Program-made: the position numbers and the translations under genes | Shown here: positions 1 through 64,000 of the stretch, in pieces | How the letters are laid out: every line of letters starts with the position of its first letter | Numbering within the stretch: the first letter of the stretch is position 1 | The notes under the pieces: model-generated | The model's database searches: none | What the model was told of the DNA's origin: nothing | What the model saw: only the letters and a program-made list of their open reading frames with translations | Origin: an uncultured Gammaproteobacteria bacterium | Lineage (GTDB): Bacteria; Patescibacteriota; Microgenomatia; Levybacterales; UBA12049 | NCBI GenBank assembly: GCA_964474445.1 | Contig: CAYYSJ010000004.1 | Span: forward strand, 64,185-128,184 | Length of the DNA: 64,000 nt | Direction of reading: 5' to 3'

Positions 1-88
1 ATCTAGTTAGTAAAATTATAAAAACTAAAACTTCTATTTTCTTCCCTCAAGATTTATCATCTATTATCTTTTATCTATCGTCAAGCCT

Positions 89-745
89 CTATGCTCCCAA
101 CGGATTTGTCGCTGGTTCCACTTGTGTTCCATCACTTGTGGCTTGTGCTACTGGTGTTTGAACCGTTTGAGCTGGCTGTACTAGTGTTTGACCAGTTGCA
201 ACTTCTGTCACAGGTTGGTTAACTTGTGGGACAACTGCTTCTGTTGTTTGTGCTTGGATTACTGTTGAAGAAGTAGGCTGTGGAGGTAATGGTTGTTGTA
301 CTTGGAGTGGTGACATGACAGGCTGTGCTTGTTGTACTGATTGTGTGACAACTGGTTGTTGTAAAGGAACTCCTGCTTCGGGAGTGGTAGAGGGAGATGT
401 GGGTTGTGCAGCGCTTACTTGTTGAGTAGGAGCTTGTACTGGCAGAGGTGATGGTCCTGGGGTAGAGGGAGATGGTTGTGGGGTATTGAATTGGGTTCCA
501 AGAAGGAGTGGCTCCATAGTCTTTTTTACGATAAGGCCAGAGAGCTGGACGAATTGATCGATAAGTGCTTGAGTGACTTCCTGCGGAGATCCAACGACCT
601 CAGTGACCGTTCCATCATTCAATACAGTAAGTCCTTTGACGTTGCGTGCTTTAGAAAGCGTGATGTCCGGACCTAAAATAACTATCTGTTTTTTTATGAC
701 ATCAGTGAGCAATTGTTTGTACTCTTGGGCAGATTGTGGTTGCAT
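89..745 (-). CDS. hypothetical protein; ~85-aa N-terminal domain followed by a long P/Q/T/S-rich low-complexity tail
   Basis: 218-aa ORF immediately downstream of the response regulator on the same strand (41-nt gap). No motif I recognise. Confidence 0.5.
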   Translation of the reverse strand: MQPQSAQEYKQLLTDVIKKQIVILGPDITLSKARNVKGLTVLNDGTVTEVVGSPQEVTQALIDQFVQLSGLIVKKTMEPLLLGTQFNTPQPSPSTPGPSPLPVQAPTQQVSAAQPTSPSTTPEAGVPLQQPVVTQSVQQAQPVMSPLQVQQPLPPQPTSSTVIQAQTTEAVVPQVNQPVTEVATGQTLVQPAQTVQTPVAQATSDGTQVEPATNPLGA

Positions 746-786
746 AATTCAGGCTATATTCAGAGAACCAGTACTCTCTTTGAAAT

Positions 787-1263
787 TTAGTTGGTTACTG
801 TCTCTTCTGTTGATTGTTTTGCTATGGGTGCAGGAGGGGCAACATTTTGTGTGGTATGTACAACTGCTTGAGATTCTGCGAGAAGTCCGCTCGCTTTATC
901 ACGTAAATCCTGTGGCGCTATCTGATATTTTAAGATATAGTCTGATGCACCCAATTTCATAGCGTTTTGCACGAGAGTGTCTTGATTAAAGTTGGACAAT
1001 ATTGCAACCGGAATATGTTTTGTATCTGGATCTGCTTTGAGAAGCTGTAATGCTTGGTTACCATTCATGTCAGGAAGTACTTGATCAAGGAAAATAACAT
1101 CAGGGTGTGTCATTTTTGCTTGATTCATCCCATCATTACCAGTTAAAGCTGTTATTACCACAATATTAGGATCCTGCTGGAGGGCTTGCTTAAAAACCTC
1201 TAAGATTGCTTCCTCATCATCGACAAGAAGAACTTTCATATATTTAGCTACTAAATAAATCAT
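787..1263 (-). CDS. CheY-like single-domain response regulator (receiver domain only)
   Basis: MKVLLVDDEE...DVIFLD...LP-DMNG...K fold with the conserved acidic pocket, phospho-Asp and Lys context. True start is probably the internal Met at 1239 (MKVLLV). Confidence 0.8.
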   Translation of the reverse strand: MIYLVAKYMKVLLVDDEEAILEVFKQALQQDPNIVVITALTGNDGMNQAKMTHPDVIFLDQVLPDMNGNQALQLLKADPDTKHIPVAILSNFNQDTLVQNAMKLGASDYILKYQIAPQDLRDKASGLLAESQAVVHTTQNVAPPAPIAKQSTEETVTN

Positions 1264-1315
1264 GACAGGAATAGTTACAGTGTGTCAAGTGGTTAGAGAA
1301 TTGCTTCAGATTCTT

Positions 1316-1657
1316 CTATGAAGGATTTTCTCTTGATCTTTGTTGAGCTGCTAGAATTCCATTCATAATTCGCCGTTCTTCATCTCTATTTCTTCTTATT
1401 ACCGACTCTTCATTATCTGTATGAGTATCAAAAACAAGGACCTGCTCGCGATCTCCATAATAGCCACTGTAAAACCGAGCGTCTCCTGGTACATCCCTTG
1501 TGCAATCTCCGTCCATTCCCACTATAAATACTCTTCTTTCTCCCACATAGGGAGCACCAGGTAATGGCCCAGGAAATCTTTGTTCATCTCTTACATGATT
1601 GATATATCGTGGCACTCCACAATAATCACCAATTTTTACTCTTCGTTCAATGGGCAT
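1316..1657 (-). CDS. hypothetical small protein; paralog of 31011..31361
   Basis: 113-aa ORF. Shares an RV(K/R)..DY...P..I.H...FPGP..P...RR block and a (V/I)(F/Y).T.H C-terminal motif with the 31011..31361 product. Confidence 0.5.
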   Translation of the reverse strand: MPIERRVKIGDYCGVPRYINHVRDEQRFPGPLPGAPYVGERRVFIVGMDGDCTRDVPGDARFYSGYYGDREQVLVFDTHTDNEESVIRRNRDEERRIMNGILAAQQRSRENPS

Positions 1658-1754
1658 TAGATTGGTTTCTGCAAATTATGGTATTCAAATATTATGATTT
1701 CTCAAGCTCGTGACAATTTGCTTGACAAAAACTAGACAATTACTATTTTGCCTC

Positions 1755-1783
1755 TTGACAAACATACAAGCTCATAGTATAAA
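1755..1783 (+). promoter_or_regulatory. sigma70-like promoter: TTGACA (1755-1760), 17-nt spacer, TATAAA (1778-1783)
   Basis: Read directly from the sequence. Predicted TSS near 1790, which would give a ~235-nt leader before the ATG at 2027. Confidence 0.5.
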
Positions 1784-1789
1784 TGTTGT

Positions 1790-2026
1790 TACAAACGACA
1801 TTGATGAGGAGCCCATTTGAATGGATCGAGCCTCGGAGTCGGTTCTCGAAGAAATCCTAAGCTGGTTGATGGAAAGTAGAGAACAAAAGAGCTGACACTT
1901 TCTGTCAAGGCATTTACAGAAAGTTTTTTAGTCAAAGGGACTAGTCAGGAAGAAGCGTGGCACCACGGTAAAGTCCGTCGCTTCAGGGCCTCAGTAAGGA
2001 GGCCTCTGAAGGGGCGGATTTTTTTT
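1790..2026 (+). promoter_or_regulatory. candidate T-box riboswitch leader (tRNA-sensing antiterminator/terminator) upstream of the MBL-hydrolase/argS operon
   Basis: Antiterminator helix A1 GAAGCG (1952-1957) pairs with CGCTTC (1979-1984). The 7-nt bulge TGGCACC (1958-1964) carries UGGN+ACC. Helix A2 is ACGG/CCGT with loop TAAAGT. The A1 3' strand overlaps a long terminator stem (CTTCAGGGCCTC-AGTAAG-GAGGCCtCTGAAG, 1981-2011) followed by T8 (2019-2026). An upstream weaker hairpin plus T6 lies at 1898-1929. Confidence 0.5.
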
Positions 2027-2638
2027 ATGGGAAAAATCTGCCATAATGCAGGTATGAATACAATTGACATCTTAATCGAAGGCTACGCGAAAATGACAGA
2101 TAGTGGCTGGGAAGCTAGTGGAACAACAACTCTTATTACCACTGACTCTGGTCTAAAAATTATTGCTGACCCAGGGGCAAATAGGGACTTGTTGTTTGAG
2201 CGCTTAAAAGAACGGGGGCTAGGTTTAGAAGATATTGATTATGTTTTTCTTACGCACCATCATTTAGACCATGCAATGACTGTTGGACTTTTCCCACAGG
2301 CGAAAGTAGTTGATCAGGAAGCAATTTATGTGCAGGATAAAGCGCAGGAAGGTCCCAAAATGATCCCTGATACTGATATTACTATATTGCCAACTCCAGG
2401 CCATGAAGTTGGACATGGGATACTTGTTGTACCAACTGCCCAAGGGACAGTTGTGGTGGCAGGAGATAACTTCTGGTGGACAGCAGAGGAGGAGCAAAAG
2501 CTTGATATTAACAAGCAAGATGATTTTGCCGAAGATATGGAAATCTTGAAGGCAAGTCGAAAGCAAGTCCTAGATTTGGCAGATTGGGTGGTTCCAGGGC
2601 ATGGGAAAATATTTGAGAATAAACGAATAGACCGATAA
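2027..2638 (+). CDS. MBL-fold metallo-hydrolase
   Basis: HHHLDH metal-binding motif (LTHHHLDHAM), a distal His (PGHE) and a terminal HGK. Start may instead be the Met at 2054. Only 6 nt separate it from argS, so they are probably co-transcribed. Confidence 0.8.
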   Translation: MGKICHNAGMNTIDILIEGYAKMTDSGWEASGTTTLITTDSGLKIIADPGANRDLLFERLKERGLGLEDIDYVFLTHHHLDHAMTVGLFPQAKVVDQEAIYVQDKAQEGPKMIPDTDITILPTPGHEVGHGILVVPTAQGTVVVAGDNFWWTAEEEQKLDINKQDDFAEDMEILKASRKQVLDLADWVVPGHGKIFENKRIDR

Positions 2639-2644
2639 GAAAAT

Positions 2645-4375
2645 ATGTTGAAAGAAGAATTAACACAAGCAATACAGCAAGTAGTGAAGCAATTAACAGA
2701 AAAGGAGATAATTTTTACTCTTTCTATTCCGAAAGAAAATAAAAATGGAGACTGGACTTCGAATATTGCTTTCCAACTTAGCAAAGATTTAGGCACATCA
2801 CCATTAGAAGCAGCCAATAAAGTTGTAAGTCTCTTGGAAGAAACCGGAAAATTTTCGGGAATTGTAAAAGCAGAGGCTGTTGCTCCTGGCTTTATTAATT
2901 TTTACCTTACAAACACCGAATTAAGCAGATGCATGTCTATTCTGCTAAATGATCCAGAAAAGGTTGGTAGGACGACTAAAATGAAAAATAAAAAGATGAT
3001 GGTTGAATTTGCTCATCCAAATACGCATAAAGAATTGCATATTGGCCACATGCGTACTCTCACAACAGGAGAATCCCTTGCAAGACTTTTCCAGGCAAAT
3101 GGTGCAGAAGTGTTTCGTGCGAATTATCAAGGAGATATTGGTCCTCATGTGGCAAAGGCAATTCATGGTATAGAAAACATGATGGCAGAGCAACAGCTTT
3201 CCCTTGAGGATATAGAGAAGTGGAGTTTTGTTGAAAAAGCTCATTTCTTGGGACAAGGGTATGCGAGGGGAAGTAAAGACTATGAAGAAGGGGCAAAAGA
3301 GGAGATAGACGCACTTAATGTTGCTTTATACAAAAGGGATCCGAAATATCAGGATATCTATCAACGCACCAGAAAGTGGAGTTTGGACTATTATGATGAA
3401 TTTTACACAAGGTTTTATACGAAGTTCGATAAGTTGTTTTTTGAAGGTGACTTAGATGAAGAAGCTGTGAAGATAGTTGCAGACAACATCGGAAAAGTCT
3501 TCCGCAAAGATCCAGATGGGTCAGTCGTTTTTTCTGGAGAGCCGTATGGACTTCATACACGAGTCTTTATTACACAAAAAGGAACCCCTACTTATGAAGG
3601 AAAAGAAGTAGCATTGGGCTTTGCTGAATACAATGCATTTCCATTTGATTTAAAAATCCATGTTGTGGCAAGCGAGCAAACAGGGTACTTCAAGGTAGTT
3701 TTCAAGGCAATGGAGATGATTGATTCTAAGAAGTTTGAAGGTCACGAATACCACCTTCCAATGGGTATGGTGCAACTTGTGGGAAGGAAAATGAGCTCCC
3801 GAACAGGTGATGTTTTAACTGTTGACGAGCTTTTGAATAAGGTCAAAGAAGCTGCTTCTCAACAATTTAGGGAGGATAAGTTAAGCGAAGAAGAAAGAGA
3901 AACCGTGCTTGAGCAAGTCACTATTGGGGCAGTAAAATATTCTATTCTGAAAGGAGGAGTTACCCAGAATGCACTTTTTGATATTGAAAAGTCTGTTAGC
4001 TTGCAGGGTAACTCTGGGCCTTACGTGCAATATACTTATACAAGAACACAAAGTGTGTTAGGAAAAGCAGATAGCCTGGAAACTCAAGCGGCTGATAATT
4101 ACAGCCCAGAAAAGGAAGAGATAGAGATTTTAAGAAAACTCTACCATTTTCCAGAGGTGGTTGAGGAAGCAGCTATAACCTACAGTCCCAATGTAGTGAC
4201 AGAGTATTTGTTTGAATTGTCCCAGTTATTTAACAACTTCTACCAGAGATATCGCATTTTGAATGCTCCAACTGATACAGAAAAAAGTTTTAGATTAGGC
4301 TTGACACAAGCAACAGGCATGGTCATCAGACAAGGTCTCAACCTTCTTGGTATCCAAGCTCCTGCAAAGATGTAA
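2645..4375 (+). CDS. argS: arginine--tRNA ligase
   Basis: Class I HIGH motif (HIGHMRT), KMSKS-like KMSSR, DALR anticodon-binding C-terminus ending in M. Length 576 aa. Confidence 0.95.
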   Translation: MLKEELTQAIQQVVKQLTEKEIIFTLSIPKENKNGDWTSNIAFQLSKDLGTSPLEAANKVVSLLEETGKFSGIVKAEAVAPGFINFYLTNTELSRCMSILLNDPEKVGRTTKMKNKKMMVEFAHPNTHKELHIGHMRTLTTGESLARLFQANGAEVFRANYQGDIGPHVAKAIHGIENMMAEQQLSLEDIEKWSFVEKAHFLGQGYARGSKDYEEGAKEEIDALNVALYKRDPKYQDIYQRTRKWSLDYYDEFYTRFYTKFDKLFFEGDLDEEAVKIVADNIGKVFRKDPDGSVVFSGEPYGLHTRVFITQKGTPTYEGKEVALGFAEYNAFPFDLKIHVVASEQTGYFKVVFKAMEMIDSKKFEGHEYHLPMGMVQLVGRKMSSRTGDVLTVDELLNKVKEAASQQFREDKLSEEERETVLEQVTIGAVKYSILKGGVTQNALFDIEKSVSLQGNSGPYVQYTYTRTQSVLGKADSLETQAADNYSPEKEEIEILRKLYHFPEVVEEAAITYSPNVVTEYLFELSQLFNNFYQRYRILNAPTDTEKSFRLGLTQATGMVIRQGLNLLGIQAPAKM

Positions 4376-4440
4376 CTTCCCTCGTAATCAAACTTAAAAC
4401 TTATAGTAAAAACAATCTTGAGAGAAGCTCAGGAGCTCTT

Positions 4441-5775
4441 TTGAGCAAGGACTTTCTCCATCTTGAATCTTTGACAGAACCTGATATACTAAGTAATACT
4501 TTTATGCAGTATAAGCGTACAGTTTTACCAAACGGCCTCAGAATGATTACCGTCCCTATGCCTTCATTTGAAACAGCAACTGTGCTTGTCATGGTTGGGG
4601 CAGGAAGTAGATATGAGACTAAGCTTAACAATGGTATTTCTCATTTTTTAGAGCACATGGCGTTTAAAGGAACACAGAAAAGACCGAATGCCATGGCTAT
4701 TTCATCCTTAATTGATGGGATTGGGGGAGAATTCAATGCGTTTACCTCAAAAGAATACACAGGCTATTACATCAAAGCGCAAAGCAATCACATCGAGCTT
4801 TCTTTAGATTTACTTTCTGATATGCTTAACAACTCAGTTTTTGATGAAAAGGAAATAGAAAAAGAAAAGGGCGTGATTATTGAGGAAATTAATATGTATG
4901 AGGACACTCCTATGCGAAACCTTGGGGACGTCTATGAAAGAGTATTGTACGATGACACGCCTATGGGTTGGGATACTGCAGGAACAAAAGACGTTATTTC
5001 CAAAGTAACTCGAAATGATTTTGTTGAGTATATGAAATCTCTCTATAGTGCTGACAATATGACTGTTATTGTAGCTGGGGGGCTTGATAGTACCAAAGTT
5101 GAAGATATGGTGAAAAAATATTTTGGTGGTATGCCACAATTCCCAATATTGAAGGCATTACCTGTTACTGAAGATCAGAACGAGCCAAATTCTTATGTAA
5201 AAGAAAAAACAACAGAACAAGTTCATTTAGCAATTGGAGTGAGAACTGTTCCATTAGGACATCCTGATGAAGATGCATTGGAAGTATTAGCCAATATTTT
5301 GGGTGGAGGGATGAGTAGTCGCCTTTTCAGTGAAGTAAGAGAAAAAAGAGGCTTAGCATATTATGTACGCATGTCTTCTGATAACTACACTGATTGTGGG
5401 ACACTAGTTGCAACAGCTGGTGTTGATCCAAAACGAGCTCAAGATGCCGTAAGAGTGATTTTAGAAGAGCTTGGAAGAATTAAAGAACCTGGGAATGTTA
5501 CAGAAGAAGAACTGAAGCGTGCAAAAGAGTATATTAATGGTCATTTTGTGATGGATTTAGAAGATTCACGCTCAGTGGCTATCTATTTTGCTCATCAGGA
5601 AATTTTAGAAAATAGAATTTATACACCAGTTGAAAATATTGAAAAGATCAATAAGGTAAGTCTTGCTGATATTGAGCGAGTTGCACAGAAATATCTCGCA
5701 GAAAAGACTCTAAATTTCGCTGTGATTGGAAAATTTGATACCCAAAATGTAGAAAATCTCCTAAAATTAGCGTAA
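4441..5775 (+). CDS. M16 family (pitrilysin/insulinase-like) zinc peptidase
   Basis: Inverted zinc motif HFLEHMAFKGT (HxxEH). The LPNGLR N-terminal signature suggests the real start is the Met at 4504. Confidence 0.85.
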   Translation: MSKDFLHLESLTEPDILSNTFMQYKRTVLPNGLRMITVPMPSFETATVLVMVGAGSRYETKLNNGISHFLEHMAFKGTQKRPNAMAISSLIDGIGGEFNAFTSKEYTGYYIKAQSNHIELSLDLLSDMLNNSVFDEKEIEKEKGVIIEEINMYEDTPMRNLGDVYERVLYDDTPMGWDTAGTKDVISKVTRNDFVEYMKSLYSADNMTVIVAGGLDSTKVEDMVKKYFGGMPQFPILKALPVTEDQNEPNSYVKEKTTEQVHLAIGVRTVPLGHPDEDALEVLANILGGGMSSRLFSEVREKRGLAYYVRMSSDNYTDCGTLVATAGVDPKRAQDAVRVILEELGRIKEPGNVTEEELKRAKEYINGHFVMDLEDSRSVAIYFAHQEILENRIYTPVENIEKINKVSLADIERVAQKYLAEKTLNFAVIGKFDTQNVENLLKLA

Positions 5776-5869
5776 CTCCATAGTCATCTTTAGAAATCCT
5801 ATTGCAAAGACTATCTATTGAAGATACAATGGAGTAGTTATAAGCTAGTAGTCTTTAATAACTAAACAT

Positions 5870-6334
5870 ATGGAACAAACAGTTGTTTTGGTAAAACCGG
5901 ATGGTGTGCAGCGGGGACTTATTGGTGAAATCATCCACAGATTTGAACGAAAAGGACTTCACTTAGTTGCTCTCAAAATGGTGAATCTCTCGACAGAACT
6001 TCTTGAAGAGTGGTATGCACACCATAAAGATAAGCCTTTTTTCCCAGCACTTAAAGGATATATGCAGTCTTATCCGGTCGTTGCAATGGTATGGGAAGGA
6101 ATGGATGTTGCAGTAACAGTTCGTACTATGATTGGTATCACTAAGGCTCGTGATGCAGCTCCTGGTACAATTCGAGGTGACTTTGGCATGTCTCAACAAT
6201 ACAATTTAATTCATGCATCTGAATCAGCCGAAGCAGCACGAAAAGAAGTGGCTTTACTTTTCAATGAGAGTGATATTTTCCCCTGGCACAAGTTAGATAA
6301 ATCTCAAATCTACTCCGAAGAAGAATTAGCATAG
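5870..6334 (+). CDS. ndk: nucleoside diphosphate kinase
   Basis: VKPDGVQRGL N-terminus, NLIHASES active-site His region, ~150 aa. Confidence 0.95.
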   Translation: MEQTVVLVKPDGVQRGLIGEIIHRFERKGLHLVALKMVNLSTELLEEWYAHHKDKPFFPALKGYMQSYPVVAMVWEGMDVAVTVRTMIGITKARDAAPGTIRGDFGMSQQYNLIHASESAEAARKEVALLFNESDIFPWHKLDKSQIYSEEELA

Positions 6335-6345
6335 TTCTCCAAGAT

Positions 6346-6374
6346 TTGACAGAAACCTATTTTGATCCTATAAT
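6346..6374 (+). promoter_or_regulatory. perfect-consensus sigma70 promoter TTGACA-17-TATAAT, 8 nt upstream of the ATG (leaderless-type)
   Basis: TTGACA at 6346-6351, 17-nt spacer, TATAAT at 6369-6374, ATG at 6383. Confidence 0.55.
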
Positions 6375-6382
6375 ATCTCTAT

Positions 6383-7057
6383 ATGGTAATGAGATATGAG
6401 CTTTTGAGAGGTAGACCTCAATTTGCAACTCCTGACACGAGATATTGGGCTATGCCTGCAGATGAAAGATTAAGGGCGGTAATGAACCAAGTTCGAATAG
6501 ATATCCCACCCCACTTTAAGTTAGGAGACAGTGGTAAATTAAAAGGGAGAATAAAAGATTGGTTAGAATGGCCAGAAGCTTATAAGTTAGGAGAAGAAGA
6601 AACTAAGAGAAGACAACAACGCATTGCAGAAGAAGTTAGTGCTCTTTTGCCGCGAACTGACAGATTGGCATGGTTAGATCTGGAGAGTGATTACCCAAGT
6701 CTCACCATTGATGGCAATGTCCCTGCTAATATGCGAAAAGCTGATTTTATCTTATCATTCTTTGATGCTGGAAATCCTGGACTTTTAGCAAAGCTTACGT
6801 CACGCGATTTTGATGCATTTATGAATTGGGCTGCATCAGATAGACTTCCATATTGTTTAACTTCAGAGAATGAAATGGAAAGAGCTTATACTAATAAAAT
6901 TCCCTTGGGCCAAACAACTCACCAGTCAGCTGCTCGAGAAGAAGTTTACGACTATCTTCGTGAAGTTGGCTCGAGAACAGGTATAAGGAGAAGAACAGCA
7001 CGTTTTAATATGAAACAGTTAGAAAAACGATTATACCAAAAATATCCTCGGGGCTAA
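6383..7057 (+). CDS. hypothetical protein (224 aa, Arg-rich, no TM)
   Basis: Long clean ORF directly behind a consensus promoter. No motif recognised. Confidence 0.6.
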   Translation: MVMRYELLRGRPQFATPDTRYWAMPADERLRAVMNQVRIDIPPHFKLGDSGKLKGRIKDWLEWPEAYKLGEEETKRRQQRIAEEVSALLPRTDRLAWLDLESDYPSLTIDGNVPANMRKADFILSFFDAGNPGLLAKLTSRDFDAFMNWAASDRLPYCLTSENEMERAYTNKIPLGQTTHQSAAREEVYDYLREVGSRTGIRRRTARFNMKQLEKRLYQKYPRG

Positions 7058-7443
7058 CCAAATCCGACAAAGAACTCTGATAATTCACATTCTAGTCCTT
7101 CTCTAATCATGAATTTCCCTCAACCCAATTTAGTACAGCAGATTTAGTATGATCGTCTCCGGGCTCTACTAAGTTTATTTTTCTTCGAGCATTGTCACTT
7201 GCAACAATCCTACCATAAGCTGCCTGACTTTCGCTTTCTCTTTGCTTTTTGCGGTTTCTGTTGTTCTTCCTGGAATTGGTGCACATTCTAGTCCTCTTAC
7301 AAGTCTCATCTGTCGACCAAGAAGGCATGGGTCAAGGTATTAGGGATATGAATGAGAGCAATAGTCCTTTGCCCTCCGTAGCAGAGAGCATGGTGCAGAA
7401 GAGATTGCAGGAGTTTTCAAAGATAGGCGAATAGATCCTATGG

Positions 7444-7674
7444 CTATGCACTTTGGGGATGATTTGGTGTAGGAAAAGAGAGAATTGTTCCTCTTTGTGT
7501 CTGAAGAGGTTTTTGCTTTTGTCTTTCTGCTATTTGAAGAATATTGGCTGCAACTTTCGCAGCGGCTGCTTCCCGAAGAGTGGAGTTATTAACTGCCATT
7601 CTCTGTTCACGAGTTGGAAAATCAGAACCAATCGCCTCAAGATCTATATCTCCAAAAATTCGTTCTATTACCAT
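7444..7674 (-). CDS. hypothetical small protein (76 aa)
   Basis: ORF only. Ala-rich helical segment. Function unknown. Confidence 0.3.
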   Translation of the reverse strand: MVIERIFGDIDLEAIGSDFPTREQRMAVNNSTLREAAAAKVAANILQIAERQKQKPLQTQRGTILSFPTPNHPQSA

Positions 7675-7747
7675 AGAGGGGTATTATACCGGTGAGGTAT
7701 ATTATTGTCAAAGTGATATATAATGTTTTGCTATAAGGGGTCATTTT

Positions 7748-8260
7748 TTACTCTTTTTTGAGGCTGTTGTACATCCACCAAGCAGTATCAAACATCAGAA
7801 AGTCGATAAGCTCTGAGAGAAGACAGTATTGACAGAAAGCATGTAGGACAAAAACTTGGAGGTATACAAGAAAAAGTCCGACTGCCAATCCCGAAAGACA
7901 GAGGACAAAAAGAAGAGTTGACAGCAATTGCGCTTGTGGGGACCTTCTTAACTTTTCTTCTTTATGTTCAGGATTGCCCGAAAAATAAGATGTAATAAAG
8001 AGCGCTGTTAGTCCAATAACAGCAAGATAGAATGCTGCACCATACAATGATAAAGGGAAGGGTCCCACACTTGAGTATTGACTGGTAAGTACTACTTCGC
8101 ATCCTCCTATTGTGCATGGAGGAATAAGATTTTTGTAGTGAACAATCGTAAGATATACTGCATCTAAAAAACCAAGAAATGTGAGACCTAAGAGAAGATA
8201 AGGGAGATATTGAGTTGGAAGGGGAGAACGGAAAAATTTTTTTAAAGAATACCCTTGCAT
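7748..8260 (-). CDS. vitamin K epoxide reductase (VKOR) family membrane protein
   Basis: Multi-TM protein with a loop CxxxC (CTIGGC) and a CQYC (CxxC) in the last TM region. Adjacent to a DsbA-like thioredoxin. Confidence 0.8.
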   Translation of the reverse strand: MQGYSLKKFFRSPLPTQYLPYLLLGLTFLGFLDAVYLTIVHYKNLIPPCTIGGCEVVLTSQYSSVGPFPLSLYGAAFYLAVIGLTALFITSYFSGNPEHKEEKLRRSPQAQLLSTLLFVLCLSGLAVGLFLVYLQVFVLHAFCQYCLLSELIDFLMFDTAWWMYNSLKKE

Positions 8261-8304
8261 AAATCAGTAACTAGCGATTATGTGATAGATAGAGCAAAAT
8301 CAAT

Positions 8305-9045
8305 CTATTGCCTCATCTGTTTATCTATCAAATCTTTAAATGGTTGGTAGCCTTGAGGATTTTCAATAAATTTGCCATTAATGAAGAATGATGGTGTTCC
8401 TTGGAGGCCCATATTCAGTGCTGTTTGGTATGCGTTCTCAACAAATTTTGACGCAGCATTAGAAGTATAGTCTTTTCTGAATTGGTCAACATTTAGCCCC
8501 AAGGTTTTTGCGTAGTCAGTAAAAGTATCTGTAGGGTCAGAAAGTCCCGCCCACGCATCCTGGTTTTGGAAAAGCGTATCATGCATTTCCCAGAATTTAC
8601 CTTGAAGCGCGGCTGCATATGCTGCACGAGCAGAGGACTCAGCGTTCTTATGAACATTCTCAAGAGGGAAAAACCTGTAAACAAAATGGAGTCTATCACC
8701 ATAGTCTTTTTGTAGTTGCTTTACAACTGGATAGTATGCTTTACAGGCAGGGCACTGAAAGTCTGCATATTCAACAAGAGTGACATTTCCGGAAGGAGAA
8801 CCTGTCTGGAAATCAGATGTTGTAACCTTTGGCATAGTAATGGATGGGGTTGGAGAAGAGGAAGGCTGTGTTGAAGCTGCATAAATTCCCCATACACCAA
8901 TCACTAAGAAAAGGGCAATACCTGCCCAGAGTGCAATTTTCTTGAAAAGTGAATTTCTTTTTTCTTTATCTAACTGTTTTTCCCATTCTGTACGTTCTTC
9001 TTTACGAAGTTGTTTTTTCTCTTCTTTTGTTAATTTGGGCTCCAT
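8305..9045 (-). CDS. DsbA-family thiol:disulfide oxidoreductase (thioredoxin fold), membrane-anchored
   Basis: N-terminal charged region plus TM. CxxC active site FQCPACKAY. Confidence 0.8.
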   Translation of the reverse strand: MEPKLTKEEKKQLRKEERTEWEKQLDKEKRNSLFKKIALWAGIALFLVIGVWGIYAASTQPSSSPTPSITMPKVTTSDFQTGSPSGNVTLVEYADFQCPACKAYYPVVKQLQKDYGDRLHFVYRFFPLENVHKNAESSARAAYAAALQGKFWEMHDTLFQNQDAWAGLSDPTDTFTDYAKTLGLNVDQFRKDYTSNAASKFVENAYQTALNMGLQGTPSFFINGKFIENPQGYQPFKDLIDKQMRQ

Positions 9046-9099
9046 GTCTTTATGTTCTCAAAATGAAAGAGAAAATACAAGGGAGAGTAGAATTTCTTT

Positions 9100-9128
9100 T
9101 TGCATGATTGGTAAAAATTGGGTAATAT
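9100..9128 (+). promoter_or_regulatory. sigma70-like promoter TTGCAT-17-TAATAT, 6 nt before the ATG at 9135
   Basis: Read from sequence. Would give a leaderless or near-leaderless transcript. Confidence 0.45.
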
Positions 9129-9134
9129 AAGTAT

Positions 9135-11141
9135 ATGGTAGAAAAACAAGAACAAAAAGTTCAAGGAGATCCATCTGCAGAACGGATTGGTAAACATCCA
9201 TATTCTGTGGCAACAGCGCGTGTGATAGCTGAAATACCTCATACAGAAATAGGAAAACCAAAAGGAGAGATTACAAATCTAGAGCAACACAAGCAAAGAC
9301 TCCATATCATTGAGGCACACGAGTTAAAACATGATCATATTATTGAGGTTTCAACACAAGAGAGATTGGGAGACCCTCATGCGGTCATTACTATTTATGA
9401 TAATGAAGGAGCAGTTTCAAAAGCACTCAAAATTGAAGAGGCAAACCAAAAATGGAGAGCATCTGTTGTAGATTGGTTAGAAAAAGTATCACAAATTCCT
9501 GGAAATAGTATTGCCACTACTGTCAAGGATGTCTATGGCCTAGATGTAAGCAATCGTGAAAGTGCAGACAAAACGCTTGAACAGGTGCGTCACGCTGCTT
9601 TTGATAGACCTGGTTTGCCTGCGGGTGAGCTTAATGTGGAGAAAATTGTGATGCATTTTACTCATACACATAATGAAAAAGGAGAAGAGGAAGGAATACA
9701 AAAGGAAAATGTGGTAGCAGAAGAGTTAACAGCACTAGAACCTTTCCTCTATATTTTTGGTGGGGAGAAAACAGTTGCTCGTCTTAAACATGCTATTTTA
9801 GCAACTTCAGCACTCCTGAATGCTCCTGTCGGATCATCAGAACGCGAAGAATTGGCAACACAAGTTGCTGACCTTTTGGACCAAGATATAGAGCCTGAAA
9901 ATGCAAAGCATTTTGCTCCTTTTGCTTCCTCCGACCCTATCACTCTTGCTGTTCCTATACAAAACGGTGGTCTAACTCCACCAGCAGCTGAGGGTCCAAT
10001 AGATCCAGAAACTGTTGAAAGGGAGGAAGAAGAGCAAGGAAAGGCAGGAGATGGAGAGTTTACAGGCGGACTCAGAGAAAGACGTGGTGTGGAAGCAGTA
10101 ATTGTTGCAGGAGGGGCTAGTGAAGAAGGTGGAAAACCTGTAAAAGGAGAAGAGGGAGCACCAGAGACACAAGAAGATAAGAGAAGATCAGATCAGGTAA
10201 GAAAAGAGGGTTTGCTTGACGCAATGCTTGCAAAAGATCAAGCCCTTTTAGATGCTGTTGAATGGTATAAGCGCGCTGCAAAAGAAACTCCACTGGGTGA
10301 AATTACCGATGGACCACTAACAGGAGAAGGAGCTTGGAAAGATTTAATTTCTGTAGAAAGAGTCCCTGATAATGCTGAGATTACTATTATTGGTGATCCT
10401 AAACAAGGCGATGGGTTTCAAGTGGTAACGTATCATAAAAATGCAGATGCGATAAAGACTCCTCGTAATATGATTGTCTTTAAGACTGAAGGAGGGCAAG
10501 AAGTGAAGGTAAATGTACAACCTGATAAGATTGAAGGAAGACACTTTACGGTTGAAGGAAAGTATATCCGTATGGGAAACGTGAAGTGGAATCAACCATT
10601 ACTTCGAGAATTTTCTATTCCTCTTGAGCTTCCAGGTGGAACGACAGAACAGGTGAGTGGATGGGTTGGTGTTATCATTCGACCTGATGGACGAGTCTTA
10701 ACTTTGCTCAAGAATGGTGCTGCAGCAGAATTTACAACAGTCCGGCTTGCGCAAATGTCAGCCACAAATTATAAAGATCTAACAGCAGCTGCAACGCTTA
10801 GAGCAGAAGCCTCAGGAAATGCTGATAAGGAAAAAGCATATGCTAAGGTTTTCAGTCAGGAACTTCTTTCAATCTTAAGCAAAATTTATGGTAATCCTGA
10901 AAAATTTGAGGAGGCATTGAATAAAGGTGAAGTGCCATGGGGAGATTTATCTCCTGCGAATGAAGATAGAATTGTTGCAACAAATAAATACTTTGTCCTT
11001 CATGTACCTAATGAGTTAGCAGATCAACTTGTTGAAAACGATCAAAAACGTTGGTCTACGATGAAAGAATTGCAAGCATTTGGAGCAGCAGGCGTATTAA
11101 ATGCACTTGGTTCAGCATCATTATTCCCTTTGATTGCTTAA
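9135..11141 (+). CDS. large acidic hypothetical protein (668 aa); no TM, no signal peptide, central E/G-rich linker
   Basis: Long uninterrupted ORF with plausible codon usage. No recognisable catalytic motif. Confidence 0.7.
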   Translation: MVEKQEQKVQGDPSAERIGKHPYSVATARVIAEIPHTEIGKPKGEITNLEQHKQRLHIIEAHELKHDHIIEVSTQERLGDPHAVITIYDNEGAVSKALKIEEANQKWRASVVDWLEKVSQIPGNSIATTVKDVYGLDVSNRESADKTLEQVRHAAFDRPGLPAGELNVEKIVMHFTHTHNEKGEEEGIQKENVVAEELTALEPFLYIFGGEKTVARLKHAILATSALLNAPVGSSEREELATQVADLLDQDIEPENAKHFAPFASSDPITLAVPIQNGGLTPPAAEGPIDPETVEREEEEQGKAGDGEFTGGLRERRGVEAVIVAGGASEEGGKPVKGEEGAPETQEDKRRSDQVRKEGLLDAMLAKDQALLDAVEWYKRAAKETPLGEITDGPLTGEGAWKDLISVERVPDNAEITIIGDPKQGDGFQVVTYHKNADAIKTPRNMIVFKTEGGQEVKVNVQPDKIEGRHFTVEGKYIRMGNVKWNQPLLREFSIPLELPGGTTEQVSGWVGVIIRPDGRVLTLLKNGAAAEFTTVRLAQMSATNYKDLTAAATLRAEASGNADKEKAYAKVFSQELLSILSKIYGNPEKFEEALNKGEVPWGDLSPANEDRIVATNKYFVLHVPNELADQLVENDQKRWSTMKELQAFGAAGVLNALGSASLFPLIA

Positions 11142-11163
11142 CCAATTCTTCAAAGTTCTTAAG

Positions 11164-11235
11164 TCGGGGTGGAGAGAATTGAACTCTCTACATCTCGGTC
11201 CCGAACCGAGCATTCTGCCGATGAACTACACCCCG
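11164..11235 (-). tRNA. tRNA-Pro (anticodon CGG)
   Basis: Manual fold: acceptor CGGGGTG/CACCCCG, D-arm GTTC-ATCGGCA-GAAT, anticodon stem CTCGG/CCGAG with loop TTCGGGA, T-arm GAGAG-TTCAATT-CTCTC, discriminator A, CCA not encoded. 72 nt. Confidence 0.85.
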
Positions 11236-11260
11236 TAGAGTTCAATTTTCTTTTTATCTG

Positions 11261-11334
11261 CGTCCTCGAGAGGAGTCGAACCTCCGATCTTGCCCTTAGG
11301 ACGGGCCTGCTCTATCCAACTGAGCTACGAGGAC
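11261..11334 (-). tRNA. tRNA-Arg (anticodon CCT)
   Basis: Manual fold: acceptor GTCCTCG/CGAGGAC, D-arm GCTC-AGTTGGATA-GAGC, anticodon loop GTCCTAA (one stem mismatch), T-arm GGAGG-TTCGACT-CCTCT, discriminator G. 74 nt. Confidence 0.8.
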
Positions 11335-11432
11335 TAGTACTGTGTATTTTAGCATAAAATATCTTCTCTACTTCATTTTTTTTCTCTTACCTTTTTCTTA
11401 TCTTCCGAAGTTAAAATAGCATTTACTTTATC

Positions 11433-12107
11433 ATGAGAAAAAATTTGCTTATCAACTTACTATCAGTTGGAGGCATTGGACTTATTCTTTTTTCCCTTCT
11501 AGGGGTTATCCTGACCTTTGGGCCTGCAGCGTATTTTGAAGTGCAGTATAGACTTTGGAAACTCTCTGGCATTGGACACTATATTGTTGACCCAATAAAT
11601 CATATGAGACAAGGGAAATTTTTATCATCGAACTTTATTGGTACTCATTCTAATAGTATTAGTATGAATCCTATTGATACATTATTTAGTATTTTGATAC
11701 CTAAGATTGGAGCTAATGCTCGGATTACTGCAAACGTTGACGCCATTGATAAAAATGTCTATGTACCTATCCTTCGGCAATCTGTTGCTCATGCAAAAGG
11801 AAGTGCATTACCAGACGAAAAAGGGAGTGTATACCTTTTTGCCCATTCTACTGATAACTTCTGGAATGTTGGATTATATAACGCAGTCTTTTACTTGCTG
11901 AAAGAACTCGAAAAAGGGGATAGTATTGTTGTTTACTACAAAAATGAGCGTTACGACTATACAGTTATGGACAAAAAGATTGTGGAGCCATCCAGTGTTG
12001 GATACCTGTTCGATGCTCGAAAATCAGAAAAACAGCTTATTCTTCAGACCTGTTGGCCTCCTGGTACAACGTGGAAGAGATTGTTAGTTATAGCCAAACC
12101 GAGTTGA
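11433..12107 (+). CDS. sortase (class A/E-like transpeptidase)
   Basis: N-terminal TM. Catalytic His (LFAHST), the TLxTC motif (LILQTCWPPG) and a downstream Arg. Confidence 0.85.
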   Translation: MRKNLLINLLSVGGIGLILFSLLGVILTFGPAAYFEVQYRLWKLSGIGHYIVDPINHMRQGKFLSSNFIGTHSNSISMNPIDTLFSILIPKIGANARITANVDAIDKNVYVPILRQSVAHAKGSALPDEKGSVYLFAHSTDNFWNVGLYNAVFYLLKELEKGDSIVVYYKNERYDYTVMDKKIVEPSSVGYLFDARKSEKQLILQTCWPPGTTWKRLLVIAKPS

Positions 12108-12129
12108 CTTTACTATAATCTAGGCTAAG

Positions 12130-12510
12130 ATGAAAAACGAAAAAATACGATTATTTGGTGGCGCTACACCAGTTGCTCAGCAACTTGCTAGTGAACACCC
12201 TCTGGTGGGATCACCACCAACGTGTCCAATAACAGGGGAAGTATGCCCGACTAATTGTCCAAATTTTGCAAGGCTGGTAGTGTCTAGGACTCTAGTACCT
12301 GATGCATATGCTGTTATTAAAGAATCAGCCATCAGTACACGACGTCTCCTCACTATGTCTGATGAGCCTGATGGGTTGCTACCCTCGTCGCAAGGGCCCT
12401 TAGGAGACATGGCAGATACAATGAGTGGTTTAGTAGTTGGTCTCAATAATACACTAGCGGAAAGTGCAGGCATATCACCTAAATCCTGTCCCAAAAACCA
12501 ACGCGACTAA
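12130..12510 (+). CDS. hypothetical Cys-containing small protein (126 aa)
   Basis: ORF 22 nt downstream of the sortase. An antisense ORF of similar length exists (12177..12494), so the coding strand is uncertain. Confidence 0.3.
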   Translation: MKNEKIRLFGGATPVAQQLASEHPLVGSPPTCPITGEVCPTNCPNFARLVVSRTLVPDAYAVIKESAISTRRLLTMSDEPDGLLPSSQGPLGDMADTMSGLVVGLNNTLAESAGISPKSCPKNQRD

Positions 12511-12522
12511 TAATCTCTCTTG

Positions 12523-13821
12523 TTACTTGAGCCCAATAGAGTAGAGGTTGGGAAGTGTATCTGAATTCCCTAGGTTGGTTAACATCACAATTTGTGTGGC
12601 TGTTGGCCATGGGAAAACATAATTATCTGCAAATGGTCCGGCATAGATAATTGTATTATTTTGCCCGTCGTATTCTCTAATATTGACCTTTTTATCAACA
12701 ACAACAATCAAATGTTTTGAATCAGGAAACCACATGATAGGAAGTGTTTTTGTGTCTGAAGTGATAGTGAGGCTATCTAAAATCCTAAAATTCTTATCTT
12801 CTTTGGTATCATAGACATAGACGCTTCCTTTTTGTAAAGTTCGTTCCTCAGGGGTGGGATTTGCACCGATGAGTACTGGTTTAATAATTTGTTGGAGGGT
12901 TGCTGCATTTGATGCGGTGTACAAGATTTTTGTTTCATCAGGCGACCAGGCGATGATGGAGGTATTATCTGTTATAAATTTCTTCAAATCTGGCTTAAGT
13001 GTATTTAAACGTGACGTTGCTTTATCGTCAGTGAGCTTTTGCCAGGAATCAGTAACAGTTGAGAGAGTCTCTGTTACGTCTTTTGGTGTTTGGTTAAATG
13101 TTGTTGCATCCAGCAGATACATTGTTGGTTTAGCTCCACTTAGGTTAGGAATAGTAGCAAGTATCTGTTGTCCATCAGGTGACCATGAAAGAGTTGCATT
13201 ATCAAACGTCACAACTGTCCCATCAGCCACTTGCGTTGAAGCAGATTGAAGGGTAATAAGTGACCTATTTGCCATGTCCAGAACATACACACCATTTTTT
13301 CGTGCTGATTGGGAAGCAACAACATAAGCAATCTTGGTCATAGTTGGATCGATTGCTGGACTCAGTATTCCAGTAGAGGTTATACCTTCAAGTTTGGGTG
13401 TTGTAGGAAAAAGAAATGCTTCTGCTTTGCTAACAACTTCCTTTTCAATTTTTATTTTTTTCTCCCAAGGGAAATAACCATCTTTAAAAATTTTAATTCT
13501 GTACTCTCCAGGTGCTAAGTTGATCGTATTATTTGTTGCTGTTGTTAAGTGGTCGTTAACAAAAACCTGTGCACCATCAGGCGTGCTGGTTGCTACTAAC
13601 AGCCCTGTCCCGTGAATAATAGAGCGAGTGTTACTGAAATCGAGTCTATACCCACTCCCATACATCACTGCGATGGTAGTTCCTACGACCAGAAAGATAA
13701 TAACAGCAATTGATATAAATAATTGTTTTTTCATTGACGATTTTTTTGTCTGTGTCACCTCTGATGAAACTGGTTGTTCTTTGTCAGAGTTCAGATTTGG
13801 TTGGGCAGTTGATTGTTCCAT
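12523..13821 (-). CDS. membrane-anchored PEGA-domain protein with TolB/WD40-like beta-propeller
   Basis: N-terminal TM. PEGA-like segment (GTGLLVATSTPDGAQVFVNDHL...PGEYRIKIFKDGYFPWEKKIKI). Repeated WSPDG/WSPDE propeller blades. Confidence 0.75.
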   Translation of the reverse strand: MEQSTAQPNLNSDKEQPVSSEVTQTKKSSMKKQLFISIAVIIFLVVGTTIAVMYGSGYRLDFSNTRSIIHGTGLLVATSTPDGAQVFVNDHLTTATNNTINLAPGEYRIKIFKDGYFPWEKKIKIEKEVVSKAEAFLFPTTPKLEGITSTGILSPAIDPTMTKIAYVVASQSARKNGVYVLDMANRSLITLQSASTQVADGTVVTFDNATLSWSPDGQQILATIPNLSGAKPTMYLLDATTFNQTPKDVTETLSTVTDSWQKLTDDKATSRLNTLKPDLKKFITDNTSIIAWSPDETKILYTASNAATLQQIIKPVLIGANPTPEERTLQKGSVYVYDTKEDKNFRILDSLTITSDTKTLPIMWFPDSKHLIVVVDKKVNIREYDGQNNTIIYAGPFADNYVFPWPTATQIVMLTNLGNSDTLPNLYSIGLK

Positions 13822-14049
13822 TGTATTATTCTCTCATGGTCTTTTAACGATGGAGCAATGAAACCATGGAGCAATGCTCTTACTATTATACTGCAAGTAA
13901 AATAGGCCTTGCAAGACAAAGAGGGCCTCACTATAATCAATTTTATCATGGCTACTTCTTAAAAAGGTATAGATAGTAAGTAGTTTGATATAGTTAAGGG
14001 GAAAGAAGAAAGTATTAAGCATTCACATTTACCTTAACCCATTTTCATT

Positions 14050-15066
14050 ATGTTTTCTAAACGTGTTGGAATCGATCTTGGTACTGCAAATACGCTTGTC
14101 TATTTGGCAGGAGAAGGAATTGTTCTCAATGAGCCAACTGTCGTAGCAGTTACTGCAGAGGAAAATCGAGTTGTTGCAGTTGGCAAAGAAGCGAAAGAGA
14201 TGTTAGGTCGTACCCCAGGTAATATTGTTGCCCAGCGTCCAATGCGGGATGGTGTTATTGCTGACTATACTATTACTGAAGCAATGCTCTCCTACTTTAT
14301 TGATAAAGCTTGTGGGAAATCTCGTTTTTTCAAACCTGAAGTTATGATTTGTATCCCAAGCGGTGTGACCCAGGTTGAAAGGCGAGCGGTTCTTGATGCA
14401 ACAATGGCTGCTGGAGCACGGGCAGCCTATCTTATTGAAGAGCCTTTAGCTGCAGCGATTGGTGCAAAAATTCCTATTGCTCAGGCTGCGGGGCATATGG
14501 TTGTCGATATTGGAGGAGGCTCAACAGAAGCGGCTGTTATCTCTCTCGGAGGCGTGGTCGTGCATAACTCAGTGCGAGTTGGAGGAAACAAGATTGATGA
14601 GGCCATTGCCAACTATATTAAGCATAAATTTAATTTGCTCGTCGGTGAACGAACATCAGAGGAAATAAAAATTACTATTGGAAATGCTTTCGTGACAGAT
14701 CATGATAAGAAAGATCCAAAGAAAATGGAAATACGGGGTCGAGATAGTATTACTGGGCTTCCTCGAACTGTTGAGATAAGTGAAATTCAAATTAACGAGG
14801 CAATTCAGAATCCTCTACTTGATATTATTGGTGGAGTGAAAAAAGTATTGGAAGATACTCCTCCAGAATTGGCAAGCGATATTATTGATAAAGGCATTGT
14901 CATGTCAGGAGGGACATCTCTTCTTCATAATCTTGATAAACTCATGACCGATATGACAGGAGTCCCATGTCATGTGGCAGAAGACTCTCTTCTGTGTGTT
15001 GTACGGGGAACTGGAGTTGCACTGGAAAATATAGAGTTGTACAAAAGAAGCATTTCACGAAAGTGA
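14050..15066 (+). CDS. mreB: rod shape-determining protein MreB
   Basis: GIDLGTANTLVY phosphate-1 motif, actin-like ATPase length, DIGGGSTE phosphate-2. Confidence 0.95.
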   Translation: MFSKRVGIDLGTANTLVYLAGEGIVLNEPTVVAVTAEENRVVAVGKEAKEMLGRTPGNIVAQRPMRDGVIADYTITEAMLSYFIDKACGKSRFFKPEVMICIPSGVTQVERRAVLDATMAAGARAAYLIEEPLAAAIGAKIPIAQAAGHMVVDIGGGSTEAAVISLGGVVVHNSVRVGGNKIDEAIANYIKHKFNLLVGERTSEEIKITIGNAFVTDHDKKDPKKMEIRGRDSITGLPRTVEISEIQINEAIQNPLLDIIGGVKKVLEDTPPELASDIIDKGIVMSGGTSLLHNLDKLMTDMTGVPCHVAEDSLLCVVRGTGVALENIELYKRSISRK

Positions 15067-15243
15067 AATGCTTGAGCATTGCTTAAATAGCTTATATTAA
15101 GCTGAGAAATAACGTTAGCGTGTGGATGAAGGATAATTTTCACAAAATTTACTAGAGTGTATTATATCACTATAACTAAAATATCTGAAAGCAAAAATCA
15201 CATACACTATTTAGCTTCAATGATAAAAAATCAATCTTAAGTA

Positions 15244-16137
15244 ATGAAAATAAAAAATACTCAAAATTTGCAGAATAATCAAAAAGAGAATCAGCTAATT
15301 AAGGTTTATAGTAAAAAATCTTTTCTTGTGAAAAAGAAAATATTGTCAATAGATGTCACAAGCACTAGAAAAGAAGAAATCTTAGAGTATATTATCAGTT
15401 CGATTAAAAATTCCTCTGAAAATTACTACATTACTACTCCAAATCCCGAAATGGTAGTGTATGCATCACATCATCCCGAAGTTCAATCTATCTTAAACGG
15501 TTCTAGAATAGCCTTATGTGATGGTATAGGTCTTTACTTGGGAGCTCAAATACTTGGAAAACCGCTTAATGAACGCTTTACAGGGGTAGAAATGGTTGAA
15601 AGGCTCTGTGAAAAAGCAAACGAACAGCTTGTCACAATAGGATTTTTTGGCGGAAGGCCAGGGGTAGCAGAAAAGACATCTGAGTGCTTACGAAAAAGGT
15701 ACCCAAACCTCAAAGTTGTCTTTGCTAGTGATACATGGAATGACACCATATCTAGTCATAAAGCAGATGTCAGTAAAGAGTCTCACGAAGACAGGAAGAT
15801 AGAGAAGGGGAAAATGTCACCTACTCAAAACAAGCTATATACCCCGGTTATAGACATCCTTTTTGTAGCACTTGGTTTCCCCAAACAGGAAGAGTGGATG
15901 GCATCTCATGTACACAACATACCGGTTCGAGTAACGGTTGGGGTAGGGGGAGCATTTGACTATCTATCGGGACGAGTACCAAGAGCGCCAAAATGGATAC
16001 AAAATATTGGGTTTGAATGGCTATTTCGATTGATGGTACAGCCGTGGCGATTGAAGCGTCAACTTGCGTTGCCAGAGTTTGCTTGGATGGTCGCAAAAGA
16101 AAAGTTTTCATTCTCAAAAGATCGCAAATTCCTTTAA
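15244..16137 (+). CDS. WecB/TagA/CpsF family glycosyltransferase (GT26)
   Basis: ILSIDV...TPNPEMVV...QEEWMA...EWLFRLMVQPWRLKRQ signature of UDP-ManNAc(A) transferases. Confidence 0.85.
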   Translation: MKIKNTQNLQNNQKENQLIKVYSKKSFLVKKKILSIDVTSTRKEEILEYIISSIKNSSENYYITTPNPEMVVYASHHPEVQSILNGSRIALCDGIGLYLGAQILGKPLNERFTGVEMVERLCEKANEQLVTIGFFGGRPGVAEKTSECLRKRYPNLKVVFASDTWNDTISSHKADVSKESHEDRKIEKGKMSPTQNKLYTPVIDILFVALGFPKQEEWMASHVHNIPVRVTVGVGGAFDYLSGRVPRAPKWIQNIGFEWLFRLMVQPWRLKRQLALPEFAWMVAKEKFSFSKDRKFL

Positions 16138-16182
16138 GAAGCCTTCTGTTATTGAGCGATATGTTTATTTGATTGAACGTTT

Positions 16183-17721
16183 TTATCTTCTTGTGTGAGT
16201 TGTTGCTCCTATAGCATCTCTTACAAACTTCATTGCCCAGCCATAGACATTTCTTTCTTCAAGAGTTTGAACCATTTGCTTTGTAATCTTTATCCGAGTC
16301 TCTTTTGGCATCGTCAGTGCCTTATGGATAGCCTCTGCCACTTCTTCTACATTATATGGATTCACAATGAGACTTGCGGTCAAATCGATAGCAGAGCCTG
16401 CAAATTGAGACAAAACAAGCACACCAGGGTTATCAGACAAAGATGCTGCAACAATAAATTCTTTGGAAACTAAATTCATTCCATCATCAAGAGGTGTTAC
16501 CAACCCAACCTGTGCTTTTCTATAAAGATTAAGAATTTCAGGGCGTGTATAAGTACCTGATACCAGATGAATAGGTCTCCAGCCGTCTTTTTCGTATTTC
16601 TCATTAATTTCTTTTGTAAGAGAATAGACATTTTTTTTCAGTTCTTTGTACGCAGGAATTTGTTCCCTTGATGGAGAAAGTACGCCAAGGTAGGAAACAT
16701 TCCCAATATACTCTGGGTGCTCCTGAAAGAACCGATCTAAGGCAAGAAGTCTTAAGCGCAACCCTTTTGTATAGTCAAGCCTATCTACTCCAAGGATGAC
16801 ACGATTCTGTTTAAAGAAGAGGTCAATATCAGATTGTCCAGAAGAGTTATCTTCCTTAGATTTTTCTTGAAGTCCTAGAAGACCCCGGACAATTGTTGTA
16901 AGGATAGTATCCGATTGTTGTGGTTGGAGAGTTGTCATAATGACGTCAGTATCAATACCCATAGGAAGACTTTTAACAGTTGTGACATGATTTTTGTAGT
17001 GGATACTTCTTGTTTCCAAGTCAACCCGTGCTTCAAATTCTCTTACAACCGTATTAATGAAATTTTGTGCTTGGTATCCTCTATGAAATGCAATGTAGTC
17101 ACACATAAGCATACTTTCAAGAAGTTCTTTTTTCTGAGGTAATATACGAAAGATTTCCCACGTTGGCCATGGTATATGCCAAAACATCCCAACAACTGCA
17201 CCTTTTGGTTTATTAAGGAATGCGGGAACAAGTGCTAGTTGGTAATCATTAATCCATACGACATCATTGCCGTGGAGGTAAGACTTAATAGACTCAGCAT
17301 ACGTTTTATTGACTCTTTTATATCCTTCATACCATGCAGAGTTAAACTCGGGCCGTTGAAATGCAATATGACAGAGGGGCCAGAGTGTTTGGTTGGAAAA
17401 TCCATAATAATAGTCAGAGAGATCTTCTTCAGAGAAAAAAAGACGTTTTAGAAGGTATTCATCAGGAGTTCCTGCATTAACAGCAATTTCATTACGGTTA
17501 TTTAGGACTTCTTTATCTGTTGCTGATTTTCCTCTTGCAATATAGATTGCATGAGATGCTCTGGCAATTGGTTCAAGGGCGACTCCAACCCCACCTGCGG
17601 GAATAGAGTAGGTAATTTCTCCTTTTGCTTTTTCATGAGCAATAGGTTCTGCATCAGCTGCAATAATAAGCTTTCGATCCAATTTAGAAAAAAAATCCTG
17701 CACGTCAAAAAAATTTGGCAT
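16183..17721 (-). CDS. otsA: alpha,alpha-trehalose-phosphate synthase-like GT20 glycosyltransferase
   Basis: LWPLCHIAF, GMFWHIPWP and GVDRLDYTKG motifs, length 512 aa. Confidence 0.9.
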   Translation of the reverse strand: MPNFFDVQDFFSKLDRKLIIAADAEPIAHEKAKGEITYSIPAGGVGVALEPIARASHAIYIARGKSATDKEVLNNRNEIAVNAGTPDEYLLKRLFFSEEDLSDYYYGFSNQTLWPLCHIAFQRPEFNSAWYEGYKRVNKTYAESIKSYLHGNDVVWINDYQLALVPAFLNKPKGAVVGMFWHIPWPTWEIFRILPQKKELLESMLMCDYIAFHRGYQAQNFINTVVREFEARVDLETRSIHYKNHVTTVKSLPMGIDTDVIMTTLQPQQSDTILTTIVRGLLGLQEKSKEDNSSGQSDIDLFFKQNRVILGVDRLDYTKGLRLRLLALDRFFQEHPEYIGNVSYLGVLSPSREQIPAYKELKKNVYSLTKEINEKYEKDGWRPIHLVSGTYTRPEILNLYRKAQVGLVTPLDDGMNLVSKEFIVAASLSDNPGVLVLSQFAGSAIDLTASLIVNPYNVEEVAEAIHKALTMPKETRIKITKQMVQTLEERNVYGWAMKFVRDAIGATTHTRR

Positions 17722-17832
17722 AAAAAATGATAACTTATGAAAAGTTTTTACCTATTACGATACATTTTATTATAGTCATATTTTAATGATTTATGTATAC
17801 ATCGTCTCATTATCCATTCGTTCATAACATAT

Positions 17833-18954
17833 TTATATCTCTGCTGGATTGTCTTTATATGTTGCAAGTGTTTCTCTTACTTTCCCCATATATGTTTGCC
17901 AATGCTCAAGTGTTGTTCTATATGCCATTTCATATCCTTCAACCATTGTATCAACAGAAAACTTTTTTTGTATAAAAGATCGGCAATCTTCCCTTTTTAT
18001 GCCATCAATAACATGTATCTTTTCTGCCATTTCGTCAACAGAATCCACAAGAAAGCCTGTTTGAGTATTATTGATAACTTCACTAGCTGCTCCCCGATTA
18101 AAAGCAATAACAGGTGTTCCTACAGCTTGTGCTTCAGCCATGACGAGGCCAAAAGGTTCTTCCCATTGAATGGGATTAAGAAGAACCTTTGCTCCTTGAA
18201 GAAGTTGGGCCTTATATGGCATACCAATTTCTCCTACAAATTCTACTCCTTTTCCATCAATAAGAGGTTTAACCTCTTTCTCAAAGTATTCTAGGGACTC
18301 TGTAATACCTGGGTCAACAACACCTGCAACTTTTATCATAACGCCTGCTTTTTTTGCTGCCAGAATTGCTTCTTTTGTTCCTTTGTGAGGCACAATTTTC
18401 CCGAGCCACATGACATAGTTTTTTGGAGTGAGGGAGAAAGGGAATTGCTGAGTATCAAGTGCGTTATAGACAGTAGAGATAAAATTGAGTGGCATGCCTT
18501 GCTGTTGAGCTTTTGAAATGGAGGTAAAAGGTAAGTCTTTATATTTTAAAAGAACAGTATATCGTTCTGGTCGCCATACTTTACTAGGAAGTGCAAAATG
18601 GAGTGTTGTTAAAACAGGAGTTTTGGAAAAGGAAGCTAGCGGAAGTGCCATATAATCCTGGTTTTTATTTAAATGCACATGGAGAATATCAAATTCTTCT
18701 ATGCGATCAAATGCTTGGGAAATGTGATAGAGGTGATAGGAAATATCAGTCCAAGGGATATTTTTATCCCGCAAGGGGAGAGTGACAGTTGGGGAAAGAC
18801 GGGCTTTCGTTTTGGAAGTTGCCGGTGCAAAAAGTGTAACATCGTGTCCTTTTTCTACCAAACCATCTGCAAGATGATAGACAACATCTTCTGTCCCTCC
18901 ATACTTTGGTGGGGGGGTATTAATCCAGATAGTATCCAGAATGCCAATTTTCAT
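17833..18954 (-). CDS. GT4 family glycosyltransferase
   Basis: N-terminal KYGGTEDVV...GHDVTLF and C-terminal EPFGLVMAEAQAVGTPVIA motifs. Paralog of 61915..63027. Confidence 0.85.
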   Translation of the reverse strand: MKIGILDTIWINTPPPKYGGTEDVVYHLADGLVEKGHDVTLFAPATSKTKARLSPTVTLPLRDKNIPWTDISYHLYHISQAFDRIEEFDILHVHLNKNQDYMALPLASFSKTPVLTTLHFALPSKVWRPERYTVLLKYKDLPFTSISKAQQQGMPLNFISTVYNALDTQQFPFSLTPKNYVMWLGKIVPHKGTKEAILAAKKAGVMIKVAGVVDPGITESLEYFEKEVKPLIDGKGVEFVGEIGMPYKAQLLQGAKVLLNPIQWEEPFGLVMAEAQAVGTPVIAFNRGAASEVINNTQTGFLVDSVDEMAEKIHVIDGIKREDCRSFIQKKFSVDTMVEGYEMAYRTTLEHWQTYMGKVRETLATYKDNPAEI

Positions 18955-19167
18955 AGTTGTTCGTTCATGGTTGATAGAATGTATTCTATTGTTGTAAACA
19001 ATGAACTTTTACTCAATTGCCATTGTAAGTATTGTACATCGTTTCCTTCGTAATAGAAGTGTAGTAGTATTGTAATAAGGTAGTTGAAAATGGAAGTTAG
19101 GTAATTGATGATAGATGTTGCAGATGAGGAATAGTCCTCTATTTTCTATCTTTTTTTCTCTATCTTC

Positions 19168-20049
19168 TTGATAGTTATGGCTGACTTTTCTTTTATTAAA
19201 GATTTTTCTTGGAATAAATGGATTATTTCAGATCCAAAAAGAGCGAAACGTCCAAATCAATCCAAAAAAAATCTTGCATTTTGTCCGTTTTGTATTGGGA
19301 ATGAAGAGAGTGATCCTGAGGTCTATCGTGTGGGAGGCAATCCCAATGACAGCAATTGGGAAATACGGGTTATAAAAAATAAATATCCTTTTGCGCCAAT
19401 TCATGAGATTATTGTTCATTCTCCGAACCACCATAAAAATATTGATGAATTACCCCTCTCCCATGTAGAACTTCTTTTTTCAACATATAAACAACGGATG
19501 TTGACTCATAAAAAAAAAGGACAAGTGTATATATTTCAGAATAAAGGAGAACTTGCTGGAGAAAGTATTCCTCATCCACATTCACAACTTGTTGTTATTC
19601 CTAAAGAAGTAACATTGGACATCCGACCTCTTGTACAACCTGATGGAGATGATATTGAGACAAATTTTTTCAGAATATATTGTCCGACTGTTAGCCAATG
19701 GCCAGATGAGGTATGGATCGCTCCAAAAAAGAAAAAGAGTCCGTTTAGTGATATATTTGAAGAGGAAATTATTGATTTATCTTTTGTCATGCAACGACTT
19801 TTGTATATAATGTCCGTTCGTCATGGGGAAGGATTTCCTTTTAATTATTACATTGCTCCTGGAAAAGATTGGTATATGCGTCTTATTCCGCGCAAAAAAA
19901 TTCTGGGAGGATTTGAAGTTGGGACTGGGGTATGGGTCAATACCCAAGATCCAAAAGAAACTTTTGCATTTTTAAAAGCTCATTTTGAAAGTCCTGATGA
20001 AGATATTATTCGGGCCGAGTATATGGCAGAATATAGAAGGGGAGTCTAA
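19168..20049 (+). CDS. galT: galactose-1-phosphate uridylyltransferase (GalT, HIT-like)
   Basis: Zinc CPFC motif and HPHSQ (HxHxQ) nucleotidyl-transfer active site. Confidence 0.85.
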   Translation: MIVMADFSFIKDFSWNKWIISDPKRAKRPNQSKKNLAFCPFCIGNEESDPEVYRVGGNPNDSNWEIRVIKNKYPFAPIHEIIVHSPNHHKNIDELPLSHVELLFSTYKQRMLTHKKKGQVYIFQNKGELAGESIPHPHSQLVVIPKEVTLDIRPLVQPDGDDIETNFFRIYCPTVSQWPDEVWIAPKKKKSPFSDIFEEEIIDLSFVMQRLLYIMSVRHGEGFPFNYYIAPGKDWYMRLIPRKKILGGFEVGTGVWVNTQDPKETFAFLKAHFESPDEDIIRAEYMAEYRRGV

Positions 20050-20064
20050 AAAGGGCTTTGTCTG

Positions 20065-20466
20065 TTATTCTCGTCTTTCCCCTTTTCTGTTAAAACGTGC
20101 TTTTCTGGGATGTGAAGAATCTGCTGCATTTGTAAGTGTGACATCTATACTACGATTTAGAGGTCCATTATGAATAACAATATTTATACCGTCTCTAGAC
20201 GTCATAGCCTGAGCCGGTCCATGTGCGATAATCGTTTCCGAACCATCAGCCCCCTGTATATAATTTGGGCTTCGTCCATCCCACACTTCATGGGGATCTC
20301 TGGGTTGTCTTCGTAATTCACCTAAATGAAGATCTTGCTCCAGATGATCTAACGAAAAATCTGAACTTCTTTCTCCCACGTTAGGGAATTGTCTACTTGC
20401 AATGCTTTTTACATCGATACGAATTGCCATAGACAGCATTGTATATCTGAGATGATATTCTGTCAA
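20065..20466 (-). CDS. hypothetical small protein (133 aa), co-oriented downstream of an HTH_17 gene
   Basis: ORF. Weak resemblance to the 1316/31011 family. Confidence 0.45.
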   Translation of the reverse strand: MTEYHLRYTMLSMAIRIDVKSIASRQFPNVGERSSDFSLDHLEQDLHLGELRRQPRDPHEVWDGRSPNYIQGADGSETIIAHGPAQAMTSRDGINIVIHNGPLNRSIDVTLTNAADSSHPRKARFNRKGERRE

Positions 20467-20560
20467 GGTAGGCTTAATTGCTCATTATCAAAAAGGGTTT
20501 TGGTAAGTTGCCTCAAATGTGGTACAAGAATATGGATCGGGATAAGAAAGAGAAGAAAAT

Positions 20561-20767
20561 TTATGCAGTTTTTTGCTGCATACCAAGAAGCCAGAGGACT
20601 GCTTCTTTCTTATATCTGCGGTCTCCTCGTGAATTAATGCGGATTGCTGGGAGTTTGCCTCTTTTCCCCCATCTTTTAATAGTAAGGGGAGAGACGCGTA
20701 AAATTTGTGCAACTTCTTTTACTGTTAACAAGTCTGGCAGGGATTGAATTGATAATTGTGTTGTCAT
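20561..20767 (-). CDS. excisionase-family (HTH_17/MerR-like) helix-turn-helix DNA-binding protein
   Basis: LTVKEVAQILRVSPLTIKRWGKRGKLPAIRINSRGDRRY. 68 aa. Confidence 0.7.
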   Translation of the reverse strand: MTTQLSIQSLPDLLTVKEVAQILRVSPLTIKRWGKRGKLPAIRINSRGDRRYKKEAVLWLLGMQQKTA

Positions 20768-21154
20768 ATTTTGTTAGTAAATCAATGTGGTGATTACTGA
20801 TGATTAACTGTACTTAATGTACTAAACTAGAACACTTGTGTCAAGAGGGGAATTCGTATTTTATTTGAAGAATTTAAACCAATAAGGTATTTTTTAATAC
20901 TATCTCTTACTACTTTAGTTCATTGCAACAAAAACTACTAGACTTTTTCTCAATATTAAAAAATACAAATATTTACAAAAAGTATTTTAAAGGTACCTTC
21001 ATTTCACAATTACAAATATGAAAAATGCAATAGTAGAAAAGTACAACAGGTTATGGACTCATATATTCCTTTCTTGAAAGAATCCTGCCTTCCTTCACTA
21101 TAAAGTAGTTTTGTGAGAGATTCATGACAGAAAGTGGACAATAGTTTATAACTC

Positions 21155-21772
21155 TTGCTATTTTTTCTTTGGAAATTAACGATATTGGTATATAGATATA
21201 ATATGTCAGAAGAAGAAATACGAAAAGAAAAGAGATTACAAAAATTGTATGGGCATGAAGTAACGTCTTTTTTCTATACCAACCCATCAACACAGACACC
21301 CGAACAATTTTCGCTCAGAAGAACTATTTTGATACCACCAGTCCCAGTGAAAGATAGAGCGGATATTAATACGGAAGTTGCAGTTCTTTCAACAATTGAT
21401 GGAGAGGGGAATAGAGTGTTCTATAATGAGGGTGCGTGGGTACGAGACAGTACACAACAAGTGATAACTATTTTCTCTCGAGAAAGTTATTCCATGAGAG
21501 ATAAGGTCATGCGAGGTTTTGTTGGAGGTTTTAATGAAGGAGTTCAACCGTATAGACTCGTTCCAGGCATTGGTGCGGCAACAATTGTTACTGCAATGGA
21601 AACATATGATGTCCCTCTATGGTATTCAGGCGGGGCATGGGATATGAGTGACGGACCACATAGTGGGATATCGTTATATACACGTGTTATTCCTACCTAT
21701 TATGGAGATAAAGTCATGCAAGATTTTGACGAGAAAGAAAGGCGATATCGTCTGAGACTACGGAGAGTTTAG
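21155..21772 (+). CDS. hypothetical protein
   Basis: ORF. Likely start at MSEEEIRK (21203). Confidence 0.5.
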   Translation: MLFFLWKLTILVYRYNMSEEEIRKEKRLQKLYGHEVTSFFYTNPSTQTPEQFSLRRTILIPPVPVKDRADINTEVAVLSTIDGEGNRVFYNEGAWVRDSTQQVITIFSRESYSMRDKVMRGFVGGFNEGVQPYRLVPGIGAATIVTAMETYDVPLWYSGGAWDMSDGPHSGISLYTRVIPTYYGDKVMQDFDEKERRYRLRLRRV

Positions 21773-22284
21773 TACCGCCTTCTATATCCACTATAATCTT
21801 CTTTTGCCATGTGTCCCATTTCATTGATAAACTGTCCTGCATGGGGAATGAATCGGAGAGCGCTACGTCTTACAGCTTGTGCTCCTACTCCTGCAAGTGC
21901 TACCTTTCCCGTTATTTCTTGAAAATTAGTAACAAACTCGGAAGATGCTCCATGTTGAGAAAGAATAGTAGTCATATCTATTCCATGCGGAAATATTCCT
22001 ATATGTGCCAGTGTTTCTGTTGCAAGTATTGTTGCTGTAACAGCCAGAGGTGTAGATGCTATATAATCAATAACGTTATATATACCATAGAGTCCTGAGA
22101 ATCCAATGGCAAATGTTTTTTCCAAACCTCTTGTGTCCATCCACATGACTGTACTTGCTCTTGCCCAATTTTTTGTTCTTTCAAATACCATTTGTGAAAG
22201 TATAAAAAGAAAAAATACAGCTATCTTGACATAAAACAACATAGACCAAAACAAAAAAAAGACATTGGCAGAATTGCTCAACAA
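21769..22284 (-). CDS. hypothetical protein with N-terminal hydrophobic segment
   Basis: ORF 12 nt downstream of the HAD phosphatase gene on the same strand. Confidence 0.45.
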   Translation of the reverse strand: MLSNSANVFFLFWSMLFYVKIAVFFLFILSQMVFERTKNWARASTVMWMDTRGLEKTFAIGFSGLYGIYNVIDYIASTPLAVTATILATETLAHIGIFPHGIDMTTILSQHGASSEFVTNFQEITGKVALAGVGAQAVRRSALRFIPHAGQFINEMGHMAKEDYSGYRRRY

Positions 22285-22296
22285 ATTTTTGTCAGG

Positions 22297-23442
22297 TTAG
22301 GCAGCAGGGATGTATGCAGTATCAAACTGGCTATAGTGGTTTCGTCTATTTATTTCCCATGCAAGATCTGCCATCCGCACTGCCCGTGCAACAGATTCGG
22401 AACCACTTCTTCGCGCACTATCATACAGAAAAATTGTTGGGTTCCAATCGTTTGAATTTTTATGTAAATAAATGCGATGAACAGTTGTCCCACTCGGAAT
22501 TGGCTCAACAACCCTCCTGCTGTGGAGCGCCTGCTGCATTTGTGCCTCTGCCATAAGTGTTTTTCCTACTGGTACTCTCCAAGTGTCTGTTCCAATAGAT
22601 GGATCAAATAATGGATCTATATCGCTATCTCCAGCAAGAATAGCACCATTAATACCTAATTTTTTTTGCAAATATATTATTGCCTTTTCTTTGCCCCAGG
22701 GGACTAATAGGACTTTATGATATCCTGATTTCCTGTCTTTATCTGTTTCTTGAAAAATAAGTACTTTTAGGCCTGGAAATTGTTTATCAAAATGTTTTTG
22801 TAATTCTCCCCTGAATCGTTCAATTCTTTTTCGTGGAGTACCAGGAGTAACAGTGAATTCAAGTCGTATCCGAGATATACTTGTGTCTTTTCCAGGCTGT
22901 GTTTTATCGATACCTCTATATCCAAAGTAAAAATCTGCAAAGTCACGATTCATTCTTCCGATCACCGAGTCAACATCACCCATGACTTTTTCTCTAGGGA
23001 ATCGTTTTCGTAGCCTTCTGGAAAAATTTTGATCTTGTATGAAGTCAGTTGAACAAAGTTCTGTTTGAGGCTTGATGGCTGATTGAGGTTTCAGAATATG
23101 AATCGGCCCTGCAAGTTCCGAGACGACAATGTGAGGAACGGGAATCCGTCCATTTTGAACAAGTTTCAAAACTTCTGAAAGATCTCCTCCTGTACTGTAA
23201 ACTGTTAGCCAAGACTTCTCATGAAGACAGGGTGCAAGGGTTTGGTCCGGACGTCGTCTTGGATCATCAACAGTGCCATTCACATCAGAAAAAAGTGCCC
23301 ATCGTCTTCCTCCAAATCTTGCTGCTTGTTGGTGTAATACCTCTTGGGGAAGTTGGTAGATGTCAGGTTTGGGATAGTAAACTTTATCTCTGATAAAACG
23401 GAGTTGCGCTCTGAGTTGGAGGAGTGGATTTTCAAATGACAT
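22297..23442 (-). CDS. HAD-IIB superfamily sugar-phosphate phosphatase-like protein
   Basis: Motif I LFSDVNGTV (DxxGT) and motif IV GDSDID. 381 aa with extra domain. Sits in a sugar-nucleotide neighbourhood. Confidence 0.55.
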   Translation of the reverse strand: MSFENPLLQLRAQLRFIRDKVYYPKPDIYQLPQEVLHQQAARFGGRRWALFSDVNGTVDDPRRRPDQTLAPCLHEKSWLTVYSTGGDLSEVLKLVQNGRIPVPHIVVSELAGPIHILKPQSAIKPQTELCSTDFIQDQNFSRRLRKRFPREKVMGDVDSVIGRMNRDFADFYFGYRGIDKTQPGKDTSISRIRLEFTVTPGTPRKRIERFRGELQKHFDKQFPGLKVLIFQETDKDRKSGYHKVLLVPWGKEKAIIYLQKKLGINGAILAGDSDIDPLFDPSIGTDTWRVPVGKTLMAEAQMQQALHSRRVVEPIPSGTTVHRIYLHKNSNDWNPTIFLYDSARRSGSESVARAVRMADLAWEINRRNHYSQFDTAYIPAA

Positions 23443-23532
23443 AACAGACAGAGAAGCATATTCATGCTAATAACAGGGCGTAAGGGGAAAAGAAAAGGAG
23501 CGTAAGGGAAATGCAAGAGACTACTAGAAATA

Positions 23533-23838
23533 TTACTTGCCAGGTGTTATCTCATTTGGTGTCCAGATATACTCGTGCTTAAATGTTCCCCATACATGAC
23601 CTTTGACACCACCCATCTTATTAATTTCTTCCCCGTGAAGTCGGGCATGTTCGATAGACCGAATGCGAAAGTTCTCTTCTAAACGCACTTCTTGAATTGA
23701 AACAGTATCGTCATCAATAATTTGCATGCGTCTTCTATAACCACTCAAATAAGAGCCCATGGAAATTGTCTCATCAGGCTTTCGTCGCCTTGTCCGGACA
23801 ACCTTTTCATGATTGTATAACAGTTCAAGGATAGCCAT
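23533..23838 (-). CDS. hypothetical protein (101 aa)
   Basis: ORF only. Confidence 0.4.
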   Translation of the reverse strand: MAILELLYNHEKVVRTRRRKPDETISMGSYLSGYRRRMQIIDDDTVSIQEVRLEENFRIRSIEHARLHGEEINKMGGVKGHVWGTFKHEYIWTPNEITPGK

Positions 23839-24036
23839 ACGGAGAAAGAGGAATGTGTAGTCTAAAAACTATGGCTTCCTGTAAGGCTAAAAGAACAGTA
23901 ACAATACGGTAATAAAGATAGATTAGTCTTGTAGTAAGAGTAATCCTCATGTTATCCACAAAAGAGGGGGTCTGAATATGTAGGCTTATAGAAAATGGGA
24001 GGGGAAATAAACTGATGCGATAGTCGACTTTTCCAT

Positions 24037-24074
24037 AAAAAAACCAGGTCTAAAGATACAATCCTTAGACCTGG
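24037..24074 (-). terminator. rho-independent terminator downstream of rplL (also hairpin-competent on + strand)
   Basis: Stem CCAGGTCTAAAG (24044-24055) / CTTAGACCTGG (24064-24074), loop ATACAAT, preceded on + by A7 (24037-24043), which reads as a U-run on the minus strand. Confidence 0.6.
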
Positions 24075-24100
24075 CTCTTGTTTTACAACAAGTTCCAAAC

Positions 24101-24487
24101 TTATTTTAGCTCGACTGTTCCGCCTGCTGTTGTAAGTTTTTCTTTTGCTGCATTTGCTGTTTCTTTATTAACAGCGGTTAAGACTTCCTTTGGAGCTGAG
24201 TCTGCTAAAGCTTTAGCTTCGGTAAGTCCGAGTGTTGGGACTAATTCTCTAATAGCTTTAATGACTGCGATTTTGTTTGCTCCTGCTGCAGTGAGAACAA
24301 CGTTAAATACGGTTTGTTCTTCAGCTGGTGCTGCTGCTTCAGCTCCTGCTGCTGCTGGTGCTGCGACTGCCATAGCTGCTGCACTAACGCCAAACTCTTC
24401 TTCCAAAGCTTTGACTATTTCAGAAAGTTCTAAAACAGACATTTCTTTTACTGCTGCAATTAATTCATCTTTAGTTAATTTTGCCAT
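24101..24487 (-). CDS. rplL: 50S ribosomal protein L7/L12
   Basis: [34 protein letters not shown] ... Ala-rich hinge ... TVELK. Start trimmed to the MAKLTKD Met. Confidence 0.95.
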
Positions 24488-24506
24488 CTTGTTCTCACCT
24501 CCTTTT

Positions 24507-25043
24507 TTACCCTTGCTTCTGTTTTTCAATAGCTGCAAGTGTCATAACAAACTTTTGTAAATTCCAAGCAAGTGCTCGGTGGAAGCCCTGGATTGGAGCT
24601 TTCATCATACCAAGCATCTGAGCAACCAAAACTTCTCGTGATGGGAGTGTTGCAAGCTTTGCAACATCTTTATCTGATAAGACTTGGCCATCCATCCAAC
24701 CAAATTTAACGGTTGGCTTTTCCACATCTTTCATCATTTTTGCGAGAGCTTTGAGTGGGGCAACAACATCACCATACAAAAACATAGTTCCTGTTGGTTG
24801 AACGAACTTATCTTCTTGTCCTTCTGCTTTATCTCCAAGAGCAATCTTAAGGAGAGTGTTTTTTGCAACAACATATTCAGCTTCTGCTTTTTTGATTTCT
24901 CTCTTGAATTCTTCAAGCTGCTTGTGGGTAAGGCCAGTGTAGTCAGTAAAGACCATTGCCTTTGATTTATTTACTTTTTCAGTAACTTCAGCGACAATGC
25001 CTTCTTTTTTGACTCTATTTTGTGATATTTTTACGTCTGCCAT
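24507..25043 (-). CDS. rplJ: 50S ribosomal protein L10
   Basis: [13 protein letters not shown]... typical L10. The ORF-track extension to 25187 is the untranslated leader. Confidence 0.9.
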
Positions 25044-25190
25044 AAAATAAAAAACTCGCCCAAAGCGAGTGAATGTTCTTTCGAACGGTTCTCCTCGGTA
25101 AGACTCACTTTTATGCTTACTGTCTTTAGATATATGTATTATAGCAAAGGGGAGAGGGGAAATGCAAGAAGAAGGAGGTTTAGGCATCTA
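25044..25190 (-). promoter_or_regulatory. rplJ 5' leader (probable L10/L12 autoregulatory leader region)
   Basis: ~147-nt untranslated region upstream of rplJ containing hairpins (e.g. ACTCGCCCAAAGCGAGTGA on +). Assigned by position. Confidence 0.35.
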
Positions 25191-25445
25191 TTAATTTCTT
25201 CCGAGAGTGGCCTCAGTTCTTCGTATTTTCCCTTCAACTCTGCACGCTGCAGCTGCTTTTATTAGTGCAATTTTTTCATTTCCTGGTGTCCATGTTCCAT
25301 TTGGAGTAGAAACAGTTACTTCAAAGTCACGGAATAAAGGACAAGCTTCATTTGAGCATTTCAAGTGACATGTAGTTATATTACCATCTAAGGGTACAGT
25401 TCTGACAATCTCTGGTGTGCACTCGCTCAATTTCATAGAGTTCAT
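25191..25445 (-). CDS. hypothetical small Cys-containing protein (84 aa)
   Basis: ORF between the rplJ leader and the unknown genes. 4 Cys (C..CHLKCSNEAC). Confidence 0.4.
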   Translation of the reverse strand: MNSMKLSECTPEIVRTVPLDGNITTCHLKCSNEACPLFRDFEVTVSTPNGTWTPGNEKIALIKAAAACRVEGKIRRTEATLGRN

Positions 25446-26270
25446 ATTTTATATATGGAAGAGCGGGGAAGTCAACTAAATGAGGAGCAAATAAGTGTAA
25501 TGCTGTTGTAAGCTATAAGCCAGGTCTTGCTATTCGGGAATTAATAACTTTAGGTCTAATATGGAGAGTAAAAAAATGTCTTTTTGATTCTTTGCTTGTC
25601 TTTTTGGTAAACTACACACGTATTATGGGAAAAAGAGAAGAAGATAATCCTCCTGCAAGCATAGTTGAGGGCATGCAAAGAAACACAAAGGGCAATTGCC
25701 TCCAGGTTTGAAAAAAGAGTTAGAAGTATTAGAAGCTGAAGCTAGAGCTAGTAAAGACACTGCATGGTTGGGTCGTCTTGCAAACGCCGTAAGAAGAAAT
25801 CCTCTAGCTCCCCCTCACAACTAATTTCATACCCATTTCACTTATCTTTTTACTTATTTCCCGTACTTCTTGTGCTTTCTTTACGTACAAAACAATGACT
25901 CTCTGAGATAATTTATGATCGAGTCCGGGATAGATTTTCAAAAAAAAGGTGTTTAAAGGGCAAATAAAGGCTATTCTTACAAAAGCCTTACTGTTCTCAG
26001 TTTATTCTCAATTGTATATAGTATTTAATATAGTGTATATGAGGCAGGCATATATACCATTACAAGAAGATTATGAAGAATCTTCTAAGAGGAAGAACTC
26101 TGATTTAAGCGGAGTCGAGGATGCAGATGACATGCCAGTAGTTGGGAAAAAGTCATGCATGGCGGAAGCATATAATGAAGAGATAAACTCACGAGCAAAC
26201 GATTCTTCTATTGTAAATTTACTAAAACTCCTTAACTAAGGATGCTATATGTTATGAACTCTACGCTTTG

Positions 26271-26900
26271 CTATCCATGCACTTGATAATAGAGCTGTCC
26301 ATAAGTAGGGAGAGGGATCGTGTAATCTTCTGGTTCTACCCGTGATGGGAAATTAAACCTAATAAATCGCCTTGTTGCCTCCCACGGAACTCTATCCAAT
26401 GCTTTAAAGACCATACTCGCATGTGATATGGCTTGTATTTTTCCTAACCACTGTGAGTAGATTCCCATTTCGTAGTTAAGCCGCCGAGCTCTCTCTAATG
26501 CAAAACTGGCTAAGTCGTCATGATAAAGCGCAGTATAATAACTCGCTCTATCATGGGCTCTTCTGGCTTCATACTGATGGGACATGAGTGTAGATTGGAG
26601 AGAGGCTTCTACAGCTTTTCGTTGTGTAGCACCATCATAACCACCTTCTCTTACTCTGAGAGCAACCTCTTCGGGGCGTAATGCACGTAAACCAATTGAA
26701 ATAAGCATATCTTGTTGGTTAGATGATTTGGTTCGAAGGTGGAAAGGGTCACTTCCTGGTCGTCGTGATGTATATTCAAATCTATTTTTTTGTCCCACTT
26801 CTGTGGTGAAAGGAGAGTATTTATCAGTCATTTCTTGAATCACCCCAGGTGCAAAGCGAGCTGACATATTTGCCCCTATTTCAGAAAAAAAACGTTTCAT
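26271..26900 (-). CDS. hypothetical protein (209 aa), inserted within the rplKA-rplJL region
   Basis: Clean ORF, Arg-rich, no motif recognised. Confidence 0.55.
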   Translation of the reverse strand: MKRFFSEIGANMSARFAPGVIQEMTDKYSPFTTEVGQKNRFEYTSRRPGSDPFHLRTKSSNQQDMLISIGLRALRPEEVALRVREGGYDGATQRKAVEASLQSTLMSHQYEARRAHDRASYYTALYHDDLASFALERARRLNYEMGIYSQWLGKIQAISHASMVFKALDRVPWEATRRFIRFNFPSRVEPEDYTIPLPTYGQLYYQVHG

Positions 26901-27064
26901 AGGTATATCTTATATATGTTTATTGTAGCGATCTTAAAGAAAGCAGATAAGCAGGGAATAAAAAGGTAGTAAGAAAAGGGTAAAAGACTAGTTGTGTTGC
27001 ATAGTTCTTCTGAAGCGAACAGCCACAAAGGGGGAAAATTGTGTATTATTTGTGTTTCCTGCTT

Positions 27065-27691
27065 TTAATCTGGATTTTCTCTATTCCTAGTTGTTAGGGT
27101 ATGAAGGGTAGAATGCTTTTCGTGAGCTGGATATAAAGGAGAAAGGGTAAGAGATCGAATGCCTCGTATCATAGGGTCCTGTGTTCGACGCGTTGGTCTT
27201 CGAAATGTTACTTGTACATTGTGTTCGCTCATGCCCGAAGCATCACTGATAAGTAATTTAGTTTGGGGTTCTTTTAATTGTCTTTTATATTGATTGTGAA
27301 TGCTGTAGTGCTCAAAAAAAAGAGAAGGACTCTCTGTTTTTTGACTGTTTTGTGCTTGAAGAATTGTAATAACTGTTTGGACATCCGCTTCTGCTGTGGG
27401 ATGAATAGGTACCAGACGTATATCTAGTGATCCACGCGCTGTGACCCTTTTCAATCCTAAAAGTGTTTCCAGTTCTGGGTGCAAAAATAGTCCGGGACTT
27501 GAGCCTACACCTTGTGTCACATAGTGCTCGAGAGCAACTCGAAGTAGATGTCGTCTCATTGATCTCGTATTTCTTTCTGAGTCAACCCAAAATTCTGTGA
27601 GAAATTGAAGAAATGGATTTATCATGGCTTTCCGTGCGTATATATACTCCATGTCCCCAAGAAATTTAGAAAAATCATTGTGTTCTGCCAT
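27065..27691 (-). CDS. hypothetical protein (208 aa), directly downstream of rplA
   Basis: Clean ORF, no motif recognised. Confidence 0.55.
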   Translation of the reverse strand: MAEHNDFSKFLGDMEYIYARKAMINPFLQFLTEFWVDSERNTRSMRRHLLRVALEHYVTQGVGSSPGLFLHPELETLLGLKRVTARGSLDIRLVPIHPTAEADVQTVITILQAQNSQKTESPSLFFEHYSIHNQYKRQLKEPQTKLLISDASGMSEHNVQVTFRRPTRRTQDPMIRGIRSLTLSPLYPAHEKHSTLHTLTTRNRENPD

Positions 27692-27785
27692 AGAAGGGCA
27701 GTCTAGAAATCTGGTGTAAGAAGGGCATGAAAAGATCGAAACAACTTTTTGAGATATTACCTAGATGAGGAGGAAGAGAAGAGAG

Positions 27786-28619
27786 TTATTTCCCGAGTTG
27801 AAGTTTGACAGCAGGGGACATGGTTGATTTAACAACCACCGATTTCATATTGGATGTTTTAACAGCAGCAAGTGCTGCTTGAATATTTTCTACAAGCTTT
27901 TCTGTCCCAAAAGAAAGCTTCCCAACACTTAAATGAATAATTGGAGTCTTAGCTTCTGTTTTAAAGTTCATTTGACCGCCTGCGTATTGTTTTGCAACTG
28001 CTTCTGGATTAGGAGTAATCGTTCCATTTTTTGGATTTGGCATAAGGCCTTTTGGTCCCAAAACACGTGCAACTTTTGCAAGCTTAGGCATTGCATCTGG
28101 AGTTGCAATAAGAATGTCAAAATTCAATTTTCCTGATTCAATTTCTTTGAGTAATTCTTCTGCGGCTTTTGCATCCTTATTTGGAGCAAGAATTGCGACT
28201 CGTGTTTGTTTGCCAGTTCCGTAAGGGAGAGTAACGTGGCCAGAAACACCAGAGCTGATTGTATTGATATGCAGCTCAACGGTCTCATCAAACTTTGTCA
28301 TATGAGCTTTTTCAACGAGCTCTAAAGCTTCTTTAAGACTGTATTGCTTACCTTTTTCAATGAGTTTTGCTTTTGAGAGATAATTGGCAGATCGTGCAGC
28401 TTTCTTTTTATCTTGAGTTTGTCGAAGGACTACTTTTTCTGCATATTTCGACTTTTTTGGTTCTTCTGTCTCTTCCATAACAGGTTCAGAAGCCTCCTTT
28501 TTAGCTTGACCTTCAGCTTTTGCAGCTTCAATTTTTGCAAGCCTTTCTTTTTCTTTTGCTTCTTGTTCTAATTTTTTTGCTTCTTCTTGTGCTGGATCAA
28601 CAGCTCGTACTTTTCCCAT
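27786..28619 (-). CDS. rplA: 50S ribosomal protein L1 with ~55-aa K/E/A-rich N-terminal extension
   Basis: Core L1 sequence from SKYAEKVV...FDETVEL... onward, preceded by a charged low-complexity extension. Confidence 0.95.
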   Translation of the reverse strand: MGKVRAVDPAQEEAKKLEQEAKEKERLAKIEAAKAEGQAKKEASEPVMEETEEPKKSKYAEKVVLRQTQDKKKAARSANYLSKAKLIEKGKQYSLKEALELVEKAHMTKFDETVELHINTISSGVSGHVTLPYGTGKQTRVAILAPNKDAKAAEELLKEIESGKLNFDILIATPDAMPKLAKVARVLGPKGLMPNPKNGTITPNPEAVAKQYAGGQMNFKTEAKTPIIHLSVGKLSFGTEKLVENIQAALAAVKTSNMKSVVVKSTMSPAVKLQLGK

Positions 28620-28632
28620 ATATTACTCCTTT

Positions 28633-29052
28633 TTACTTAACTTCTACACCCATAGAGCGGGCGACACCCTGAACAATTTTGACTGCTTGGTCAACGTTGT
28701 CAGTATTCAAATCTTCTAATTTATCTGATGCAATTTTCTTTGCCTGATCTAACGTAATAGATCCTCCTGATTCTTTTCCTGGTTTGCCAGATCCACCATG
28801 TCCGAGTACTTTCTTAATCATTTCAGAAATAGGTGGTTGCTTCGTGATAAAAGAAAAAGTGCGGTCTTCATAGACAGTAATTACTGTTGGTAGTATGTTA
28901 CCTTTCTTATCAGCTGTCTTATCATTAAAAGACTTCACGAATTCCATAATAGGAAGTCCATGTTGACCAAGTGCTGGACCAACAGGTGGCGCTGGAGTAG
29001 CAGTTCCTGCTGGAATATTTAATTTAATTAATGTTTTAATTTTCTTTGCCAT
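28633..29052 (-). CDS. rplK: 50S ribosomal protein L11
   Basis: MAKKIKTLIKLNIPAGTATPAPPVGPALGQHG... classic L11. Confidence 0.95.
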   Translation of the reverse strand: MAKKIKTLIKLNIPAGTATPAPPVGPALGQHGLPIMEFVKSFNDKTADKKGNILPTVITVYEDRTFSFITKQPPISEMIKKVLGHGGSGKPGKESGGSITLDQAKKIASDKLEDLNTDNVDQAVKIVQGVARSMGVEVK

Positions 29053-29125
29053 TTTTGAAGGGGGAGCGTTAAGGGGTAAGGGGAAAAAACTTTCTTCACC
29101 CTTTACGCTTTATCCTTTACCCTTT

Positions 29126-29752
29126 CTATATTTTGCTTACCTGTAAGAAATCTAATTCAACTGGTGTTTCTCGTCCAAAAATACTAACCAAAACTCTGAG
29201 TTTGCCTTTTGTTTCATCTATACTATCAATAGTACCAAGGAAGTCAGAGAATGGACCATCCACAATCTTGACTGCTTCTCCAACAACAAATGATGCTTTG
29301 TAAAGAGGTTCTTCAAGCTTCATGAATTTCTGAATTGCTTCAACTTCTTTTTCTGAAATTGGGGTTGGCTTATTGCCAGCACCAATGAAAGCTGTTACAC
29401 CTGGAGTGGTGCGGACCAAAATCCATGATTCATCAGTTAAAACCATTCTGACAATCACATAGCCTGGGAAGATCTTCTCCTGAATTTGAGTCTTTTTGCC
29501 TTGATTTACTTTGGTTACTTCTCTTGTTGGGACAATGATATCAAAGATATGATTTTCAAAGCCCATGGTCTCTGCTCGTTGGCGAAGAGTCTTTGCAACT
29601 TTGTTTTCATGTCCTGCATAGGTATGGACAATATACCAACGTGCATTATCTGGTATGGTTGGTGTTGTTATCTTTTCTTCTACTTGTTGTTGTGTCTGGT
29701 TCATATAGTTTTGTTGTGCCGAACTTGTTTCAGCAGCTATACTATGCATCAT
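29126..29752 (-). CDS. nusG: transcription termination/antitermination factor NusG (with N-terminal extension)
   Basis: NGN domain (RWYIVHTYAGHENKV) and KOW (GEAVKIVDGPFSDFLGTI). 4-nt ATGA overlap with secE. Confidence 0.9.
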   Translation of the reverse strand: MMHSIAAETSSAQQNYMNQTQQQVEEKITTPTIPDNARWYIVHTYAGHENKVAKTLRQRAETMGFENHIFDIIVPTREVTKVNQGKKTQIQEKIFPGYVIVRMVLTDESWILVRTTPGVTAFIGAGNKPTPISEKEVEAIQKFMKLEEPLYKASFVVGEAVKIVDGPFSDFLGTIDSIDETKGKLRVLVSIFGRETPVELDFLQVSKI

Positions 29753-29931
29753 TTGACCACGACTTGGAGGAGTGAGGTGAAGATGTAATCAAGTCCACCG
29801 ATAAATACTCCCACAATGAGACTGACTAAGATGACTGTTCCGGTTAACCGAACCACTTCTTGTCGAGTCGGCCATGTAACCTTTTTGAGTTCTTCATATG
29901 TTTCTCTCAAAAAGCCTACTGGTGTGGTCAT
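29749..29931 (-). CDS. secE: preprotein translocase subunit SecE
   Basis: 60 aa, single C-terminal TM. Conserved position upstream of nusG. Confidence 0.85.
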   Translation of the reverse strand: MTTPVGFLRETYEELKKVTWPTRQEVVRLTGTVILVSLIVGVFIGGLDYIFTSLLQVVVK

Positions 29932-29969
29932 AACGTACTGTTAGTATGAAATATTCTATCAGAATCCCG

Positions 29970-29999
29970 TTGACAAGTAAAGAGGGAACAGACTAGAAT
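29970..29999 (+). promoter_or_regulatory. sigma70-like promoter TTGACA-18-TAGAAT for galU
   Basis: TTGACA 29970-29975, TAGAAT 29994-29999. Confidence 0.45.
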
Positions 30000-30038
30000 A
30001 GTACCATTACGTGCCAAGCATCACTCTCCCGATGCGTT

Positions 30039-30953
30039 GTGCACTACACTATACGAATGAAAAAGATTAGAAAAGCCGTTATTCCTGCAGCTGGGTTCGG
30101 TACCAGATTCCTTCCCCAAACAAAAGCAATGCCAAAGGAAATGCTCCCTGTCGTTGATAAGCCTGTTATTCAGTACGTTGTTGAGGAAGCTGTTGCAGCA
30201 GGTATTGAAGATATTATTATTGTTACTGGATATCACAAAAGGACAATTGAAGATCATTTTGACAAACCCTCGATGGAACTGGTTGAGAATCTTCGAATGG
30301 GTGGACCAAAGAAATTACCACTTTTGGAAGCTACTGAGAAAATTGCAGACATGGCCAATTTTGTTTATGTGAGGCAAAAGGGCCCATATGGTAACGGGAC
30401 ACCACTCTTAAATGTGCGTGAGCTTATTGGCGACGAACCTTTCCTATACACATGGTCTGATGATTTCATTCATGCAGAGCCCAAAAGTAGATTTCAGCAA
30501 CTTATAGAGGTATATGAAGAGTTTGGTTGTTCTGTCTTGGCATCTATCCGTGCGACCAAAAAAGAAGATTATGACAGATATGGATTTGCGGGGGGAGAAG
30601 AATTGAGGCCAGGGCTCATTGAAGCAAAGACGATTATTGAAAAACCCGGTAAAGATAATGCTCCTTCAAATCTAGCAAATGTTAGTGGATCTATTTTTAC
30701 CCCTGATATTTTTAATTACTTAGATAAAGCAAATGAAAACCTCCAAGAGGGTAATGAGTTATACTACAATGATGCACTTAAGCTGATGCTTGAGGATGGC
30801 AAGCGAGTATTGGCAGCAGAAATTAAGGGTGGAAAATACTACGATACAGGAAATAAACTGGAATATATGAAAACAGTTGTTGAATTTGCACTGAAGCATG
30901 ATGAGTTGAACGGTGAATTTAAAGAATTCCTCAGAGGTCTTAAATTAGAATAA
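30039..30953 (+). CDS. galU: UTP--glucose-1-phosphate uridylyltransferase
   Basis: KAVIPAAGFGTRFLPQTKAMPKEMLPVVDKPVIQYVVEEA signature. Likely start at MKKIRK (30057). Confidence 0.9.
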   Translation: MHYTIRMKKIRKAVIPAAGFGTRFLPQTKAMPKEMLPVVDKPVIQYVVEEAVAAGIEDIIIVTGYHKRTIEDHFDKPSMELVENLRMGGPKKLPLLEATEKIADMANFVYVRQKGPYGNGTPLLNVRELIGDEPFLYTWSDDFIHAEPKSRFQQLIEVYEEFGCSVLASIRATKKEDYDRYGFAGGEELRPGLIEAKTIIEKPGKDNAPSNLANVSGSIFTPDIFNYLDKANENLQEGNELYYNDALKLMLEDGKRVLAAEIKGGKYYDTGNKLEYMKTVVEFALKHDELNGEFKEFLRGLKLE

Positions 30954-31010
30954 AAAAATAAAAAGAAGTAACCTGTTATCTGCGAAAAACTTCAATCAAA
31001 TTCTATAGCC

Positions 31011-31361
31011 CTAGATAACTTGTTGTAGTAGTTGCGTTGTTTTTTCAAAACGTCGAGGTCTTGTCTGTAGACCATGATGATCGGTGGCGTAAATATATAC
31101 TTGTTCGAGTATGTTTTCATTCTCTGTTTGATATCTTCTGGTTGGGGGAAGAAAGAAGGGCCCGGGAAAAATAGATTCATGAACCCACACTGCTGTTTGT
31201 CGGTGTATTTGATTTGGAGCAAGATGATAGTCCCTTGATCTCACGCGCACCAAAAAGGGATTAAGTGATGGATTCCCAAAGATATTTTGAATATACTTTC
31301 CTGGTTTTTGATGTTTTACTGCTTGGATTGAAATTGCTGTTTCGGGGGAGAGGATTGCCAT
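31011..31361 (-). CDS. hypothetical small protein; paralog of 1316..1657
   Basis: Shared RVR..DY..P..IH...FPGP..P..RRY and YATDHHG blocks (see the 1316..1657 feature). Confidence 0.5.
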   Translation of the reverse strand: MAILSPETAISIQAVKHQKPGKYIQNIFGNPSLNPFLVRVRSRDYHLAPNQIHRQTAVWVHESIFPGPFFLPPTRRYQTENENILEQVYIYATDHHGLQTRPRRFEKTTQLLQQVI

Positions 31362-31446
31362 GGCGGTTGGTTTATACAGGAGGAATATAAGAAGTTATCT
31401 TGTCAGGCGTAAGAAACTAGATGCAAGACTTTATAAAGACTTGCAT

Positions 31447-31617
31447 CTATAAATTTTTACTTTTCATATTCTTTTTTGCGACCAATTCTTCAAGTTGGGA
31501 TTTCCATAAAGCACCTGATGTAATAGCAAGTTTTGCAGGAGATACTCTCTGTGATTCTGCACTATTCATAGTAGTGGTGTCTTCTGATAACAAAAATGGT
31601 GTATATACTTCAGACAT
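31447..31617 (-). CDS. small ORF (56 aa) with a strong Shine-Dalgarno
   Basis: AAAGGAGGTG 7 nt upstream of the ATG. Strong SDs are rare elsewhere in the window. Not in the supplied ORF track (under 60 aa). Confidence 0.35.
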   Translation of the reverse strand: MSEVYTPFLLSEDTTTMNSAESQRVSPAKLAITSGALWKSQLEELVAKKNMKSKNL

Positions 31618-31675
31618 ATTCTTTCACCTCCTTTTGTACACAGTATAGGAGAAACAAGGGGAGATGACTTGATAT

Positions 31676-32383
31676 TTGTCTTTTATAAACCTTACAAAAA
31701 GACAAAAAGCATGGTATGATGAAATCCCTATGCGAAAAATCTTCCAGTGGTTTGTATACAGAAAATGGTCAGTTGTTTTAGGAGGATGTGGATTTTTTGT
31801 ACTCTTTATTTTATTTTCCTACATTGTTCATCATAACCATTTTACTCAATTCGATTTTGATACAACAATAAGATTGCAGGACCATGTCAGTAGGCGATTT
31901 GATAGCTTGTTTTCCTATTTAAGTGCATTTGGAAGTTTTGAACCAATGAGTATTCTTCTCATAGTGCTCTTGATATTACGAAGAAAATTGATGGGGATTA
32001 TCGTGCTCGGTTTGTTTGGATTTTTACATATATTAGAATTATATGGCAAAACCTTTGTGAGTCACTTGCCTCCACCAGAATTTATGGTAAGGACACAGCA
32101 CCTCGTACAATTCCCTCAGTTTCATGTTCGGCTTGAAAACTCTTACCCTTCAGGACACATGGGAAGAGCACTTTTCATGACGACATTTCTGGGTGTTGTA
32201 GGGGTACATAGTAAGAAATTGTCTTGGATACAAAAAGTGTTTGTAATTATAGTTTTAGCTATATACGACTTAACTATGGCAATTAGCAGAATCTATTTAG
32301 GTGAGCATTGGGCTACTGACGTTATAGGAGGAAGTCTTCTTGGTGCTGCATGTGGACTCATTGGAGCAGTTTTTGTTCTGTAA
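31676..32383 (+). CDS. PAP2-superfamily phosphatase (membrane)
   Basis: PSGH and SRxxxxxHxxxD motifs (YPSGHMGRA; SRIYLGEHWATDV). Multi-TM. Confidence 0.8.
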   Translation: MSFINLTKRQKAWYDEIPMRKIFQWFVYRKWSVVLGGCGFFVLFILFSYIVHHNHFTQFDFDTTIRLQDHVSRRFDSLFSYLSAFGSFEPMSILLIVLLILRRKLMGIIVLGLFGFLHILELYGKTFVSHLPPPEFMVRTQHLVQFPQFHVRLENSYPSGHMGRALFMTTFLGVVGVHSKKLSWIQKVFVIIVLAIYDLTMAISRIYLGEHWATDVIGGSLLGAACGLIGAVFVL

Positions 32384-32411
32384 AAGATCTTTTCATCTCT
32401 ACACCTCCAAT

Positions 32412-33389
32412 TTATAGCCCCAACAATTCGGAAACTTTTACAAATTCAAATCCTTTTTGTTTTAATTGGTCAATAATAAGAGGAAGTGCATCCCCAGTCT
32501 TTGGTGCCGTAGGTTTACCATTCATATGTAAAACAATAATAGATCCATTCTGTGCATTGTCTACGACATTTTTAACGATAGAGGAGGGATTCTGGTTAAA
32601 GCCGTCACCTCCTACTACATCCCAGTGAACAATAATTAAATGAGCGCGCTTTTCAACAATATCCAAATCTTTCTGTCCATAACAGCCTCCAGGAAAACGG
32701 AACAGTTTATTATCAACTCCTACAATGTCTTTCAGAATTTTTTGTGTCCGTTGAATATCAACGAAACCTTGCGCATCAGAGATTTGTTTCAGTCCATAAC
32801 AATACCCATCATAGGATGTATCAGCATAAGAATGGCTTCCAATTTCAAAAAGGGGATTTTGTCCAAAACTATGTGCCTCCTGAGGATATAATTCGGTCCA
32901 CATGCCTGTTAGGAAGAGAGTTGCCTTTGTTTGCGTTGCCTCAAGGATTTGAATAATACGTGGATCATAGGAAGGAGTACCAGTCAAAAATGCCTTTTTC
33001 ATGCCATCAGTCATTTCGGCATCAAAGGTAAGAGCAATTTGTTTTTTGTCCCTTGCTCCATGGAAGAAAATATTTTTCTTGAGTACTGTAATTGTTGGGT
33101 TAATTTCTAACTGATCCAAAGGACTCCCTGTTTCAACATAGGGTGTTTCTCCTTCAGGAAGACCAGGTATTTTCATGATATTTTTTGCCTCTGCTGCTAT
33201 AGGAAGATTCAGATTTTTGGCAGTATAGAGGCCAAATACAAAAGTAGATGCAGTAGCTGTAATAAATATAAGGAGGAGAAAGAAAAGAAGTGATTTAAAA
33301 TGATGACTTTCAAATGTCAGAATTTTTATTTTCAGGCTTCTTCTCTTAGGAAATGTCTGTAGCCCATCTTGTTTGGCATTTTTTTTCAT
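32412..33389 (-). CDS. polysaccharide deacetylase (CE4/NodB family), membrane-anchored
   Basis: N-terminal TM, then LTFDAE...HSY...LFRFPGG NodB-type motifs. Confidence 0.85.
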   Translation of the reverse strand: MKKNAKQDGLQTFPKRRSLKIKILTFESHHFKSLLFFLLLIFITATASTFVFGLYTAKNLNLPIAAEAKNIMKIPGLPEGETPYVETGSPLDQLEINPTITVLKKNIFFHGARDKKQIALTFDAEMTDGMKKAFLTGTPSYDPRIIQILEATQTKATLFLTGMWTELYPQEAHSFGQNPLFEIGSHSYADTSYDGYCYGLKQISDAQGFVDIQRTQKILKDIVGVDNKLFRFPGGCYGQKDLDIVEKRAHLIIVHWDVVGGDGFNQNPSSIVKNVVDNAQNGSIIVLHMNGKPTAPKTGDALPLIIDQLKQKGFEFVKVSELLGL

Positions 33390-33394
33390 GCCTC

Positions 33395-36025
33395 CTATTT
33401 TCCACTACTTTTCCCTTTTTGTGAAGACCCATTTTGGGTGTTTGGTTGGGTTTGAGCAGGTTTGCTTTGCGACTGCTGTTGTGCAGGAGGATTTGGTTTG
33501 GTTTGTGCTGGTTGTGGAGCTGCCTGTTTGGCAGGTTTAGGGGATGTTATTTGCTGTTGGATAACTTGAATACTGGTTGCACGTATCACTTCAGGTTGAG
33601 GAGGGGTGGCGGTTGTAGGTTTAGCAATAGGTTGTATTGTTGCGGACGGAATAGCGGTTGGGGAAGGCAAGAGATTTCTACCAGGAGATACTTGAGGAGA
33701 TACTCCACCAGGTTGGAGCAGATTTGGTTTTCCGGTGGGTGTTGCCTTTACACCGGTGATCAGGGGTTGAGATACACCACTTGGCACAGGAACAGAGGAG
33801 GTGATCGTTGCAGGAGTTTGTTGAGAAGTTGTTACTGATACAGGAGTATTTTGGTTTGTTGGTACAACAAGAGAAGAAGGATTTAAAGAGCCTTTTGTTA
33901 GTTGAGGTATTCCTGTGGGAGTTGTCTGTGATTGAACTGGTGCAGAAGAATCTGATTTCACTGGTTCAACAAGATTTCCATGTACGACAAGTACACTTCC
34001 TGGTTTAATAGATTGCAGTTCCACATTAGTATCTTTTGCTTTGATAGCTGTTTTTGGAGTCAGGTCAACTTGGACGAAATTCCCATTATCACTCACAACC
34101 ATTGTATTGTCTTTTGTATTCACTTTTACTGCCACAACAGGATGAGGAGCTGCTATTTCTTGAGGAATATTATTGACAATAAGAGATGGAGTAATGACGC
34201 TTCCTTTCGTGTTTCCCAATATAGCAATACTTGCGCCTTTTTTAAAACGGGAGGTTACTCCTGATTGGATATCTTCGATTGCACCGGAAGGACTTAGGGT
34301 AGGTGAGATTGCCTCAGAAATAGTTGGAGAAAGAGACGGAGAAGAGGCAGGGGTATTTTGTCCTTGAGCTGATGTTGCAGAGACTGGAGTTGGGGTTGCT
34401 GTGACATGACTTTGATCTTTTACTTTGAGATTTTGATCGACAGGGATTGTTACTTGTTGGCCTCCTGATGTTTGCACAACAATATGATCTGGTGCCGTAT
34501 CAATGATTTTTCCGACAATTGGCTGTTGTGCAAGGTTTGCAGCGGTTTTTGCATCTGCTAAATGTGGCTCAACATCAACAAGCTGAGTACGGGCTTGATT
34601 TGCAATGGTTGTAATAAGCTGTGCTCTTTGACTGTCATTTTTGGCTGAAGTGAACTGGTCATGTAATACAGAAAAACGAGTATCGGAAATTGCTTTTATC
34701 GTTAATTGGGTTGACTGATCAGGTGGAAGTACGGAATCTTTTGCAACTTGTCGTACAACATCTGATACAGTTTGGAGAGTTTGTGTTGCTTCTTGTGTTT
34801 TTCCTTGTTTTGTTAGTTGATACGCTCTTGCAAGTTCCGTTTTTGCATATGACAAGGAGACCTGTTGTCGTGCTTTTTCTCCAATAACGACTGCTTTTTG
34901 GACACCAAACCAAATAGTATTAATAACTGGGGGAAGAGTTGTTTTTGGTAAATCTTTTGGTTGAATAACAAGGGAAAGATCTTTTTGAGAAATTCCTAAG
35001 TCTGCAGCGGTGATATTGGGGAGAGGGACATTAATTGGTGTTGTAGCGCCTAAGACAGTTTGTAATGAAGGATTCATAACTAACGGATCAAGTGCTTGGG
35101 GGCTATCTGGTATGGAAGAATCGTCTTTCTCAGGAATAGTGCTTCCGACAAGGGCATAATTTCTTGTATAGATAAGCTCTGAAATGTGAGCCAAAATATT
35201 AGGATTTCCTAAATTAGAAAACATACTCAAGATATAGTGTTGATTGTTGCCAATAACAATGCCTCCATCATGATACAAAGGATCCAAATCTCCTGTCTTA
35301 TGTTCTATCGTAAGGTTTGATGGAAGGTAAGCAGGGAGCATAGAGTTAATTTTCTGGTGAGAGAGAATTTGTTGTAGCTGTTGGCTGCCTGGTAGTTTGT
35401 TGTTATCAATGATTTCGTATGCTTTTGCATAATCAGCGGCAGTTGTCGTATTAATATTGTATCCAGGGGTAGTAAATTCGTACTGTGTTTGATTATCATC
35501 TAGATTTAATTTTGATCCAACAATGGTATGTGTTAAACCCAGACTTTGTACATACTCTGTAATATTTTTTCTGTCGAATAAATCCAACAGAGTATTATAT
35601 GACGTATTATCAGATTGCGTAATCATTTTTTGAATTAACGTATCTACTGTCGTGATAAGGCCGGAGGTTAAGACAGGATATTCAGGTGTTTCCAACTCAG
35701 TTGGAACAACATTCTTATCATCTATTGTTACCCAATCAGTTAAGGAAATGTGCTTTTTGGCAATTTGATCGTACGCATACATAGCAACGAATAATTTAAC
35801 AGTACTTGCTGGAAGCCATTGCTTAGTGGAATTAATAGAGACAGTGTTAGGAGACTGTTTATCAACGAAATAAATACTAACATAATCTAAATAATTGCGA
35901 AGAGCTAAGTCAGCAATAATGGCGTCTGATAAAGAGACAGATGGTTGGGAGTCAGCAAAAACAAACTTTGGGAACAGCAAAAGAGAAAGACACAAAACAC
36001 AGAATATCTTCGCTACTTTTAGCAT
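33395..36025 (-). CDS. secreted serine hydrolase of the PBP/beta-lactamase (S11/class A-like) fold with ~500-aa low-complexity P/T/S/Q-rich C-terminal region
   Basis: Signal peptide. SxxK (ASTVK), SDN (SDNTS) and KTG (HKTGDL) motifs in order. Confidence 0.75.
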   Translation of the reverse strand: MLKVAKIFCVLCLSLLLFPKFVFADSQPSVSLSDAIIADLALRNYLDYVSIYFVDKQSPNTVSINSTKQWLPASTVKLFVAMYAYDQIAKKHISLTDWVTIDDKNVVPTELETPEYPVLTSGLITTVDTLIQKMITQSDNTSYNTLLDLFDRKNITEYVQSLGLTHTIVGSKLNLDDNQTQYEFTTPGYNINTTTAADYAKAYEIIDNNKLPGSQQLQQILSHQKINSMLPAYLPSNLTIEHKTGDLDPLYHDGGIVIGNNQHYILSMFSNLGNPNILAHISELIYTRNYALVGSTIPEKDDSSIPDSPQALDPLVMNPSLQTVLGATTPINVPLPNITAADLGISQKDLSLVIQPKDLPKTTLPPVINTIWFGVQKAVVIGEKARQQVSLSYAKTELARAYQLTKQGKTQEATQTLQTVSDVVRQVAKDSVLPPDQSTQLTIKAISDTRFSVLHDQFTSAKNDSQRAQLITTIANQARTQLVDVEPHLADAKTAANLAQQPIVGKIIDTAPDHIVVQTSGGQQVTIPVDQNLKVKDQSHVTATPTPVSATSAQGQNTPASSPSLSPTISEAISPTLSPSGAIEDIQSGVTSRFKKGASIAILGNTKGSVITPSLIVNNIPQEIAAPHPVVAVKVNTKDNTMVVSDNGNFVQVDLTPKTAIKAKDTNVELQSIKPGSVLVVHGNLVEPVKSDSSAPVQSQTTPTGIPQLTKGSLNPSSLVVPTNQNTPVSVTTSQQTPATITSSVPVPSGVSQPLITGVKATPTGKPNLLQPGGVSPQVSPGRNLLPSPTAIPSATIQPIAKPTTATPPQPEVIRATSIQVIQQQITSPKPAKQAAPQPAQTKPNPPAQQQSQSKPAQTQPNTQNGSSQKGKSSGK

Positions 36026-36107
36026 ACTTTCTTAAGCATAAGATGGAATTTAAGAAAAGGTCAATGGGCAATTTCAAATTCTATTCAGGCACATTGATAA
36101 AAAAGGT

Positions 36108-36875
36108 TTAATACGTAGATTGTGAAGAAGAATTTGTATGTGGGACTGTACCGTACTGATATAAATTTTGCTGGTATTTTCTTTGCTGTTGTTTTTGACT
36201 TCCATTTCCCAAAAAACTCCATATGGTTAATACTACTGCGAGAGTAAGCAAAAGAATTTTCAGAGGCTTATGATTCATGGATATCCACCAGCTTGGGTAA
36301 CTATCTGACATACCCAAAACATATGCACTAACAGCCTGGTCAACTCTAACGCTATCTCTTACAATTTCATAGGTTGTTTCTGGATATCGTCTTTTAAACA
36401 AGACAGAAATCCAGCTTACCATGATGGCAAGAAATGCTGCCATATTCACCACATGACGATAGAAAAGATAGGGAATCATAAGAATAGTACGAGCTGCATA
36501 TCCTAGAAGCGGTGTTGCAAACAGTCTATTTGGAGTTTTATTAAAAGGGATGGTAAATGTATAATCTGGTGTTGTGGTAAGTGAAAATCCTGGGTAAATA
36601 TCTGTAAGCCCAAAAAGGAAATAGGAAACGTTTGTCTCAAGGCGCATAGTCCCAAGATTGAGGTCATATGCTAATTTCCAATATCTCCCGCGAAAGAAAA
36701 TGTTAAACGAATTCAAGATACTAGCAAAAAAAACCATTATACGAAGGAGGAAAATCTCAATACTAACAGGGATTATCATAACAAGCTTTATCAAAAAGCC
36801 AACAAGAGGGACAGCATAGAGGCGATTAGGACGTCGGATACGTTCAATGGCAATTTCCGGATACATTCTCCCCAT
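36108..36875 (-). CDS. DUF4389-like repeat membrane protein
   Basis: Two repeats of RPNRLYAVPLVGFLIKLVMIIP / TPNRLFATPLLGYAARTILMIPYLF-type segments. Multi-TM. Confidence 0.55.
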   Translation of the reverse strand: MGRMYPEIAIERIRRPNRLYAVPLVGFLIKLVMIIPVSIEIFLLRIMVFFASILNSFNIFFRGRYWKLAYDLNLGTMRLETNVSYFLFGLTDIYPGFSLTTTPDYTFTIPFNKTPNRLFATPLLGYAARTILMIPYLFYRHVVNMAAFLAIMVSWISVLFKRRYPETTYEIVRDSVRVDQAVSAYVLGMSDSYPSWWISMNHKPLKILLLTLAVVLTIWSFLGNGSQKQQQRKYQQNLYQYGTVPHTNSSSQSTY

Positions 36876-36918
36876 ACTTTGATTATTGACAGCTTTTGTG
36901 TGCTTGTCAAGTTAGGGA

Positions 36919-37368
36919 TTAAGACTTGGGAGATGGTAAGGAACGATCAGAGACTTTTGGTGTTAGGGGATTCTTCCCATCACAACTTGTATGTCCTTTA
37001 CAAGAAGTTGCAACGGTTGAGAGCCAATTAGCGACAGATTGGCAACTTTTTGCTGAGCCTAAGATAATTTTGGTATTGTCTCCACAAGAATAATGAACAT
37101 ATCGATAAAGACCATTCCCACAAGATTCTACTACAGAAAGGTTACCTTTGAGGACAAAACAGCCATTGGAAAGATGACTACTATCGGTGGAGATAGTATC
37201 CTTCGTCTCAGCTGCTTGTGTTTCAATTCCTTTTACAGATTTATAGGTCGAATAGGTATATAAAGCAACAAAGACAACACCAAGGAGTACCAGGAGCATC
37301 CCGATAAGCCACTTGTTGGATGCTGCAAGGGTACGAATAACACTCGTTTTGTGATGAAGCTTTGCCAT
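36919..37368 (-). CDS. membrane-anchored Cys-rich extracytoplasmic protein
   Basis: N-terminal TM plus 6 Cys in ~100 aa. Confidence 0.5.
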   Translation of the reverse strand: MAKLHHKTSVIRTLAASNKWLIGMLLVLLGVVFVALYTYSTYKSVKGIETQAAETKDTISTDSSHLSNGCFVLKGNLSVVESCGNGLYRYVHYSCGDNTKIILGSAKSCQSVANWLSTVATSCKGHTSCDGKNPLTPKVSDRSLPSPKS

Positions 37369-37568
37369 GTTATTGTAATAGTGAATTATGCAAAGAGGGA
37401 TGTCAATAAGTGATTAGTGTTTTGTTAAAAAGAATCCAATATATGCAATAGCAAGTCCAATAGACAGAACACCGAGTCCAATAAGTATCATGTTACTCCA
37501 CGTATAGTCCTGGGGGATAAGTGGTTTTTTCTTCATCAGTTTGATTATTAGTACGATAGGAATATATG

Positions 37569-38138
37569 TCAACCAGCAACAGGGGTATGTTTTTTGTTTG
37601 CTGTAAGACTAAATCCAAAAAGAGAAAATAATGCAAGTCCACTCATACAGAAGAAAAGAAAACGGAACCCAAACCAGGTAACTAAAAATCCTCCTAAAAA
37701 CGTCCCAGATGCAGTCATAATATTGCTAATAATTTGCCAGTCTGCATAATCATGAATATGTTCATGCTTCTCCAAATGTTCAGCAAAAAGGGCATTAAAT
37801 GCAGGAGAGCCAAATGATTCTCCCATTCCTAAAAGAATTTGCAGCAAAATCAGTTCGGGCAATGAATGGATAAATCCATACATGAGCCACACAAATGCTC
37901 GTATAAGAAAGCCAGCTCTGAGCATATCTATCTCACGGTTTGTTCCATCTTTAAAACGAGAGATAACGTATGTGCCAACAGTTGTTGCTATCAAAAAAAC
38001 AGACCATGAAGTACTAACAGTAATAACACTTTGTCCTAAACGAAGGACATAGACAGCGTACAAAGGTCCAAGGAGGCTTGATGCAAGGACAAAAACTCCA
38101 TTAAAGGTAAAGAGGGCACGAAGAATTGAATCTCTCAC
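37569..38138 (-). CDS. MFS-like 6-TM half-size transporter (possible truncated remnant)
   Basis: 189 aa, six hydrophobic helices resembling one MFS half. No second half found adjacent. Confidence 0.5.
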   Translation of the reverse strand: MRDSILRALFTFNGVFVLASSLLGPLYAVYVLRLGQSVITVSTSWSVFLIATTVGTYVISRFKDGTNREIDMLRAGFLIRAFVWLMYGFIHSLPELILLQILLGMGESFGSPAFNALFAEHLEKHEHIHDYADWQIISNIMTASGTFLGGFLVTWFGFRFLFFCMSGLALFSLFGFSLTANKKHTPVAG

Positions 38139-38205
38139 ACTTTTAGTATAGACACTTTTTAAGACTTTTTTGCAAGATTCAATATGCTTTCCAAAAAGTA
38201 ATCAA

Positions 38206-38234
38206 TTGACAAAGGGGAAATGTCACAGTATAGT
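38206..38234 (+). promoter_or_regulatory. sigma70-like promoter TTGACA-17-TATAGT
   Basis: TTGACA 38206-38211, TATAGT 38229-38234. Leader ORF ATG at 38244. Confidence 0.55.
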
Positions 38235-38243
38235 CTCTTTACT

Positions 38244-38285
38244 ATGATACTCAACACAGTTGTTTGCTGCTGCAGCTTCGCTTAG
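38244..38285 (+). CDS. leader peptide MILNTVVCCCSFA (13 codons) with three tandem Cys codons
   Basis: ATG ATA CTC AAC ACA GTT GTT TGC TGC TGC AGC TTC GCT TAG. The stop overlaps the first GCGGGG segment of the alternative hairpins. Confidence 0.5.
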   Translation: MILNTVVCCCSFA

Positions 38286-38334
38286 CGGGGTTGTAGTTTT
38301 CTTGTGTTTAACACCCCGCAAAGCGGGGTTTTTT
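38285..38334 (+). promoter_or_regulatory. attenuator: alternative antiterminator (GCGGGG 38285-38290 : CCCCGC 38314-38319) versus terminator (CCCCGC : GCGGGG 38323-38328 + T6 38329-38334)
   Basis: Mutually exclusive hairpins read directly from the sequence. Terminator sits 14 nt upstream of the LmbE-family gene start. Confidence 0.5.
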
Positions 38335-38348
38335 GATGGTTAAAATAT

Positions 38349-39335
38349 ATGAGTGCAGAAAAAGAAATAAAAAGTGAAGAAATCGTGCCAATGGCAAAAC
38401 AGACGCCATTTGGTCTCTTGTCTGAGTCTGATAAGTGGTTTGAGCACACCTTTCCAAAAGGAGAAGAAAACTCCATTCACAAAAAGGCTGTTGTGATACT
38501 AGCACATCCAGATGATGCAGAAGATCTGCTTGGAGGAACAATTGTCAAATTATCAGAACAGGGATTTGATACAACACTTGTCATTGTGACAGATGGGCAA
38601 TGGGGAGTAGATCACAGAAATCCAATGAGTCCAAACGATCTTATTCGAATACGCCTTGAAGAGACACTGTTGGGTGCAAGAGGACTGGGAGTAGGGAAAG
38701 TGATAAATCTAGGAATTGAAGATAGAGAAGTGCCAGAGGATCCAAAGGCAGATAAAGTATTGTTACATAATTTGGTAGAGGTTCTGTCTCAAAATCCAGC
38801 AAGTGTCTATCTAACCCATGCAACGCCTGAAAATAATGACACGAAAGATTACCATGCAGACCACCGAAATACTGCAAAACTTGCACTCGAAGCAATTCAA
38901 CGACCCCGAAATGGCAATGGTGAGATGGCTGAACAACCGCTTCTTTTATATGCAGACACACAAGGGGCTCGAAATGCACATGGGATTACAAGACGTTTGG
39001 GAAGAGTTTTTCCAAAAGCAGCAGCAGTTGATATGCTGATTGATATAACAGAGGTTGTTTGGAGAAAAGAAAAAGCGTTCTCTTTCCACATGACACAAAT
39101 AGGGAATACTCCAAAGGATGTTGCACATGATTATGTGGTGCAGGGACGAGAGGTATCGAGATTTCGTGCACGTCAAGCACGACGAAGATTTTTGAGAAAA
39201 CCCCATTTTGCAGAAGGCCTATCTTTGCACACAGGACATGGATTTAGTACTGATATAACAAGAGTCTTTAAGAGCAAAGATGTATTTACTCCTAAGAGGA
39301 TTTTTACGAGACGACGTGCTCCTATCTTTTACTAA
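38349..39335 (+). CDS. LmbE/PIG-L family N-acetylglucosaminyl deacetylase (MshB/BshB-like)
   Basis: VVILAHPDDAE signature and downstream His/Asp residues. Arg-rich C-terminal tail. Confidence 0.85.
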   Translation: MSAEKEIKSEEIVPMAKQTPFGLLSESDKWFEHTFPKGEENSIHKKAVVILAHPDDAEDLLGGTIVKLSEQGFDTTLVIVTDGQWGVDHRNPMSPNDLIRIRLEETLLGARGLGVGKVINLGIEDREVPEDPKADKVLLHNLVEVLSQNPASVYLTHATPENNDTKDYHADHRNTAKLALEAIQRPRNGNGEMAEQPLLLYADTQGARNAHGITRRLGRVFPKAAAVDMLIDITEVVWRKEKAFSFHMTQIGNTPKDVAHDYVVQGREVSRFRARQARRRFLRKPHFAEGLSLHTGHGFSTDITRVFKSKDVFTPKRIFTRRRAPIFY

Positions 39336-39492
39336 TGTGGTTTTCTGAAAAAAAGCTTATTCTTTATGTAAGAAAAGTAGATCAATTTAGGACTTGACTA
39401 TAACAATTCCTCTTCTTTGATTTAGCCTATTATGACAGTCTAAATGGAGATCTCTTATCTGCACGTCATTTGTTGACAGACCTTCCACAACT

Positions 39493-41094
39493 TTGGTAAA
39501 AGACAGACTCAGGAGTAAGAACTTGGAAAGAAATCCAAATGACTTTATGAAGAAAAAAATTCTGCCCATTATGACAAAAAAGTTACTATCAATTCTTTTA
39601 TTACTACCGCTTGTTATTGGAATAGGGTTCTATGCATATAAACCAGTTGCACAAGCGCAAGATGTATCCATTTTACAAAATCCTTGGTCTTTCCAAGCAC
39701 AGAGTGGACCTATTGAACAATATCAATCTGTTAATCCGAATATCCTTTCAGGTGGATCAACAGTACAAGTGACATACAACCTTCATGGACTTTGTGCGCT
39801 ATCCGGTGATGCATCTGCGCTTATTTTTGATCAAAATGGATGGAAATATGTAGCACTTTCTCAGTACGGTCAGAATTGTAAAGATGGGCAACAGACAGTT
39901 TCTATTCCTCTCTCTGATTTTAAAGATATTAGCAATGGGCAACAACTCAACACAAATGCTCCGCTTACTGGATCATTCCATGCAAGATTTTGGTATGACA
40001 AACCATATACCGTTGATATTACAAATGTTACAATAACCACAACTGGTTCTAGTTCTGGAAGCACAACCAATCCAACCCCAACTGTAGTTGTAACACCAAC
40101 TTCTGCACCGACAAATACACCTCCTGCCGTAGTAACACCTTCAGTACCTCAACAAGGTTCAGGGTCTATGCCAAGTTCAAATGCGGGCGGTACCTTTGCA
40201 GTCCAAAGTATTGATGCGATGAAAGATACCAAAGATGCAATTTGCGGTCCTAGACCAACAGACTGGATTAATAAATGGCTTGATAAAGCAGTAGAATTAG
40301 GAGCAGGTTATGTTGCGATCTCTACTCCTTATGAAAATCCATCCTGTGGTGATGCATTGGCTTATACAAAAACATGGGTACAAGCAATCCGTGCACATGG
40401 TCTGCATGTCTGGCATAGACACATGCCTCTTTCCTTCGAAGGTATTTATAGTACACCAAAAACAACGGGGAATAATTACCTCGATCTGATCAGTAATTAT
40501 ATTAAAAATAATCCAGATATTTTCGAGAATGGCGATATCTTTACCCCAATTCCAGAGCCTCAAAACGGCGGGATTCAAAATGTTACCTATTGTGCAAATA
40601 ACGTCTGCCAGTTCCAAAGCCCTGCAGCATTTAACCAGTGGCTTCGTGATGCAATGACAACTGCAAAAAGTGCCTCTCAAGCAATTGGCAAAGATATGAA
40701 AATTGGATACTTTGGATTTGATGGATTTGTTGCTTGGGGCGATAAGAATCCTGATTGGCATGGCATTCTTGAAGATAGTACAGTAGCCCAAATGGGAAAT
40801 ATCACAATCGATCATTACCCAGAGACCGTCGGAGAGACAATGGACCAAGCACTCACCACTTTGCAAACGAAGTATCCAACTACACCAATTGTGATAGGAG
40901 AATATGGAACAGTGAATGGAACAAACGTAGATCAGGAAGTGCAAGATACTATGACTGCAGCAAAAAATCACAAAGTGGTTGGATTTAATTACTGGCAATT
41001 TGGTCCTTCGGGATCTGGTGAACAACTGATTAATAATGATTTCTCTAATAGATCTGATTTCTCAATAGTCCAATCCTTCTACAAAGCAAAATAG
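39493..41094 (+). CDS. secreted putative glycoside hydrolase (TIM-barrel, GH5-like) with N-terminal beta-sandwich and T/P-rich linker
   Basis: Signal/TM (start probably at MKKK, 39547). Linker TTGSSSGSTTNPTPTVVVTPT. IGEYG near the C-terminus resembles a GH5 nucleophile region. Confidence 0.55.
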   Translation: MVKDRLRSKNLERNPNDFMKKKILPIMTKKLLSILLLLPLVIGIGFYAYKPVAQAQDVSILQNPWSFQAQSGPIEQYQSVNPNILSGGSTVQVTYNLHGLCALSGDASALIFDQNGWKYVALSQYGQNCKDGQQTVSIPLSDFKDISNGQQLNTNAPLTGSFHARFWYDKPYTVDITNVTITTTGSSSGSTTNPTPTVVVTPTSAPTNTPPAVVTPSVPQQGSGSMPSSNAGGTFAVQSIDAMKDTKDAICGPRPTDWINKWLDKAVELGAGYVAISTPYENPSCGDALAYTKTWVQAIRAHGLHVWHRHMPLSFEGIYSTPKTTGNNYLDLISNYIKNNPDIFENGDIFTPIPEPQNGGIQNVTYCANNVCQFQSPAAFNQWLRDAMTTAKSASQAIGKDMKIGYFGFDGFVAWGDKNPDWHGILEDSTVAQMGNITIDHYPETVGETMDQALTTLQTKYPTTPIVIGEYGTVNGTNVDQEVQDTMTAAKNHKVVGFNYWQFGPSGSGEQLINNDFSNRSDFSIVQSFYKAK

Positions 41095-41186
41095 CTCTCT
41101 CTTAAAGCTAGTCTAAGTTCCTTCACATACAGAATATATAGTAGTATTTGTGACAAAGCTACCATAAGAGTGTTACTGTTTAACGG

Positions 41187-41360
41187 TTAGGTAGCAAGCA
41201 GCGGTGGCGTAGTAATTAGATGAACTACTTCGCCACCGTCAGACCATCCTGTCCCAACAATACGATTTTGTTGGAAATTTGCGGGAGGAGAGGCAAATGA
41301 GGAATTGGTTGCTAATAACACAAAAAAAAGACTAACGAAAAAAGCCGCTACGTTCTTCAT
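41187..41360 (-). CDS. small secreted peptide (57 aa: signal peptide + ~34-aa mature peptide)
   Basis: MKNVAAFFVSLFFVLLATNSSFA | SPPANFQQNRIVGTGWSDGGEVVHLITTPPLLAT. Not in the ORF track. Confidence 0.3.
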   Translation of the reverse strand: MKNVAAFFVSLFFVLLATNSSFASPPANFQQNRIVGTGWSDGGEVVHLITTPPLLAT

Positions 41361-41452
41361 AGAAAATTGGGCAGCTCTTCTATTTCAGGATAAAAAGAGC
41401 AAACAAGAAAGCAATTATAGGTAGGTAAGAAGAGGGTAAGTGGCCAAAGCAG

Positions 41453-42007
41453 TTATCGACTAAGAAAAGTTATCTGATATATGCCATTTTGTTTTACTGC
41501 TTTTACCTGCATCTGTTTTCCTGTTACCCATCCAGTTGGTTGTAGTACACCACTCCCTAAGAGCCAAAAGGTATTTGCTTGTGCTGAAATTGGTTTAACA
41601 GATAGTGTAATTTGGAACGTTAACTCTCCATTCCTTTCTACAAGATGTTGTGGAAGATAGATAGTATATGCTTGCAGACGTTGAGAAGGAGGAGTTGATG
41701 GATCAATATATTTTGCTACATAGTCTCGGACGAGAGTTTTTGCAAGAGATGTTATTTTTTCTGTATAAGTAACCGTTGTTGGAAGTTCAAGTTGTGCTGT
41801 TGTTGCTACCTTTTGATATTGCACGCCTGCATAAAAACTTGCCAGTGGAATGATAAAAACGAGAAGAATGACAGCAAGAATTTTTGAAAAAAGTGTTACT
41901 GTTGTAAGAGATTTGGGGAGTCTTGTCATACAGACAGTATGACAAATTTTTTGGAGAGAGTAAACAACACACAGCCTGGCATGATAAGTATCCTCTCGAT
42001 TTTTCAT
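41453..42007 (-). CDS. membrane-anchored hypothetical protein
   Basis: TM then ~130-aa extracytoplasmic domain. Confidence 0.5.
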   Translation of the reverse strand: MKNREDTYHARLCVVYSLQKICHTVCMTRLPKSLTTVTLFSKILAVILLVFIIPLASFYAGVQYQKVATTAQLELPTTVTYTEKITSLAKTLVRDYVAKYIDPSTPPSQRLQAYTIYLPQHLVERNGELTFQITLSVKPISAQANTFWLLGSGVLQPTGWVTGKQMQVKAVKQNGIYQITFLSR

Positions 42008-42086
42008 GGTGTCGTGATAAGGTTGCCGAAACTCTCCGCATGATGCTTATTGCTACCAAGCTACAGAGCGAGTATAGTAGTGGCAA

Positions 42087-43538
42087 ATGAGTGCTGAGAT
42101 TCCCCAAAGAGAACACCATGATCCACGAAAAGAAAGTGACCGGCTATTGGAAAAATGTGCAGTTTTTGGTGTCTATACGCCGACACGACAAGCATCACCA
42201 CTTGTTCATATGGGACTTGCTGCATTGCAACATAGGGGCCAAGATGCATCAGGAATAACAGCAAGTGATGGAATAAGTGTTGTTAGTCGGAAAGCAGCAG
42301 GACTTGTTTCCACGGTGTTCTCTCAGGAAGAAGATATACAAAGTCTACCTGGTCATGTTGCCATAGGACATAATAGATATGCCACACAGGGAGGCTTAGA
42401 TGGGCATACTCAACCTGTTACTACAGAAAGACAGCTTGTATCTCTTGCACATAATGGCAATCTTCCTGAAACAAAAAAGCTAGAAGCATTTTTACACGAA
42501 AGACATATTGATACAAAAAACTTGAATGATTCAGAAATGATGCAACGAGTACTTGAATGGGATGTTGCTCAAGGAATGTCAATTGAGGATGCTGTAAAAG
42601 ATGTTTATCCTCTTTTTACTGGTGCATTTTCTCTTGTTGTGATGACGAAGGATGCATTAATTGGTGTGAGAGATAGTCATGGGATAAGGCCATTGAGTAT
42701 TGGCACAATGGGAGATGGGGAATATGCACTATCATCTGAAACATTTGGGCTTGAGCGAGTACATGCTACCTACCTGCGTGATGTAAAACCTGGTGAAATG
42801 GTTGTTATTGATAAAGAAGGGTTACGTACGTACCAAATTGAGGAGGGTGAGGAAAAACTAGATATTTTTGAAGTAGTGTATTTTGCAAGACCGGAAAGTA
42901 TTTTATATGGCAAAAGAGTGAATGATATGCGGGAAGCGATGGGAAGAAAGCTTGCTGAAGAAACACGATACTTGTGGGATCAGGCTGATATGGTGTTTGG
43001 TGTTCCCAACAGTTCAGTTCCTGCTGCAGCGGGCTATGCACATGCATCAGGGATACCCTATGTCCCGAACGCTTTGATAAAAGACGCATATGCTCATCGA
43101 ACATTTATTAATCCAGACCAGAAAACACGGGTAGATGGGGTGAGACGAAAATTTAGTGCGATGCCAGAAGTACTACAAGGAAAACGTATTATCGTCACAG
43201 ATGACTCGATTGTACGAGGAACGACACTCAAAGAACTTGTTGCGATGTTGAAGGATGCAGGGGCAGAGGAAGTACATATTGTTATCTCATCACCTCCAGT
43301 AAAATATCCTGATTTCTATGGCATTGCTACACCAGATCAAAAAGACCTTACTGCTGCTCAAAAAAGTGAAGAGCAAATACGAGACGATATTGGAGCAGAT
43401 AGCCTTCATTTTCTTTCAATAGATGGATTATTCGAGGCGATTGGCATTCCTAAAGAGAAATTTAATACATCGTGTTTTACTGGAGAATACCCTATAGATA
43501 TAGGGGAGCATGCAAAGAACATTGACTTCACTGTATGA
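42087..43538 (+). CDS. purF: amidophosphoribosyltransferase (class II glutamine amidotransferase + PRTase)
   Basis: Propeptide then catalytic Cys (KCAVFGVY). PRPP-binding VTDDSIVRGTT. Confidence 0.9.
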   Translation: MSAEIPQREHHDPRKESDRLLEKCAVFGVYTPTRQASPLVHMGLAALQHRGQDASGITASDGISVVSRKAAGLVSTVFSQEEDIQSLPGHVAIGHNRYATQGGLDGHTQPVTTERQLVSLAHNGNLPETKKLEAFLHERHIDTKNLNDSEMMQRVLEWDVAQGMSIEDAVKDVYPLFTGAFSLVVMTKDALIGVRDSHGIRPLSIGTMGDGEYALSSETFGLERVHATYLRDVKPGEMVVIDKEGLRTYQIEEGEEKLDIFEVVYFARPESILYGKRVNDMREAMGRKLAEETRYLWDQADMVFGVPNSSVPAAAGYAHASGIPYVPNALIKDAYAHRTFINPDQKTRVDGVRRKFSAMPEVLQGKRIIVTDDSIVRGTTLKELVAMLKDAGAEEVHIVISSPPVKYPDFYGIATPDQKDLTAAQKSEEQIRDDIGADSLHFLSIDGLFEAIGIPKEKFNTSCFTGEYPIDIGEHAKNIDFTV

Positions 43539-43564
43539 TGCGCTTCGTAAACTCTTCTTAGTTG

Positions 43565-44614
43565 TTAGCCGGTAATTTTTCTGAGAAAGTGAATGTTTTG
43601 TACAACGAAGGCAAGGAAAAAAGAAATACCTGCAACGAAAGTAAAAAAGAGCGCATCAAACCACGCTTGTTGAAAGGCAGAATGTGTTGCAAAAAATATT
43701 TTTTTCCCCAGGATAGCCCATACGCTTTCCAAGACGATGACGTGGACAAAAAAAACAAAAAATGAAAGACGTGAAAGAAGTTTTATCACTCCCATGTGAA
43801 ACGTCTCTTTCTGTGAAACATAAAACAAGAGGAGGCTTATTAGTATAGTATAAAGTAGTATTGTTGGTCTCCATTGAGAGTAAAATGACAAATAATGCTT
43901 CGTTTGCAGATAGCCTGATAATCCTTCATATACGATATATCCTGCAAAAAAAAGAGCAGCAAGAGCAAGAAGATACTTCCGCTGTACAACAAATGTTGTG
44001 AGTCTTTTTTGATGATGCGATGCAACACTTCCCAAAAGAAACGGGTAGAAATTTAAGAGAGCAATAGATGCGGGATAAAAGAGTGAGGATGGATGAAAAG
44101 AATAATCATAAAAAAGAAGTACCAGTTGTATAAGACCGAGTAAAAGAAGAATAGGCAGATGAGAAATATGATGATAGTACTTGTGTAGTAAAGGGAAGAG
44201 CAAGTAGAAAATAAGGAGTGTAGGGATAAAATACAGTTGATAGGAAGCGCTTCCTGTTGCAAGAGCATAGAGGAAGTTCGATGAATGCTGTTGATACACA
44301 AAGAAAAAATAAATGCTGCTCCAGAATATGTAGGGAATAAGAACTCTACTCAGTCGTTTTTTTAGATAGGTAAAGTAGGTTGCATGGAAAGGATAGTTAA
44401 GCTCTAACACAAAGCCTGAAATCATGAAGAATAATGGGACGGCAAATCGTGCAGCTTGATTAAGAAAAAACGTAATAGGTTCATGAGCAAGATCAAATGA
44501 GGATGCTTCAAGAACTCTGCTTGTTGTGTGGATGCAGACGACTGCAAGAATGGAAATAATGCGTAAAATATCAACGCCTGGATGGTATATTTTCTGCTTC
44601 TCTACTAATTGCAT
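43565..44614 (-). CDS. acyltransferase family 3 (OatA/WecH-like) membrane protein
   Basis: ~10 TM. N-terminal DILRIISILAVVCIH motif. Confidence 0.85.
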   Translation of the reverse strand: MQLVEKQKIYHPGVDILRIISILAVVCIHTTSRVLEASSFDLAHEPITFFLNQAARFAVPLFFMISGFVLELNYPFHATYFTYLKKRLSRVLIPYIFWSSIYFFFVYQQHSSNFLYALATGSASYQLYFIPTLLIFYLLFPLLHKYYHHISHLPILLLLGLIQLVLLFYDYSFHPSSLFYPASIALLNFYPFLLGSVASHHQKRLTTFVVQRKYLLALAALFFAGYIVYEGLSGYLQTKHYLSFYSQWRPTILLYTILISLLLFYVSQKETFHMGVIKLLSRLSFFVFFVHVIVLESVWAILGKKIFFATHSAFQQAWFDALFFTFVAGISFFLAFVVQNIHFLRKITG

Positions 44615-44683
44615 GAGGGAAAGTGTAACAATTTCAAAAAAGAAAGGGAATAGTTACCATTATACTAGTATGGTATAGGTGGA

Positions 44684-45028
44684 TTAGGGTTCCCATTGGG
44701 AGTGGGTAAGATCAACACAATGTCTCTGAAACACTACTCCTTCTTCCAAAAGTTTCTTCTCTTTTGCATGTAGCCCTCCAAAAGCATATCCTGTCAGCTT
44801 GCCATTTGATGCAACAACACGGTGGCAGGGGATACTCTCAGGATGGGTATTTTTGCTCATGCACATTCCAACTGCTCGGCTTGCTTTTTTGTTTCCTGCA
44901 AGGAGTGCTATTTGCTGATACGTTGCAACTTTTCCTATAGGAATCTTTTTGACTATTGTATAGACTTGCTCAGAAAATAATGGGGACATAGCCTCACAAT
45001 ACACAATGTTATTTACATTTGCAAGCAA
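44684..45028 (-). CDS. methylated-DNA--protein-cysteine methyltransferase (MGMT/Ogt DNA-binding domain)
   Basis: Active-site IPCHRVV. 114 aa. Confidence 0.85.
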   Translation of the reverse strand: MLANVNNIVYCEAMSPLFSEQVYTIVKKIPIGKVATYQQIALLAGNKKASRAVGMCMSKNTHPESIPCHRVVASNGKLTGYAFGGLHAKEKKLLEEGVVFQRHCVDLTHSQWEP

Positions 45029-45164
45029 GAAATAATGAGCAATATATTTTCACTTCACAACAGTTCTATGTAGAAAACATTGCAGCTGGTATCTTTTTCA
45101 AAAGAGTATGTGTTGTAGGTATTGACAAAGATATACCAATAACATAACGTTAAAAAGAGGGGAT

Positions 45165-46349
45165 ATGGCAATACGTACTGTTTCTAAACTCAAGGTGGTA
45201 TCATCTTTGACAATAACACTGCTTTTGTTATCTCCTGTTGTTGCGACGAACGCGAAACTGTTTGCTCAACAGCCGACAGAAAATGATCAAATTCCTTCAG
45301 ATTTGTCATTAGACCTTAATTTGGCACAACAAAATCCAGCTCCTGATCGACAACAGATTGTTAAATCAGAAACAAAGCAAGTGGAAATTACAACAACCAC
45401 AGGGCAAACAATAACGGCGGTGCCACAAGATGTCATTGCCCCTCAAGTGAAAACAGAACCCAAGCATGATGCAGTGAATCCTGATCAAACAACATCAGAA
45501 CAAGTCGTTACAAAACCTGAGGAGATCAAGGTTGATGAAAGTGGGACGCCAGTTCCTACTGAAGTTCCAGCACAAACAGATCAAAATCAAGGATCAACAA
45601 ATAATGCTGATCATCAACAGACAAACCAACCAACAACCCAACAACAATCCAACCAACCAACAAATCAGCCAACAGGTGTTCAATCAGAAAACGGTACAAC
45701 AGGAGCACCAACCCAAACACAAAATCTTGTTCCAGGGACCGATGTTGCACAACCAGATGACAATGCTGCACCAACAGATAATTCTACAAATCCTAACCTT
45801 CCTGCTCCTACACAAGTAGATGAAATGCCGGTATCTCCATCTGTAACAGATCAACCTGTACCAAGCAGCAATGCCCAACCTACGGCGGGGAGCAATAATC
45901 AAAATACCAATAATACACCGTCATCTGTACCTCAGACTACCTCTGCTCCTCAAGATACCACGCAGCCTACAAGTACACCCGTACAGGATAATACTTCTCA
46001 ACCTCAAACTACACCTTCACAAGCTCCAGATAATTCAACAAATACGCAAGTGCAACCTACTTCAGCACAGCAACAACCCACTACTGCACCTGATAACTCA
46101 TCAAGTCCTCAATCTAGTTCTCAAACCACGACTCAACAATCTCAACCTTCGCAACAGTCTCAACCATCTGATAGTGGTAGCAATAATGCAAATCCAAGCT
46201 CTCCATCAGACAATTCAGGGAGTTCAGGAGGAGGGAGTACTCCTACTGATTCCTCAGTACAAGGAGCAGCTACCCAGCAAAATCCAGTTGTGTTATTCTT
46301 TCAGCATATAGAACAAAAATTTGTTAACTTACTCTTTAGCACAAAGTAA
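45165..46349 (+). CDS. secreted low-complexity (T/Q/P/S/N-rich) protein
   Basis: Signal peptide. Compositionally biased 394 aa. Ends TAA 3 nt before, and in frame with, the next ORF. Confidence 0.55.
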   Translation: MAIRTVSKLKVVSSLTITLLLLSPVVATNAKLFAQQPTENDQIPSDLSLDLNLAQQNPAPDRQQIVKSETKQVEITTTTGQTITAVPQDVIAPQVKTEPKHDAVNPDQTTSEQVVTKPEEIKVDESGTPVPTEVPAQTDQNQGSTNNADHQQTNQPTTQQQSNQPTNQPTGVQSENGTTGAPTQTQNLVPGTDVAQPDDNAAPTDNSTNPNLPAPTQVDEMPVSPSVTDQPVPSSNAQPTAGSNNQNTNNTPSSVPQTTSAPQDTTQPTSTPVQDNTSQPQTTPSQAPDNSTNTQVQPTSAQQQPTTAPDNSSSPQSSSQTTTQQSQPSQQSQPSDSGSNNANPSSPSDNSGSSGGGSTPTDSSVQGAATQQNPVVLFFQHIEQKFVNLLFSTK

Positions 46350-46352
46350 TCT

Positions 46353-47039
46353 ATGGATACAAAGAAAGCAGAACATAAAGTACACGAACATACCAAAGAA
46401 GTGCATGCCTCTGGTGAGCATATGCATGAGGAGCATCAAGAGAAACATAAGATGCTTCAAGAATTTTTGTGGGATAAAAGATTTATTATTCTTTTTATTC
46501 TTCTTGTTTTGCTTTTGGGTGGTTTGCTTGCGTACAAACAGTTTCATCCAGGCAAGCCTCAAGTACGAACAATTACCGTTAACAAACAAGTGTTGCAAAA
46601 ACGTTCGATGGATCTTGGGATAATTCAAAGAGGATTGACGGGAAAAGCAATAGACGTTAACACTGGAAAGATTATTAAAGCAGCACGAGTATTTTCTCCA
46701 AATGATACAACAGTCTATCTTGAGCTAGACTTTTACAGTGCTCCCAAAGGAACAGTGATTGATTATATTCGCTATAAGAATGGAAGATATGTTGACCACG
46801 GAGAGGTAACGCTCATTAAGGCAAATACAAAAAATATTCTGTTTAATTGGATTATTAATAACCTCCTTTCAAATTCTCACGATGGGAATTGGCGTGTTGC
46901 GACATACACTAATGGAGTCCTTTCAAAAAGAATTTCCTATGTCGTAACAAAAAATCAAGTTTCTTATGTCTACCCAGAAACACCAGTTCGTTCTACAGAT
47001 ACAGATTATTTATTAAGCGCTGCTTTGACGCAGCACTAA
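46353..47039 (+). CDS. membrane-anchored protein (His-rich cytoplasmic N-terminus, TM, ~150-aa outer domain); paralog of 63282..63851
   Basis: Shared block ...YIRY...G...T(Y/W)RV..YTNGV..K.ISY.V with 63282..63851. Confidence 0.6.
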   Translation: MDTKKAEHKVHEHTKEVHASGEHMHEEHQEKHKMLQEFLWDKRFIILFILLVLLLGGLLAYKQFHPGKPQVRTITVNKQVLQKRSMDLGIIQRGLTGKAIDVNTGKIIKAARVFSPNDTTVYLELDFYSAPKGTVIDYIRYKNGRYVDHGEVTLIKANTKNILFNWIINNLLSNSHDGNWRVATYTNGVLSKRISYVVTKNQVSYVYPETPVRSTDTDYLLSAALTQH

Positions 47040-47048
47040 CCATGATTC

Positions 47049-48005
47049 ATGCCAACAGAAACTACCATTCAAGGCTTGTCCTCATCAGAAGTGAGAGACA
47101 GCCAAAAGAAATTTGGATATAACGTTGATAAAACTCACGATTATACTACCCTAAAACTCATCTTCAATACACTTTTTTCAGTATTCAACATTGTTATGGT
47201 TGCTCTTATCATTATTCTTGTTCTTGTTGGAAAAGGATCAGAAGCAAAGTTCCTTGGAGTTGTGGCTGGTTTGAATACAGCAATAGCCTTAATACAAGAT
47301 ATACGGGCTCGCCTTATTGTGAAAAGATTGAGTAAGCTTTCTGAAAAAACAACAAAAGTTATACGAAATGGTGAGATAAAAGAAATTCCCATCCAAGAGT
47401 TGGTGATTGGTGACGTGATCCATTTAGCCTCAGGAGATAGGGTGCCGGTAGATGGGGAGGTATTCTCAACACAATATGCAGAATTTGATGAAAGTATTTT
47501 GACAGGTGAATCAAAATATATCGAAAAGAAAAAAGGAGAAGAGATTAAAGCTGGAAGCTTTTTGGCTGCAGGGAGTTGTAATTATACAATGACCAAATTC
47601 ACCAGAGATTCATACATCCAAACAATTACCAAACAGATTGCCAAAAAAGGCATTACAGAGTCTCCACTGCAATCGCAAATTAACCAAATTATTAAAGCGC
47701 TTACCTATATGACAATTTTCTTTATCGCACTGATCGTTGCAGAAGGACTTGTCCAGGAGAGTCAAAAAGAAGAGATTATCGTAAATGCAGCAACACTGGT
47801 AAGCTCTCTTGTTCCTCAAGGTTTGGTTCTTATTACAACAATTTCTTTTGCATATGGGGCAACAAAAATTGCAAAAAATCAGGCAATTGTCCAAAAGCTT
47901 TCGGCAATTGAGGCAATGGCAAATACAAAAGTTGTCTGTATGGACAAAACGGGTACACTCACTGAAAATCAGCTACAAGTAAAAGAAATAAAGGAGGTTA
48001 TATGA
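47049..48005 (+). CDS. cation-transporting P-type ATPase, N-terminal part (A-domain, TM1-4, phosphorylation site)
   Basis: Ends ...VVCMDKTGTLTENQLQV-KEIKEVI. VPQGL ion-site motif. Stop TGA overlaps the next ATG (ATGA). Confidence 0.85.
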   Translation: MPTETTIQGLSSSEVRDSQKKFGYNVDKTHDYTTLKLIFNTLFSVFNIVMVALIIILVLVGKGSEAKFLGVVAGLNTAIALIQDIRARLIVKRLSKLSEKTTKVIRNGEIKEIPIQELVIGDVIHLASGDRVPVDGEVFSTQYAEFDESILTGESKYIEKKKGEEIKAGSFLAAGSCNYTMTKFTRDSYIQTITKQIAKKGITESPLQSQINQIIKALTYMTIFFIALIVAEGLVQESQKEEIIVNAATLVSSLVPQGLVLITTISFAYGATKIAKNQAIVQKLSAIEAMANTKVVCMDKTGTLTENQLQVKEIKEVI

Positions 48006-49456
48006 GCGGTAAGGGACAACATGCAAAAGCATTATTAAAAACATTCTTACGTGACGTCACACAAAAGAATAAACTCGACGAAACGTTAGAAAACTATCTT
48101 AACAATATCCAACCTCTGGAAGATATGCATAAGGTAACAGAGATTCCTTTCTCATCAGAAAGAAAATACAGCGCATGTGTATATTATGAGAACATAACGC
48201 TTGTGTTGGGAGCTCCTGAAATGCTTCTTTCTGGAGAGAGTACCTATATGAAGATAATAAAGGAATATACAGAAGAGTCCTATCGTGTTGTTGTTTTTGG
48301 AATAATTGAAGGAAAGTTTGATGAGAAAAAAGAGAATGTGAGGAAAAGATTCAAACCACTATTGGTTATTGCACTTGATGATCCCATTCGAGAAGAAACA
48401 CCGTCAACGCTTGAAAAGCTTATCAAGGAACATATTGAGTATCGTATTATCTCAGGAGATTCACCTGATACTGTTGCCGCAATTGCAAAAAGGATTAATA
48501 AAGACTATCCTGCCAAGATTATTACTGGGACTGAGCTTGACGAGTTACAAGGGACAGCATTGGAAAATGCCATCTTGGAGCACACTATTTTTGCTCGCAT
48601 AAAGCCTCATCAAAAACAGCTTATTGTGAGAACACTGAAAAAAAACAAACTTTTTACCATTATGATAGGGGATGGAGTGAATGACGTGTTGGCTCTCAAA
48701 GAATCTGATTTGGGAGTAGCTATGAATGGGGGATCATCTATGGCCAAAGATGTAGCAGATGTTGTCTTGCTGAACAATTCGTTTTCTACGCTTCCAATGC
48801 TTCTTTATGAAGGGAGACGAATCATTACAAATATTCAGACAATTGCGAATATTTATCTCATAAAAAATGTTTCATCTATTGCTGCAATTCTTATGCTTGG
48901 ATTTATTGGATTACGATTTCCTTTTAATCCAAAACATGTGCAGCTTTCAAGTTTTCTGATTATCGGTATCCCATCGTTTCTTCTCGCATTTGAGAAACAC
49001 ACATTCTCAACAACCGATGAAGGTTTTATTAAGCGGTTATTGCTATTTTCAGGAATTGTTGGCTTTGGGAATGCAATCTTTTTTACGATATTGTATACAT
49101 ACTATGACGTTACCAGTCCTGTCATTTTCTATGCCCAAAGTATGTTATTGATAACAGTGATGTTTTTCGGCATTAATAACATTATTCTTATCTATCTCCA
49201 GCATTATTCATTAGAAGAAATTTTTAGGAGACAAATAGTTATTGGACTCCTCATACTGATTTTTGGGGCATTTGCCCTTTGTCTTTTGATACCTCCTCTT
49301 CGTGTGTTTTTTGATATACAAAGGGTGAGTATGTTTGACGTTCTTCTTGCTTTTTGTTTTTCCATAGTAGGATCACTCATTATCGCAGGAGTCCTTCAGC
49401 AGCAACATCTCTTGAAGTCTTTAGAGGCACCTGAAAAAGTTAAAAAGGAAGAATAA
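48002..49456 (+). CDS. cation-transporting P-type ATPase, C-terminal part (N/P domains + C-terminal TMs)
   Basis: MIGDGVNDVLALKESDLGVAM hinge motif. Preceded by AAGGAGGT SD. Confidence 0.85.
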   Translation: MSGKGQHAKALLKTFLRDVTQKNKLDETLENYLNNIQPLEDMHKVTEIPFSSERKYSACVYYENITLVLGAPEMLLSGESTYMKIIKEYTEESYRVVVFGIIEGKFDEKKENVRKRFKPLLVIALDDPIREETPSTLEKLIKEHIEYRIISGDSPDTVAAIAKRINKDYPAKIITGTELDELQGTALENAILEHTIFARIKPHQKQLIVRTLKKNKLFTIMIGDGVNDVLALKESDLGVAMNGGSSMAKDVADVVLLNNSFSTLPMLLYEGRRIITNIQTIANIYLIKNVSSIAAILMLGFIGLRFPFNPKHVQLSSFLIIGIPSFLLAFEKHTFSTTDEGFIKRLLLFSGIVGFGNAIFFTILYTYYDVTSPVIFYAQSMLLITVMFFGINNIILIYLQHYSLEEIFRRQIVIGLLILIFGAFALCLLIPPLRVFFDIQRVSMFDVLLAFCFSIVGSLIIAGVLQQQHLLKSLEAPEKVKKEE

Positions 49457-49465
49457 GCAATACTA

Positions 49466-50461
49466 TTATTGCATGTTTTTTCCGAATGTTTGTATATCCC
49501 ATCTGCCATCTACCATGACACGCGGCATTGCAAACAGTTTATCTTTTATCTGTATCTTGCCAGGTACTGTGGAAACTGCTCCTTTATAACCCGCTTCTTG
49601 CACGATTGTTATAATTTTTTGATTGTAGTCACCGTAGGGATAAGCAAACCAATTGATGGGGCTTTTGAGTTGTTTTTCTAAATCACGTTTACTTCCCGTA
49701 ATCTCATCTTGAGCAAGAATATTTGAAATCGCGGTAAGAAAGGGGTGGTGTTTGGTATGTGCACCAAACGTGATAAAGTGGCTTGCATACATAGTCTTTA
49801 TTTCATTCCACGTAAGATATACTCCGCTTCCAACAACATCAGTAATAATAAAGTCAATTGCCTGCATATTATTTTTCTTTAACAGCGGGAATGCATTATC
49901 ATAAAAGCTTTGATATCCATCGTCAAAAGTAATGACAACAGCTTTTTGAGGAAGTGTTTTCTTCCCATCAAGTGCATCTAAAATATCATCCAGAGTCACT
50001 GTTGTATATGCATGAGAGGAAAGATATTCTAACTGCTGTTGAAATTGGAACGGTGAGACAAACAGTGCTGCCCATATCGGATTGAACGGTAATGGGTTTA
50101 CTCGAAGATGGTGGTACATAAGGATAGGCACTTGCACTTGCTTCAAAGGAAGCGGAGGGGGAGTTGAGGGAGTAGGAGAGATGGGTGGAGTTTGAGATGC
50201 TGGTTTCTCTGTATACACGTCACCACCCTCTTTATAAATGTTAAGTCCCTCGAGTACCTTTGAGGTAGCAGGTCGGTAGGGAAAGGCTTCATGCGCTTTA
50301 CTGTAATATTCTTGTGCCTCAGGGATTCTTCCACTCAGCAGAGCTTTATTTCCCAGTCGAATATAATAACTACTTTGTTGAAATTTATATATTCCAAAAC
50401 CGGTAAGTCCCAATACGAGAAGTAAAAAAATGACAAGAAAAACTGTTAGCGATAACCTCAT
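49466..50461 (-). CDS. polysaccharide deacetylase (CE4), membrane-anchored with TPR-like N-region
   Basis: VITFDDGYQSFYDNAFPLL... NodB motifs. Confidence 0.8.
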   Translation of the reverse strand: MRLSLTVFLVIFLLLVLGLTGFGIYKFQQSSYYIRLGNKALLSGRIPEAQEYYSKAHEAFPYRPATSKVLEGLNIYKEGGDVYTEKPASQTPPISPTPSTPPPLPLKQVQVPILMYHHLRVNPLPFNPIWAALFVSPFQFQQQLEYLSSHAYTTVTLDDILDALDGKKTLPQKAVVITFDDGYQSFYDNAFPLLKKNNMQAIDFIITDVVGSGVYLTWNEIKTMYASHFITFGAHTKHHPFLTAISNILAQDEITGSKRDLEKQLKSPINWFAYPYGDYNQKIITIVQEAGYKGAVSTVPGKIQIKDKLFAMPRVMVDGRWDIQTFGKNMQ

Positions 50462-50934
50462 TGTTGGTTTAATACCCTTATTTTCTGCACTTTTGGCGTA
50501 GGCGTTGGTTGTTTATTCTTCTTAGGGTTTAAAAGAGTATTCACTGTATTTGGTTGCTTAGGTTTCTTTCTGATTGTTGTTACTGGCTTCTTTGGTTTAA
50601 AAATATTTTGTACATTTTGAACCATTTTTTTTACAACGTTCACGATTTGTTGTACAGGTTGAGGTAGGGGAGCAGACGTAATAACAAGAGGTGGTCTCGT
50701 AGGAGATGCTGTAATACCAATAGTAGGTGTTGCACTAGGGGTTTTTGTAGGGGTAGGCTTTACTGTCGGCTTTGGCGTAGGAGTTGCAGGTTTTGGTGTC
50801 GGGGTGGCTGTAGGAGTAGGAGTTATTAGAGCAAACGTATTGTAAGGCAATGCAACAAATATCAGTACAAGAACGAGGAAGAAAAATATATGTCTTTTTG
50901 CATCGTGCATGTTGTCCGAAACTTTCATAGACAA
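50458..50934 (-). CDS. secreted P/T/K-rich low-complexity protein
   Basis: Signal peptide plus TPTPKP repeats. ATGA overlap with the downstream CE4 gene. Confidence 0.5.
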   Translation of the reverse strand: MSMKVSDNMHDAKRHIFFFLVLVLIFVALPYNTFALITPTPTATPTPKPATPTPKPTVKPTPTKTPSATPTIGITASPTRPPLVITSAPLPQPVQQIVNVVKKMVQNVQNIFKPKKPVTTIRKKPKQPNTVNTLLNPKKNKQPTPTPKVQKIRVLNQQ

Positions 50935-50939
50935 AGTAT

Positions 50940-51473
50940 TTACGTAAGTTCATTCAATTTCCTTGTTATGGTATGTTCTAGGGTTGTTCGCTGATCCTCG
51001 TCAATCTTTTTATTTGCTGTTGCAAGGTCTATTTCAGTTTGGAGATTCGTCAATGATTCTTTTACCCTGTTTACCAGGGTCTTTGTATTTGCTGAGCCTT
51101 TTTCTTTGTTCTCTCTCAGTGGTTCGAGCGCTACCTCTATTTGCTTCATGTATTCTTTGAACGCTTTTCTTTTACCCTGTACCTTCCACCATGTAAGTAA
51201 AGAGCCGGCTAAAATACCAAGTCCTCCTGCTGCAGAGGGAATTGTTGTGAACAGATTCTTTGAAGAAAAAAGAGAAGAATCTTGTGAGGAAGAACCCTTT
51301 GGTTTAGACAAAACAAGCCCCTCAGCAGTCGTATAGGCAGTTCGTTTTATCCAATATGGAGTGATATTAGGAATGGTGAGTTGTTGGGCGAAAGTAGGGA
51401 CGACATCAATTGATACATAGCTGATGAGAAATAAGAGAATGACTAAGAAAAGAGACTTGAAATTCATAAGCAA
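50940..51473 (-). CDS. membrane protein, hypothetical
   Basis: Two hydrophobic segments. No motif. Confidence 0.45.
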   Translation of the reverse strand: MLMNFKSLFLVILLFLISYVSIDVVPTFAQQLTIPNITPYWIKRTAYTTAEGLVLSKPKGSSSQDSSLFSSKNLFTTIPSAAGGLGILAGSLLTWWKVQGKRKAFKEYMKQIEVALEPLRENKEKGSANTKTLVNRVKESLTNLQTEIDLATANKKIDEDQRTTLEHTITRKLNELT

Positions 51474-51491
51474 TAGTTATAGTGTAGAAGT

Positions 51492-52607
51492 ATGGACTAT
51501 AAAATGCAAGATGTAAGACCCCAGCCAGGTAGTGAACAGCAGGCGAAACAGGTAAATAATGGTCTGGGAAAAGGCAGAGGAAAAAAAATATTACTTTGGT
51601 CGTTAGTGGTATTCGGAGGGTTAGCGATTTTGGGTGGATTGTATCTTGCCTTGACAAACCTGAAACAAATTCATCTGTATCTCACACCTGTTGCTATATC
51701 GAAAGGGACTATTCGGACACAAGTTGTCTTTCCCGGAACTGTAGACTTTACCAATCATGTTGTTTTGCAATTTCAGCAAGTTCCAGCTAGTGGTGTTATG
51801 ATCTCATGGGTTGGAGTGAAAGTTGGAGATCACGTCAGTAAAAATCAACTCCTTGCTTCTTTGGATCAACAATCAGTCTTCAAGCAACAACAAGCAAACT
51901 TAGCTACATATTGGAAGCAACGTCTCACATATGACCAAACGGTAAACAACAACAACAACCTCACTCCTCAAACGGCATTGAATGATTCTCAAAAGAGACT
52001 TTTGCAACAAAATCAGGTAGATTTAGACCAGTCAGTATTTACTGTTGAACTTCAGGATATCGTGCAACGCTTATCGAACCTCTGGTCACCAATTGATGGG
52101 ATAGTTACCCGTGTTGACACACCTGTAGCAGGGGTTAATATCCAAACTGCAGATGAGGCTCGATTTGAAGTTATCAATCCTCAGACAATGTTCTTTAGTG
52201 CTAACATTGATGAATCAGAAGTATCAAATCTTCACGTAGGAGATAAAGGTATTGTTATTTTGAATGCATATCCTGCTACCTACTTGCAAGCAACGATTAC
52301 TGACATTGCGTTTGCCTCTCATCAGGATAGTAATGGAAATACGGTGTATACAGTGAAACTGCAGTTAGACGGTCAATCGAATAATAATTATGCATATAAG
52401 CTTGGTATGGGGGGAAATGTTATTTTCTACGAGTATGGTGACAATATTTTAACGATACCAAATGAGTATATTCATCAAGATGATAATGGAAGCTATGTCC
52501 GTCTTGGAAAAGACAAGAAATTAACATATATCCAAATTGGGATAACAAATGGTAAGGCAACAGAAGTAGTGAAGGGTTTGGTGGCAGGAGAAGAAGTCTA
52601 TTACTAA
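51492..52607 (+). CDS. HlyD/membrane-fusion (efflux periplasmic adaptor)-like protein
   Basis: N-terminal TM, coiled-coil-like Q-rich middle, biotinyl/lipoyl-like hairpin (SPIDGIVTRVDTPVAGVNIQ) and beta-barrel. Confidence 0.65.
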   Translation: MDYKMQDVRPQPGSEQQAKQVNNGLGKGRGKKILLWSLVVFGGLAILGGLYLALTNLKQIHLYLTPVAISKGTIRTQVVFPGTVDFTNHVVLQFQQVPASGVMISWVGVKVGDHVSKNQLLASLDQQSVFKQQQANLATYWKQRLTYDQTVNNNNNLTPQTALNDSQKRLLQQNQVDLDQSVFTVELQDIVQRLSNLWSPIDGIVTRVDTPVAGVNIQTADEARFEVINPQTMFFSANIDESEVSNLHVGDKGIVILNAYPATYLQATITDIAFASHQDSNGNTVYTVKLQLDGQSNNNYAYKLGMGGNVIFYEYGDNILTIPNEYIHQDDNGSYVRLGKDKKLTYIQIGITNGKATEVVKGLVAGEEVYY

Positions 52608-52730
52608 CATTGACCTCTTTCATATTGCCTCACTGATACATCTCCGTTATATATGTCGAAGGTAAAAGTCATTTACTATACATGTCAAATCTTGACTGAC
52701 TGATGTTATTACTGAAATAATAAACTCATC

Positions 52731-53693
52731 GTGGCAATTCAAGTCAATTCCGATAAAAAAGGTGTTCATGTCCATGTCCCGCATTCCCATGTGCGGCTAT
52801 TCATCATTATTCTCCTTCTCCTTCTTGGTGCAGTTATTGGATATGTTGGGTATCAATACTATAAAACAACGACATCATATATTAATAAAAAGGAGTTACA
52901 AGGATATAACTTTACTCCACCTTCTGATATTAAAAAAGAAATACAGCAAATCCAAAAACACACTCCTGAAACTTTGCAAAAAATTGCCAGTATATCAGGT
53001 ACCATTCGTGTCCCAATTCTTATGTACCACTATATTGAATATGTTCAGGATAGGAGAGATACCATTAGAATTTCCTTAAATATCACCCCGTATACTTTGG
53101 AACAACAGATTCAAACATTACAAACAGCAGGATATACGTTTATGACAGAGGCAGATCTAGACGATGTTTTAGATGGCATAAAACCATTACCTCGCAATCC
53201 AATCCTTTTAACATTTGATGATGGATACAGAGATTTTGCAACTGATGCGTATCCGATTCTCAAAAAATATAATGTAAAAGCAACAGCATATATTGTTCCA
53301 GGCTTTTTAGATAGGCCAAATTATATGTTTCGAACGCAACTTGATCAAATTGCAAGTGATGGGCTTGTAGAAGTTGCAAATCATACAGAAGATCATATTG
53401 GATTAGCCAGACAAGCTCTCAAAACAGTCACTGACCAGGTACTTCGGAGTAAAATTATGCTTGAAAATGAAATTCATAAACCAGTAGTGGATTTTGCATA
53501 TCCATATGGTGCGTTTGATGATCAGGCAATACAAGTGGTGAAAGACGCAGGTTTTCGAAGTGCTGTATCCACAATCCCAGGCATTGACCAAGAACAGAGA
53601 AATCGATATTTTCTTTTTCGACTGAGACCTGGTTATCGGGTTGGACAGACTCTTTTAGCGTGGTTACATCAAGACACATTTAGCGCCTATTAA
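52731..53693 (+). CDS. polysaccharide deacetylase (CE4), membrane-anchored
   Basis: LLTFDDGYRDFATDAYPIL... Paralogous to 49466..50461. Confidence 0.85.
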   Translation: MAIQVNSDKKGVHVHVPHSHVRLFIIILLLLLGAVIGYVGYQYYKTTTSYINKKELQGYNFTPPSDIKKEIQQIQKHTPETLQKIASISGTIRVPILMYHYIEYVQDRRDTIRISLNITPYTLEQQIQTLQTAGYTFMTEADLDDVLDGIKPLPRNPILLTFDDGYRDFATDAYPILKKYNVKATAYIVPGFLDRPNYMFRTQLDQIASDGLVEVANHTEDHIGLARQALKTVTDQVLRSKIMLENEIHKPVVDFAYPYGAFDDQAIQVVKDAGFRSAVSTIPGIDQEQRNRYFLFRLRPGYRVGQTLLAWLHQDTFSAY

Positions 53694-53756
53694 TAAACTT
53701 CTAGCAATAGCTTTAATGGCAAGATAAGGTCCTTCGGATGCTATACTGTATGTACC

Positions 53757-54833
53757 ATGGGGTCAGATATTGTACAGAAGAGATTAGAGAATCAACAACT
53801 TACCTTCGCTCATTTTACCCATGCTGAAGATGTTGTGAACTGGTTTGGCGCCATGCAAGCGCAAGATTTTGCTGCTGCAAAATGGGCAATAGCACTTCGT
53901 ACAAAAAACCAAACAGATCATGATATTGAGCAAGCATTTAATGAAGGGAAAATCATTCGAACACATATTATGCGTCCTACATGGCATTTTGTGACTCCTT
54001 CTGTGATTCGTTGGCTGCTTGCTCTGACTTCAGAGAGAGTGCATGCATTCAATGGCTATTACTACCGACAATCTGGTCTTGATAAAGCTATTTTCCAAAA
54101 AAGTAATGAAATCATCAGGAGGACGTTACAAGGAGGAAAACAGTGTACTCGTGAGCAGTTGCGTCAGGAACTTGAAAAAGGGGAAGTTCCCACAAAGGAC
54201 TTAGGACTTTCATTTACTATTATGCAGGCAGAATTGGATGGTATTATTTGCAGTGGACCAAGAATTGGGAAACAGTTTACCTATATGTTACTTGATGACC
54301 GTGTTCCAAACACAAAAGCAATTTCCCGTGATGAAGCGTTAACAGAACTGATCAAGCGTTATTTTCAAAGTCATGGGCCAGCGCAAATACAAGATTTTGT
54401 TTGGTGGTCAGGACTTACTGTTGCCGATGCAAAAAAGGGAATAGCGCTCGTAGGGCGTAAATTACACAAAGAAGAGAAGGAAGGCAAGACATATTGGTGG
54501 ATAGACTCTTCTACACAGCAAGTCTCACCGTCTCACGAATGCTTTCTCATCCCTGGTTTTGATGAATACTTTATTGCATATAAAGAGAGAAGTGATGTGT
54601 TAGACAAAAAATATGCAAAACACCTCAACCAAGGGGGAGGGATGGTGAATGGTGCTATTGTGGTAGAAGGAACAATGGTTGGAGGATGGAAAAGAACTTT
54701 TGAGAAAGACCATGTTGTTATCACCACGCAACTTTTTGAAAACATTACGGCGTCACAACAAGATGCACTAGAAAAACAAGCACAGCGCTATGGACAATTT
54801 ATTACTATGCCAGTAATCACCAAGCGGGCGTAG
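53757..54833 (+). CDS. YcaQ/AlkZ-like winged-helix DNA glycosylase family protein (DUF1006)
   Basis: N-terminal LENQQLTF...AEDVVNWFGAMQAQDF...HIMRPTWHFV pattern typical of the family. Confidence 0.75.
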   Translation: MGSDIVQKRLENQQLTFAHFTHAEDVVNWFGAMQAQDFAAAKWAIALRTKNQTDHDIEQAFNEGKIIRTHIMRPTWHFVTPSVIRWLLALTSERVHAFNGYYYRQSGLDKAIFQKSNEIIRRTLQGGKQCTREQLRQELEKGEVPTKDLGLSFTIMQAELDGIICSGPRIGKQFTYMLLDDRVPNTKAISRDEALTELIKRYFQSHGPAQIQDFVWWSGLTVADAKKGIALVGRKLHKEEKEGKTYWWIDSSTQQVSPSHECFLIPGFDEYFIAYKERSDVLDKKYAKHLNQGGGMVNGAIVVEGTMVGGWKRTFEKDHVVITTQLFENITASQQDALEKQAQRYGQFITMPVITKRA

Positions 54834-54867
54834 ATATCTGTGTTGAAAGATTTTTAGCAACAGGAGA

Positions 54868-55476
54868 TTACATATTGTTACGATCATCAACAAGATCCAG
54901 ACTCACTAAATGAGAAGAGATAAACCATACTTGTAATTCATTCGTTCGCAAGATATCGCTCATCAGTAAATCATTTGTTCCCCAATCATCATTTTCTTCG
55001 GTGATATGAATACCTTCATGAAGTTGTTGAATAATAATCTCATGTGCATCAAGAAGGCGACTAATCATAACAGGAGGAGTTTCAGCTCCTGCTGGTGCTC
55101 GTGGGATTTTTGTTCGTTCGGCAACATCCTGTGGCATACCAACTGCCACACCACCAAGTGTTTGAATACGTTCTGCGAGAAGGTCAACAAGTGCGAGTTG
55201 TTCATCAGCATGTTTGTCAAAAAGTAAATGCAATTGATAAAACGTATGGCCTAACACTTGCCAGTGGTGTTTCTTATACATGCTGTAAAGAGTGATTGTA
55301 TCTGACAGTAACTGGTTCAGTAGCTGCACATTTTTTTGTCGTGCTGCGTCAGGCAATGCGATCTGCATCGTTCGAAGTTTGTCCTCTGGCTGTATCTCAT
55401 GTGCCATTTGATGGAGAAGTGGTTCATATAGTTTTTTCTGTTGTTTGGAAGGCTCGTGTTGTTGCATTAGAGACAA
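54868..55476 (-). CDS. Dps-family ferritin-like DNA-protection protein
   Basis: YKKHHWQVLGHTFYQLHLLFDKHADEQ...AERIQTLGG. N-terminal extension; real start may be an internal Met. Confidence 0.8.
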   Translation of the reverse strand: MSLMQQHEPSKQQKKLYEPLLHQMAHEIQPEDKLRTMQIALPDAARQKNVQLLNQLLSDTITLYSMYKKHHWQVLGHTFYQLHLLFDKHADEQLALVDLLAERIQTLGGVAVGMPQDVAERTKIPRAPAGAETPPVMISRLLDAHEIIIQQLHEGIHITEENDDWGTNDLLMSDILRTNELQVWFISSHLVSLDLVDDRNNM

Positions 55477-55570
55477 ACATACAGGAAGAGCGTAAGAGAG
55501 AAGGGGTAGAGAAGTAAGATAGCAGTAATGTTTAGAGAATCAAGGCACTTCTGAAATATTTTTGATGAAG

Positions 55571-56989
55571 TTATGGCTCGTTCAGTACCCTTTTTCCTTC
55601 TTTCATATTATAGTCATTGCCAACAATAACAAGGACATTGTAATTGCTTTGTTTGGAAGAATTCAACACGGTATCCACTCCAAATTCTTTTTTCAGTACA
55701 TCGATATCAGCTGAATTTACATTATTGTCATATACCGTGATTGTTGTTTGCGGAGAGACATGGGTGATAGAGTTGATTGGACTAAGTACTTGTATATTTT
55801 TGTCTTTTAGTCTGTTAACAGCAAGTCCTGCAAGGCCTGGAATCGTTGTCCCATTCTGAACTTGCACAATTGCAGGAGTTTGTTGTGGCTTGCCAGTTAT
55901 GATGTCTTGAAGATACGTGTGGATGTTCGTCCAATGTTCTAAACCATCTTTTGGTTGGAGAATTGCTTGTCCATCATCTGAGGTGGCGTCGGTGAGGTAG
56001 TCTTGAATCGAAACTGTCTCTATTTTGTATTTATTCAAGATGTTTGCATTTTCAATAAGCGTTTTTACATCATCAAGTGTTAAATCAGTTCTAAAGTCAT
56101 CACCTAAAGAAGTAGTAAACGGAATAACTTGTGGAATAAAGCCAGCTGAAAAGATTTTTTGCTTTACTGCTACGAGAAGATTCCGTTGTCTTTTTGCTCT
56201 CCCAAAATCTGTACCATCTTGGAATGAATGGCGCGACCTCACATACGATAGTGCTCTCTCTCCATCCATGTGTTGCAGTCCTGCGTCGAAGTGAAGATTT
56301 TCGTATCTGCAGGGGTAAACGAGCTCAGGTGAGCTACTTGCTGCTTGTTGATCAAGGTGTGGAATCTCTGATGGTTGATGTCCACACAAGTCAGTTTCCT
56401 TTCCATCAATAGGGTATTGAGAATCGGTAAATGCTGTTTCCACTTGTATGTCTACACCGTTTAACGTATCGATTGTATGCTTAAAACCGGTAAAATCCAT
56501 GCCAACAAAATAATCTATAGGGAAACCTGTTACTTGTGAAACCATATATTCTGCTAAATGTCCTCCACCATCTGGTCCTTTGAATTGTGCTTGTTTATGA
56601 GGATAATTTGTATCATCCAGACCTAACTCATAGGCTGCATTGATTTTCCAATAGCTACTTGTTGGTCCGTCTGTTGGGATTTTCACCCAAAGATCTCTTG
56701 GGATGGAGATAAGAAAAATCTTTTGTGTTTGAGGGTCAATAGAAACAACCATTATGGAATCAGTTAAATATGCTCCGTCATGATTTCCGCCTCCATACCC
56801 TAAAAGAACAAGGTTTATAGGAGTTTTATCATTCAATTTTTGTTGGAGTGAGCTTATGGAAGCTTTTCCGTGGGGGATGAAGACTTTCTTCGTAATACCA
56901 TGAAACCACAGGTATGCAATACATCCTCCAATTCCTAAAAGGAGCACGAGGGAGAAAAGGATAACGAGCTTCTTCATAGAGGTTAGCAT
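55571..56989 (-). CDS. LytR-CpsA-Psr (LCP) family cell-wall glycopolymer transferase with C-terminal LytR_C domain
   Basis: TM then VLLGYGGG...YLTDSIMVVSID...ISIPRDLWV motifs. Confidence 0.85.
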   Translation of the reverse strand: MLTSMKKLVILFSLVLLLGIGGCIAYLWFHGITKKVFIPHGKASISSLQQKLNDKTPINLVLLGYGGGNHDGAYLTDSIMVVSIDPQTQKIFLISIPRDLWVKIPTDGPTSSYWKINAAYELGLDDTNYPHKQAQFKGPDGGGHLAEYMVSQVTGFPIDYFVGMDFTGFKHTIDTLNGVDIQVETAFTDSQYPIDGKETDLCGHQPSEIPHLDQQAASSSPELVYPCRYENLHFDAGLQHMDGERALSYVRSRHSFQDGTDFGRAKRQRNLLVAVKQKIFSAGFIPQVIPFTTSLGDDFRTDLTLDDVKTLIENANILNKYKIETVSIQDYLTDATSDDGQAILQPKDGLEHWTNIHTYLQDIITGKPQQTPAIVQVQNGTTIPGLAGLAVNRLKDKNIQVLSPINSITHVSPQTTITVYDNNVNSADIDVLKKEFGVDTVLNSSKQSNYNVLVIVGNDYNMKEGKRVLNEP

Positions 56990-57081
56990 ATTGTATAAGA
57001 GCAGGGAGAGGATGTGAAGTAGAAAAATAACGTTTTTACTGTGAGTTTACCGAACCAGTTTACTGTGTAGGAAATAGATAG

Positions 57082-58512
57082 TTAAGCAGTGATAGCCTCA
57101 TATAATCCTGTTTGTTCAGGAAGAATGTAGCCAACAGCATGATCTCCTTCAAGAATGCTTTTTGCATAACTAGGAATCTCTGAAATAACTCCTTTTTTCA
57201 ATGAATTTTCCAACACACATTGGAGTGTTGCTAGTGCGAGGTTAATTGCGTGGGATGCTTTTGTTGGAACAACCCGAAAGTATCCTGGCAATTTCTCATT
57301 ATGCTCAACTTTCGGCTGAACTTTAGAAGACTGATCATGTGTAAAAGAAACAGCGACGCCTGGATACATATCAAAGGTAGTAGCATATGCATCAAGAGAG
57401 GGCATAAATATTCTTGCGTTTTCAATGAGTGATGTGTTCCAGGTTCCTCTATCTTGAGAACGTCTTTGTAGCTGATTGTGCCAGTGAGAAGGTAAAGAAA
57501 TGTTTTCACCCTGGTTAACAGCCAGACTATCAACTGTTTCTCCAAAGCCAACAATAGAAGCAACACCATTTCCTAAAGGAAGATAGTGCATGACACCTGG
57601 GAAAAGGATGACAACAGGGAACGGATAGGTTTCTTCAGTTTGTTTATCAACATAGACATCATGAAAGGTCTTGAGGTCCATTTTTACTGTGGGTGTGTCT
57701 CCAAGGTGTTCTCCTAAAATACGAGCATTATAATTACTTGCATTAACAACAATATCACTCGTTGTGGTTGTAACTGTATTTGTTTTTTTATCTTTTAGTG
57801 TTAAGGAATAAGGGGAGGTAGCAGGATCTTTTTGGATATTGGTAACCTCTGTTGAGGTTACAATCTCAACGCTTCGTGCTTCTAGAGTAGAGAGCAATGT
57901 ATGACGTGTCCTGTCCATGTTAAATACTGGTTCTTGTGTCGCAATGCCTCCTTGGATATGAGCAAAGTTAGAAAGCTCATGTGGTTGCAGTACTCTAAAA
58001 AAATCTTCAGATGCCCCAAAAATCTGATCTTTCTCTGGAAGGCTAGCATAATAATTCTTTAAGCGTGTATAAAAATCTACATAATCAATAAAGCTAATAT
58101 CAGAATTTGTTGAAATCAAAAAACGAAGTGCCTGGTCTCCAAAGGCAAAAGGCATAGCTTTTTTCATAAGAATGGCAGATTGCAAACACTCAACTGCTGT
58201 ATGCCATGATTTTGGATACCGTCCGCCTAAATGAATTCCTAATGCTCCAAGACTTGTCCCTGCAAAAGGGGTATCAAGCTGTTCTATGATTCTTACTTTA
58301 TATCCTGCCTCACTCAGTACCCAGGCAGTAGTACAACCAGCTATGCCACTTCCAATAACAGTAACGGATTCATTAATCTCCGGTCTTTCAGGCAAGGACG
58401 CCTTCTCTACTTGCTGAAATCTTTCACGCACAAGCGGTCTGCTCCCACGATGTAATAGCTCTGCCATAGTTAATAGTGTGCGTATTCTATTACTTTTAGA
58501 CCTATAATTCAA
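57082..58512 (-). CDS. FAD-dependent oxidoreductase (DAO-like)
   Basis: VTVIGSGIAGCTTAWVLSEAGYKVRIIEQ dinucleotide-binding motif. Confidence 0.75.
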   Translation of the reverse strand: MNYRSKSNRIRTLLTMAELLHRGSRPLVRERFQQVEKASLPERPEINESVTVIGSGIAGCTTAWVLSEAGYKVRIIEQLDTPFAGTSLGALGIHLGGRYPKSWHTAVECLQSAILMKKAMPFAFGDQALRFLISTNSDISFIDYVDFYTRLKNYYASLPEKDQIFGASEDFFRVLQPHELSNFAHIQGGIATQEPVFNMDRTRHTLLSTLEARSVEIVTSTEVTNIQKDPATSPYSLTLKDKKTNTVTTTTSDIVVNASNYNARILGEHLGDTPTVKMDLKTFHDVYVDKQTEETYPFPVVILFPGVMHYLPLGNGVASIVGFGETVDSLAVNQGENISLPSHWHNQLQRRSQDRGTWNTSLIENARIFMPSLDAYATTFDMYPGVAVSFTHDQSSKVQPKVEHNEKLPGYFRVVPTKASHAINLALATLQCVLENSLKKGVISEIPSYAKSILEGDHAVGYILPEQTGLYEAITA

Positions 58513-58548
58513 TGGTAATAGTGGGTGCGTTGAAAAAGAACAATCAGC

Positions 58549-59463
58549 ATGCTATCTTGTTCTCATATTACTATGAGCATTTCTGAAAGAACGCGGAGTC
58601 AACTTATCCTTAAGGCAGATGATTATGGGAATATGCCTGAAGGAAATGACGGGATAAATGATTTAGTCAGAAGAGGTCTTCTTACCAATGTAGGCGTTAT
58701 GATCACTTTCGCAGGAGAGAAAGAGAGGGACGATTTACTCAGAGCAATTAGAGAATCTCCTAACAAAGATCTTGTTGGTATTGTTTTGCATGTAAATTTT
58801 CAAACTGGGCGGCCACTGTCTAAGCCAAAAGATGTCCCGTCGTTGGTTGGTGAAGATGGGCTTTTTAAGCGTCCCGAACCAACCCGTGAAGCATGGGATA
58901 GATACGCAAAGCAAATTAATCCGCAAGATGCAGAAAGAGAATTGGAAGCTCAGATACAAAGGTTTCGGGAGTTGTTTGGTCACAATCCTGATGCCTTAGA
59001 TTCTCATAACGTCATCTTGGCAGTAGAACCTGTCGCAGAGATTGCAATGCGAAAAGCAAAAGAGCTGGATATTCCGATAACATATCCCTATCTTTACACA
59101 GAAAAATATGATGGAGTATTAGGGACACAAGTTTTGCATACACAGCTACAAAGTGAATATAAAAGACGAGGAATACCAACTGCAGACCATGCATTCCCAA
59201 CATACTTTAATAGTATGAGTGATCCAATTGGTGAGATGGTACAAGCACTTGATACACTGCAACCTGGTGTTACACAGATTGTATTTCATCCTGTATCACC
59301 AGACTATCCCAGCATCCCAACTGATTCCCCAGAGCGATTTGGTAGAAGACTCATGGATTACAAAATATTGACTGATTCCCAAGTAGAAACCAGGGTAGAA
59401 GGTTTACGACGAAATGGACAACTGACAAGTTATAAAGAAATGAGAATAAGTCGCAGACATTAA
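58549..59463 (+). CDS. ChbG/YdjC-family carbohydrate deacetylase
   Basis: LILKADDYGN...GINDL resembles the ADDFG...GVN.G N-terminal signature. Start may be 58573. Confidence 0.65.
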   Translation: MLSCSHITMSISERTRSQLILKADDYGNMPEGNDGINDLVRRGLLTNVGVMITFAGEKERDDLLRAIRESPNKDLVGIVLHVNFQTGRPLSKPKDVPSLVGEDGLFKRPEPTREAWDRYAKQINPQDAERELEAQIQRFRELFGHNPDALDSHNVILAVEPVAEIAMRKAKELDIPITYPYLYTEKYDGVLGTQVLHTQLQSEYKRRGIPTADHAFPTYFNSMSDPIGEMVQALDTLQPGVTQIVFHPVSPDYPSIPTDSPERFGRRLMDYKILTDSQVETRVEGLRRNGQLTSYKEMRISRRH

Positions 59464-59561
59464 TTGTTTTTCAATAAAGAGCTAATTAAACTATGTAGCT
59501 CAGCAGGTCCTGTGTAGCTTTATTAGAACGTATTACTCACTGTTTTGTTATAATTTAAGGA

Positions 59562-60968
59562 ATGCTGAGGGGTAACATTTCTTCAAAAAAGATTCTTTTA
59601 GACGCAAAGAAAATACTTACAGATAATCAATTTGTAACCCAATATAATAATAAAAAGTATAAAGGCATTTCTCCTTCAAGTGAATATTATTATCATGCAT
59701 GGTTTTGGGATAGTGTGTTTCATGCAATGGCACTAGTGCATAGCGATCCAACATTAGCATTAGAGAATATAAAATTTCTAACTGATTCTCAATGGGAGAA
59801 TGGCCATATTGGTCATATTATCTATCGTTTTGAAGAACTACCATATTTCCCCGGGAAGACATTTTGGCATACAGAGGGAAAATCAAAGAGTGGCATTATC
59901 TCTTCAGGCATTATCCAGCCTCCAATTCTTGCAATTGGGTTACGGTATGTCTATGAGCATTTACACGATGAAACGTTAAGAAAGCAGTTTACCACATCGC
60001 TGGTCCCTGCAGTAGAGAAATATCATATTTATCTCAAAAATACTCATGATAGAGAAAACTCTGGTCTTATAAGCATTTTCCATCCCTGGTCCTCAGGAAG
60101 TGATAATGCAATTATTTTTGATCGACAAATGCGCGCAATTGCTCTCACAGATATTCCCCAACAAGTCTTTGAAGAGGTGAGAGACAAGCGAGTGGATAAT
60201 AAGGTAGGGGATAATGAGACAAGGCCACTTGAGGAAGACTACTATCGATTTCTCTATCTTGTTCATCTTGGTAATAAATTGGGATGGGACTATGAAAAGA
60301 TTCCTGATCATTTTCCATTTGCTGTGAAAGACGTTTCCGTCAATGGGTTGTGGTGTTTTGCAAATGAAGCATTAGGGCAACTCCTTGTTTCAGTGAACAG
60401 AGAAAAAGATGCAGAAAAGTATTTTACGTGGACAAAACAAACAAGACACGCGCTTCAGGAATGTTGGGACCAACAAAAGGGTGGCTTTACCAATGTCGAT
60501 GTCGTCAATGGAGGATGGATACAAGAATATTCTGAAAGCTTTGCAAATTTTATGCCATTTCTAACAGGAAACATACCATCATCTCAGCTGGAGAAATTGC
60601 TTGCCAAACTTGAAGACCCTAACCAATATTGGGTGAAGTATCCTGTTCCATCTGTCCCAATCAATCATCCACAATTTGAGTTGAAACGGTATTGGCGGGG
60701 TCCAACATGGCCAGCTATTAACTATTTTATTGTTTTTGGCTTACAAAAAATTTTACAAAACACCTCAGATGTCTATACAAAACAACAAAAAGAACGTATT
60801 GAGAGGGTAAGACAAACTCTTATCAAAAAAACGATGCAGATGATAGAGAAAGAAGGATTTTATGAAAATTTTATTCCTGCAAAGCCAACAGATGGCAAAA
60901 GCGGCAATGGATTTGCAAATTTTAGTTGGACAGCGGCTGTCTACATATTGCTTCATTATTGCTCTTGA
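59562..60968 (+). CDS. (alpha/alpha)6-barrel glycoside hydrolase (GH63 / GDE_C / trehalase-like)
   Basis: YYYHAWFWDSVFHAMAL and downstream W/E-rich barrel motifs. Cytoplasmic. Confidence 0.6.
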   Translation: MLRGNISSKKILLDAKKILTDNQFVTQYNNKKYKGISPSSEYYYHAWFWDSVFHAMALVHSDPTLALENIKFLTDSQWENGHIGHIIYRFEELPYFPGKTFWHTEGKSKSGIISSGIIQPPILAIGLRYVYEHLHDETLRKQFTTSLVPAVEKYHIYLKNTHDRENSGLISIFHPWSSGSDNAIIFDRQMRAIALTDIPQQVFEEVRDKRVDNKVGDNETRPLEEDYYRFLYLVHLGNKLGWDYEKIPDHFPFAVKDVSVNGLWCFANEALGQLLVSVNREKDAEKYFTWTKQTRHALQECWDQQKGGFTNVDVVNGGWIQEYSESFANFMPFLTGNIPSSQLEKLLAKLEDPNQYWVKYPVPSVPINHPQFELKRYWRGPTWPAINYFIVFGLQKILQNTSDVYTKQQKERIERVRQTLIKKTMQMIEKEGFYENFIPAKPTDGKSGNGFANFSWTAAVYILLHYCS

Positions 60969-61090
60969 GAGGTGAGACATGGAATGAGGAGCTGTAATCA
61001 GCAGACTTTCAGTAATGTTGTGAGAATATATTCTTTATATTTTTAAACACGTATTCTTTTGACATAAGGTGTGGCACAGTAAACTTGTCG

Positions 61091-61810
61091 TTATGATCTT
61101 CTTTTCTCTATGCTACGTGCTCCGATGCTAGGTTTTATCTCGACTCTCCAAGGTGTCAACATTCTAGTAAGTCTCCGTAAGTCAATAGCATGAAGGGAAG
61201 TTTGCAGAAAATATTTTGCGTTTTCTCGGTCGTAATAACCGTTTTCTCGTTTTGGTATTTCTGTCCAAGCAAGATAGGTAGCATCAGATATACCCAAATG
61301 TGTTATTCTTTTTGGGGAGCGATCATATAGTGAAGATGGTACTCCAAATTCAACTTCTGTAATTGAACCATCAGTAGCAATGTACGCAATATTAACATCT
61401 CTAGATAACATTGTTATAACACTTTGAGGACGTGTTAAAATTCCTGTCTCATTAGCTGTAGAACGAGTGAAAGCTGTAAGGTTAAAAGTTGCATTTGAGT
61501 CAGTATGAATTTTTAGATAGTCTTTAAGGTCAAGATGATCTTGGATTGCAATGGCACTTTGTATTTGAACAAGTCGTGCCTCAGGATATAAAGTTCGGAG
61601 CTGTTCTGCAGGTAACTTCTCGAGAGGAAGTTGCGTGACTCCCAGCTCTTGAAGTGTTCTCTCAACATGTCTTCTCAGTGCTGCTAGCTTTTCTACAGCC
61701 TCCATGTTGCCTTCTTGTGCAGCAGCAATAATTTGTCTTTCAAATTCATAATTAATTGCCATGAAGAATGGGTAACAAACTACAATTGTAGGCAAATAAA
61801 TATTAGGCAA
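61091..61810 (-). CDS. hypothetical protein
   Basis: ORF. Probable start at MAINYEFERQ. Confidence 0.5.
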   Translation of the reverse strand: MPNIYLPTIVVCYPFFMAINYEFERQIIAAAQEGNMEAVEKLAALRRHVERTLQELGVTQLPLEKLPAEQLRTLYPEARLVQIQSAIAIQDHLDLKDYLKIHTDSNATFNLTAFTRSTANETGILTRPQSVITMLSRDVNIAYIATDGSITEVEFGVPSSLYDRSPKRITHLGISDATYLAWTEIPKRENGYYDRENAKYFLQTSLHAIDLRRLTRMLTPWRVEIKPSIGARSIEKRRS

Positions 61811-61914
61811 GAAGAGCGTAATATGGTTTGTCTCCAGTTTTATAATGAACTTGATAACTATATCAAGTTATATCATCATCAGCCCTCAGTGTTAGTACCT
61901 TTTCTATAAATACA

Positions 61915-63027
61915 TCAAGCAACCTGAAAAGATGATGCTGGAAAGTCTTGTCTTCTTCTCTGATTGAGTTCGTTTTGCTCAACCAGCTCGTAGTAGAGTT
62001 GTTCATATTGATCTGCCATCCGGCTTGCATTGAAGTTGGTAATAGCATGTTCTCTGCATCGTTTTCTATCAATTGCATCAATTTTTTTTACTGCTTCAAC
62101 CATTTCATCTACTGTATCAACAACATATCCAGTTTCACCGTTTTTGATTATTTCAGGAATTGATCCTCTATTTCTTGCGATAACAGGGGCTCCACAGGCC
62201 ATTGCTTCAATTAAAACTAATCCAAAAGGCTCATTCCATGTATTAGGGTGAATCACTGCCTTTGCTCCCTTCATGAGCATATTACGCTCCTCTTCATTTA
62301 CTTCTCCTACCCATCGAGTTTGAGTACCATCTAATTCAGGCTCAATATATTCTTTAAAGTACGCTTGTGTATGAGGCAACTCATCTAGCTTTGCAGCAAT
62401 GACGAGCGGTATTCCTGCTCTTTTAGCAACTTCTATGGCAGTATCGACTCCTTTTTTCGGGTCAATTCTTCCAACAAAGAGAAGGTATTCTTGTGGGTCG
62501 GGTTTTTCTCCAAAAGGAAATTTTTCTAAATCAAGACCATTATAAATAGGGGGTGTTGTTATGCTCGGATAGTCTGCAACCTGTGCTTGTGAGATTGGTA
62601 CATATGTTGGATTACTAAATTCCTCATACATGTTTGCTCGCTCCTGAGTAACAAGAGTATGAAGAGTTGCAACAACAGGCGTATCTGACCCATGTGCAAT
62701 AGGGAGGCTTACATCTATTGCATGGTCGTGGATAACATCAAATCTGTCTTGCTGTCCATATGCACGAGAAATATTTTCCATATTCAAAACTGTTCTCTCG
62801 TCTCGGGGCTCCCGAATTGGATAGGGAGTAACAGATACGAGATTTGCAGATGTTTTTGAACCACCTGCTGCGAAAAGAGTTACTTCATGTCCCCGTGCAA
62901 CTAATTCCTCAGTGAGTGCGGAGACAACTCTTTCTGTGCCTCCATATTTTTGTGGGGGAACAGTCTCAGCTATCTGCACTAGCTGAGCGATTCTTAATTT
63001 CCTTGGACCATTTTCACTTAACAGCAT
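61915..63027 (-). CDS. GT4 family glycosyltransferase (paralog of 17833..18954)
   Basis: KYGGTERVV...GHEVTLFA and EPFGLVLIEAMACGAPVIA. Clear similarity throughout to the other GT4. Confidence 0.85.
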   Translation of the reverse strand: MLLSENGPRKLRIAQLVQIAETVPPQKYGGTERVVSALTEELVARGHEVTLFAAGGSKTSANLVSVTPYPIREPRDERTVLNMENISRAYGQQDRFDVIHDHAIDVSLPIAHGSDTPVVATLHTLVTQERANMYEEFSNPTYVPISQAQVADYPSITTPPIYNGLDLEKFPFGEKPDPQEYLLFVGRIDPKKGVDTAIEVAKRAGIPLVIAAKLDELPHTQAYFKEYIEPELDGTQTRWVGEVNEEERNMLMKGAKAVIHPNTWNEPFGLVLIEAMACGAPVIARNRGSIPEIIKNGETGYVVDTVDEMVEAVKKIDAIDRKRCREHAITNFNASRMADQYEQLYYELVEQNELNQRRRQDFPASSFQVA

Positions 63028-63154
63028 ATATAGAACGTAGGTAAAACTAATAGCTAGAGGGGAATTATAGTAAAACTGAGTTTTTAAATCAACCTATAGC
63101 AAGTGTGAATGGTCAGGGTATTACTTCACTTGTGTCTTATTAAGAGCAAAGGTT

Positions 63155-63242
63155 AATGTATAGGGTCTGTGAGTTGTCACACTAATGTTAGTTGGGACTT
63201 CAAGTATTTTAACTGATTTGGTTATACAGACCCTATGTAACT
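63155..63242. repeat. inverted repeat: ATAGGGTCTGT (63160-63170) and ACAGACCCTAT (63227-63237), ~56-nt spacer
   Basis: 11-bp perfect arms with partial flanking complementarity, in the intergenic region upstream of the GT4 gene. Confidence 0.4.
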
Positions 63243-63281
63243 TTGCGGGAACGTATTACTACAACTCTTTACGAGGAAGTT

Positions 63282-63851
63282 TTAAGAAACAGTATAGGAG
63301 ATTTCCTTTTCAAATACACCATTTGTATAAACTCTTACTCTATAGGTGCCTTTAGAATGAATTGCTCCTGGTTTGAGTGTCCAAGCAAAGCTTGAATTAG
63401 TAAGATTTGGTCTGGTTACTTTGAGTGCTCCGCTATCCAGAAGTTTATTATCCAAATACCTAATATATTCAAATTTAGTCCCCACTTTTGGGTTATTTAC
63501 TATCAAAACAAGATAGACTGTTTTCTGTGTTGGTATAAAAGTGTTTGCAGAAATTGTTGCATTACCAGTAGCATCCAGCGAGGAAGCAGTAATGACATTA
63601 GTCACTATCCCCATAGGTTTACTTCTTGCTAGTGTTGGTTTTAGCTGTGTCGTTGATTGCATAGAAGTGTTACTAGTTTTGTGTGCAGCAACATACAAAA
63701 CTCCAAGAAGGAGTATAAGTGTTACAAAACCGCCAAGAATATACCACATGAATTTGGATGATGACTGCGGTATTTCAGGAGTTGGCACTGGATTTTGTAC
63801 AGGAGCCACTGGTTCTGTTGGGGGTAATGTATTTGGTGTTGTACCTGGCAT
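63282..63851 (-). CDS. membrane-anchored protein, paralog of 46353..47039
   Basis: P-rich N-terminus, TM, outer domain with the shared YIRY...TYRV..YTNGV..K.ISY.V block. Preceded in frame by TAA + 3 nt and a low-complexity ORF running off the window. Confidence 0.6.
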   Translation of the reverse strand: MPGTTPNTLPPTEPVAPVQNPVPTPEIPQSSSKFMWYILGGFVTLILLLGVLYVAAHKTSNTSMQSTTQLKPTLARSKPMGIVTNVITASSLDATGNATISANTFIPTQKTVYLVLIVNNPKVGTKFEYIRYLDNKLLDSGALKVTRPNLTNSSFAWTLKPGAIHSKGTYRVRVYTNGVFEKEISYTVS

Positions 63852-64000
63852 AGGTTATCGATTAGTATTTTTGTCTTCTTGAGTATTATTAGTATTTTGC
63901 TGTGTGCCAGTTGGAGCACTACTGCTTGTTCCTGAGTTTGTGTCATCTTTCTTTTCGCCATCAGCGTTGCTTTTCTCTTGCATGCTGCCAACCCTATTGT

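What the first reader, a model, noticed from the sequence alone, without database searches (positions are those of the whole stretch)
45165..47039. Two-gene module (secreted low-complexity ORF, TAA, 3 nt, in-frame ATG, membrane-anchored domain protein) occurs twice with identical junction geometry
ORF 45165..46349 is a T/Q/P/S-rich secreted protein. It ends ...aag TAA tct ATG, and the next ORF (46353..47039) is in the same reading frame.

At the other end of the window the same arrangement recurs on the minus strand. A T/N/Q-rich ORF runs off the window edge and ends ...cga TAA cct ATG, in frame with 63282..63851.

The two downstream proteins are clear paralogs (shared block YIRY...G...TYRV..YTNGV..K.ISY.V). 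The identical stop/3-nt/ATG spacing and same-frame relationship at both loci suggest either a duplicated, translationally coupled pair or an ancestral single gene maintained with a leaky TAA. The outer ~150-aa domain appears to be an unrecognised family.
Basis: seen in the sequence. Interest (0 to 1): 0.6.

Follow-up and report, generated by a model that had tools for sequence, protein, structure and literature searches.

The report
Duplicated surface-protein gene pair in Patescibacteria
Two old copies of a conserved two-gene operon of candidate-phyla-radiation bacteria (a secreted disordered protein plus a membrane-anchored beta-sandwich protein of an undescribed family) are really there, but the identical "stop, 3 bases, start" junction is ordinary tight operon packing and not a leaky stop codon.

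Summary
U1 (45165..46349, signal peptide, 73% T/Q/P/S/N/D/G/E) ends TAA-tct-ATG in frame with A (46353..47039). On the minus strand U2 ends TAA-cct-ATG in frame with B (63282..63851). A and B are paralogs (E 4e-21, 33% identity). Separate assemblies of four sequencing runs carry the same junction, so the TAA is not an error.

The geometry is not conserved. In 52 non-redundant orthologous loci the low-complexity gene always sits directly upstream of the A homolog. The gap, however, is -4, -1, 0, 1, 2, 3, 4, 5, 6 nt or occasionally more. All three stop codons occur, and only 13 of 52 junctions are in frame (chance is one third). That rejects read-through and supports a tightly packed, probably translationally coupled operon.

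No A homolog among 97 close relatives is a long fusion. Among 132 representatives of 1.84 billion proteins there is one candidate fusion.

A and B have a short N-tail, one transmembrane helix and an extracytoplasmic Ig-like beta-sandwich with no Pfam, NCBIfam or PDB sequence match. The family is small and its named members are Patescibacteria.

Copy 1 is followed in 41 of 44 loci by a P-type ATPase, split at the same site in 35 of 35 loci. This is a real, uncharacterised module with an ordinary junction.

The parts
45165..46349 (+). U1: secreted, intrinsically disordered low-complexity protein (394 aa), first gene of module 1
   Evidence: ORF; composition. A conserved family lies upstream of every A ortholog. 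No Pfam or NCBIfam hit.
45165..45266 (+). U1 signal peptide (aa 1-34; inferred cleavage after ..LFA, before QQ; orthologs read ..HA|QQ)
   Evidence: Read from the sequence and from the ortholog N-termini listed. The cleavage site is inferred.
45291..45374 (+). U1 conserved mature N-terminal motif IPSDLSLDLxLAQQNPAPDQxxIV (aa 43-70). It is the only element shared with U2 (VQSDFGKDLQDGE)
   Evidence: Conservation profile of 37 full-length orthologs. hhalign of the U1 family against the U2 family gives probability 93.8%, E 1.7e-7 over 36 columns.
45729..45803 (+). U1 conserved internal motif (I/V)PGTxVxxPDDNAAP..NSTNPNLP (aa 189-213)
46257..46346 (+). U1 C-terminal motif VQG(A/V)ST followed by an amphipathic helix ending in K/R (aa 365-394)
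   Evidence: The hydrophobic moment of the last 16 aa is 1.45 against 0.76 for shuffles, and the mean hydropathy is about 0.1, so it is not a transmembrane segment.
46347..46355 (+). Junction 1: TAA tct ATG (3-nt spacer, same frame, no Shine-Dalgarno-like motif)
   Evidence: Identical in separate assemblies of four runs.
46353..47039 (+). A: 228-aa single-pass membrane protein with an extracytoplasmic beta-sandwich, second gene of module 1
   Evidence: 97 homologs of 129-241 aa. The start Met is nearly invariant in alignment A1.
46482..46538 (+). A transmembrane helix (aa 44-62)
   Evidence: Hydropathy scan. AF2 places a helix at aa 34-64.
46602..46970 (+). A beta-sandwich domain (aa 84-206), from the invariant RS(K) motif to the YTNG..K..Y.V block
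   Evidence: Alignment A1, AF2 model, Foldseek against PDB.
47049..48005 (+). N-terminal half of a split P-type ATPase (318 aa; actuator domain, first membrane helices, ends 13 aa after DKTGT), 9 nt after A
   Evidence: Pfam E1-E2_ATPase at 1.4e-43; NCBIfam. Adjacent to A in 41 of 44 loci. Split at this site in 35 of 35 loci.
48002..49456 (+). C-terminal half of the split P-type ATPase (484 aa; nucleotide-binding domain, rest of the phosphorylation domain, C-terminal membrane helices), overlapping the N half by ATGA
63282..63851 (-). B: 189-aa paralog of A, second gene of module 2 (transmembrane helix aa 38-56 at 63684-63740; beta-sandwich aa 76-189 at 63285-63626)
   Evidence: In the AF2 model the domain has pLDDT 94-98. 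15 homologs, two of them named Patescibacteria group bacterium.
63849..63857 (-). Junction 2: TAA cct ATG (3-nt spacer, same frame)
   Evidence: Identical in three Logan assemblies.
63858..64000 (-). 3' end of U2, the first gene of module 2. The full protein is 159 aa: a signal peptide plus an acidic, N/Q-rich low-complexity region. The gene runs off the window
   Evidence: Full sequence from L008:1924-2403, identical to the window over the overlap. The U2 family is aligned.

Best explanation
The window holds two anciently diverged paralogous copies of a two-gene operon. The operon has so far been found only in a small set of uncultured bacteria, and those of its members that carry a name are Patescibacteria (candidate phyla radiation).

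**Gene products.**
- Gene 1 (U) encodes a Sec-exported, intrinsically disordered protein, probably surface-exposed. It carries a short conserved motif at its mature N-terminus.
- Gene 2 (A or B) encodes a signal-anchored (N-in, C-out) single-pass membrane protein. It displays an Ig-like beta-sandwich of a family not yet in Pfam or NCBIfam.

**The junction.**
- The stop-3 nt-ATG junction is one of many interchangeable forms of a very tight junction: ATGA, TAAATG, TAAnATG and so on.
- Such a junction keeps the two genes on one mRNA. It most likely couples their translation by termination-reinitiation, giving matched amounts of the two proteins in an organism that rarely uses Shine-Dalgarno sites.
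- The two proteins are made separately. There is no read-through fusion.

**Likely function.**
- I infer that the beta-sandwich is the membrane tether or receptor for its secreted partner, on the outer face of the membrane.
- Copy 1 works together with the split P-type cation pump encoded immediately downstream in the same operon (U-A-ATPase N half-ATPase C half).

**Shown.** Paralogy; conserved adjacency; variable junction and frame; separate ORFs; membrane anchor plus beta-sandwich; ATPase synteny.

**Inferred.** Co-transcription; reinitiation; topology; physical U-A binding; functional link to the pump.
For: **Observation and paralogy.**

**Junction.**
- Identical in separate assemblies of several sequencing runs.
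- In 52 non-redundant orthologous loci a T/Q/P/S/N/D/G/E-rich ORF lies directly upstream every time (58-87% of its residues are of these eight kinds).
- Gaps: -4 in 9 loci, -1 in 1, 0 in 2, 1 in 14, 2 in 4, 3 in 6, 4 in 3, 5 in 5, 6 in 2, and six longer ones.
- 46 of 52 gaps are 6 nt or less, and 13 of 52 are in frame.
- B-type loci pair a U2-like gene with a B-like gene at gaps of 6, 6, 5, 0 and an overlap.

**Whole-module duplication.** The U1 and U2 families share the post-signal-peptide motif (hhalign probability 93.8%, E 1.7e-7).

**Age of the duplication.** No nucleotide similarity remains between the two modules.

**No fusions.** All 97 close homologs are 129-241 aa. Of 132 representatives among 1.84 billion proteins, almost all are 150-260 aa.

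**The domain lies outside the cell in other architectures**.
- A lipoprotein with four tandem copies.
- Fusions to PG_binding_1.
- A membrane-anchored protein with leucine-rich repeats.

**Link between U and A.** One candidate natural fusion of a U-like and an A-like part, P0227, links the two products.

**Membrane anchor.** Strong transmembrane helix (mean hydropathy 2.68). The N-tail can be as short as 4 aa, as in MNNQKG, which is typical of a signal anchor.

**Fold.** AF2 models of A and B independently hit the same Ig-like beta-sandwiches.

**Translation signals.** A Shine-Dalgarno-like motif precedes only 8 of 56 ORFs, and TAA ends 39 of 56.

**ATPase.** It follows A in 41 of 44 loci with enough downstream sequence.
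Against: - There is no expression, proteomic or interaction data. Co-transcription and reinitiation are inferred from spacing alone.
- The positive-inside rule is not decisive: 2.9 K/R on the N-terminal flank against 3.3 on the C-terminal flank.
- The U1-U2 homology rests on 36 columns, part of which is signal peptide.
- U2 lacks the C-terminal helix of U1, and module 2 is not next to an ATPase. The link to the pump is therefore not intrinsic to the pair.
- Fold matches are weak (E about 1e-4, 10-17% identity, rmsd 4-6 A) and give no specific function.
- Four of six B-type junctions (the window's and three of five orthologs) are in frame. The sample is too small to mean anything, but it does not by itself exclude read-through in that branch.
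- The candidate fusion P0227 is known from one 2.2-kb contig only.
Confidence: 0.75

Rival explanations
1. Programmed read-through of a leaky TAA, or an ancestral single gene only recently interrupted. On this reading the functional product is a fusion: signal peptide, low-complexity region, transmembrane helix, then domain.
For: - Both junctions in the window are in frame with a 3-nt spacer.
- Four of six B-type junctions are in frame.
- One distant relative, P0227, is a single ORF with a U-like part and an A-like part.
Against: - Only 13 of 52 A-type junctions are in frame, which is below the chance rate of one third.
- Nine junctions overlap as ATGA and 14 have a 1-nt gap. Stops are TAA, TAG or TGA.
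- The start Met of A is nearly invariant.
- No long fusion occurs among 97 close homologs.
- A fusion would place the domain in the cytoplasm, yet related architectures put it outside the cell.
- From general knowledge, UAA is the least leaky stop codon in bacteria.
- TGA and TAA are both used as ordinary stops in this window.
Confidence: 0.03
2. A is an accessory subunit of the downstream split P-type ATPase. Its architecture parallels the beta subunit of Na,K-ATPase or KdpC: one transmembrane helix plus an outward-facing domain. U1 would be a further extracellular component, for instance a cation-binding or protective layer. The U-A pair would then be secondary to pump function.
For: - The order U-A-ATPase N half-ATPase C half is kept in 41 of 44 loci, with gaps of a few to about 50 nt.
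- In the window, A ends 9 nt before the ATPase start.
- A has a short N-tail, one transmembrane helix and an Ig-like ectodomain.
- The C-terminal amphipathic helix of U1 is found only in the ATPase-linked module.
Against: - Paralog B and its orthologs are never next to an ATPase.
- Three A-type loci lack the ATPase.
- No sequence or fold match to KdpC, the Na,K-ATPase beta subunit or CDC50 appeared.
- Synteny alone does not show a complex.
Confidence: 0.2
3. The two genes are unrelated neighbours, and the repeated arrangement is a coincidence of a compact genome.
For: Short gaps are common in the window: 8 of 33 same-strand pairs are 12 nt or less apart.
Against: - Adjacency is kept in 52 of 52 A-type loci and 5 of 5 B-type loci, at protein identities down to 39%.
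- Both partners of the pair were duplicated together.
- There is one candidate fusion.
Confidence: 0.02
4. Sequencing or assembly error: a spurious stop splits one gene.
For: None found.
Against: - The junction is identical in separate assemblies of four runs (module 1) and three runs (module 2).
- Every ortholog has two ORFs.
Confidence: 0.01

Closest known systems
Translationally coupled operon gene pairs (termination-reinitiation at ATGA, TAATG or stop-few nt-ATG junctions, as in trpE/trpD and trpB/trpA of E. coli; textbook knowledge)
   Same: - Same-strand genes separated by -4 to +6 nt in 46 of 52 loci.
- No need for a Shine-Dalgarno site.
- The junction form varies while its tightness is conserved.
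   Different: Coupling has not been shown experimentally here. The organism uses Shine-Dalgarno sites rarely in general (8 of 56 ORFs), so reinitiation is an inference.
Single-pass accessory subunits of P-type ATPases: KdpC of KdpFABC, the beta subunit of Na,K- and H,K-ATPase, and CDC50 of P4 flippases
   Same: - One transmembrane helix with an outward-facing domain, which in the Na,K-ATPase beta subunit is Ig-like (my recollection, not checked here).
- The gene lies immediately next to the pump gene in 41 of 44 loci.
   Different: - No sequence or detectable fold relationship.
- The paralog B is not linked to a pump.
- No biochemical evidence.
Lipid- or glycan-binding Ig-like beta-sandwiches: RhoGDI, UNC119, PDE6delta, NPC2 (ML domain) and the Wzt carbohydrate-binding domain. 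Also the uncharacterised Leptospira protein 6oe6
   Same: These are the best structural matches for both the A and the B model. E is 1e-4 to 1e-3. TM-score normalised by target is 0.33-0.55, and 100-135 columns are aligned.
   Different: - 10-17% identity, rmsd 4-6 A, and no sequence-level match.
- Those proteins are soluble, and most are eukaryotic and cytosolic.
- A ligand pocket was not examined.
Serine/threonine/proline-rich, mucin-like, disordered surface proteins of monoderm bacteria that are tethered by a C-terminal sorting signal (for example LPXTG with sortase)
   Same: - Signal peptide and a long T/S/P/Q/N-rich disordered region.
- A conserved C-terminal tripartite end: a motif (VQGxST), a helix, then basic residues.
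   Different: - The C-terminal helix is amphipathic and too polar to span a membrane (mean hydropathy about 0.1).
- There is no LPXTG and no match to any NCBIfam sorting-signal model.
- U2 lacks this end altogether.

Membership tests
Programmed stop-codon read-through / recoded gene | Upstream and downstream ORFs are in the same frame across related genomes | tested here: not met
   13 of 52 orthologous junctions are in frame (chance is one third). Nine are ATGA overlaps and 14 are 1-nt gaps.
Programmed stop-codon read-through / recoded gene | A conserved stop-codon identity and context promotes read-through | tested here: not met
   TAA, TAG and TGA are all found. Spacers are not conserved: tct, att, tat, tgt, aat.
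Programmed stop-codon read-through / recoded gene | A fused protein product is detected | not testable with these tools
   This needs proteomics or ribosome profiling.
Translationally coupled operon pair | Same strand, and the stop of gene 1 overlaps or lies within a few nt of the start of gene 2, conserved across relatives | tested here: met
   The gap is 6 nt or less in 46 of 52 A-type loci. B-type loci have gaps of 0, 3, 5, 6, 6 and one overlap.
Translationally coupled operon pair | Translation of gene 2 depends on translation of gene 1 | not testable with these tools
   This needs reporter fusions with premature stops in gene 1. There is no Shine-Dalgarno-like motif before either downstream ATG, which is compatible with coupling but is not proof.
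Paralogous (duplicated) module | The downstream proteins are significantly similar | tested here: met
   BLASTP E 4e-21, 33% identity over 165 aa. AF2 gives the same fold and the same PDB neighbours for both.
Paralogous (duplicated) module | The upstream proteins are also homologous | tested here: inconclusive
   hhalign probability 93.8%, E 1.7e-7, but over only 36 columns that include the end of the signal peptide. No tblastn match between U1 and U2 in the window.
Known Pfam / NCBIfam domain family | A significant match to a curated model | tested here: not met
   No family for U1, A or B in Pfam at E up to 0.01. In NCBIfam, U1 and B match nothing at E up to 1, and A and U2 have only chance-level hits, all of which score far below the curated cut-offs. 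Distant relatives match only through their other domains. No PDB sequence relative.
P-type ATPase accessory subunit (KdpC / Na,K-ATPase beta / CDC50) | Homology to one of those families | tested here: not met
   No Pfam or NCBIfam hit. None among the top 50 Foldseek hits.
P-type ATPase accessory subunit (KdpC / Na,K-ATPase beta / CDC50) | Conserved genomic linkage to the pump gene | tested here: met
   41 of 44 A-type loci. Not so for the B-type loci.
P-type ATPase accessory subunit (KdpC / Na,K-ATPase beta / CDC50) | Physical association with the pump and an effect on its activity | not testable with these tools
   This needs co-purification or a multimer structure prediction.
Type IV pilin-like protein (class III signal peptide) | A G at -1 followed by a hydrophobic helix with Glu at +5 | tested here: not met
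   A sub-clade begins MNNQKG-IALPIIILL. It has no Glu at +5, and most members, including A and B, lack the Gly.

The most novel reading that the evidence does not exclude
The four-gene operon encodes a new kind of bacterial P-type pump assembly.
- The catalytic chain is naturally split just after the DKTGT phosphorylation site.
- It has a beta-subunit-like single-pass partner (A) carrying an Ig-like ectodomain.
- A tethers a long, disordered, possibly glycosylated secreted protein (U1) over the pump.
- The unlinked U2-B copy would be a pump-independent derivative of the same tether and ligand pair.

If correct, this would be a KdpC-like or beta-like accessory system for a P2/P3-like ATPase in episymbiotic, ultra-small bacteria.
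Probability: 0.15. Interest if true: 0.7.

Novelty: new member of a known kind. Interest (0 to 1): 0.3.

Why it matters
**The junction.** It is not a recoding event. This removes a false lead and shows that an identical stop-3 nt-ATG in two paralogous operons is what compact operons produce by chance.

**What remains.**
- A small protein family, absent from Pfam and NCBIfam, whose members that carry a name are Patescibacteria. It is a membrane-anchored Ig-like beta-sandwich.
- It is always paired with a secreted disordered partner, and usually sits in an operon with a consistently split P-type ATPase.
- Patescibacteria depend on cell-surface contacts and on uptake from hosts. Conserved surface modules of unknown function are therefore reasonable targets once cultured representatives can be manipulated genetically.

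**The split pump.** It is a natural experiment on how the domains of a P-type ATPase assemble.

Tried and rejected
- **Genome collection.** The scan returned only 3 loci. They are labelled 'uncultured Gammaproteobacteria' MAGs, which conflicts with the Patescibacteria names of homologs. I treat the label as unreliable.
- **Cluster look-up.** It gave no names.
- **Curated families and solved structures.** Pfam, NCBIfam and PDB sequence searches found nothing significant for U1, U2, A or B.
- **Promoter and terminator scans.** Both operons gave counts equal to shuffled controls. They say nothing about transcription units.
- **Nucleotide alignment of the two modules.** Only 11-18-nt chance matches, so a recent duplication or gene conversion is rejected.
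- **Literature.** Searches for a split P-type ATPase, or for P-type ATPases in Patescibacteria, found nothing relevant.
- **Pilin idea.** Considered because some A-family N-termini look like prepilin signals. Rejected: no Glu at +5 and the Gly is not conserved.
- **Sortase or exosortase-type C-terminal sorting signal for U1.** Considered and rejected: the helix is amphipathic and no model matches.
- **Alternative genetic code.** Considered and rejected: TGA, TAG and TAA all end long, Pfam-supported ORFs.
- **Modelling a U-A complex.** Not attempted. The structure tool takes a single chain and returns no contacts.
Full report
**1. The observation**

It holds at the stated coordinates.
- ORF 45165..46349 (+) encodes a 394-aa protein with a hydrophobic N-terminal signal-like segment. 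The rest is dominated by T, Q, P, S, N, D, G and E (73%).
- The DNA reads aag TAA tct ATG at 46344-46355. Because 46353 minus 45165 is 1188, ORF 46353..47039 (228 aa) is in the same frame.
- On the minus strand the sequence reads cga TAA cct ATG (TAA 63857-63855, ATG 63851-63849). The open frame upstream of the stop runs off the window.
- The two downstream proteins, here called A and B, align with E 4e-21 and 33% identity over 165 residues. They are the only copies in the window.

The stop codons are not errors.
- The module-1 junction is identical in separate Logan assemblies of runs SRR12266073, 74, 76 and 77.
- The module-2 junction is identical in three of them.
- Contig L008 is identical to the window over the shared 719 nt. 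It supplies the whole upstream gene of module 2: a 159-aa protein, U2, with a signal peptide and an acidic, N/Q-rich body.

**2. Is the geometry meaningful?**

I collected 3 loci from reference genomes and 60 from metagenomes that encode A homologs of 39-73% identity. I then analysed every junction by script.
- In all 52 non-redundant loci with enough upstream sequence, the immediate upstream same-strand ORF is a low-complexity ORF (58-87% T/Q/P/S/N/D/G/E).
- The distances from its stop to the ATG of the A homolog are:

| Gap (nt) | -4 | -1 | 0 | 1 | 2 | 3 | 4 | 5 | 6 | 12, 15, 21, 23, 28, 77 |
|---|---|---|---|---|---|---|---|---|---|---|
| Loci | 9 | 1 | 2 | 14 | 4 | 6 | 3 | 5 | 2 | 1 each |

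- So 46 of 52 gaps are 6 nt or less, but only 13 of 52 are in frame, no more than the one third expected by chance.
- TAA, TAG and TGA all occur, and the 3-nt spacers differ.

What is conserved is tightness. Frame, spacing and stop identity are not.
- In the window itself TAA ends 39 of 56 long ORFs, and a 3-nt gap has a frequency of about 0.12 among orthologs. A second TAA-3 nt-ATG junction is therefore an unremarkable coincidence, roughly one in ten.
- It cannot be an inherited feature either. Orthologs far closer to A than B is already differ in it, and no nucleotide similarity remains between the two modules.

**3. Read-through or an ancestral fused gene is rejected**
- The frame statistics argue against it, and ATGA overlaps and 1-nt gaps cannot give a fusion.
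- The start Met of A is nearly invariant in the alignment.
- All 97 close homologs are 129-241 aa.
- A profile search of 1.84 billion representatives found only 132 relatives, nearly all of 150-260 aa.
- The window uses TGA, TAG and TAA as ordinary stops of Pfam-supported genes. There is no sign of an altered code.
- From general knowledge, UAA is the least leaky stop codon.

The one exception is P0227, a 420-aa ORF on a single 2.2-kb contig.
- It has a signal peptide, a U-like motif (SDFTADVQSG), an acidic low-complexity region, a helix and then the beta-sandwich.
- It is the top hit of both the U1 and the U2 profile among 241 proteins, but the hits are weak (E 5e-5 and 1.6e-3).
- I read it as a single candidate gene fusion that links the two products functionally, not as the ancestral state.

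**4. What the genes encode**

*U1 family*, with residue numbers of the window's U1:
- a signal peptide ending ..HA|QQ;
- a conserved mature N-terminal block IPSDLSLDLxLAQQNPAPDQ..IV (aa 43-70);
- a second block ..VKTES..A.NP(D/E)QTTSEQVV (aa 88-116);
- (I/V)PGT..xPDDNAAP..NSTNPNLP (aa 189-213);
- a long variable low-complexity stretch;
- a C-terminal VQG(A/V)ST motif followed by an amphipathic helix ending in K/R. Its hydrophobic moment is 1.45 against 0.76 for shuffles, and its mean hydropathy is about 0.1, so it does not span a membrane.

*U2 family*:
- a signal peptide, then VQSDF(A/G)KDLQDGE..AND.E.K.NQKDEKD.ENVG, then an acidic tail;
- no C-terminal helix.

Profile-profile comparison aligns the end of the signal peptide plus the SD(L/F)..DL motif of the two families. 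The probability is 93.8% and E is 1.7e-7, but only 36 columns are aligned. This suggests the whole pair was duplicated, though it is not conclusive.

*A and B*:
- a variable N-tail of 4-44 aa, in the window's A with 8 His among the first 34 residues;
- one strongly hydrophobic helix (mean Kyte-Doolittle 2.68);
- a linker ending in an invariant RS(K);
- a beta-sandwich of about 110-125 aa with invariant positions concentrated in ..DYIRY..G.YVD.G.., F.W and G.W.. .TYTNG...K...Y.V.

AlphaFold2 gives a confident sandwich. For B the domain has pLDDT 94-98 and the mean is 81.6. For A the mean is 75.

Foldseek against PDB returns the same neighbours for both models.
- They are RhoGDI, UNC119, PDE6delta, NPC2, the Wzt carbohydrate-binding domain and the uncharacterised Leptospira protein 6oe6.
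- E is about 1e-4, identity 10-17%, and the TM-score by target is 0.33-0.55.
- This establishes an Ig-like sandwich, and its nearest solved relatives happen to bind lipids or glycans. It does not establish a function.

**5. Topology**

The K/R balance around the helix is even (2.9 against 3.3). Two lines of evidence nevertheless point to N-in, C-out.
- Many members begin with a few charged residues directly followed by the helix (MNNQKG-IALPIIILL..), which is the form of a signal anchor.
- Distant relatives carry the same domain in clearly extracytoplasmic settings:
  - a lipoprotein with four tandem copies (P0234);
  - fusions to the peptidoglycan-binding domain PF01471 (P0224, P0213);
  - a membrane-anchored protein with leucine-rich repeats (P0140).

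U and the domain of A or B are therefore expected on the same (outer) side of the membrane.

**6. Context**
- Module 1 is the front of a four-gene, same-strand cluster. A ends 9 nt before a P-type ATPase that is itself in two ORFs, 47049..48005 and 48002..49456, joined by an ATGA overlap.
- An ATPase N half follows the A homolog within a few to about 50 nt in 41 of 44 loci with more than 400 nt of downstream sequence.
- In 35 of 35 non-redundant loci the ATPase is split at the same place, 12-18 residues after DKTGTLT. The junctions vary (-79 to +6 nt, with two larger gaps) and so do the stops. The split is real and conserved.
- Module 2 and its orthologs are stand-alone pairs with varying neighbours and no ATPase.

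**7. Organism**
- Named homologs of B and of the window's 876-aa serine hydrolase come from 'Patescibacteria group bacterium', Candidatus Woesebacteria and Saccharimonadales.
- GC content is 37-41%. Only 8 of 56 long ORFs have a Shine-Dalgarno-like motif.
- The label 'uncultured Gammaproteobacteria' on three MAG contigs is probably a mis-assignment.

**8. Mechanism proposed**

*Shown:*
- two diverged paralogous copies of a conserved gene pair;
- tight but variable junctions;
- separate ORFs;
- a signal peptide and a disordered body for U;
- a membrane anchor plus beta-sandwich for A and B;
- ATPase synteny for copy 1.

*Inferred:*
- the pair is co-transcribed, and the second cistron is translated by ribosomes that have just terminated on the first. 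This is termination-reinitiation, the classical reading of ATGA, TAATG and stop-few nt-ATG junctions, and it would give matched amounts of the two proteins;
- U is exported and its signal peptide removed;
- U is held at the cell surface by the beta-sandwich of its partner. The most likely contact is the mature N-terminal SD(L/F)..DL motif, the only element shared by U1 and U2;
- in copy 1 the complex works with the split pump.

My confidence in the operon, paralog and no-read-through core is about 0.85-0.9. For the tether-ligand step it is about 0.4. For a direct role as a pump subunit it is about 0.2.

**9. Comparison with known systems**
- *Junction.* It belongs to the well-known class of translationally coupled operon junctions. 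It fails both testable criteria for programmed read-through.
- *A and accessory subunits.* A resembles KdpC and the Na,K-ATPase beta subunit in architecture and in gene linkage only. Homology was tested and not found.
- *U1 and surface proteins.* U1 resembles mucin-like surface proteins of monoderm bacteria, but it lacks any recognised sorting signal.

**10. Verdict**

The finding is real as a sequence observation, and the family is uncharacterised. Its striking element, the identical in-frame TAA junction, is ordinary. Interest is modest for the module itself. The conserved split P-type ATPase next to it is the more unusual item and deserves its own follow-up.

Noticed in passing
window 47049..48005 and 48002..49456 (+); loci L005-L067: The P-type ATPase is encoded as two ORFs, split 12-18 residues after the DKTGT phosphorylation motif. 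The same split site is found in 35 of 35 non-redundant related loci, with varying junctions (overlaps of up to 79 nt, gaps of up to 6 nt, two larger) and varying stop codons. It is therefore a conserved natural split, not an assembly error. A literature search for 'split P-type ATPase' found nothing.
   Followed up: partly
window about 47750-47790 (ATPase N half..SSLVPQGLVLITT..): The motif that aligns with the TM4 cation-site PEGL of P2-type pumps reads PQGL, with Gln in place of the cation-binding Glu. This reading rests on my own knowledge of the motif. The best NCBIfam matches are far below the equivalog cut-offs (type IIIA H+ for the N half, generic or IIA Ca for the C half), so the transported substrate is unclear.
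   Followed up: no
window 46353..46454 (A residues 1-34): The cytoplasmic N-tail of A has 8 His in 34 residues (..EHKVHEHTKEVHASGEHMHEEHQEKHK..). Only the closest relatives keep a His-rich tail, and many family members have a tail of just 4-8 residues. It could be a lineage-specific metal-binding tail next to a cation pump, or mere compositional drift.
   Followed up: no
L077:733-1995 (protein P0227): A single 420-aa ORF combines a signal peptide, a U-like SDFxxDVQ motif, an acidic low-complexity region, a helix and the A-type beta-sandwich. It is a candidate natural fusion of the two genes of the module. It is known from one 2.2-kb contig of one sample.
   Followed up: partly
proteins P0234, P0224, P0213, P0217, P0225, P0228, P0140: Distant relatives carry the beta-sandwich in other architectures. 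These are a lipoprotein with four tandem copies, PG_binding_1 plus the domain, a transmembrane helix plus TPR repeats plus the domain, and a transmembrane helix plus the domain plus leucine-rich repeats and a Cys-rich tail. The domain is a mobile extracytoplasmic module that still lacks a Pfam entry.
   Followed up: partly
loci L040, L047-L054, L061, L062, L066 (A-family sub-clade): The N-termini read MNNQKG / MNKQKG followed directly by IALPIIILLIA.., and so look superficially like class III (prepilin-type) signal peptides. They lack the Glu at +5, and the same sub-clade has the ATGA-overlap junctions.
   Followed up: partly
whole window: Only 8 of 56 ORFs of 150 aa or more have even a weak Shine-Dalgarno-like motif upstream. 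70% of them end in TAA, and TGA is used as a stop, so the standard code applies.
   Followed up: partly
L005, L006, L007 (CAZSWA010000015.1, CAYQEE010000025.1, CAYMJR010000030.1): These MAG contigs carry the same four-gene operon but are titled 'uncultured Gammaproteobacteria bacterium'. Named homologs of other window genes are Patescibacteria. The taxonomic label is probably wrong.
   Followed up: no
window 33395..36025 (-): This 876-aa ORF is a large serine hydrolase of the class A beta-lactamase type (PF13354). It has many Patescibacteria homologs, some of which also match DUF5663 (PF18915) or LysM (PF01476).
   Followed up: no
orthologous junctions, for example L031, L005, L026 (..aaggaggaaaTAA..ATG): In many orthologs the last codons of U1 (..GGK or ..GK, written ggaggaaa) form a GGAGG-like sequence just upstream of the A start. 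The C-terminal residues of U may thus double as a ribosome-binding site. The window's own junction (..agcacaaagTAAtctATG) lacks it.
   Followed up: no

What the first reader, a model, noticed from the sequence alone, without database searches (positions are those of the whole stretch)
47049..49456. P-type ATPase encoded as two translationally coupled ORFs split right after the DKTGTLT phosphorylation motif
ORF1 ends ...CMDKTGTLTENQLQVKEIKEVI with TGA overlapping the ATG of ORF2 (ATGA). A strong AAGGAGGT Shine-Dalgarno is embedded 3 nt upstream of that ATG. ORF2 carries the nucleotide-binding/hinge GDGVND domain and the C-terminal TMs.

The SD plus the ATGA overlap look like evolved coupling rather than a fresh frameshift. 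This is unusual, since P-type ATPases are almost always single polypeptides. Alternatively it is a frameshift pseudogene or a sequencing indel.
Basis: seen in the sequence. Interest (0 to 1): 0.55.

Follow-up and report, generated by a model that had tools for sequence, protein, structure and literature searches.

The report
Naturally split two-gene P-type ATPase
An ion-pumping P-type ATPase, normally one protein chain, is encoded here as two overlapping genes cut just after its phosphorylation site, and the cut has been kept under strong selection across a whole clade of candidate-phyla-radiation (Patescibacteria) bacteria, so it is a real two-chain pump and not an error or a dead gene.

Summary
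ORF1 (47049-48005, 318 aa) ends 13 residues after DKTGTLT. Its TGA overlaps the ATG of ORF2 (48002-49456, 484 aa) as ATGA, and AAGGAGGT lies 3 nt upstream.

- The same junction occurs in three independently sequenced and assembled runs.
- All 16 related loci (58-79% amino-acid identity) carry the same two-gene arrangement, cut at the same protein position.
- The stop/start layouts differ and all three frame relationships occur, so a single indel or a programmed frameshift is excluded.
- About 57 database clusters (90% identity) are C-terminal halves only.
- Both halves are under strong purifying selection (dN/dS about 0.05-0.15, synonymous sites mostly saturated). All catalytic motifs are kept and the halves co-evolve (r = 0.88).
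- The joined sequence models confidently as a canonical P-type ATPase, with the break in a loop.

ORF1 carries the A domain, TM1-4 and the phosphorylated Asp299. ORF2 carries the N domain, the rest of the P domain and TM5-10.

The closest unsplit relative is 47% identical. The family is CtpE-like (P6/FUPA23), but with PQGL instead of PEGL in M4.

Two orphan genes specific to this clade always sit directly upstream. I found no paper describing a naturally split P-type ATPase. Assembly and activity of the two chains are inferred, not shown.

The parts
47049..48005 (+). ORF1, the N-terminal chain (318 aa). It holds the N-terminal segment, TM1-2, the A (actuator) domain with TGES, TM3-4 with the VPQGL ion-site motif, the first P-domain strand with the phosphorylated Asp299 (DKTGTLT), and one further beta-strand.
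   Evidence: (aligns to LMCA1 residues 16-346).
47943..47963 (+). DKTGTLT phosphorylation motif (Asp299-Thr305 of ORF1).
   Evidence: Present in all 14 intact relatives.
47991..47998 (+). Shine-Dalgarno-like AAGGAGGT inside the ORF1 coding sequence (codons K-E-V), 3 nt before the ORF2 ATG.
   Evidence: The surrounding RNA is unstructured (z = +1.06).
48002..48005 (+). ATGA stop/start overlap: the ORF2 ATG overlaps the ORF1 TGA.
   Evidence: Identical in three independent assemblies.
48002..49456 (+). ORF2, the C-terminal chain (484 aa). It holds the N (nucleotide-binding) domain with LGAPE, the remainder of the P domain (DPIRE, SGD, GDGVND at 48668-48685) and TM5-10.
46353..47039 (+). up2: an orphan gene specific to this clade, directly upstream. 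It has a variable (here His-rich) cytoplasmic tail, one TM helix and an extracytoplasmic beta-sandwich of about 120 aa. It is a candidate accessory subunit, judged from synteny only.
45165..46349 (+). up1: a second orphan gene specific to this clade, first in the conserved four-gene cluster. It has an N-terminal hydrophobic segment, a conserved domain of about 190 aa and, in this genome, a long Q/T/P/S-rich tail.

Best explanation
This is a genuine two-gene P-type ATPase that selection has maintained. An ancestral single gene of the CtpE-like (P6/FUPA23) lineage was split in the ancestor of a Patescibacteria clade.

The cut lies in a surface loop 13-17 residues after DKTGTLT. That is just after the beta-strand following the phosphorylation site and before the first helix of the nucleotide-binding domain.

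ORF1 supplies TM1-4, the actuator domain and the phosphorylated Asp299. ORF2 supplies the nucleotide-binding domain, the rest of the phosphorylation (HAD) domain and TM5-10.

The two genes are co-transcribed and translationally coupled. ORF2's start overlaps ORF1's stop, in an unstructured stretch of mRNA. In this genome it also has a strong internal Shine-Dalgarno, which is rare at other gene starts here.

The two membrane proteins then assemble non-covalently into one pump that runs the usual E1/E2 cycle. ATP bound by ORF2 phosphorylates the Asp on ORF1.

Shown here: the split, its conservation, purifying selection on both halves, intact motifs, and a fold compatible with a full pump.

Inferred: co-translation, assembly, activity and the transported ion. 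The ion is probably a divalent cation by analogy with CtpE, but this is uncertain because M4 has PQGL rather than PEGL.
For: The junction is real.
- It is identical in three independent runs.
- The exact ORF1 and ORF2 proteins are also on record from both NCBI and Logan assemblies.

The split is conserved.
- All 16 related loci have both halves adjacent.
- Junction layouts differ: ATGA overlaps, TAAnATG, 5-8-nt gaps, 10-16-nt overlaps.
- Frame relationships of -1, +1 and 0 all occur (L002 is in the same frame with a TAA stop), yet the protein break point is constant.
- About 57 clusters at 90% identity are C-terminal halves only.
- In an exhaustive search of 1.84 billion representatives, the ORF1 clade is represented by a 320-aa protein, followed by the unsplit P0010 at 50% identity.

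Both halves are under selection.
- dN/dS is 0.07-0.15 for ORF1 and 0.045-0.09 for ORF2, with synonymous sites mostly saturated.
- TGES, PQGL, DKTGTLT, GAPE, DPxR, SGD and GDGVND are present in all 14 intact pairs.
- Pairwise identities of ORF1 and ORF2 correlate at r = 0.88.

Nothing is missing.
- The linker length matches unsplit P0010.
- The joined sequence models at pLDDT 86.4 and pTM 0.80, with residues 317-325 as a loop between strand 310-316 and helix 326-336.
- The model superposes on SPCA1a and Na,K-ATPase E1 states with TM-scores of 0.80-0.83.

The split is specific to this clade.
- Among the other loci (about 30-40% identity), those that span the junction do so in a single HSP or in same-frame HSPs, so none of them shows the split.

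Coupling signals.
- ORF2 starts are enriched for SD (7/17 against 6/102).
- The junction RNA is unstructured.

Precedent.
- Fragments of artificially split SR Ca-ATPase reassemble functionally (cited in PMC3464245).
Against: - No expression, assembly or activity data exist. All of this comes from uncultured metagenome-derived genomes.
- The SD is absent from 10 of 17 junctions, so it is not the conserved coupling device. The enrichment test is not corrected for shared ancestry, and gene starts were called crudely.
- The structure was predicted on an artificially joined chain, so it cannot show that two separate chains associate.
- One relative (L034) carries a further disruption in ORF2, so decay does occur in the clade.
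- My literature search covers open-access papers only.
Confidence: 0.82

Rival explanations
1. A sequencing or assembly indel created an artificial frameshift in a gene that is really a single ORF.
For: A 1-nt change would fuse the frames, and an ATGA overlap looks like a -1 shift.
Against: The junction is identical in contigs from three independent sequencing runs, including a variant strain. There is no long homopolymer at the site. All 16 relatives are split at the same protein position with different nucleotide layouts and frames.
Confidence: 0.01
2. A frameshift pseudogene: a decaying P-type ATPase gene with no function.
For: One relative (L034) has an additional disruption that removes the GAPE region. 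Patescibacteria have reduced genomes, which by general knowledge makes gene loss common.
Against: dN/dS is 0.045-0.15 in both halves over saturated synonymous divergence. All catalytic motifs are retained in 14 of 14 intact pairs. Every ORF2 has its own start codon placed at the ORF1 stop. About 57 distinct clusters keep the same architecture.
Confidence: 0.03
3. Recoding: a programmed ribosomal frameshift at the junction produces one full-length polypeptide. The model would be prfB, where an SD-like element 3 nt upstream stimulates a shift at a stop codon.
For: A strong internal SD lies 3 nt from a stop codon. This resembles the prfB +1 frameshift site (my own knowledge of prfB).
Against: ORF2 is in the -1 frame here, with no slippery heptamer and no downstream structure (z = +1.06). 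The +1 frame meets a TAA after three codons. Relatives show -1, +1 and 0 frame relationships and gaps of up to 8 nt, so no single recoding mechanism could be conserved. Every ORF2 has a start codon.
Confidence: 0.04
4. The two halves are both expressed but no longer form a pump. For example, ORF2 might act as a stand-alone membrane-anchored HAD phosphatase or ATP-binding protein, and ORF1 as something else.
For: Stand-alone HAD and 'soluble P-type ATPase-like' proteins exist (my own knowledge). Assembly has not been shown.
Against: ORF2 lacks the catalytic Asp nucleophile, which sits on ORF1. The A-domain TGES and the M4 and M6 ion-site residues stay conserved. The halves are always adjacent and co-evolve at r = 0.88. 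Together they are 784-819 aa long, and the joined sequence models as a full pump.
Confidence: 0.07

Closest known systems
CtpE-type P-type ATPases (family 23 of functionally uncharacterised P-type ATPases; 'P6 ATPases' of Palmgren 2023). M. smegmatis CtpE is a Ca2+ uptake pump (PMC5615198, PMC10654040).
   Same: The best full-length homologs (31-47% identity) are about 800-870 aa, and JGI names them 'cation-transporting ATPase E'. Both have 10 TM helices and a total length of about 800 aa. The M6 Asp of Ca2+ pumps is replaced by Ile (ORF2 I321 aligns with the SPCA1 Asp), which PMC10654040 describes for CtpE. SGD replaces TGD, as in the full-length homologs.
   Different: It is encoded as two genes and two chains. 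M4 has VPQGL instead of the VPEGL reported for CtpE, in all 14 intact pairs and in P0010. It sits in a four-gene cluster with two orphan genes that are absent next to the unsplit homologs sampled. No phylogeny including Mycobacterium CtpE was made here.
P2-type pumps with solved structures (SPCA1, SERCA, LMCA1, Na,K-ATPase).
   Same: The overall fold matches: Foldseek TM-scores of 0.77-0.83 to E1-nucleotide states. Sequence hits reach 2e-35 for ORF1 and 2e-29 for ORF2. The catalytic motifs are the same.
   Different: All of those are single catalytic chains. Identity is only 18-25%. Scores fall below every NCBIfam equivalog cut-off for P2A, P2B, P3A, P3B and P1B.
Artificially split SR Ca2+-ATPase (proteolytic fragments that stay assembled).
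   Same: It shows that a P-type ATPase can work as non-covalently associated fragments (cited in PMC3464245).
   Different: That cleavage is post-translational and done in vitro, on an already folded protein and at other sites. Here the chains are synthesised separately and must fold and insert independently.
KdpFABC and the pumps that carry beta-subunits (Na,K-ATPase beta, Cdc50).
   Same: These are multi-subunit P-type ATPases encoded in operons or with obligatory bitopic accessory proteins exposed on the outside (PMC10654040). up2 has a comparable bitopic topology with an external beta-sandwich.
   Different: In all of them the catalytic subunit itself is one chain. up1 and up2 have no detectable homology to KdpA, KdpC, KdpF, beta-subunits or Cdc50, and their role is untested.
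Naturally split membrane proteins produced by gene fission (for example split-Doa10, PMC3464245).
   Same: A gene fission yields two integral membrane fragments that presumably reassemble. The split is conserved across a clade.
   Different: It is a different protein family, and it is bacterial with translational coupling.

Membership tests
P-type ATPase superfamily (HAD-IC) | DKTGT phosphorylation motif with the catalytic Asp | tested here: met
   ORF1 D299KTGTLT, nt 47943-47963. Present in 14/14 relatives.
P-type ATPase superfamily (HAD-IC) | A-domain TGES dephosphorylation motif | tested here: met
   LTGES is present in ORF1. E1-E2_ATPase Pfam hit at 1.4e-43. Present in 14/14 relatives.
P-type ATPase superfamily (HAD-IC) | N-domain and P-domain motifs (KGAPE-like, DPPR-like, TGD-like, GDGxND) | tested here: met
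   ORF2 has LGAPE, DPIRE, SGD and GDGVND. These are invariant columns in A1 and present in 14/14 relatives. TIGR01494 scores 146.6 bits against a cut-off of 62.3.
P-type ATPase superfamily (HAD-IC) | Catalytic subunit is one polypeptide spanning A, P and N domains and the TM core | tested here: not met
   There are two ORFs with a stop/start overlap, and this is conserved in 16 loci. This is the feature that makes it a variant.
P-type ATPase superfamily (HAD-IC) | Overall fold: 10-TM core plus three cytoplasmic domains | tested here: met
   The AF2 model of the joined chains has pLDDT 86.4 and pTM 0.80. TM-scores are 0.80-0.83 to SPCA1a and Na,K-ATPase. The caveat is that the chains were joined artificially.
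CtpE / P6 (FUPA23) family | Groups with Mycobacterium CtpE in a phylogeny | not tested
   The only evidence is indirect. Full-length homologs at 31-47% identity are named 'cation-transporting ATPase E' by JGI. All NCBIfam equivalogs for other subfamilies score below cut-off.
CtpE / P6 (FUPA23) family | VPEGL motif in TM4 (PMC5615198) | tested here: not met
   It is VPQGL in the window, in all 14 intact relatives and in P0010, P0058 and P0117. P0093 has IPEGL.
CtpE / P6 (FUPA23) family | The TM6 Asp of Ca2+ efflux pumps is replaced by Ile (PMC10654040) | tested here: met
   In the phmmer alignment to SPCA1, query 'fliig' aligns with 'iimdG', so the Asp aligns with ORF2 I321.
Programmed ribosomal frameshift genes (prfB-like or dnaX-like) | Conserved shift site and frame relationship yielding one product | tested here: not met
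   Frame relationships of -1, +1 and 0, and gaps of up to 8 nt, occur among relatives. There is no slippery heptamer and no downstream structure.
Pseudogene | Relaxed selection and motif decay | tested here: not met
   dN/dS is 0.045-0.15 and the motifs are intact. L034 alone shows an extra lesion.
Translationally coupled operon genes | Stop/start overlap or near-abutment, with the downstream start inside or next to the upstream ORF | tested here: met
   The layouts range from a 16-nt overlap to an 8-nt gap in 17/17 loci. Actual coupling cannot be tested with these tools.

The most novel reading that the evidence does not exclude
The split pump may be the core of a four-component machine specific to this clade: up1, up2, ORF1 and ORF2. 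The two orphan membrane or extracytoplasmic proteins would be obligatory subunits. In function they would be analogous to KdpC or to beta/Cdc50 subunits, though not homologous to them. The fission would let the cell assemble or regulate the actuator/phospho-acceptor chain and the kinase/TM5-10 chain separately. That would be a new architectural class of P-type ATPase confined to Patescibacteria.
Probability: 0.25. Interest if true: 0.7.

Novelty: new variant of a known kind. Interest (0 to 1): 0.55.

Why it matters
The catalytic subunit of every characterised P-type ATPase is a single chain. The textbook mechanism relies on tightly coupled movements of the A, P and N domains and the membrane helices.

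A split that selection has kept in place puts the phosphorylated Asp on one chain and the ATP-binding domain plus the rest of the active site on the other. This shows that covalent continuity at this point is dispensable in vivo.

It also marks a structurally tolerated cut site. That site could be used for segmental isotope or fluorophore labelling, split-protein engineering, and studies of how the two halves insert and find each other.

It adds a clear case of membrane-protein gene fission in genome-reduced Patescibacteria. It also flags two orphan proteins as candidate new pump subunits.

For annotation, these gene pairs should not be called pseudogenes or 'partial' ATPases.

Tried and rejected
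- TGA reassignment (genetic codes 4 or 25) is rejected. Read-through meets a TAA after 11 codons, and ORF2 is in another frame.
- Programmed frameshifting is rejected: frame relationships vary, there is no slippery site and no downstream structure.
- Promoter and terminator scans of 44600-49800 gave counts equal to shuffled controls, so they are uninformative.
- Rfam and tRNA scans of the window found only two tRNAs at about 11.2 kb. There is no rRNA to check the anti-SD sequence.
- The listing of cluster members returned no names or taxa for the clade.
- The record titles of L001-L003 say 'uncultured Gammaproteobacteria'. I regard these as unreliable submitter labels. The ArgRS in the window has its best named hits in Patescibacteria, Levybacteria, Shapirobacteria and Paceibacterota at 50-58%, and one ORF2 homolog is labelled Patescibacteria.
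- The DNA for the closest unsplit relative, P0010, could not be retrieved, so its gene neighbourhood is unknown.
- Foldseek of up2 gave only weak, generic beta-sandwich matches to UNC119 and NPC2, with TM-scores of 0.2-0.4. No function is assigned.
- Four literature searches found no description of a naturally split P-type ATPase. This covers open-access papers and bioRxiv only, so it is not proof of absence.
- In one search no ORF1-only halves were listed even though they exist. I cannot explain this ranking.
Full report
**1. The observation.**
The window carries two same-strand ORFs. ORF1 is 47049..48005 (318 aa) and ORF2 is 48002..49456 (484 aa).
- ORF1 ends ...VVCMDKTGTLTENQLQVKEIKEVI, and its TGA (48003-48005) overlaps the ATG of ORF2 (48002-48004).
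- AAGGAGGT lies at 47991-47998, 3 nt before that ATG.
- ORF2 is in the -1 frame. Reading through the TGA runs into a TAA 11 codons later, so stop-codon reassignment is not the explanation.
- ORF1 matches E1-E2_ATPase (1.4e-43) and Cation_ATPase_N. ORF2 matches the HAD hydrolase, Cation_ATPase and Cation_ATPase_C families.
- Both halves pass only the generic P-type ATPase model TIGR01494. They score below the cut-offs of all subfamily equivalogs.
- Hydropathy and the structural model place TM1-4 in ORF1 and six TM helices in ORF2.

**2. Not an artefact.**
- The exact ORF1 and ORF2 proteins are on record from both NCBI and Logan assemblies.
- Contigs assembled independently from three sequencing runs (ERR3317248, SRR12266073, SRR31070047) carry the same 318-aa and 484-aa pair with the 4-nt overlap.
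- A 121-nt alignment across the junction is identical through the stop/start overlap. The ERR3317248 strain differs only further downstream.

**3. The split is old and conserved.**
I searched with the two halves joined.
- It returned about 57 clusters (90% identity level) of 466-499-aa proteins that cover only the C-terminal 57-60% of the query, at 57-99% identity.
- It returned one unsplit relative, P0010 (832 aa, 47% identity, 96% coverage).
- Below that came thousands of unsplit proteins of about 800-870 aa at roughly 31-40% identity.

I retrieved 16 loci for clade members from three sources: species-representative genomes (L001-L003), metagenome contigs (L029-L034) and exact-protein look-ups (L109-L115).
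- In every one, an ORF1 half (315-332 aa) lies directly upstream of an ORF2 half.
- The protein break point is constant. ORF1 ends 13-17 residues after DKTGTLT, and ORF2 begins 4-12 residues before the conserved LLKTFL helix.

The nucleotide layout of the junction, however, varies:
- ATGA overlaps: window, L003, L030, L033, L114.
- TAAnATG: L029, L031, L032, L113.
- Gaps of 5-8 nt: L001, L002, L109.
- Overlaps of 10-16 nt: L110, L111, L112 (GTG start), L115.

The frame relationship is -1, +1 or 0. L002 has both halves in one frame, separated by TAA plus 6 nt. A single indel, or any one recoding mechanism, cannot produce this pattern. A long-lived pair of genes that keeps re-optimising its junction can.

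Among the other fetched loci (about 30-40% identity), 90 cross the junction in a single HSP and four more do so in separate same-frame HSPs. None of those that span it shows the split.

An exhaustive HMMER search of 1.84 billion cluster representatives with ORF1 found the clade represented by a 320-aa protein (72% identity). P0010 followed at 50%, then a drop to 39% or less.

**4. Selection.**
- Nei-Gojobori estimates give dN/dS of 0.07-0.15 for ORF1 and 0.045-0.09 for ORF2.
- The one unsaturated pair, L032/L113, has dS = 0.32 and dN/dS = 0.09.
- In most pairs synonymous sites are saturated (median pS 0.76-0.80), so the split predates deep divergence within the clade.
- TGES, PQGL, DKTGTLT, GAPE, DPxR, SGD and GDGVND are present in all 14 intact pairs.
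- Pairwise identities of the two halves correlate at r = 0.88, as expected for two parts of one machine inherited together.
- One locus, L034, has an additional lesion that removes the GAPE region. It is either a pseudogene or a misassembly.

**5. Where the cut falls.**
- Against unsplit P0010 nothing is missing. P0010 has 22 residues between DKTGTLT and LLSTF, and the window has 13 + 10.
- I predicted the joined 802-aa sequence with a 56-sequence alignment. It gave mean pLDDT 86.4 and pTM 0.80.
- The break (residues 318/319) lies in a loop (317-325) between strand 310-316 and helix 326-336.
- The model superposes on full-length pumps in E1-nucleotide states: SPCA1a at TM-score 0.80 and Na,K-ATPase at 0.82-0.83.
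- From my own knowledge of the SERCA domain boundaries (Toyoshima et al. 2000: P domain 330-359 and 605-737, N domain 360-604), the strand after DKTGTLT belongs to the N-domain sheet. ORF1 would therefore donate the first N-domain strand to ORF2, which would help hold the chains together. I could not check this on coordinates, so it is inference.

The division of labour follows. ORF1 has the A domain, TM1-4 and the phospho-acceptor Asp299. ORF2 has the ATP-binding N domain, the remaining HAD-fold active-site motifs and TM5-10. Neither half could turn over alone.

**6. Expression logic.**
- The stop and start abut in all 17 loci, from a 16-nt overlap to an 8-nt gap. This is the classical arrangement for translational coupling.
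Only 5 of 55 crudely called starts in the window have an SD match of 5 nt or more, and this is the only 8-mer.
- It uses the minority codons AAG (28%) and GAG (33%).
- Across the clade, ORF2 starts carry an SD of 5 nt or more in 7 of 17 loci, against 6 of 102 other starts (Fisher p = 3.6e-4, not corrected for phylogeny).
- The SD is therefore a reinforcement that recurs in some lineages, not the defining feature.
- The RNA around the junction is less structured than shuffled controls (z = +1.06). This fits an accessible start site and argues against a frameshift-stimulating structure.
- Promoter and terminator scans were uninformative.

**7. Context.**
Two genes with no Pfam hits precede the pair in every clade locus. 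In the window they are up1 (45165-46349) and up2 (46353-47039).
- They are absent from all the unsplit loci I sampled.
- up2 has 97 homolog clusters, all 129-241 aa and unannotated. Many of them have a longest contig of the same length as that of an ORF2 half (for example 60795, 262185 and 86754 bp).
- up2 models as a disordered tail (His-rich in the window), one TM helix and a beta-sandwich. It has only weak, generic structural neighbours.
- Their constant linkage makes them candidate accessory subunits, but that rests on synteny alone.

On the organism: the ArgRS in the window has its best named hits in the Patescibacteria group, Levybacteria, Shapirobacteria and Paceibacterota. One ORF2 homolog is labelled Patescibacteria. 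The organism is therefore a CPR/Patescibacteria bacterium, and I did not resolve the class.

**8. Comparison with known families.**
- The nearest full-length relatives are named 'cation-transporting ATPase E' by JGI.
- CtpE is the founding member of uncharacterised family 23 and a Ca2+ uptake pump in M. smegmatis (PMC5615198).
- Palmgren's review proposes naming the family P6 (PMC10654040). It notes PEGL in TM4 and Ile in place of the TM6 Asp.
- The window protein has the Ile (ORF2 I321 aligns with the SPCA1 Asp). It has VPQGL rather than VPEGL in M4, as do P0010 and several unsplit homologs.
- I therefore call it CtpE-like. Full membership is not established, because I built no phylogeny and one motif is not met. 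The ion specificity is uncertain.
- Neither review nor any of four full-text searches mentions a naturally split P-type ATPase.
- The nearest precedent is the artificially split SR Ca-ATPase, whose fragments reassemble (cited in PMC3464245).
- Multi-subunit P-type pumps (KdpFABC, and the beta- and Cdc50-containing pumps) all keep the catalytic chain intact.

**9. Verdict.**
- It is a new structural variant of a known kind of enzyme: a P-type ATPase catalytic core made of two chains and translationally coupled. It is conserved across a Patescibacteria clade and embedded in a four-gene cluster specific to that clade.
- Assembly, activity and substrate remain to be shown.
- Interest is moderate to good. 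Specialists would find a naturally bisected catalytic subunit notable and experimentally useful.
- It is tempered by two points. Gene fission as such is a known process, and proteolytic work already suggested that chain continuity is not essential.

Noticed in passing
window 45165-46349 and 46353-47039 (+): Two orphan genes (up1, up2) with no Pfam hits always sit directly upstream of the split ATPase in clade loci, and never next to the unsplit homologs sampled. up2 is a bitopic protein with an external beta-sandwich. In the window its cytoplasmic tail is His-rich (HKVHEHTKEVHASGEHMHEEHQEKHK), which may hint at metal binding. up1 here carries a Q/T/P/S/N-rich low-complexity tail of about 150 aa.
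   Followed up: partly
L111 5474-6705: A second up1/up2-like gene pair lies downstream of ORF2 in this relative (tblastn hits at 5585-5806 and 6298-6660).
   Followed up: no
L034 about 2083-3356: In this relative ORF2 is broken a second time. Residues of about 62-105, including the GAPE motif, are missing, and the frame changes near 2256. It is either a pseudogene or a misassembly.
   Followed up: partly
L116 320-1300 and 1333-2469: In a distant lineage (about 34% identity, JGI 3300025327) a P-type ATPase ORF (P0320, 326 aa) also ends 15 residues after DKTGTLT. A second ORF starts 33 nt later, and the start of the N domain looks shortened. This could be an independent break at the same site or a pseudogene.
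   Followed up: partly
window, whole: SD motifs are rare at gene starts (5 of 55 crudely called starts). Even so, AGGAGG is twice as frequent as expected across the window (49 against 24), mostly inside coding regions.
   Followed up: partly
L109 5460-6488, L111 555-1607, L113 5505-6488, L114 5415-6431: A dCache_1-domain membrane protein is frequently adjacent to the four-gene cluster in relatives. In the window the neighbouring gene is instead a polysaccharide deacetylase (49466-50461, minus strand).
   Followed up: no
window 16183-17721 (-) and 59562-60968 (+): There is a trehalose-6-phosphate synthase-like gene (OtsA model 3.9e-122, below cut-off) and a glucosylglycerate hydrolase-like gene. 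Such compatible-solute genes are, as far as I know, unusual for a Patescibacteria genome.
   Followed up: no
one search hit list: The search with the joined query listed about 57 C-terminal halves but no ORF1-only halves. Those exist in the same database and should have scored about 400-500 bits. I have no explanation for this behaviour of the candidate ranking.
   Followed up: no
L001-L003 record titles: The species-representative MAGs that carry the split pump are titled 'uncultured Gammaproteobacteria bacterium'. This conflicts with the Patescibacteria affinities of the window's ArgRS and of one ORF2 homolog, so the submitter labels are probably wrong.
   Followed up: partly
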